Positions 1-50,329 of a stretch of 50,329 nucleotides of DNA are shown one piece after another. The position numbers and the translations under genes were made by a program. Every line of letters begins with the position of its first letter. Position 1 is the first letter of the stretch. This DNA is from Octopus sinensis. Lineage: Eukaryota. The DNA is taken from contig NW_021834334.1 in the NCBI RefSeq assembly GCF_006345805.1, forward strand, positions 1 through 50,329. Direction: 5' to 3'. Below the pieces are notes generated by a model that worked only from the letters and a program-made list of their open reading frames with translations, did no database searches and was not told where the DNA came from.

Positions 1-670
1 TTCTGTTAGAATATTACAAATTGTATATGAATGCATAATTTCGTATTAATGTATACACACGTATATGTGTGAGTGTGTGTTTGTGTACATATGTGCGTGT
101 GTACATATGGAGTGATAGAACTATCGATTGAAGCGAATAAATACAAGATTCTTACGAGTTCAAATATGTTTGAGGCATATTCGAACACGTAACGAAACCA
201 TTCATAAAATTTCTCGCTGTAGACAAATAAGTGAAAATACACCGAATCAATTCACAGCGACCCCTAACGAGATCGTTGGATGCATGCATTTCGGAGTTAT
301 TGTCTCCTCTTCAGCGACATATATACATATACATGTTAGACACACTCTCTCACACACACCACAACACAACACAACACACACATACGTACATACATATATA
401 CATACATACATACATACATACACACATATATCTACATACATGCTCATACAGAGGCATACATGTACATATGTATATATGTACATGTATACACACACACACA
501 CTCACACACACACGCACGCACACACGCACGCACACACGTACAAACAAATGCATACACGTGTAGGAACCTTTTCTCTCTATACTTTATTAAGTTCTAATTC
601 ATTTCTAATAATTTCAGATACAGGGATGCTGTCAAGCCGCACCCCAGACTGGTGGCATGGGCACGCCCAC

Positions 671-764
671 CACGCCCAACAATGATCGGTACTACACAAT
701 TCTGCCTCCCCCACACGCCCAACAATGATCGCTACTAAACAATTTTGGCCTCCCCCACACGCCC
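671..764. repeat. ~43-44 bp GC-rich tandem repeat, ~2.2 copies
   Basis: CACGCCCAACAATGATCG..TACTA.ACAATT..GCCTCCCCCA starts at 671 and 714; a third CACGCCC starts at 758. Confidence 0.8.
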
Positions 765-1016
765 TCAATAATCATGTCATCTCCCCGTCAGCACAACCAC
801 CAACATCCCTGCCAACATCTTTGCCCCAACGATATTATAAATAATTGAAACTCAGTACTATGGCTTCCATAGAAAATGTCCTTCCGTTAAAATACTCTCT
901 ATATTATTGGTATCGTTTTGCTATAGAGTAGAAGCAAAGACTGAAGTATGATTCGTATGTACTCGTCTGGGCGTGCGTGAATGTATGTATACGTACATAC
1001 ATCTCTGTCTGTCTGA

Positions 1017-1401
1017 GGTAAGTAGCTTGCTTACCAACCACATGGTTCCGGGTTCAGTCCCACTGCGTGGCACCTTGGGCAAGTGTCTTCTACTACAGCC
1101 TCGGACCGACCAGAGCCTTCTGAGTTGATTTGGTAGACGGAAACTGAAAGAAGCCTGTCGTATATATATTTAATTATGTGTGTGTGTGTTTGTGTGTCTA
1201 TGTTTGTCCCCCCCAACATCACTTGACAACCGATGCTGGTGTGTTTACGTCCCTGTAACTTAGCGCTTCGGCAAAAGAGACCGATAGAATAAGTACTAGG
1301 CTTCCAAAGAATAAGTCCTGGGGTCGATTTGCTCAACTAAAGGCGGTGCTCCAGCATGGCCACAGACAAATGACTGAAACAATTAAAAAGAAAAAGAGAA
1401 T
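1017..1401 (+). mobile_element. tRNA-derived SINE, family A (CORE-like), slightly 5'-truncated, with internal (TA)/(TG) microsatellite
   Basis: B-box-like GGTTCAGTCCC, CORE-like GCACCTTGGGCAAGTGTCTT, 3' part ending GGCGGTGCTCCAGCATGGCC..ATGACTGAAAC plus A-rich tail; more than 10 homologous copies in the window. Confidence 0.9.
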
Positions 1402-1465
1402 AAATATGTATGTGTATGCGTGTATGCACATGTGTGTGTGTATGTGTATATGTGTGTGTGTGTTA

Positions 1466-1546
1466 AATAAAATGAGATAACAAGTCCAAGGTAACGTGAT
1501 GCCCTAGAAATACCACATTGCCTTGACCGTGTTATCTCATTTTATT
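1466..1546. repeat. 35-bp-arm imperfect inverted repeat (hairpin)
   Basis: AATAAAATGAGATAACA..CAAGGTAACGTG (1466-1500) is the near reverse complement of 1512-1546; 11-nt loop. Confidence 0.8.
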
Positions 1547-1899
1547 CAGCATATACACGCTCACACACGACCCGCGTCAGACTCCTGACTCACACCATTA
1601 TTGAACCGGGAGTCCAGAAGCGGTTCTTCCATAGAACCTACATAGCTTCACCTACCTTTTGGGTCTTCTGGATACCAAAACCTCTCTCATATATATACAT
1701 ATATAATTTTGGTGGGGAACAGTGGATCTTGAAGCACCTAAAGCTAGCCATAGCGTGTCCCACAGGTACTATTGGACTTTTTCAACCCAATATTTCCATG
1801 CTTTTATGTATAGCTATACCTACATGTATATGTTTTACTTAAATCAGTCAATAATCGGCGTCTATGTACCACACACTTGCGTAGATGTAGAAACGAAGA

Positions 1900-2290
1900 G
1901 CGCCTCCTTCAGCAGGTGTTCAAAGACTTTACCATCCATGCTGACACATCCTTTCATTCCATCATGGAATTATACTTTGAGTGTTTTGTTTTTCTTGGCT
2001 ACGGTCAACCATATTTATACAATACACAATAGATATGTTAACATCTAGCAATACCGGTTCCTGAAGTACTTTTTACAGAGTGGAAACGCCTTTTTCAGTG
2101 AGAATTCCACTTTCAAAACAATGCATGCATTCGTCCAAAAAGATAACTGGTCTTGTGTTACAGCAAATGCATCATTGCTCTTTCTTCTACAGAGAGTTCT
2201 AATCAAAGAATAGGGGTACATCACCGCTAATTGTTGGATAGGTGCTGGCAGGTTTTGTTTTTCACTTTACAACGAAACCCACCTTTCCTA
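1900..2290 (-). mobile_element. Highly degraded RTE-clade LINE reverse transcriptase fragment
   Basis: Minus-strand pieces in the expected order, with frameshifts and stops: LKKAF(H)SV (cf. DLxKAFDSV), VLYKYG*P (cf. LxKFGCP), FHDGMKGCVSMDGKVFE (cf. RTE FHDGMxARVxxDG). Confidence 0.55.
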
Positions 2291-2399
2291 CCAAGTAGAC
2301 TTGGTAGAGTTGCCGTTTTAGTCAAAATGGCCCGACCATGCTACAGGTTGTGTTGGATGGCACGTTACCAGTGGCACTGGTTACATACATAAATATATA

Positions 2400-2641
2400 C
2401 AGTGATTATTCCATCTTTATAAATGATTGTCGTCTCTCTGAGCTTCCTTGCTGTAAATGGCATTTATGACATTCCGCCTATGACCTCTCAGGTGATTATT
2501 TAGTCCCGTTGCAGATATGTATGGTTTGAAACATACGTGACAGATAGAAATTGCAATTTCTACTGGATTGATCGGATCACTTTGTGAGATATGATACCCG
2601 TGAACTACCATACATCTCCTGAAACCCAAATTTACCTGCAA
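2400..2641 (-). mobile_element. Probable RTE LINE 3' end with C-terminal C2H2 zinc finger
   Basis: ORF 2417..2641 contains CHVCFKPYISATGLNNHLRGH (C-x2-C-x3-Y-x5-L-x2-H-x3-H, 2480-2542). A single finger of this GLxxHxRxH type ends many RTE ORFs. A short UTR and TA-rich tail follow. Confidence 0.5.
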
Positions 2642-2904
2642 GCCCTTTCACACACTACATATGTCGAATCATCCGTCCTATGAAGAAGATATAAATACAT
2701 AAATACAGACCAAGCCGCCCACACATATATCTATACATCATTATTGACTCCCGACACTTGTACATATCCACACACCCAGAACCCTGTTGATATTGAAATT
2801 CCAGTCCAGGAGCTTGGATTTAGATAAGAAACCGACTCTTTCTCTATTGCCAATATATCTAAAAATAATACTACTTGCCATACACATACACACATATGCA
2901 ATAT

Positions 2905-2948
<44 letters not shown>

Positions 2949-3010
2949 ATCTTACGAAGCTGTACTTGCATAGCAAGTGACATGAACTGAGGTCGTGTGC
3001 TGGAACGAAA

Positions 3011-3236
3011 ACAATTGCAGCGTGGAAGGTGTTTATAAGCCATTTAAAAAACACAAAAAAAGCCTTAAATTCACTTCAGCATTTAAATTTAATTTGCAAA
3101 AATATTTTCGTTGCTTTGAGACAGCGCTCTGATTACTGATAAAATGCACGGCAAATTAAATTTAAAGGCTCAAGTGAATCTAACGGTTTTTGTGTGTTTC
3201 TTAAATGGCTTATAAAAAGCTTCCACGCTACAATTG

Positions 3237-3237
<1 letters not shown>
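3011..3237. repeat. Foldback element with 87-bp inverted arms, embedded between (TA)n tracts; probable Penelope pseudo-LTR derivative
   Basis: 3011-3097 is the imperfect reverse complement of 3151-3237. The 53-bp spacer holds a minus-strand GAAA-ATAT-TT hammerhead-like remnant. (TA)n lies on both flanks. Confidence 0.75.
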
Positions 3238-3275
<38 letters not shown>

Positions 3276-3286
3276 TATATATATAC

Positions 3287-3395
<109 letters not shown>

Positions 3396-3445
3396 TATAT
3401 ATACATGAACTCCGGTCATTTTTCATAGCATTTTCCCGTTGGCTG

Positions 3446-3506
3446 GATAACTGAAGAGATGATGGCGTGGATTTCCACCCTGACATCCAAAACTCAGAGT
3501 TTTATC
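3446..3506 (+). ncRNA. Type I hammerhead ribozyme motif with G12A core change (probably inactive relic)
   Basis: GATAA-CTGAAGA-GATG..GTGG ATTT CCAC..CATC-C-AAAA-CTC A GAG-TT-TTATC: stem I GATAA/TTATC, intact CUGANGA, stem II, near-palindromic stem III, GUU site; GAAA reads AAAA. Confidence 0.65.
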
Positions 3507-3661
3507 ATGTCTACCGAATAATTGTCACATATTACATTTACAGATAAATTCCTCTTTTTACATAATATCGAGGTCTCTTTCTTTTGTTGTCTTACCATTT
3601 TTATCAATATATATATATCTTCATACAAACGATTTCAAGTGATATTGAAAGGTAATTATGT

Positions 3662-3856
3662 ATCCTCCCACCATCGCTTGACAACCAATGTTGGTGTGTT
3701 TACGTCCCTGTAGCTTAGACGTTCGGCATAAGCTGCCGATAGAATAAATACCAGGCTTACAAAGAATAAGTCCTGGTGTCGATCGGTTCGACTAAAGGCG
3801 GTGCTCCAGCATGGCCGTAGTCAAATGACTGAAACAAGTAGAAGAATAAAAGAATA
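3662..3856 (+). mobile_element. SINE family A, 3' half
   Basis: Homologous to 1205-1400 (CATCGCTTGACAACC...GGCGGTGCTCCAGCATGGCC...GAAACAAGTA). Confidence 0.85.
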
Positions 3857-4170
3857 TGAATATATACAGAAGCGTGTCTAAATAAACCCGGTGTATCATT
3901 CATTGTTTAGTGCAGCATGCTAAATTAACAGAGCCTTTGTAAATAGACCACGCCCACTCTTTACATTCGGTGAGGCGTTAGAAGAAAGTAACGGGAGAGT
4001 CAGTCGTAAGGAGAAAGAAGGGAAGAGTATAACAAAACGAGAAAGGGAGAGAGAAGAGGGAGAGAGAGTGAGGTGGGGGGGGGAAGAAGAGAAAAAGGTG
4101 GGCGTAGAAGAGGTGATGTAATGACTCCTACAAACAGAACATTTTTAGGAGAATGAGAGAGAGAGAGGGG

Positions 4171-4201
<31 letters not shown>

Positions 4202-4825
4202 GGAGAGAAAACAGTGTGAGAACGAGAGAGAATAGAGTGTAGATGGGGGAAAGAAAGATTGTAGGCAAGAGTTATTGTTTAGCCCTAGGACACCTATGCT
4301 CAAACAGCCATACATATTCTGTTTCTTCTTTTTTCCGATTTACTCCTGTTACTTTTCTTTTTCTTATTGAAATGGCATATTCAGCGTTAGTTCACATTGT
4401 CCAAAGTGTCCTTTTCTACTATTAGGAGGATTTAACTCTTATTTCTACTACACCGCATGACCACATGGGGACTTAGTCAATGTCTTCTTTGAGTAACAGA
4501 GTGTTCAAATGCAATGAGAGCTACCTGTTATGCTGGATATTGCCATTGAAGAATCTCTTTAGTATCCTCCTGTAACGTTCTGAGTTCAATCCTCACCGAA
4601 ATCAACTTTACATTCTTCCTGGGTCAATGAAATACTGTACAGTACAGCACAGTCATATTCTAGCTGGAAGCTATGTAATCCGCTGGATCACTACAACGGA
4701 ATCTATTTGCTAGCCGACTTAAAGGCTGGCTGGTTGGTAGGTTGGTTGTTTCCCTAGTCACGCTTTACATCGCATTCAGAGAAGAGGAGAGAGTGTGAAA
4801 ATGAGATACAGGATGTGTGCATATA

Positions 4826-6060
4826 CTAGGATTGTGGACCTTTGAACACTAGACTGTTGTAGTAACTTGTCCTGAATTTAGATGAAGTGGATAGTACCTT
4901 CGGTCCAATACAATGTTGACCAGTTCTGGCATTTCTATAACACTGAATGCCAAAGTTAGGTACTAGCCCTTCTAAGGTTTTCCATATATATATTATTGCA
5001 TATCTCTCATACCTTCGCTCCAGGGAGTAAAACTGTAGTTTTCTCAGCCTATCCCTGCAGCTCATCCATTGCACTGTTTCAATCTTTTTTGTGTAGTGGC
5101 GTTGGACTGCTTCAAGCTCCGCTGTTAGTTTGGCAGCATGTGGTGACCATAACTAGGAGCAGTAGTTCAGGAGGCTGAGAACAAAGATTCTCTACAGGGT
5201 CAACATAGTTTCTTCGTCTCTTGTCTTGAAGGACCTCAGTATCCATCCTCCCAGCTGTCTGCACTTTGCTGCCATCTTGCTAATGTGCATATATGATGCG
5301 TCACTGCACATATTATTTCCCAAGACTTTGACTGCCTGTAACTCTGGGATTGTAGTGCCTTCAGGTCCTGTAAATGTAGATTGTACTGTATTCATGAGTT
5401 GAAATGTTCCAGCATTAAACAGCATGTTGTTTATTTCGGCCCACTTGTATATTGAATTTAGGTCCCGCTATAAGCTTGTGACATCATCTTGGTTTTTCTA
5501 TTGCCTGTGATAAATTTGTAGAATAGCTAGTGACAGTGGCTGTCCGGGTGACTGTAGGCATGTCTAAGAGGGCTATTATGGATAATAATGGCCCCAGAAC
5601 AGTTCCCGGGGGCGGAGGGCACCACTTAAAATTTGAGTTCAGAAAGGGCACCATTGGCTGCAACTATCTGACTTCTGTTTTTAAGGAAGTCATGCAGCTG
5701 CTCTCCCAGTTTACCAGCAATGCCAAGGTCCCGTAGCTTATGACTACTCATGCGATGATCTACCTTATCAAATGCCTTTGCAAAGTCAAGTTATATCACA
5801 CTGACATCTGAATGGTCAAGCAGCTGTTTCAAAACCCAGTGATAGTGCAGTAGGAGCTGTGTGAAGCAGCTTCTTCCTGGACGGATACCATGCTGAGTAT
5901 TGTTTAGTAGGTCATTTTCTTCTAGGAAGATTATCAACTTCTTTCAGATGGTTCGCTCTATGACTTTACTGATAGGTGAATTCAGAGAGATTGGCCTGTA
6001 GTTTTTGACCTCTGCTCTGCTTCCACCTTTGTGGATAGGGCATATAATACGTTCTTTCAG
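4826..6060 (-). mobile_element. Degraded LINE ORF2 (CR1/Jockey-group) RT and C-terminal region
   Basis: Minus-strand translation in order: ICPIHKGGSRAEVKNYRPISL, TQHGIRPGRSCFTQLL, LDFAKAFDKVDH, GTVLGPLL, GWILRSFKTRD, RLRKLQFYSLERRYERYAIIYIWKTLEGLVPN; multiple stops and frameshifts. Confidence 0.9.
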
Positions 6061-6285
6061 CTATGGCATTCTGAAGACGTCGATTAGTCTCTGAACAACG
6101 TTTGAAACGTAGTAGTCTATAAGATTTAAATCTGGTGATCACATGGTTTGGTTGGCCTGATACAAGGGTCTTCTAGTATAGCCTCGGGTCCACCAAACGA
6201 TGTGATCACCAGATTTAAATCTTTCAGACTACTACGTTTTAAACGTTGTTCAGAGACTAATGGACGTCCTCAGAATACCATAGCT
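6059..6285. repeat. Near-perfect 94-bp-arm hairpin (foldback/MITE-like) at the upstream edge of the LINE
   Basis: 6059-6152 versus the reverse complement of 6192-6285 shows about 7 mismatches by eye; 39-bp spacer; both ends are AGCT. Confidence 0.9.
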
Positions 6286-6849
6286 TCACTGAAGTCTAGC
6301 TTTGTCCAGGTAATGTCTGAAATGAAAAGAACCATTTAGTGCAGGGACGATGTCATCTCTTCCGGTCCCACATTGAAACAGTCATCGAAGCTGGAGACGT
6401 ATTCATAGAATAATTTTATAAAAAAGCTAATCGGGAACATCTGCTTAATTTCTTTTTTAAAATACATTTTCTTTTCACTAGATAAGAGTTGTTTGTATTT
6501 TAAATTACCACATATATCCTCAAATACCCCTCACACTCTATTCTTACTGAGTTGCTTTGGTCTCCTGTATAACTCGTGTCGTGAAGGAAATATCTCCATT
6601 TATAAATTTCTCTTTTGAAAACTTTCAAATAAATAATCGTAATTTTGTTTACTTTTCAAATGCCATGGGGGGAAAGCTTGGCTCTTCTAGACCAAAACAC
6701 TGACAAAACTATGTTCCCCTTGTCGATGTTGTTGTTGTTGTTGTTACTGTTGATTGTCGAAACTACTGAAAAATATTTGTGCCACAATTAGCGACGGAAA
6801 GGTTCTGTAATTATAATGGCACAGAGTAAGAAATAAGCAGGAAGTTTTT

Positions 6850-7365
6850 AGTATGATGATGAGGATGAGGATGATGATGATGATGCTGGTTATCAACATC
6901 ATTATCTCTCTCTTCTTTGCCTTATAATAATCGTCGTCATTATCTCCTTCCGTCTGTTCTTTTTCATCCTCATCAATCTTCTCACCACCACTACCAAAAC
7001 CAAGACCATCCCCTTTATCATCATCGTAACCATCATCATCACCGTCATCATCATCACCGTCGTCGTCATCATCATCATCATCATCATCAACATCATCATC
7101 ATCGTCATCATCATCATCATCATCATCATCGTCGTCGTTGTCGTCATCATCGTCTTCGTCGTCGCCGTCATCATCATCATCACCGCCATCATCATCATCA
7201 CCGTCATCACCATCAACATAGGCGTCGTCGTCGTCATCGTCTTCCTCCTCCTCCCTCCTCCTCCCCCTCTTCCTCCTCCTCCTCATCATCAACATCATCA
7301 TCATCGTTGCCACATCACCACCATTTTCACAACAATCCTCACCTTTATCATAATCGCCATCATTA
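6850..7365. repeat. (CAT/CGT/CCT)n trinucleotide low-complexity tract
   Basis: Read directly; source of the poly-D, poly-H and poly-M ORFs. Confidence 0.9.
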
Positions 7366-7646
7366 ATATCACCACTATCAATATCATTCCCTTCTCCCCA
7401 CCCCCAGCCTCCTTATGTTCATTATCCTCACAGAAGAAAAACCTGTGATGTCACTTCTAATAATTTGTTTCCGCTGTATTAATAGGAGAACGAACGAACG
7501 ACAGACACAGAATGTGTACGTGTGTATGTGATGTGCTTAAAACCATCCGTGCCTTCTTTTACTTGCATGAGAATATGTGTATGTATTATGTATATATGCA
7601 TAGATACGCGTTGGTCTCTTTCTGGTTAGTCAGGATCCAACTTAAT

Positions 7647-7993
7647 CAGGGATTCTCAAGCATTTTTAACCATGTACCCCTTTGATTACTATTTTATTCT
7701 GGTGGATCCCATAACCGTTCGATGTTTAAAAACTAGTTTTACAGAAACTTCTTTCAAAATTTCTGTTTTGTTTTTCACACGTTCACTCGTGTAGGTTGGA
7801 CTATGTAGAACGTTCGAGAATGGAACTTAGCTGCTTCTTGTAATACATAGCAATGCATATATCTAAAGCAAATTATTTTCAGGGTCCTTTAAAATACTAT
7901 GTTGATTCCCAATTAACTAATTTGTTTTGTGGAACTCCCAAAAATTTTATATGTACATTCAAGGGCCATATGAACTCCGCTAGAGAGCCACTT
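7647..7993. mobile_element. Possible degraded hAT-type MITE
   Basis: Left end CAGGGATTCTCAAGC and right end GCTAGAGAGCCACTT form a degenerate TIR of the CAGGG/CAGTG..TTCTCAA type; no clear 8-bp TSD seen. Confidence 0.4.
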
Positions 7994-8107
7994 ACTTCAA
8001 TCAAAACCGCATCACCGGGATTTCTTCACAGATCGTTTCTCACGGAAACTAAAGAAGAAATATTCGAAAACTTGAAGGAGCCGTCAAGATCCAGAAAAGA
8101 AGGATTC

Positions 8108-8254
8108 CAGTTTCCGTCTCACAAATTTACTCATGAGGCGTTGGTTAGCATAGAGCTATCGTAAAAGACATTCAACTAAAGCGCCACTCTATGGGACAGA
8201 TTCCGAAAGCTCATGATAATAAAGCGAATGTCTTATCTAGACAACAATGCTTGC
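8108..8254 (-). mobile_element. Old, diverged SINE family A 5' half
   Basis: CAGTTTCCGTCTCACAAATTTACTCATGAGGCGTTGG... aligns loosely with minus copies such as 26387-26596. Confidence 0.6.
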
Positions 8255-8364
8255 ATTTTTATATAATTATTTGGTTTTATGTTACTACTCGTATATATTT
8301 TGGTACATATGTTTACCGAATGGTCCTATCGTCATGAGTTCGGCATGAACTATGACATCTATGT

Positions 8365-8404
8365 TTCACTATGAAGTTATTATAAAAACGAAACATGTCC
8401 TGAA
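8365..8404 (+). ncRNA. Degenerate minimal type I hammerhead relic
   Basis: TTCA-CT(-)ATGA-A-GTT..AAC-GAAA-CATG-TC-C-TGAA: palindromic stem III ACATGT, GUC site, stem I TTCA/TGAA; G5 is missing. Confidence 0.4.
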
Positions 8405-8516
8405 TTACCTCCCGTGGCTGAAGTAATTGAATCAGTATTAGACAATAACAAATTTAGTTTTACCCAACACATAATCATTTCGTGCTAGTTTTATTATTAT
8501 TATTATTATTATTATT

Positions 8517-8997
8517 GAGTGAGCGAGCAGAGCATGCCATCAAAGTGACACTGGGGTAAAATATACGAAGCCCAGTATACCCATCATGACTACCCGTCTG
8601 ATAAGGGTACACCAGGCACATGCATCACAACCATATGTGCGCGACATGGTGATCTCATATCAAGATAAACAGCACATGACCTTGCAGGTGGAGCCCAGTT
8701 AGAATTTTCTTCAGATCGAGTAACCCATCCTGCTCAAAAGGTCCCTGAATAAGGGTTGTTTAAGGACGTTGAACGAAACACCCATATTTCCAGAGGTGAA
8801 TTATTCAAACCCCAAAGAATCCTTCTCAACACATGGCTATGATGCTCCCCCACTACTTCTGCTCGTGATCAGAGATGCACATATCGTCAGCCACTAAGGG
8901 ACATGCTCAACTGGTTAAGGTCAAACAACTGACAAGCAAATCTGTGGTATTGAGCAGAATATTTACTGTAGCCCATCTTTTATACCAAGACAAAACA

Positions 8998-8998
<1 letters not shown>
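8517..8998. mobile_element. (ATT/TAA)n-embedded interspersed repeat, copy 1 (482 bp, truncated)
   Basis: Near-identical to 9089-9570; homologous to 9665-10210 and 34065-34614; (ATT)n on both sides. Confidence 0.85.
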
Positions 8999-9040
<42 letters not shown>

Positions 9041-9048
9041 TATTATTA

Positions 9049-9088
<40 letters not shown>

Positions 9089-9570
9089 GAGTGAGAGAGC
9101 AGTGCATGCCATCAAAGTGACACTGGGGTAAAATATACGAAGCCCAGTATACCCATCATGACTACCCGTCTGATAAGGGTACACCAGGCACATGCATCAC
9201 AACCATATGTGCGCGACATGGTGATCTCATATCAAGATAAACAGCACATGACCTTGCAGGTGGAGCCCAGTTAGAATTTTCTTCAGATCGAGTAACCCAT
9301 CCTGCTCAAAAGGTCCCTGAATAAGGGTTGTTTAAGGACGTTGAACGAAACACCCATATTTCCAGAGGTGAATTATTCAAACCCCAAAGAATCCTTCTCA
9401 ACACATGGCTATGATGCTCCCCCACTACTTCTGCTCGTGATCAGAGATGCACATATCGTCAGCCACTAAGGGACATGCTCAACTGGTTAAGGTCAAACAA
9501 CTGACAAGCAAATCTGTGGTATTGAGCAGAATATTTGCTGTAGCCCATCTTTTATACCAAGACAAAACAA
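9089..9570. mobile_element. (ATT/TAA)n-embedded interspersed repeat, copy 2 (482 bp, same truncation point)
   Basis: Differs from copy 1 at about 3 positions seen by eye; ends at GACAAAACAA as copy 1 does. Confidence 0.85.
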
Positions 9571-9585
9571 TTATTATTATTATTA

Positions 9586-9654
<69 letters not shown>

Positions 9655-9664
9655 TATTATTATT

Positions 9665-10208
9665 GAGTGAGAGAGCAGTGCATGCCATCAAAGTGACACT
9701 GGGGTAAAATATATGAAGCCCAGTAAACCCATCATGACTACCCGTCTGATAAGGCTACACTAGGCACATGCATCACAACCATATGTGCGCGACATGGTGA
9801 TCTCATATCAAGATAAACAGCACATGACCTTGCAGGTAGGGCCCAGTTAGAATTTTCTTCTGGTCGAGTAACCCATCCTGCTCAAAAGGTCCCTGAATAA
9901 GGATTTTTTTATGGATGTTGAACGAAACACCTATGTTTCCAAAGGTGAATAATTCAAACCCCCAACACACGGCTATGATGCCCCTCCCATACTACTTCTG
10001 CTCGTGATAAGAGATGCCTATATCGTCAGTCACTAAGGGACATGATCAACTGGTTATGATCAAACAACTGACAAGCAAATAAGTAGTATTGAGCAGAATA
10101 TTTGCTGTAACCCATCTTTTTTACCAAGACAAAACAATGTACATGGTAACACTTCCAATCAGTTAAGATCAGAAGCCACGATATCTACGGCCTGGTACTG
10201 CATCAGGG

Positions 10209-10210
<2 letters not shown>
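9665..10210. mobile_element. (ATT/TAA)n-embedded interspersed repeat, copy 3 (longer, more diverged)
   Basis: Same GAGTGAGAGAGCAGTGCATGCC start; extends to TGGTACTGCATCAGGGCA like copy 4. Confidence 0.85.
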
Positions 10211-10264
<54 letters not shown>

Positions 10265-10314
10265 CATCGTGCAGTGGAGAATAATAGCCTTTCAACACAT
10301 TCAATTATTAATTT

Positions 10315-10502
10315 CACATCACCATCACCACCACCACCACCACCACCACAAAGACCAAAACCACCACCACCACCACCACCAAGACCAAAATCACCACCAC
10401 CACAAAGACCAAAACCACCACCACCACCACCACCACCACCAAGACCAAAATCACCACCACCACCACTACCACCACCACCACCACCACCACCACCACCACA
10501 CC

Positions 10503-10534
<32 letters not shown>

Positions 10535-10880
10535 CAACACAACTACTACTACAACAACAAAATCAACATCACTGCCACCACCAACACTACCACCATCGCT
10601 ACCACCGCTTAAATCTACCTGTTACAACCACCTCCGCCACTACCAACATCAACACCACTTTTATCAACCTGCTACAACGACGACGACGACCACCACGACC
10701 ACGACCACCATCACCACCATCAGCACTACTATCATCGTACAATGCCACGAAGGCACCCAAGCCTCAAAACAGATCAAGCGTCTATACTTCCATCCACCCC
10801 GTCTACCCCATCCACCCCATTTACACCATTCACCCCGTCTACCTCATCTACCCCGTCTACCCCGATTTCCCCGACTGCCC
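10315..10880. repeat. Compound (CCA)n/(CAA)n tract with AAGACCAAAA higher-order units, then a 9-bp CCCCGTCTA-like repeat
   Basis: Read directly from sequence. Confidence 0.85.
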
Positions 10881-23928: not shown

Positions 23929-24110
23929 CACGCATATATAACTACACATAGACACAAGCGTGCAACAAAAACAAACCCATATACACCACGTACAAAACAC
24001 ACAAATCGTGGAGAAACATCTCTAGAAAATATTGTGAAGTATACGCGTAGACACACGTAACAATTTACAAAATAACACCAGCAACAGAATTATCAACACA
24101 AGGTGGTGGG

Positions 24111-24503
24111 GCGGCTGTGTGGTAAGTAGCTTGCTTACCAACCATATGGTTCCTGGTTCAGTCCCACTGCATGGCACTTTGGTCAAGTTTCTCCTACTAT
24201 AGTTTCGGCCGACCAAAGCCTTGTGAGTGGATTTGGTAGACAGAAGCTGAAAGAAGCGTATATATATATATATATATATGTAGGTATGCATATATATGTA
24301 TGTGTGTGTGTGTGTTTTGTCCCCCACCATCGCGTGACAACTGATGTTGGTGTGTTTACGCTCTTGTAACTTTGCGGTTCGACAAAAGACCGATAGAATA
24401 AGTACTAAGCTTGCAAAATAATGAGCCCTGGGGTCGATTTGTTCGACTAAAGGCGGTGCTCCTGCATGGGCGCAGTCAATTTACTGAAACAAATGAAAGA
24501 ATA
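24111..24503 (+). mobile_element. SINE family A, near full length
   Basis: Homologous to 29862-30300, with internal (TA)(TG) tract. Confidence 0.9.
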
Positions 24504-24654
24504 TATATATATATCATATAATCATCACCCATATATATATACACCCACAGATATACATAGTATTTTATCTTTTCGTTTACATGTTTCAGTTATCACACTG
24601 CGGCCATGCTGGGGCACCGCCTTGAAGAAGTTTTAATCGTATGTTTATTGTCTC

Positions 24655-24738
24655 TTATTCCTTTCTGCTGAAGAGTATAGGCTCGAAACATAAACGACTT
24701 TAAAAAATTTTTCCCGAGCGTCAAACTAATACACCTGC
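24655..24738 (+). mobile_element. Penelope pLTR-like fragment with degenerate hammerhead motif
   Basis: CTTT-CTGCTGAA-GAGT ATAG GCTC-GAAA-CATA; homologous in inverted orientation to 40647-40725 (shared CCCGAGC.TCAAACTAATACACCTGC). Confidence 0.55.
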
Positions 24739-24760
24739 TTGTTGATCATACACCTGTCTA

Positions 24761-24848
24761 AGGTGGCGAGCTGGCAGAAACGTTAGCGATATGATCCGTT
24801 TACCTCCTCCCCCAAAATTGCTGGCCTTGCGCCAAAATTTGAAACCAA
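24761..24848 (+). mobile_element. Internally deleted SINE family B (head + tail)
   Basis: GGCGAGCTGGCAGAAACGTTAGC joined to CCTCCCCCAAAATTGCTGGCCTTGCGCCAAAATTTGAAACC. Confidence 0.65.
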
Positions 24849-25049
24849 CATTTAATACGCTTCCAGTGGATTTTGGCAGTGTTGACGATGATGATGATGA
24901 TGATAATGATAGGAAGAATGGTGACAATTATGAAGGTGCTTTTTGTGGTAAGTATTGGCCTAACGGCAACGATACGCGCTATGGTAGCAATAAATAATAA
25001 TTAGTATAAGCAATACTGGCTGTCCTAATGATGGTGAAGATATTGGAGA

Positions 25050-25233
25050 TAGTAGTAGTAGTAGTAGTAGTAGTAGCGGCAGCACCAGCGGCAGCACAAG
25101 CAGCAGAAGTAGCAGCGGCACAGCATCAGTAGTAGTAGTAGTAGGAGTGGTTGAAGAAGAAACAGCAATAGTAGCAACAGCAGCAGCAGCAGTAGTAGTA
25201 GTAGTAGTAGTAGCAGCAGCAGCAGTAGTAGTA

Positions 25234-25282
<49 letters not shown>

Positions 25283-25422
25283 CTGAAGAAGAAGAAACAG
25301 CAATAGTAGCAACAGCAGTAGCAGCAGTAGTAGTAATAGTAATGCAGGCAGCAGTAGTAGTAGTAGTAGTAGTAGTAGCAGCAGCAGCAACAGTAGCAGC
25401 AGCAACAGTAGCAGCAGCAGCC

Positions 25423-25457
<35 letters not shown>

Positions 25458-25460
25458 TGT

Positions 25461-25492
<32 letters not shown>

Positions 25493-25533
25493 TAGTAGTA
25501 GTAGTTGATGTTGTAGTAGTAGTAGTAGTAGTA
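25050..25533. repeat. (GTA)n/(GCA)n compound microsatellite
   Basis: Read directly; internal duplication of GAAGAAGAAACAGCAATAGTAGCAACAGCAG. Confidence 0.9.
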
Positions 25534-26120
25534 GTGTTGCTTTGCAACATCAGGATAAATGGGCTGGGTTTTTCCGTTCACATTTTAGCTCACCACGGTC
25601 TTAAGTCTTCTCTGTTCTCTAGCAAATTGAGAGCTTTTTTTGTTATTGTTGTTGTTGCTGCTGCTTATGTAGTTGTTTGTAGAGTGGAACAGCGTCTCTT
25701 TCTCTTTCACCTGACACCGGTAAAGCATTTTGTTTTGGATGGCGGTCGTGCAACGTAAGAAGACTTGTATCAACAGGGGAACAACGGTTTCAAAATCACC
25801 GGATGTAACAGAACAGTACGATAGCTTAATGGAACATATTTTTCAGTCTTTTGTCAGATATTTGCTAAAGAGCGACAGTGCGTGTGTGTGCATGTGTGTG
25901 TGTGTGTGGTGTGTGTGTGTGTATGAAGGGGTTATACTGGTATAGACGATAGAGAGAAGGGAAATGTGGTGCATGGAGTAAGGAGAGCAACGCACTAGGA
26001 AGGTGGCGGAGAATGGAGCAGAGTGTCATTAAATGTGGATTTTCCATACTGATAACAGTGGCAGCGATAGCAGTGGTAGTTGCACTGGTGATCATAATGG
26101 TAGGAAAGGTCGTTGTGGTA

Positions 26121-26324
26121 TACTCTTTTTACTCTTTTACTTATTTCAGGCCATGCTGGAGCACCGCCTTTAATCGAGCAACTCGACCCCGGGACTTATT
26201 CTTTTGTAAGCCCAGTACTTATTTTATCGGTCTCTTTTGCCGAACCGCTAGGTAACGGGGACATAAACACACCAGCACCGGTTGTCAAGCAATGTTAGGG
26301 GGACAAACACAGACACACAAACAT

Positions 26325-26369
<45 letters not shown>

Positions 26370-26596
26370 TACGACGGGCTTCTTTCAGTTTCCGTCTACC
26401 AAATCCACTCACAAGGCTTTGGTCGGCCCGACGCTATAGTGGAAGACACTTGCCCAAGGTGCTATGCAGTGTGATTGAACCCACAAGCATGTGGTTGGTA
26501 AACAAGCTACTTACCACACAGCCACTCCTAGTGGGACTGAACCCGGAACCATGTGGTTGGTAAGCAAGCTACTTACCACACAGCCACTCCTGCGCC
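26121..26596 (-). mobile_element. SINE family A, full length, with duplicated 62-bp head
   Basis: Head segment appears at 26468-26529 and again at 26530-26596. Confidence 0.92.
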
Positions 26597-27162
26597 TATG
26601 GTATGGTGAATGTTGTAGTAAAAGTTGTAGTAGTAGTAGTAGTAGAGGTGGTTCTGGTGGTTCTGGCTGTGGTAATCGTTTTAGTAAGGCGATGGAGCAG
26701 TGGAAAGCAAATAAGAAGTAGAAGTTCCCTCTTTCTCGCACTTTCAGTCTGTCTATGTGGGTATATGATGCTGAAATGTTGGTGACCTTGGGTTATACAA
26801 AATACCGGAGGATAAGATAATTCTGATTTTAGTCATCATTATCCCCTCTCAGATTCACACACTTTTGCAGCGGTCCTTCTGGTTTTCTAAGCTCTGTAAA
26901 AGGACTCGGAAGATTGAGCGTCCAGCCAGGCTTTTTGCGACACCAGGAACTTTTCAGCAACATCCATCCATCCATACCTACCATCTTACCTACCTACCTA
27001 CCTACCTAACTAACTACCTACCTACCTACCTACCTACCTACATACCTACCTACCTACCTACATACATACATACATACATACATACATACATACATACATC
27101 ATACATACATACATACATACATACATACATACATACATACATACATACTTATATACATACAT

Positions 27163-28380
27163 ACTTGTCGGTCCTATATAGCTATGATCATAATCTGAAC
27201 AAGTTATGAAATTAATTAAATTCCTGGATGATCAAATGAAGCTGGTCTTAATTGTGAACCTCTCTCCTTGTTTGAATTGAAATTCCGAGTGTTCCAGTAA
27301 GTTGGGGCATATTCTGCAGTTTGGACGTCCACATTTTTTAACCACTGGTTTCGTGGTTGTTGTATAAAGTTTCGCATATGTCAGAAATGTTTTTGGAGTT
27401 TTTACATTTGATGAATTTACGTGTTTTCAGAATGTTTTTCATTTTTGGCTCCCTACAGAGCATAGGTACAATAGTGTTGTATGCCTCATTGATCATAGGA
27501 TTGTGAGTTTATATGTATGATAATATTTTGAGATGAAGTATGGTGCTTCATTTTGTTTCCCTTAGTGTTTGAATGCCTATTTTCTTGACACATTTAATTC
27601 CATCATCTAAAAGTGAGGGTGGATAATGTTTCTCACTTAGTGTTGTTCTAAGTTCTTTCAGACACCATTGCGCAAATCCTTTTCGCTAAATTAAAGGGAA
27701 TATTTCTTTTGATATGTTTCGGGTGGCATGAGGTAAACAGAAGATATTGCTTCGAGTCCGCTGGTTTAGGATAAACGTCAGTTACAATTTGACGAAATGA
27801 TTAGCGGTATTTCGTCTGCCGTTACGGTCTGAGTTCAAATTCCGCCAAGGTAGACTTTGCCTTTCATCCTTTCGGGGCCGATAAATTAACTACCAGTTAC
27901 GCACTGGAGTCGATGTAATCAAGTTAATCTTTTTGTCTGCCCCCTCTGTGTTTAGGCCCTTGTGGGCAATAAAGAAATAAGAAATAAGAAATAAGTTACA
28001 ATTTGGTTGACATTGTTTTTATCAGAATATCTAAGAAAGGGAGCTGTTGTTTGCTATATTTCGTTGTAAACTTAATGTTAGGAGTTATACTATTTAGTAT
28101 TGATTTAAATTCCGAAAGTTTATCAATAATCTCATTCCAAATAATAAAGTAGTCATCAAGATATCTTTTCCAGTTCTTTCTTATATAATGGTGAAATGTA
28201 TATCCATATTATTACAGTGGAACTTCGTATATGGTGAGTTCAAAACAATCCCATTATTAGGTTCGCCAGAACAGGGGCTGCTTTCGTTTCCATTGCAATC
28301 TCACATTTTTGTCGATAGTAGGTGTCATCAAATAGGAAACAATTCTTCTGAAGTATAAATTTTAAAGTTTCGATAATAGA
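27163..28380 (-). mobile_element. Penelope-like element (PLE) ORF remnant: RT, thumb, Cys linker and start of GIY-YIG endonuclease; interrupted by a SINE
   Basis: Minus-strand translation: LKFILQKNCFLFDDTYYRQKCEIAMETKAAPVLANL; WKRYLDDYFIIW (YLDD 28152-28163); IKFT..LPFLDILI; YLLFTSCHPKHIKRNIPF; KCGRPNCRICP (27304-27333); SRNLINFITC..SYIGPT (YIG 27172-27180). Confidence 0.93.
27792..27993 (+). mobile_element. 5'-truncated SINE family B inserted in the PLE, 12-bp TSD
   Basis: AGTTACAATTTG at 27780-27791 and 27994-28005; tail (AAGAAAT)n. Confidence 0.92.
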
Positions 28381-28396
28381 ATGAAAATAACTCCTA

Positions 28397-28429
28397 TGTC
28401 ATGATTAGCGAAAGCGAAACCGGTCGACA
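28397..28429 (+). ncRNA. Minimal type I hammerhead ribozyme motif (PLE type) with A3-U8 core variant
   Basis: TGTC-ATGATTA-GC GAAA GC-GAAA-CCGG-TC-GACA: stem I TGTC/GACA, stem II with GNRA loop, palindromic stem III ACCGGT, GUC site after 28425; lies about 17 bp from the PLE ORF breakpoint. Confidence 0.75.
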
Positions 28430-28742
28430 ACCACAATACTCTTTCATTTAAAATATATTAAAATATAAGTAAACTGTGTTGTATTTTCCTCCTTTTGTTT
28501 TATATGTGTGTATATATATATAATACAAATTTATGTGTGTACGTGTGTACGTGCGCGCGTGTGTGTGAGTGCTTTTGCGCTTTGTATTCGTACCTTAACC
28601 ACCGATTCACAACAAGTGTTGATGTGTTTATGTCCCCTGCAGCTGGCTTTGATAGGTATAGAAACAGCGCTTGAGGTAGCTGCTTTGGCAGCTGAACTTG
28701 TATTTATGTCTGTCTGTCTGTATTTATGTATGTATATAAATA

Positions 28743-28974
28743 AGTGGTCTGATCAATAAGTATCCGGGCTGTTGCTATAGTAACGAAGCTAAAGCATAGA
28801 GAGTGAAGCCGCTTGACACAGATTGACCTTGGACGTTGTTGTCCATGCGCACTACATTTCAACATTCTGGCTCGCTTCCGGTCTTTACAGCAGTGCTTGG
28901 AAGGTAGGTGTGTAGCGGGTGATCATAGTATTCGTTACTACGGCAACAGTGCGGATACTTATTGATCAAACCTC

Positions 28975-28975
<1 letters not shown>
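28743..28975. mobile_element. Tc1/mariner-type MITE (233 bp, ~45-bp TIRs, TA TSD)
   Basis: TA|AGTGGTCTGATCAATAAGTATCCGGGCTGTTGCTATAGTAACGAA ... TTCGTTACTACGGCAACAGTGCGGATACTTATTGATCAAACCTCG|TA. Confidence 0.88.
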
Positions 28976-29046
<71 letters not shown>

Positions 29047-29088
29047 TATATATAAATAGAGAGAGAGAGAGAGAGAGCCTGTATTGAG

Positions 29089-30430
29089 ATTTCTGTGAAA
29101 TTACCTATTCACAACTTGGAATTCTTCAGTGGAATTATGTGTCGACCTATGAAAAATTTACCGTGAAATGTACTGTCGATATATAAAACTTTCTGTAAAA
29201 TTACGTGTCTCAATATATAGAATTTTATAAGTATATAGAATTTTCTATGAAATTACGTGTCAACTTATAAAATGTCTCTGTGAAATTACGTGTCGCCTTA
29301 TATGGAAGTTTCTAGGAAATTGTGTGTCAATCTATATAGAAGTTTCTGAAGTCTTACGTGTCGATTTATAAAAATGTTGCTGTGAAATTACTTACAAACT
29401 TCTATAGAAATTGTTTGTTGAATTTCGTTGCGACATTGACAGTCGTTTATGTGAAGTTACGTTTCAAGTAATTTTCTGTGATCTTAGGACTCAACGTCTT
29501 TGGAATTTTCTGTGAATTTGTGAGTTGGACTAAGCAGAATTTGCCCTGATATTACCTGTGGACCTATATAGATAGTTTGTAATAAATTATGTATTGTCTT
29601 AGGAAACATTTCTGTGAATTTGCGTTTCGAAATTACGTCTCAACTTCTATAAGTTTCTGATAGGTTATGTGTCGGCCTAAATAAAATCTGTAAAATTGTT
29701 TCAAATTGTTCTGCAGTTACGTATCGAACAACCTGGAATTTTTACTGTGAATTCGTGTGTCGACCTATACAGTAGTTCCTCTCAAATTACCCGTCGACTT
29801 ATTTAGAAGTTTCTGCTAAATTGTGTCGCCGACCTATTCAAAAAAGTATGTGAAATAACATGGCGCAGGAATGACTGTGTGGTAAGTAGCTTGCTTACCA
29901 ACCATATGGTCCCGGATTCAGTTCCACTGTGTGGCACCTTGGGCAAGTGTCTTCTACTATAGCCTCAGGCCGACCGAAGCCTCCCGAGTGGATTTGGTAG
30001 ACGGAAACTGGAAGAAGCCCTTCGTATATGTATATATATAAATATATATATATATATGTATGTATGTATGTATGTGTGTGTATATATTTGTGTGTCTGTT
30101 TGTCCCCCCCAGTATCGCTTGACAACCGATGCTGGTGTGTTTATGTCCCCGTAACTTAGCGGTTCGGAAAAAAGAGAGCTATAGAATAAGTACCTCGCTT
30201 ACAAAGAATAAGCTCTGGGTTCGATTTGCTTGATTATAAAGGCGGTGCTCCAGCATGGCCGCAGACAAATGACTGAAACAAGTAAAAGAGTAAAACGAGT
30301 ATATACAAAAACTTCAGTGAAAGTACGTTTGGATTTATTGGAAAAATTCAATAAAATTGATTGTTTCTGTGAAATGATACAAACATGTTTATTAATTACC
30401 TGTGTCTGTGTGTAATTGGAATTTTCTGTG
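29089..30430. repeat. Old diverged ~34-bp minisatellite (approx. TTTCTGTGAAATTACGTGTCGACCTATATAGAA), interrupted by a SINE
   Basis: More than 20 degenerate units in 29089-29860, and a few more at ~30303-30430. Confidence 0.8.
29862..30300 (+). mobile_element. SINE family A, full length
   Basis: GGCGCAGGAATGACTGTGTGGTAAG head through GAAACAAGTAAAAGAGTAAAA tail. Confidence 0.93.
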
Positions 30431-30984
30431 AGTACCATGGTTCCGCATTTGTATAGCCACCGTCCGATGGTGGTAACCATTAAAAGATTAAAACAATGTC
30501 TGTATATCACTGTATATGTATATCACTGTTTTTATTTGGGTGCATCTGTGTATATATATATATATATATGTGTGTTATAGATACATCAGTGGGTGTTTAT
30601 GTGTGTTTGTATACAATTTTGAATATGTTTTGCATGTATTTATTTAAGTGTATGTGTGTGTGAGTACGTGTGTGTGTATTTATGTACGTTTTCATGTATA
30701 TGATAATATGTGGGCGTGTTTTGTGCTCATGTTTAATCTGTATGTGTATGTGTCTATTTATATGTGCGTGTTGGTATGTATTTATATGTATGGGCCTGAG
30801 TGTTTGCAGTACAGATATGTACACATTTGCATATAAATTTATGTCTGAAAGTGTATGTTTCTGTGTGTGTATTTATGCATGTGTTTGTGTCTATTTACTT
30901 TTATATACATGTTGATATATAAACATATCTCGATATATATATATATAGTTGTATACAAATATATAAATATATATATATATATAT

Positions 30985-31182
30985 TAAGGTATGTAGAAAA
31001 ATACAACATGGACAAGAACGTATAACTCTTAGAAGACGATATATAGGTAAACAGTAAAAATAATTACAGACATGGACAAGAACATGAAACACCATAGAGA
31101 CGACACAAGAACCACAGGACGGGACATTCGAAGCCCTCAGTCATCAGTCAAGAACCAGATCATCTTAGCAATTTCGGCTGAT
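30985..31182. repeat. Short (TA)n-embedded repeat fragment, possibly PLE pLTR-derived
   Basis: ACATGGACAAGAAC direct repeat; minus-strand CTGATGA and CCGAAATTGC motifs; flanked by (TA)n. Confidence 0.35.
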
Positions 31183-31247
31183 ATATATATATATATATAT
31201 ATAATTATATATATATAACATATATATATATATTATATATATATAAT

Positions 31248-31318
<71 letters not shown>

Positions 31319-31362
31319 ATATATATATCCATACATACATAATATATATATCTATATATACA

Positions 31363-31412
<50 letters not shown>

Positions 31413-31417
<5 letters not shown>

Positions 31418-31950
31418 CAAAGCGCCCCCCGCCCAATGGACGTGTGAGTTGTCAAAATTTAAACCAAATTTTGTCAAAACAACTTGTCCGACTGTCTCAG
31501 AGACCTCCCCCTTGAGAAACACTGATTTAAATTTGAGACAACAGCAAAAGAAGAAATAAAGATAGACTTTTTTCTATTCCAAAGAAAAACGATTTTATTC
31601 ACACAAATATGCAACTGAAGAGTTTAAAGTACCAGTAATGATGAGGCTGTTGACTGGGAGAACACAAACATGGTTTAAATAGTAAGCGTGGCAGGAAAGA
31701 AACGTGCCTTTAAGAAGAACAAAAATAACAAAAAAATGGAAGGTGCAGTTATGTACAGGTTGACGGAAGAAAAGCAGGACAAAAACAGCTTTATCGATCG
31801 CATTTTCACCTGGAATCGATTTTTGTAATTTTTTTCAAGACTTATGCACGCCCTAATACCGTCGGTATCTACATACCAAATTTGAGCGCAATCGGATAGA
31901 GGATGCCCGAGAAGACACACAGACAGACAGACAGAACGGATTTTATATAA
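31413..31950. mobile_element. Non-autonomous Helitron/Helentron-like element (Lep1/DINE-like architecture)
   Basis: Terminal region ATCTACATACCAAATTTGAGCGCAATCGG..(CAGA)n..TTTTATATA resembles such elements; inserted in (TA)n. Family resemblance is from memory. Confidence 0.5.
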
Positions 31951-32491
31951 CATATATATATATATGTTGTGTATTTATCAGTCAGTTCGGGTGTATGTTC
32001 TTTTATTATTTTACTCGTTTCAGCCATGCAGCTACGGTCATGCTGGAGCACCACTGTGGTGCTGGAGCATATATATGTATAATCGGAGTATATGTGTGCT
32101 TATTTATGGATCGTCGTGTGTTTTTATGAGTGTGTATATATGTATGTTTACATCAATATGCATTTACGCGGATGTGTGTTAACAGCTTTATCTGTGGATG
32201 TATGTGTTTATATAGAGGTTTGTGTACGTTTATATATATTGTATGTTTGAATACAAATTTCTTTATTTTATCTGTGTTTGTATATAGAGCTGTGTGTCTG
32301 TTTGTATACACGCTTCTATGTTCGTTGTGTATATACATGAACATTTGTATTCAGGACTGTGTGTATATATGTGTGTGTATTTATACATAAATCCCTGTGT
32401 TTCTATGAGATCATGGTGACAGATCTCTACATGACTGCGTGCATGTGTATGTATGCCTGTGTATGAATATACCTGTGTGTGTGTGTGTGTG

Positions 32492-32525
<34 letters not shown>

Positions 32526-33104
32526 AGTGTCTATGAATGCATCTGCAATATTTGTGTGTAAGCAGTACTCAAGATGGTGTAAAGTATCAAATCCGGCTCT
32601 CTATTGCGTCGTGTGTCGCTATACAGTATCTACCTTACCCCCTAACCCGCAAAATATAATGTACACACCATGTGGGAATTGAACCCACATCCGCTCTGCT
32701 TTCATTAACAGCCACACACATTACTTTCACGTAACCTGCTGTTATAAGAGTAATGTTTGTAACATCAACAATAGAGGTAGACGGATGACTCAAAAATAAG
32801 CCATGACACACTTAAACGTTCACGTATACACACATGTACACACACACGCACGCGCACCTGCCCTTACACATTTGAAGGTGTACAATTCGGAGATACAAAC
32901 AGACATAAACAAATATACGGGAATCCCCTTGTAAATTGATCCGTTCTGGGTTCAAATCCTGCCCAGGTCGATTTTGTCTCATTCCGGATTCAATGAAATA
33001 AGGCAATGGTCGGTTCCGGGCCATTGTAGAAGAAAAAAAGGGTTGTCCAAGAGCCCTACCTTGTAAAAGGAGGAAAAAAATAATTCCTCTCCTCCTTCCC
33101 ACAT

Positions 33105-33268
33105 CAGCATCGTCATCGTCGTCGTCGTTGTCATCATCATCATCGTCATCATCATGATCATCATGATCATGATGATGATGATCATCATCATTAGAATCAT
33201 CATCGTCATCATCATGGTCATCGTCGTCGTTATCCTCATCATCGTCATCATCATCATCGTCGTCATCG

Positions 33269-33305
<37 letters not shown>

Positions 33306-33358
33306 CATCGTCATCATCGTCGTCGTCGTCGTCATCATCGTCGTCGTCATCATCATCG

Positions 33359-33422
<64 letters not shown>
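33105..33422. repeat. (CAT/CGT)n microsatellite
   Basis: Read directly from sequence. Confidence 0.95.
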
Positions 33423-33841
33423 TTTCTTCGTTGTAATCGATGTCGCCATTTCCACCCTGGTAGTGACAGATGATATGAACCACAGAGATGTCAGTGTGCC
33501 AATCTGTCACTTGTAACAAATAGTAGCGGGCTATGAGAGGTTTTCCACTTTTTTTTTCTTAAAGAATGACGATTCGGAGTGCGACAGGAAGCGAGTTCGA
33601 TTAACAGTGAGGTAATTGTTAAACGCGTGCTGGTAGTACAGGGTAGATAGTATTCGCTGTGGTGTTTAGTAAAGAGTGTTTGTTTATTAGGCATAGTGGT
33701 GGCAGGATTTGTATCAGCAGCTGTGCCATCATCATCATCATCATCATTATCATCATCACGTTCTTCTTCTTCTTCTTCTTCTTCTTCTTCTTCTTCTTCT
33801 TCTTCTTCTTCTTCTTCTTCTTCTTCTTCTTCTTCTTCTTC

Positions 33842-33980
33842 TTCAAATTCCGCCGAGGTCGACTTTGCCTTTCATCCTTTCGGGATCGATTAAGTAAGTA
33901 CCAGTTACGCACTGGATTCGATGAAGTCGATTTAATCCCTTCCCCTAAATTAAGGCATTGTGCATCAGTACAAAGCATAT
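33842..33980 (+). mobile_element. 5'-truncated SINE family B
   Basis: TTCAAATTCCGCCGAGGTCGACTTTGCCTTTCATCCTTTCGGG..GTACCAGTTACGCACTGG. Confidence 0.85.
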
Positions 33981-34024
33981 TATTATCATTATTATTTTAT
34001 TATTATTATTATTATTAATATTAA

Positions 34025-34059
<35 letters not shown>

Positions 34060-34064
34060 TTATT

Positions 34065-34613
34065 GAGTGAAGAGCAGTTCATGCCATCAAAGTGACACTG
34101 GGTAAAATATACGAAGCCCAATATACCCATCATGACTCCCGTCTGATAAAGGTACACAGGCACATCATCACAACCATATGTGCGCGACATGGTGATCTCA
34201 TATCAAGATAAACAGCACATGACCTTGCAGGTGGGGCCCAGTTAGAATTTTTTCAGGTTGAGTAGCCCATCCCGCTCAAACGGTCCCTGAATAAGGGTTG
34301 TTTAAAGATGTGAAAGAACCACCCATGTTTCCAGAGGTGAACTATTCAAACCCCCAAAGAATCCCTCTCAACACATGGCTATGATGCTCCCCCCCTACTT
34401 ATTCTGCTCGTGATCAGAGATGCACATATCGTCAGCCACTAAGGGGCATGCTCAACTGGTTAAGGTCAAACAACTGACAAGCAATCTGTGGGTATGGAGC
34501 AGAATATTTGCTGTAGCCCATCTTTTATACCAAGACAAAACAATGTACATGATAACACTTCCAATCAGTTAGATCAGAAGCCATGAGAACCACTTCCTGG
34601 TACTGCATCAGGC

Positions 34614-34614
<1 letters not shown>
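34065..34614. mobile_element. (ATT/TAA)n-embedded interspersed repeat, copy 4 (full length)
   Basis: Colinear with 9665-10210; (ATT)n on both sides. Confidence 0.85.
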
Positions 34615-34661
<47 letters not shown>

Positions 34662-34733
34662 CATCATCATCATCATCATCATCATTATTATTATTACTAT
34701 CATCATCATCATCATATCTCATCATCATCATCA

Positions 34734-34775
<42 letters not shown>

Positions 34776-34996
34776 TATTATTATAAAACGATGACGATAT
34801 AAGAAAAGACAACCATAATGATAGAGGTTATTGACGATGTGACGGTGATGAAGAGTGTAATGGTGGCGGTTGATACTGATGAGGTTGATGACGACGACGA
34901 CGACGATGATAATGAAGATGACGATGATGATAGTAGTGGTGGTGGTGGTGTTGGTGTTGGTGGTGGTGGTGGTAATGATAATGATGGTGATGAAGG

Positions 34997-35108
34997 GATG
35001 AGGAGGATGAGATGGATGAAGAAGATGAGGTGGATGAGAAGGATGAGGTGGATGAGGAGAATGAGGTGGAGAATGAGGTGGATGAGGGGGATGAGGTGGA
35101 TGAGGATG
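34997..35108. repeat. 9-bp GATGAGGTG tandem repeat
   Basis: About 12 degenerate units. Confidence 0.85.
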
Positions 35109-35355
35109 TTGATAATGACGACGCTGACTCTAAGCAACGATGACGATGATGATGATGATGATGATGATATGATGATGATGATGATGATGGTAATTATGAC
35201 GATGCCTACGGTGATGACGAGGTGTTTACCTGTACTCAATTTCCATGGTATTTTCCACAACCAACCCATTAACATAAAAAGAAAAGCTGTTATCAAAACA
35301 TTATCGGTCTGTTTGGAAGGGAAGTACACGTTGTTGGGGAAAGGTGGGAGACATG

Positions 35356-35733
35356 GAAGAAGAAGAAGAATAAGAAGAAGAAAAGAAGAAGAAGAAGAAG
35401 AAGAAGAAGAAGAAGAAGAAGAAGAAGAAGATAAGAAGAAAAGAAGAATGAAAAGATAATAATAAGAAGAAAATAAGAAGAAAAGAAGAAGAAGAAGAAG
35501 AAGAAGAAGAAGAAGACGAAGAAGAAGTTAAAGAAGAAAAGAAGAAGACGAAGAAGAAGAAGAAGAAGAAGAAGACGAAGGAAGAAGTTAAAGAAAAAAG
35601 ACGAAGTTAAAGAAGGAAGGAGAAGAAGAAGAAGAGAAGAAGAAGAAGAAGAAGAAGAAAAAAGAAGAAGAAAAAGAAGAAGGAGAAGAAGAAGAAGAAG
35701 AAGAAGAAGAAGAAGAAGAAGAAGAAGAAGAAG

Positions 35734-35763
<30 letters not shown>
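35356..35763. repeat. (GAA)n polypurine tract
   Basis: Read directly from sequence. Confidence 0.95.
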
Positions 35764-35764
<1 letters not shown>

Positions 35765-36140
35765 TTTAAAGATGGAAACAGTATTTCCCAATCGGTTTCG
35801 ACGACATTCACTATGATTATGTTTTTCTTGTTGTCAAAGCTGATGATATTATTGACGGTGGTGATAAGGATTTGGTCATGGCAATGAGAAAGAGGTCGAT
35901 TACGATGATGACAACGACATCGATAATAATGATGACGATGATGATGATGAATGATGAAGAACGATCATGATCATGATGGTGACGACGATGAAGACAATGA
36001 CGATTTCATAATCACTCACGATAACGATGATGATAACGTTGATCATTATGGTGATGATGATGATCCTGTTTGTCATGATCATGATCATGATGATGACTGC
36101 GATGATGACGATGACAATGCCATGATCACTGATGTTGACA

Positions 36141-36173
<33 letters not shown>

Positions 36174-36429
36174 GTGACCGTGACAATCACGATGATGATG
36201 ACTACATCAAAGACGATAACATCGACGATGTTGAGGAGGACTGATATCGTAACGATATCCTTGTATAAGAGAGAGAATACTAGATATAAAAAAAAATTTT
36301 TAAAAACTTGCAAACATGTACCTGAGGATTGAGTGAATGCACCAGACGTGTTATAAAATTACGTTTGATCTGTTTTCCTCGCATGAAACTATTAGTAGCT
36401 CATGAAAATATATATTATGTTCATTATAA

Positions 36430-36563
36430 TCTCTCTGTCTGTCTGTCTCTGTCTCTCTATCTATCTATCTATCGATCTGTTTGTTTGTTTGTCTGCTCGT
36501 CCATCCATCCGTCCGTCCGCCTGTCCGTCCGTCCGCCTGTCCGTCCGTCCGTCCGTCCGTCCG

Positions 36564-36622
<59 letters not shown>

Positions 36623-36643
36623 GTCGATCTCTCTGTCTGTCGA

Positions 36644-36734
<91 letters not shown>

Positions 36735-36763
36735 GTCGATCTCTCTGTCTGTCGATCTGTCTG

Positions 36764-36860
<97 letters not shown>
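36430..36860. repeat. (TCTA)n/(CCGT)n/(TCTG)n compound microsatellite with an internal ~112-bp duplication
   Basis: TCTGTCGATCTCTCTGTCTGTCGATCTGTC occurs twice. Confidence 0.9.
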
Positions 36861-38295
36861 ACTGAGAGATAGGAATAGATACACATACTTTCATCATATG
36901 TTGTGTGTATATATGTATAAACTGAAACGCTTTATCATCAGAGAAATTCTATTGTGTTAAATCATTCAACTATCCCGAGCCCCCCACCTCACCCTCCAAA
37001 ATTTCACGGTCCCCCACCCCTTTCACAAGAAAACAAAGCAAAAAAAAGCTTCCTCTCACCACAATCATCCCAGCACAAACCAGAAGCCATTGCTACGCAA
37101 ACATCCCGAGTAAACAACCTGATGGCTTTGCTATTATGTTTAGTAAACTTTTTGTTCTTTTTCTGTCGAGCAACACCAAGACCATCTGGCCTTATTGGTT
37201 TCTTTGACCGTTTTGTTTCATATCTTTTCGTTTTATTTTTCCTTTCTTATATCCTCGCCTCCTCCCCACTGGCTTTCATTCATTCATTTATATTTTGTCG
37301 TTCCATGTTTTTTTTTTGTTTTTGTTTTCATATTTCTTTCTTTTTATTCTTAGGTAGCCATTGTTTTTTCCGCTGTTTATGTTTTTCTTTATTTCTATAA
37401 TCACCCTTTCATCCTTTATTCTTACCTTTCTGCTCCCTTAGAAGTCTAATCTCTCCTTGTTTGTTTGTTTCTTTCTTTCTTTATCCCGTCCGTCATTTTC
37501 TCATCTCCTTTATTCTCCTCCCTGTCGTCCATCTTTACTTCGCCGCTGTATATCTCACTAAAGAGACACCAATCTTTTGACTTTCTCTTTTAAAACTTTA
37601 CAATCTGTCACAAAATGCTTCAAACAAAGACTCCCACTCTCACGTTCTCTCTCTCACTGTATCTCCCTCTCCCTCTCTCAATCTCCCCCATCTCTCTCTC
37701 TGATCACCTCACACTATTCCCAATGACACCCATACTGACTTTACAACCGAAACATCAGATCTCACCCTACCATCCTCACATTTGAAATTGTAACCTTTGA
37801 CATCGCTTAATCGCTTGCCACCAAATGTGGAGTTATTTCTCATTCTGTGGTTATCATTGTGGTTACTGTTATTAGGGTGGATTAACTTTGCGGCATTTAG
37901 CTATGTTGCTTTATGCCTTGAGATCGATTACAACCAAAGTCATCTTTGCTTTTTATTCCTCTAAGTTTCTATAAAATAAACCCCTGAGTACCAGCTAGAA
38001 TCAATATAATCAACTTTCCCTCCACATCCGCCCTCTATTAACTGTGTTAGATATTCATATCATAGTTATTCTAAGGCTAATGATGGACAGGTAGAATCGG
38101 TGAGGCAACGGGGTAAATATTGTACTGGGTTAGCAGAATTTATAGAAAAAAACTGAATGGGTGATGGGTTGGTAGAAGACTTGTATTTCAAAAAGAAGGG
38201 AAGGTAATCTCAAAAATCAATAACTCTCAAAACTTGATATGTCACTCAAGAAAAACAAAGGGAAAAGCAATCTATCTGGGGAAAAAATGCCAAGT

Positions 38296-38334
38296 GTGGA
38301 CACGTGTTTCGGCCTTAATAGACGTCATTATCGC
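38296..38334 (-). ncRNA. Degenerate minimal type I hammerhead relic
   Basis: Minus strand GCG-ATAATGA-CGTCT ATTA AGGCC-GAAA-CACGTG-TC-CAC: palindromic stem III ACACGTGT and GUC site; the core has 2 changes from CUGAUGA. Confidence 0.4.
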
Positions 38335-38714
38335 TGCTGATATACATGTGTATATGCGTTTGTGCATATTTATATGAATATAAACGCATAATATGTATGC
38401 GCATAATATACGCATGATATCATACATATACGCATAATATCATACCTATAAATGGTAGTACACACACACACACACACACACAAACACACATACAGGCGCA
38501 AACATATACAAACACACATACATAAATGTACCCATACAAATATACTAGCACAAATCAAATCACAGATGTTAAAATGTATACCTATCCATATACTGACCTG
38601 ACACATATTAAAAAGTTTATCACGCTCAACCACATTACTGTATGCAAAGATCATCCACACCTCTATATGTATTTTTACAAACGTTCCATTCGTTTGTGTG
38701 TATTCGTCTATACA

Positions 38715-39355
38715 ATCTTTTATTCTTTTATTCGCTTACCTGTTTCAGTCAATTAACTGTGGCCATGCTGGTGCCCCGGCTTTTAGGCGAAGAAATCGAC
38801 CCTGGACTTATTCTTTGTAATCTTGGTGCTTCTTCTATCGGTCTCTTCTGCCGAGCCGCTACGTTACCGGGACGTAAACACACTAACATCAGTTGTTAAG
38901 CGATGGTGGTGGTGGTGGTGGGGGACAAACACAGACATAAACACACACTCACATAAATATATACATATTTATTTTTTTTATTCTTTTATTTGTTTCAGTC
39001 ATTTGACTGTGGCCATGTTGGAGCACCACCTTTAGTCGAACAAATCGATCCCAGAACGTATTCTTTCTAAGCCTAGTACTTATTCTATCGGTCTTTTACC
39101 GAACCGCTAATTTACGGGGACGTGAGCACACCAACATCGGTTGTAAAGCGATGGTGAGGGACAAATACAGACACACAGACAAATGTGTGTGCATATATAT
39201 ATACAACGAGCTTCTTTTAGTTTCGTTTTACCAAATCCACTCACAAGGCTTTGGTCGGCTCGAGGCTATAGTAGAAGACACTTGCCCAAGGTGCCATGCA
39301 GAGGGACTGAACCCGGAATTATGTGGCTGGAACCATGTGGTTAGGAAGCCACGCC
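38715..39355 (-). mobile_element. Two adjacent SINE family A copies (3' half ~38715-38950; near full ~38979-39355)
   Basis: TGTTTCAGTCA..TGTGGCCATG(C/T)TGG tail occurs twice; one head at ~39230-39355. Confidence 0.88.
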
Positions 39356-39624
39356 AGGGTCCATATATATGCGTGTGTATGTGAGTGTGTGTGCTTGTGT
39401 GTGCATGCTTGTATATGTTTGTGTTTGTGCGTGTACCTCTATGCATGTATGTGTTTGTGTCCACTACGTATGGTAGCGTACAAATAGGCGCACTCAAATA
39501 AACTCCTACTTATTACATACCCATACATACCCTCAAATGAGCATCAATATATATTTATGTATAGAAATCTAATTTTAATTCAATTGTAAAGCCCAACCCC
39601 TTCAAATAAAACACTCAAAACCAG

Positions 39625-39714
39625 CCAGCCACCCTGCCAGCCACCCTGCCAGCCACCCTGCCAGCCACCCTGCCAGCCATCCTGCCAGCCACCCTGCCAG
39701 CCACCCTGCCAGCC
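39625..39714. repeat. 12-bp (CCAGCCACCCTG)n minisatellite, ~7.5 copies
   Basis: Read directly from sequence. Confidence 0.95.
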
Positions 39715-39853
39715 AGCAGACGTATTTATCGTCCATCTGTCAATTTATATCAAACATACAATACCAAACAATATTATTCTTCCTTTTATCACAATCTGTT
39801 CATTTATAGATTTGGTATCTCATTATCTCTTTCTCTCTCTCTCTCTCTCATTA

Positions 39854-39884
<31 letters not shown>

Positions 39885-39956
39885 ATATACACTCATGTAT
39901 ACGCACACATATACACTTACACACACACACACACACACACATATATATGTATGTCT

Positions 39957-40051
39957 GCGCAGGAGTGTGGTAAGAAGCTTGCTTCTCAACGACATGGTTC
40001 CAGGTTCAGCCCTACAGCGCGGCACCTTGGGCAAACGTCTTCCACTATAGC
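39957..40051 (+). mobile_element. SINE family A head fragment
   Basis: GCGCAGGAGTGTGGTAAGAAGCTTGC..GGCACCTTGGGCAAACGTCTT. Confidence 0.8.
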
Positions 40052-40229
40052 TTCCTTTGAAAAAATAGTTTATACTCCATGTACTCGTACTTCGTATATT
40101 TTTGTTGTACACGTTACATGATATATTGTGCCAACATTTGCATATGTATATACGTATAGATGTATGTACATATACGTATGTATATATATATTATATATAT
40201 ATTAGATATATATTTGTATGTATATATAT

Positions 40230-40294
<65 letters not shown>

Positions 40295-40295
<1 letters not shown>

Positions 40296-40602
40296 GAGGC
40301 GCAATGGCCCAGTAGTTAGGGCAGCGGACTCGCGGTCGTAGGATCGCGGTTTCGATTCCCAGACCGGGCGTTGTGAGTGTTTATTGAGTGAAAACAGCCA
40401 AAGCTCCACGAGGCTCCGGCAGGGGGTGGTGGCCGTCCCTGCTGTACTCTTTCGTCACAACTTTCTCTCACTCTTTCTTCTGTTGGCCTACTCGCTTAGC
40501 CAGCGGGTTGGCGTCATTTGAAAGCTAAAACAAGGCGAAGCGCATTGTGACCAGCGATATGTAACAACATCTGATAGCCTGGTCGGTCACGTGATCACGT
40601 GA
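40295..40602 (+). mobile_element. tRNA-derived SINE family C, apparently full length
   Basis: A box TGGCCCAGTAGTTAGG, B box GGTTTCGATTCCC, CORE-like start, ends (TCACGTGA)2; lies between (TG)n and (TA)n. Confidence 0.8.
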
Positions 40603-40646
40603 TATATATATATATATATATAGTTGAAATTTACAGAAAAACACAA

Positions 40647-40725
40647 GCAGGTGTATTAGTTTGATGCTCGGGAAAGTGAGAAAGTCTTACGTTTCGAGGC
40701 TACGCTCTTCAATAGAAAAGAATAA
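40647..40725 (-). mobile_element. Penelope pLTR-like fragment with degenerate hammerhead motif
   Basis: Minus strand TCTTTTCTATTGAA-GAGC GTAG CCTC-GAAA-CGT-A-AGA; homologous to 24655-24738. Confidence 0.55.
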
Positions 40726-40769
40726 AAGAAAATAAACAGATAGAGAATCAAAAAAACTTGTGGATTTAC

Positions 40770-40815
<46 letters not shown>

Positions 40816-41721
40816 GTCTGTCTATCTATCTAGTTAGCTATCTATCCATCTATCTATCTGCATATATATATATGTGCATATTTACTTACGCTCCCGCACT
40901 CACACAGAAATGAGCAAATTAACAGAACCTAAGGATGATGTTTTTAGAAAGCAAGAATCATAATTGTGACGATGATGATGATAATAATGAACACCAGGAA
41001 ACTGAAAAGGAAAAAGAAATAAAGACAAATTAGAAAATCATAGAAAAACACAACAAAAACACATCCAACAAAAACACATCAAACTACACAATCCATCACT
41101 TTTTAATATTCCTCACATTCTCCCGCCCTCTTAATAGAGAAAATCCTGAAATTTGTTACTCCTTCTCCGAACCATTTTTATGTCACCCCTGCCTTATAAT
41201 TCTGAACTAAATTACGCTTTTAAAATTCTTTCAAACACATTTATGGTAAAAAGATGAAATTTTTTGCAATGTTTAATTGTCATTTTCATCCGTTATAATA
41301 TTTTTGAAAAAAAAATGTGATAATTAATTAATAAATAAAATATTTCGGGATCGCTTTTCAATTTAAGCAATTAGTAATTTTTTAGTTTTTGAATATTTTT
41401 TCGTAAAAAAATATTTTAATAGTATTTTGTTCTTTTTGCCTGGTTTTGTCTAATTTAAAATTGATTTTTCGTTTTTCTTTGCATCTTAGCGTGTGATGAA
41501 AAAAAAATGAAAATTAATTGTATGTAAAAAATGGTTAATAAAATAACGAAAGGAAAATAAAAAAATAATATATTAAACAAAGAAATAAACCAAAGAAAGA
41601 TGATGTAACAAAAAATGACTACTTTGTGACATCTGCGGTTTTATCTGTTCACTCTGTATTGTAGTGCATGTGTGGTTTGTTATGCATGCGTGTGTTACGC
41701 ATATGTGTGTATGTGTATATA

Positions 41722-42614
41722 TTGGGTCATCCTATAAATAATGCGGCTTTTTCAATTACATGAACTAAAAGTCGGAGAGGAACGGAATAAAATACCTGCA
41801 TCAACTTGTTATAAAAGCAGGTAGTAATTTTACCTGGTCCTTATTCTTAGTGCAAATTATTAAGAGTGCAGTTCCATTTTAACAGTTAATTTTTCAATGC
41901 TATAATTGAAGTGACAACGCAGCATATTAAGCATATATAACTTTATGAGTTCAATAAAGCCAACAACGCAAGTGCGAAAAATATTAATACAGTACATGAA
42001 GATTGGATAATAAGCATAAGCCAGTGTGAACGGTGGTTCCTGAAATTCTGAGCCGGAAACTACAGCCTAGAAGACGAGCCTCGTCCAGGAAGACCTGTAG
42101 AGCTTGACGATGACGTCCTGCAAACCCTGATGGAACAAAATCCCATCATAACTGCTGAATAAGTAGCAGAGAAGCTTGGATTTGGTCATTCAAACATACA
42201 TCAATACCTGCACTAGAACAAAAACGGTCATCTTTGATTCTAAGACGAAAGGTGTTCTTCCATCAGGATAAAGCTCGGCCACATAGAGCGAGGATGATAT
42301 TCCAAAGTCTGGAACAGTTTGAATGGGAAACGATGCTCCAACCACTATATTCACCAGGCATTGCCCAATCTGATTATCATTTATTCCGCAGTCTTCAAAA
42401 TCATTTGTACGGGAAAAAATTATGTAGACGAGGTTAGAACAGTACTGCGGAAATATTTTTCGTAATGGACAAGTGAATTTTGGAAGAGGGGCCTTGGAAG
42501 TCTACCAGGTAGATGGAAGAGCCTTGTAGAAAATGAAGGAGAGTATGTTTTAGGATTTATTTTGGAAAATAAAAGAAGTATAAAAGAAAACGCATTATTT
42601 ATGGGATGACCCTA
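41722..42614 (+). mobile_element. Internally deleted, inactive mariner (DD34D) transposon with TIRs and TA TSD
   Basis: TIR TTGGGTCATCCTATAAATAATGCG / CGCATTATTTATGGGATGACCCTA. Transposase remnants: RWFLKF*AGNYSLEDEPRPGRP, FHQDKARPH, YSPGIAQSDYHLFRSLQNHL, LPGRWKSLVENEGEY. The WVPHEL and first-Asp region is missing. Confidence 0.95.
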
Positions 42615-43151
42615 TACATATTTGCGTGTTTATGAGTATATATGTATGTGTGTGGTGTGTGTGTGTGTGTATGTGTGCATTGAAAAGCGACTATTTCGAA
42701 TGGGATGGCATAACGTTAAACGTTGCTTAATCCTACATATAAAATGATATATTATCAACTTCCAATCACGGACCGCAGCCGCATGGCTGAAACGAGGAAA
42801 AGAGTAAAAGAATAATATATATATTTTTAGTAATGATTATCATAATTAATGCAATTTATAATATTATATGCTTTTAAGTAGAGATGATATAGTATTTTAA
42901 ATATATTATTTTGCTATTTACCCATAGATAAATATATTTCTTTGGGTAAGTAGCATATTGTTATTATGTTAACATGTATTTTTAATAATATGAAAGAATA
43001 AAAGGTATATTTCTCATTTCACCATGAATTTTTTAAAGTATTTAAAAAAATATATTTTTTAAAATATTGCTCCTGGCATTTAAAAAAAAACTAATGCGTT
43101 AAGATATACTTACATTAAAATACTTAATGGCATATAAATAAATATATAAAT

Positions 43152-43359
43152 GCGCCCTTTTAAAGCCTAGCTACGTTCATGGGCCCGGTTTCCCGGTTTC
43201 TATGGCGTATGTGTTCCTCTGCTGGACGGGACGCCAGTCCATCGCAGCGTTACTCATTTTTGCCAGCTGAGTGGACTGGAGCAACGTGAAATGAAGTGTT
43301 TTGCTCAAGAACACAAAGCGTCGCCCGGTCCAGGAATCGAAACCACAATCTTACGATCC
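43152..43359 (-). mobile_element. 5'-truncated CORE-type SINE family D with degenerate 19-bp TSD
   Basis: Minus strand GGTTTCGATTCC..GTGTTCTTGAGCAAAACACTTCATTTCAC..CACTCAGCTGGCAAAAATGAGTA..GATGGACTGGCGTCCCGTCCAG; ACTTAAT(GGC/AGT)ATATAAATA at 43122-43140 and 43362-43380. Confidence 0.85.
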
Positions 43360-43994
43360 ACACTTAATAGTATATAAATATATTTTATGACTGTTATATT
43401 AGTATATTCTTCATATTTTAATTTTTATTTCTTATCTTTGTTTTTGTTTTTAATTATTGACGCTACGCTTGAAAACATAAACATATTTAAAGTCAGTCTT
43501 TTCTTGGATCTGTGAATCCTCATATATGAAAAAATTACTCTGAAGAGATTCTTACCCACAAACAATGGCTTTTTATAATTTTATTATGAGTAAGAATCGA
43601 AACTATTGTATGTGATTTGTATTTAATATTTATTATTTATTATATTATATTACTATAAGAATAATAATATAATATATATAATATAATATAATATAATATA
43701 ATATAATATAATATAATATTATGTTAATAAATTTTAATTTTTGAACTGATAATTGTATATCTCCATTTTCTTTTCATTTTTATAAATTTAATATATATAC
43801 CCATGTAATTTGTAAAGTTTTTGTCTATAAAATTGGGTATTTAACGGTGGAGCCATTGAAAGATTGGATATTTTCATTCCTGTTTTCTTTGTATATTGTG
43901 TGTATGTATATATATATATATATATACAGAGAAAGAGAGAGGGAGAGGGGGAAGGATAGATAGATAAATAGAAAGAAAGATAGATACACAAATT

Positions 43995-44033
<39 letters not shown>

Positions 44034-44048
44034 TACATGCATATATAT

Positions 44049-44080
<32 letters not shown>

Positions 44081-44154
44081 ATATGTGTGTGTGTGTGTAT
44101 ACATATACACACATACATATATGTATATATACATGCGAGCGTGCGTGTGTGTGT

Positions 44155-44375
44155 GGATTGGAAGAATGGTTAGACCGTCAGATAAAATTCTTTACAGCAT
44201 TTAGTCCGGTTGTCTCAAATCGTTGTTCAAATCCCGCTGAAGTCTTCTTTGACTTTCGTTGCCTTTCATCCTTCCGGGGTTGATAAAGTATAGTATATAT
44301 AATGATGTTAATTCCATCGACTTACCCTCACAGCTCAAAATTAATGGTCTTGTGCCTACGTCAAAAACAATAACA
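44155..44375 (+). mobile_element. Old SINE family B
   Basis: GTTCAAATCCCGCTGAAGTC..GCCTTTCATCCTTCCGGGGTTGATAAA..GGTCTTGTGCCTA. Confidence 0.7.
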
Positions 44376-44537
44376 CTGGTTTTGAAAATTGTTTTTGCTC
44401 TAAAGCAAGGGTATGAATAGGTGTTTTCTGCTAATTTTTATGAACAGTTTTGTTCTATCACCTCTAGTTTATTTGCTTTCACATATCCCATCTTAATTAT
44501 ACTGCATATAAATTCAGAGTATAAACGAAATATAAAT

Positions 44538-44697
44538 ATACGACGGGCTGCTTTCAGTTTCTGTCTGCCAAATCCACTCAGAAGGCTTTGGTCGGCCCGA
44601 GGCTATAGAAGAACACACCTCCCCGAAGTGTCACACAGGGAGACTGAACCCGGAACCATGTAATTGAGAAGTAAGCTTCTTACTACACAGCTGCGCC
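44538..44697 (-). mobile_element. SINE family A, 5' half
   Basis: CGACGGGCTGCTTTCAGTTT..GACTGAACCCGGAACCATGT..TACTACACAGC. Confidence 0.85.
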
Positions 44698-44699
44698 TT

Positions 44700-44990
44700 T
44701 CCACACAACCAGGTCTGTACGTATTTTCTTTAGAATATCTTCATCGATTATGTACATTATCAGAATCCTTATTCATCGTTAGTGGAACACATTTATCTTT
44801 TCTGCCGATTTTCTCGGTGCTCTTCCATGTCCCACTAGCATAGTGCACTGTTGGTTGAACTATGCTATTATAAAACTGGATCTTTGCGTGTAGGCTGACA
44901 TTGTTAGAAGACCAGGTAGCGGACATTCTTTTCAAAACGGCCAACGATACGCCATAATTGACGTTAGTCTCAATATCGCCATTGTTGTAA
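44700..44990 (-). mobile_element. RTE-clade LINE fragment (post-RT region)
   Basis: ORF 44741..44944 LKRMSATWSSNNVSLHAKIQFYNSIVQPTVHYASGTW resembles the RTE motif WxSxxISLxTKIRLYNSxVxPTLLYxSETW. Confidence 0.75.
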
Positions 44991-45225
44991 GCTAAATTCA
45001 GCTTCCAGCGAAATAGCCTAATTTGTTTTTTATTCTCCTAGGGATCAATAAATAAGGGAGCAATTAAATACTTAGTCGATACAATAGGAAATCAAGCGCT
45101 GAGTCGATAAGATAAGGGAGCAGCGATGTACTGAGCGTCATATAATCAATGCTTACATTCAACAAATAGACATGATTTGGCGTCAAGTTTAGACAGCAAT
45201 ATTAGAAAAGAATTAAGGCATCGAC

Positions 45226-45605
45226 CTAGCAGAAACGCTAGCACGCCGAGCGAAATGCTTAGCGGTATTTCGTCTGCCGCTACATTCCGAGTTCAAATTC
45301 CGCCGAGGTCGACTTTGCCTTTCATCCATTCGGGGTCGATTAAATAAGTACCAGTTACGCACTGGGATCGATATAATCGACTTAATCCGTTTGTCTGTCT
45401 TTGTTTGTCCTCTCTGTGTTTAGCCCCTTGTGGGTATTTCGTCTGCTGCTACGTTCTGTGTTCAAATTCCACCGAGGTCAACTTTGCCTTTCATCCTTTC
45501 GGGGTCGATAAATTAAGTTTCAGTTGAGTACTGGGGCCGATCTAATTGACTGCCATCCCTCCCTAAAAAATTCAGGCCTTGTGCCTAGAATAGAAAAGAA
45601 TATTA
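45226..45605 (+). mobile_element. Head-to-tail fusion of two SINE family B copies (junction ~45434)
   Basis: First copy ends at CCCCTTGTGG, then GTATTTCGTCTG restarts a 5'-truncated copy with a different tail (GGCCTTGTGCCTAGAATAGAAAAGAAT). Confidence 0.88.
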
Positions 45606-45622
45606 GAAAAAAGAATTATTGT

Positions 45623-45660
<38 letters not shown>

Positions 45661-45662
<2 letters not shown>

Positions 45663-45873
45663 GTTTCAAATTTTGGCACAAGACCAGCAATTTAGGAGGA
45701 ATGGGTAAGTCAATTATATGGACCCCAGCGTTTAACTGGTACTTATTTTATAGACTCCGAAAGGATGAAAGGTAAAGTCGACTTCGAGAGAATTTGAACT
45801 TAGAACGTAAAGACGGACGAAATACCACTATGTATTCTACCGGCTATACTAACAATTCTGTCAGCTCGTCGCT
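45661..45873 (-). mobile_element. SINE family B, diverged
   Basis: GAAAGGATGAAAGGTAAAGTCGAC..GAATTTGAACT..CAGCTCGTCGC is the reverse complement of the family body and head. Confidence 0.85.
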
Positions 45874-45876
45874 TCA

Positions 45877-45938
<62 letters not shown>

Positions 45939-47220
45939 TAGTAGTAGTTCTTCTTCTGTTGTTGTTGTTGTGGCTGGTGTTGTTGTTGTTGTTGTTCTTC
46001 TTCTTCTTCTTGAATAAAAACAAAATCTTCAAAATCTGGTATTTATTTATATGATTATGCATTTACTGAGCCGTTATCAACTCACATACATACAGAAACG
46101 CGCATTCACACACGCACACGTGCACGCACTCGCATACGCACACACACACACATCATATATGTGCGTGTTATATGTGTTTGTGTGTGTGTATATTTATATA
46201 TGTGTATATACAAACACACATCGGGATTTATTGAATACTGTACAAGATGACTTCTTGAGTTATTGGCATAATCCCTACTTTCAGAGAAACAAGAACAACC
46301 ACTGCCGAATAATAAGGATTAATTCCAAGTGGGGAAAAATCAGATTGTCTCAAGACTGAAGATCTCCCTAAAATTGATGAGCCATTAATAAAAAGAGAGC
46401 CTAGTTGCCTGGAGAGAAGGGACAGCTGTGAACACAGTTTCTAACGTAACAATCGTCATCAGCACAATAGTTGTTCTACTCTTTCTTTGTTATAGCCTCA
46501 AGGGCTCAAATAGTAGCTGCTCTACTATATCACCCGGAGAACAAAGTAGATATATGTAAAAACTACAGTAGAGAACATTTATGGTCAACGTAATTTGCAA
46601 TAAAAGAAATGAAACTGAACCGAGAGAAATATCTCAGAGTAGCTATGAGCATGTATTAAAGTGAAAAATAAAAAAGACATTTAAGGCATATTAAATATTT
46701 TACATGATAAATTCATAATTATCTTTGTTCTCTTAGATGATGACGTTGGTCTTTGAGCTAATTGTACTTAGGCAGTCATTGCATTTTAAGTCTAATGCCG
46801 CTTTGCATACATGCTAATGTACAAGAGACATCTACAAACAGATCGACAAAAGATACCTACAAACACATCTACAGCCAACATCGACTCAAGCGTGTAAACA
46901 TACTCATATGCGCACACACTAACACATACACGCACGTACGCACATATAGGCTCAGACGGAATCACTAACACGCTCATATAGATACACAGGTTTATTGACA
47001 GAGACTTCGAAATTTAGCCGAGGTGGAAGTTTATTCAGTTCTCAATACACCATATCCAAGGTAAAGTGTAGGATAAGCTACAAATAAAATAATTCATCCG
47101 CTTGTATGTCTGTCTGTATGTTTGTCTGTTTGTCTCTGTGTATATATCTATGTATGTATGTATGTATGTATGCGTATATTAGACTCTACAGACACATTGG
47201 AGGCTTTATTCAATGTTTAT

Positions 47221-47692
47221 ACTCTTTTACTTGTTTCAGTCATTTCACTGCGGCCATGCTGGAGCACTGCCTTTAGTCGAGAAAATCAGGACTTATTCTT
47301 TGTAAGGACCCCAGGACTTATTCTTTGTAAGCATAGTACTTATTCAATCGGTCTCTTATGCCGAACTGCTAAGTTACTGGAACGTAAACACACCAGCATC
47401 AGTTGTCAGGCGATGTTGGGGGGACAAACACAGATACACAAACATACACACACGCACACACAAACACACTCACACACACACGCATGTATATACACATATA
47501 TACAACGGGCTTCTTTCAGTTTCCGTCTACCAAATCCACTCGCAAGGCTTTGGTCCGACCGAGACTATAGTGCAAGATACTTGCCCAAGATACCACGCAG
47601 TGGGACTGAACCCGGAACCATGTGGTTGGTAAGCAAGCTACTTACCACACAGACACTCCTGCGCCTACTTACCACACAGTCACTCCTGCGCC
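47221..47692 (-). mobile_element. SINE family A, full length, with 27-bp 5'-terminal duplication
   Basis: CTACTTACCACACAG(A/T)CACTCCTGCGC at 47638-47664 and 47665-47691; internal CAGGACTTATTCTTTGTAAG duplication. Confidence 0.92.
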
Positions 47693-48848
47693 TATATCTA
47701 AAATCATTAATTTTTAACCATACATATAGACATATTTATAGATATAAATGCATATATACATGCGTACATGCGCATATATGCTCACACAAATACACATATA
47801 TAAAGGGACATACACACATCTAGTCACACACCCACACAAACACATATGAAAGCATAGATAGATATACATATATATACACACTTATAAGCATAATGACGAT
47901 GGCCTGAAATAGATATGAACTTTAATACATGAAAGAAATAAAATATTTAAACTGACATATACTAATATTATACTGACACACGCAAACATAAGACATACGT
48001 ACGCACAAGAACAGCTATACGCAGATATGCACATATAACACACATACACACATCCGCATATTCATTTACATCCATCTATCTATCAATCCACACGCACACA
48101 TACACGGACACATGCGTATACATTTGTGTGTGTGTGTGTGTGACATTAATACGAGTTCATTTGAAATCAGGAACCAAATACGGATAAACATGCGCATACA
48201 GAAACGTACGCGCCACACATGCACAAACACATCCACACACCCACACATATTCTACCAGACAAACAACAAACACAGTCAAGAATACATTGGAATACAGGCG
48301 TATATACATATATACATCTTTTCAGTTGTTTCATTAGAGAGATGATCCATTATACAGGGTGATCATATTGCAAGCGCTAATTAATCGAACAACCTCTATG
48401 TGTCTCATTACTAGACGCGCTCCAACAAAATGGCGGATTTTCGTTTTTCCAATAGAGTTATGTTGGCATAGATTTTTGTAAGCGTTTGAAAATAATCAAC
48501 AGTGTTTTCATTTTTTTTGTTCTCATATTTGATTTTTACTGCATTTTTCTTTTTCGTTGTTTTTTCTTAGTTTCCCTAAACATCTGTCTTTGTCTTTCAA
48601 CACCTTGCCGTTGAGTTTGCTCTCGTATCAATCTGCATACTAAACTAAATATCCATAGTTCTCAGCTTGATTTTTGAGCTGCAAGAAGTCGTCAGAACAT
48701 CCATTGATTTATTTATTATTAATAATATATATATATATATATTATATATATATATAATATATATATACTTATATATATACATATATGTTTGTATGTAAGC
48801 ATGTATGTGGTGTATCTATCTAACTATATATATATATATAATATATAT

Positions 48849-48880
<32 letters not shown>

Positions 48881-49053
48881 CATATATACACACACATATA
48901 ATATGAATCAGCATATTTAGAATATTAAAATCATGTTTGCATGTAGTTATATATGTGGTTGTTGCATATATAGAGGTATTATGCGTGTATACATATATAT
49001 ATAGATACACAAATGTATATATGTATATGTATATATGTATTTATGTATGTATC

Positions 49054-49095
<42 letters not shown>

Positions 49096-49355
49096 CACAT
49101 ATATATACATGGATGTATAGAAGTATCTATCTATCTGTGTGTGTGTCTGTGTGTGTGTGTGTGTGTGTGTGCGTGTGCGAGCGTGTCTTTGTCTACTTCA
49201 GTGTCAAATTTTATATCAAATTCTGTATATTTGGATCTATGCACATGTACCGAAATTCCCGATTTCCTATGTATGTATGTATGCATACTTGTAATTATCT
49301 ACCCAGCTTTCTCCTCCCTCTCATCGTACACGCACACACACACGCCTACACGCGA

Positions 49356-49394
<39 letters not shown>

Positions 49395-49639
49395 ACACAC
49401 ACGCCTACACGCGAACGCACACACACACACACAGACACACACATATATGTATATATATAGTTGGTGGAAGCGCGTGTGTGAGTGTATATATATATACAAA
49501 CATACACCCACACACATATATATACATATTGATGTCTTTCTGTATTTCAGTCAATATACTTACCTACCTATTTTTCAAGATTAAAATTCAAGAGGGTATG
49601 TGTCAAATTTCCAGTATATACATACATGATATATATATA

Positions 49640-49685
<46 letters not shown>

Positions 49686-50329
49686 CTGTAATTATATACA
49701 TATACGTACATGCGTGTATGTGGGGCTGGGCTGTACCTGAAGGTACCTATCAATGATATATTAAGTGTCAGCAGTTAATTAGTGCAAACTGGCAAGTATA
49801 ATAGGTGCACACATACAAACTCTTGTGCATGTACATACACACAGACACACAGACACACACTCTCTCTCTCTCTTTCTCTCTCTCCCTCTCAATTATATAC
49901 CGATACATATTTATGTATATATATGCGTATTTGCACCTGTTCTCCTTGCAGATTTGCTCTAATTATCTGCTGATTATACCTACAAAGTTCATTCTACATA
50001 TATATTATTCAACCTAGAACTATCTTTACTGCCAACACAACACTCCGACCACCTCCACCACCACTCTCACCATTATCACCACCTCTATTCTTATAATGAT
50101 GTTTCTATCAATATTATATTCTTCACGTATCTTTTTACTGCACTTATCTTCTTTCGCAGCACAAAAAAAAAAAAATAAAAATAGAAAATAAAAATATACG
50201 ATATACAATGTTTTACATTCACACTTCTTGTATATTTTTGTATATTTCTGCATTTCGTGGATCACACACAAACCTACCCCATAGACAAACACACAATGAT
50301 ATACACAGGAATATATATATAAATACGAA

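Follow-up and report, generated by a model that had tools for sequence, protein, structure and literature searches.

The hammerhead motif and its surroundings

The window analysed here is the whole 50,329-nt stretch of Octopus sinensis DNA (contig NW_021834334.1, positions 1 to 50,329). At 28397-28429 on its forward strand lie 33 bases with the layout of a minimal type I hammerhead, in which the usual C-G at the 3-8 core pair is A-U. The motif is located in the pseudo-LTR (pLTR) of a Penelope-like element (PLE), and its structure and position together suggest that it is a PLE minimal type I hammerhead, albeit one without the CUGANGA consensus or an Rfam match. The features of the locus are given below with the evidence for each in brackets.

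28397-28429, forward strand: minimal type I hammerhead motif with an A3-U8 core (sequence, descriptor, shuffles, family counts)
28397-28400 paired with 28426-28429, forward strand: stem I, 4 bp (sequence)
28401-28407, forward strand: core positions 3-9, with A3 at 28401 and U8 at 28406 (sequence, family state)
28408-28415, forward strand: stem II, 2 bp (G10.1-C11.1), with a GAAA loop (sequence)
28416-28419, forward strand: G12AAA (sequence)
28419-28424, forward strand: palindromic stem III segment, predicted to form a 6-bp intermolecular helix in a dimer (cofold)
28425, forward strand: C17, with predicted cleavage 3' of this base (hammerhead numbering)
28380-28534, forward strand: inverted 5' pLTR fragment holding the motif and ending in a TA/TG microsatellite (blastn to the pLTRs of L025, L032 and L033)
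27994-28378, reverse strand: 5'-truncated, broken Penelope-like RT segment, including the YLDD motif region (protein matches)
27792-27993, forward strand: 202-bp insertion in the RT with a short-repeat tail, presumably SINE-like (sequence)
27156-27791, reverse strand: RT thumb, CX4CxxC linker and start of the GIY-YIG domain, ended by a microsatellite (tblastn, blastn)

The stems, GAAA loop and AUGAUUA core described in the original prediction were recovered letter by letter. Stem I, stem II and the core follow the type I order; U4 G5 A6, A9, G12 A13 A14, the A15.1-U16.1 pair, H17 and G10.1-C11.1 are all present, and positions 3 and 8 are Watson-Crick complementary. The literal CUGANGA core is absent, A3 and U8 standing in its place, as is the unpaired extra base that is usually, if not universally, found between A9 and stem II. 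Stem II is only 2 bp long, and there is no sign of a loop-loop contact. Hammerhead numbering places the predicted cleavage 3' of position 17.

A descriptor that accepts any Watson-Crick 3-8 pair, with a 4-bp stem I, a 2-bp stem II and a palindromic stem III, returned 28397-28429 as its single site across both strands of the window. Only two of 150 block-wise local dinucleotide shuffles gave a match, one each (mean 0.013), and the motif therefore exceeds chance. The Rfam hammerhead covariance models gave no match at E≤10, on either 9 kb or 151 nt, in keeping with the expectation that models of the canonical core would miss it. Identity as a non-LTR retrozyme was rejected, since the motif is single copy in the window and there are no short tandem repeats each bearing a hammerhead.

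The neighbouring Penelope RT that had been predicted is real, but it lies on the strand opposite to the motif and is broken by stops and frameshifts. Matches by tblastn place the RT ahead of a C-terminal GIY-YIG domain, with a CX2-5CxxC-type linker visible in the translation before the endonuclease, and the SINE-like insertion is flanked by a 12-bp target duplication (27780-27791 and 27994-28005). No sense 3' pLTR was found in the window. The loci L032 and L033 share one layout, with an inverted motif, RT-EN and a sense motif, and from this we take the window motif to belong to an inverted 5' pLTR whose sense 3' counterpart has been lost. The window copy, antisense to a dead ORF, cannot process the RNA of its own element, and as it also has no partner in cis it is likely an inert, dead passenger.

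Among the 92 of 96 filtered open frames that were scanned in the window, none gave a host gene above the Pfam cut-off. A weak C2H2 zinc-finger match at 2420-2647 (reverse strand) fell under that cut-off (E = 0.0015), and open frames at 4826-5152, 12838-13203 and 21649-22023 (all reverse strand) had no Pfam match; the latter three resemble LINE retrotransposon fragments in their motifs.

State of the 3-8 pair across the family

The genome searched comprises 2.72 Gb in 13,516 contigs. An exact scaffold search with positions 7 and 8 left free gave 157 matches against none in the control, and in the first 30 of these loci A3 and U8 were each present in 29. A wider search, with loop II also free and with counts that are exact-match lower bounds, found A3-U8 in at least 723 of 819 genomic scaffold matches and C3-G8 in none. 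The remainder were altered at position 3 only (35), at position 8 only (31) or at both (30). Independent decay predicts about 1.5 double changes rather than the 30 observed, and 28 of the 30 are still paired (21 U-A, 3 G-C and 4 U.G); of these doubly changed places around 20 were opened, and they proved to be mostly members of other families.

Since these searches use the motif itself, a motif-independent sample was also drawn, comprising the best 70 of 150 hits by endonuclease protein similarity. Twelve of the 70 had no motif region and one was gapped at position 3; among the 57 that could be scored, 56 were A3-U8 and one was A3-C8. A3-U8 is thus the family consensus, in support of the original prediction, and not the state of a singleton. 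The family is also old, given a mean pLTR identity of 0.83 in the protein-picked set, and its subfamilies vary at N7, in loop II (GAAA, GATA or GATT) and in stem I.

Variation in stem I is itself compensatory. Across 119 distinct contexts, A-U and G-C account for 69 and 33 at pair 3 and for 56 and 10 at pair 5, levels of covariation reached in none of 2000 shuffles; the set includes L041-L046, chosen deliberately for unusual bases at positions 7-8, so that minority states are inflated, and the changes amount to about two inherited events rather than 119. Conservation of the core within the family is weakly above that of its flanks in the protein-picked set, with a minor letter above 10% in about 1 of 12 core columns compared with 7 of 24 upstream columns. 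A second contrast (0 of 20 against 97 of 192) is stronger but partly circular. In contigs from four sequencing runs there was no change at core positions 3 and 8 among 40 of 92 rows listed, which weighs neither for nor against conservation.

Organisation of the element

A full unit of the family is found at L303, where two sense motifs 3,910 nt apart surround ORF1 and RT-EN. Direct and inverted pLTRs together with 5' truncation are seen at L032, L033, L303 and L305, and inverted pLTR copies are a known feature of PLE insertions (PMC8557442). The RVT_1 and GIY-YIG Pfam domains are both detected in the sister element L117, with GIY-YIG weak in copies of the window's own family. Rather than a single ORF, these elements have two overlapping ones, an ORF1 of about 450 aa with no Pfam match and an RT-EN of about 750 aa (L082-L140, L058-L081). 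A T TTT TTA G slippery site lies about 1.1-1.3 kb into the ORF region in all eight clusters of related elements described below (61 of 68 rows, two of the misses being spurious anchors), which makes a -1 programmed frameshift at the junction likely. The legend to Fig. 1 of PMC8557442 includes frameshifting among the features of some PLE types, and our full-text literature search found no report of a frameshift in Neptune elements.

Immediately upstream of the start of ORF1, several families also carry a conserved inverted repeat with arms of the CACGTG type (L009, reverse strand, 1420-1353, and equivalents), possibly a hairpin for RT initiation or protein binding. An intron was considered as well; there is a donor-like site 3' of the motif, and no conserved acceptor was found by eye.

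Related families and the history of the 3-8 pair

Searching with an ORF1 fragment yielded 150 hits; the 90 that were opened group into eight main clusters. U3-A8 occurs at the corresponding place in the pLTR in eight lineages (2-14 rows each, with a few U.G variants). In a second family all 30 loci are A3-U8, although the query contained the motif and three of the loci represent one element. G3-C8 characterises a third family, in 25 of 30 loci (L339-L368, e.g. L341 and L342), along with a 7-bp stem I and A17, and here C8 does not reflect query bias because the query itself was G3.U8. The outgroup, a distant young family (L171-L200, e.g. L176), has C3-G8 accompanied by U4C in 33 of 34 rows; it is present in high copy number, with protein identity of 99-100% among many copies. 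The related families of this one genome therefore display every Watson-Crick pair at 3-8, and the palindrome differs between families yet remains palindromic.

The core is not intact in every relative. Sister families, some of them young, show A13C (3 of 3 rows; L105, L110) or a one-base offset at the 16-17 junction (L066-L072), and in the second A-U family a base is inserted after G12 (L074). These breaks at U4, A13 and the 16-17 junction mean that catalysis may be under relaxed selection, and they suggest in particular a relaxed demand for speed. Avoidance of pairing between N3 and N17 was inconsistent across the families compared.

We placed these families on an RT-EN tree (IQ-TREE, LG+G4 without mixture) of 29 rows from the one genome, broken copies included. 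The window's family falls among the U3-A8 families with support of 99/99, apart from the second A-U family, which is sister to the G-C family (100/100). Grouping the purine-3 families as a single clade was rejected by the AU test (p = 0.003 and 0.0004); the two A3-U8 families do not form one clade. One row, L330, has its RT and motif from different families and was given no weight.

Given that most sister lineages carry U3-A8, the step in the window's family was probably from U-A to A-U. The original prediction of a compensatory core change thus stands in that the pair has been retained, but the change was probably not from C-G to A-U, as it had supposed. The simplest reading of the tree would have U3-A8 as basal, with position 3 flipping to a purine twice; one flip followed by reversions, or exchange of pLTRs between families, could instead account for the pattern.

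Other hammerhead-like copies were seen in passing. A different repeat in the genome carries a canonical C3-G8 minimal hammerhead (L166:453, forward strand; L219). Tandem copies of the motif occur 544-545 nt apart at L201:1655-2744, where stem I has a mismatch, and 427 nt apart at L202:1467-1894; their spacing is retrozyme-like, but they look like local duplications. Twelve matches from a metagenome pattern scan were treated as chance, as none lay beside a PLE protein or had a convincing stem I.

Predicted mechanism and alternative explanations

The monomer folds weakly (-3.4 kcal/mol) and places A3 and U4 in mispairs with 16.1-16.2. The minimum free energy (MFE) structure predicted for the homodimer is an exact double hammerhead, built on the palindromic stem III, at -14.9 kcal/mol compared with 2 x -3.4 kcal/mol. 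A palindrome-driven dimer was favoured for 10 of 10 family motifs folded, and the full double hammerhead was the MFE structure in 3 of the 10, using a two-dimensional model that is blind to the tertiary 3-8 pair.

Our preferred explanation, which we hold to be reasonably probable, is that this is a family-consensus minimal pLTR hammerhead whose 3-8 pair has been kept as A-U, and which likely cleaves slowly after C17, and then only as a dimer or with help from a protein. Two copies would pair through the palindrome and exchange stem I arms, giving the predicted double hammerhead. In a read-through transcript running from pLTR through the ORFs to a second pLTR, the two sense copies would, by analogy with other PLEs, cut out an RNA of unit length. 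Selection would retain complementarity at 3-8 because the active fold includes this pair, and A-U would have arisen from U-A, probably twice. In the published PLE hammerheads on which the analogy draws, activity was low (PMC4209133), and in the Anolis element it required protein (PMC11167929).

The alternative that survives best, though we think it rather unlikely, is that the fold and its 3-8 pair are kept as a structure that cuts barely or not at all, for example as a dimerisation or protein-binding signal of the element RNA. Such a role would sit comfortably with the tolerance of U4C, A13C and junction offsets in sister families, and with a dimer that was favoured in every motif folded. There are also precedents for dispensing with cleavage, as it is unneeded for insertion of the Anolis PLE in vitro and no RNA-seq ends were reported at the cut site of that element (PMC11167929), and Naiad elements proliferate without canonical hammerheads (PMC8557442). 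What argues for a ribozyme instead is that G5, A6, A9, G12, A14, A15.1 and U16.1 are retained across the families listed, and that the 3-8 pair belongs to the active fold and not to the ground state of minimal hammerheads (PMC3884650), so that its covariation points to the catalytic conformation.

It is improbable that the motif is a decayed ribozyme carried passively, with A3 and U8 fixed by chance in a founder copy. The age of the family, copy numbers that reflect a few master elements, and the weak unbiased conservation contrast within the family would all be in line with this. Against it, 3-8 has changed at both positions on at least four separate occasions on the tree, every time with a Watson-Crick pair as the outcome, and in none of the lineages examined is a mismatch the majority state; the compensatory changes in stem I also count against passive decay, which they leave as an already weakened reading. 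Finally, the proposal that A3 is selected because A3-U4-G5 forms a start codon, with U8 following to preserve the fold, seems very improbable. An AUG does stand at positions 3-5, in L009 it shares the frame of the ORF1 start that lies 171 nt further on, and the Anolis ORF begins inside its hammerhead (PMC11167929). The frame opened by the core AUG nevertheless runs for just 18 codons in L009 and 16 in the window, the families listed have a separate conserved start for ORF1 some 170-350 nt downstream, and the U3 and G3 families have no AUG at the core.

Returning to the slow, dimer-dependent or protein-assisted hammerhead that we prefer, a broader proposal can be put forward only tentatively: that all four 3-8 pairs occur in one retrotransposon radiation, that U-A flipped twice to purine-pyrimidine without a wobble path, and that the motifs with A3-U8 or G3-C8 cores act as ribozymes, dependent on a dimer or a protein, which have not been published before. 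If this were true, the number of genomic hammerheads would be underestimated by surveys based on CUGANGA, and ribozymes may be present in some PLE families so far described as lacking them. In this genome alone, hundreds of copies escape any search with C3 and G8 fixed, as they do the current Rfam models. Since the 3-8 pair is part of the active fold, its natural covariation through all four states is direct phylogenetic evidence for selection of PLE hammerheads on that fold, whatever their role in transposition. The families also offer a natural series (A-U, G-C, U-A and C-G on near-identical small scaffolds) with which the effects of core identity, dimerisation and proteins on cleavage rate could be compared.

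Comparison with known systems

In 2007 Przybilski and Hammann reportedly found any Watson-Crick 3-8 pair to be cleavage-competent in two type III ribozymes. When a type III hammerhead was mutated at every pair of positions, rescue was seen for the G:C swap only, all other double mutants in the core having low activity (PMC9901934), and the published data on an A-U swap at 3-8 are mixed. In the protein-assisted hammerhead of the Anolis Poseidon element PAc, the C3G/G8C double mutant is partly rescued (Frangieh et al. 2024, PMC11167929).

Natural U3-A8 pairs have already been published. They occur in the Schistosoma PLE hammerheads of Cercyon elements (PMC4209133), and Perreault et al. 2011 (PMC3088659) described natural 3-8 covariation, naming only U3-A8 for this pair in the text of their section on core variants. 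Among the 56 representative motifs in Fig. S3 of PMC4209133, 53 are C3-G8, two are U3-A8 and one is U3.G8, so that position 3 is never a purine. The full-text literature searched, a body that mostly leaves out subscription papers, among them the survey by Lünse et al. 2017, the largest of this class, yielded nothing on natural A3-U8 or G3-C8; nor is A3-U8 mentioned in the consulted parts of bioRxiv 10.64898/2026.07.22.740005, PMC6765202, PMC3884650, PMC6155905, PMC7229834 and PMC11014351. These two pairs may thus be apparently unreported, with Lünse et al. 2017 as the main risk to their novelty.

To go by its title, that paper by Lünse, Weinberg and Breaker (RNA Biol 14:1499) is said to concern small PLE-associated hammerhead variants that cleave as dimers.

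The closest relatives of the motif are the PLE hammerheads of Cervera and De la Pena 2014 (PMC4209133), with which it shares direct and inverted pLTR copies, short stems, a palindromic stem III and a predicted dimer, and whose minimal members cleave weakly as dimers. Unlike those, the motifs described here have A3-U8 or G3-C8 cores, a stem II of 2 bp and no base between A9 and stem II, the last being a feature of just two of the 56 motifs in Fig. S3 of that work. The variants of PMC3088659 likewise covary at 3-8 in nature, differing in that the pair named there is U3-A8 rather than A3-U8. The Anolis PAc element (PMC11167929) is similar in having a PLE hammerhead with a functional 3-8 pair, whereas its natural pair is C3-G8, its ORF starts inside the ribozyme and it has a single ORF. 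In overall organisation the octopus elements differ from Neptune/Nematis-type PLEs (Craig et al. 2021, PMC8557442) in joining ORF1 to RT-EN through a slippery heptamer, and the likeness is one of domains, the tree being of this genome only; the two nevertheless share the RT, the CX2-5CxxC linker and the C-terminal GIY-YIG domain, as well as direct and inverted pLTRs and microsatellite neighbourhoods.
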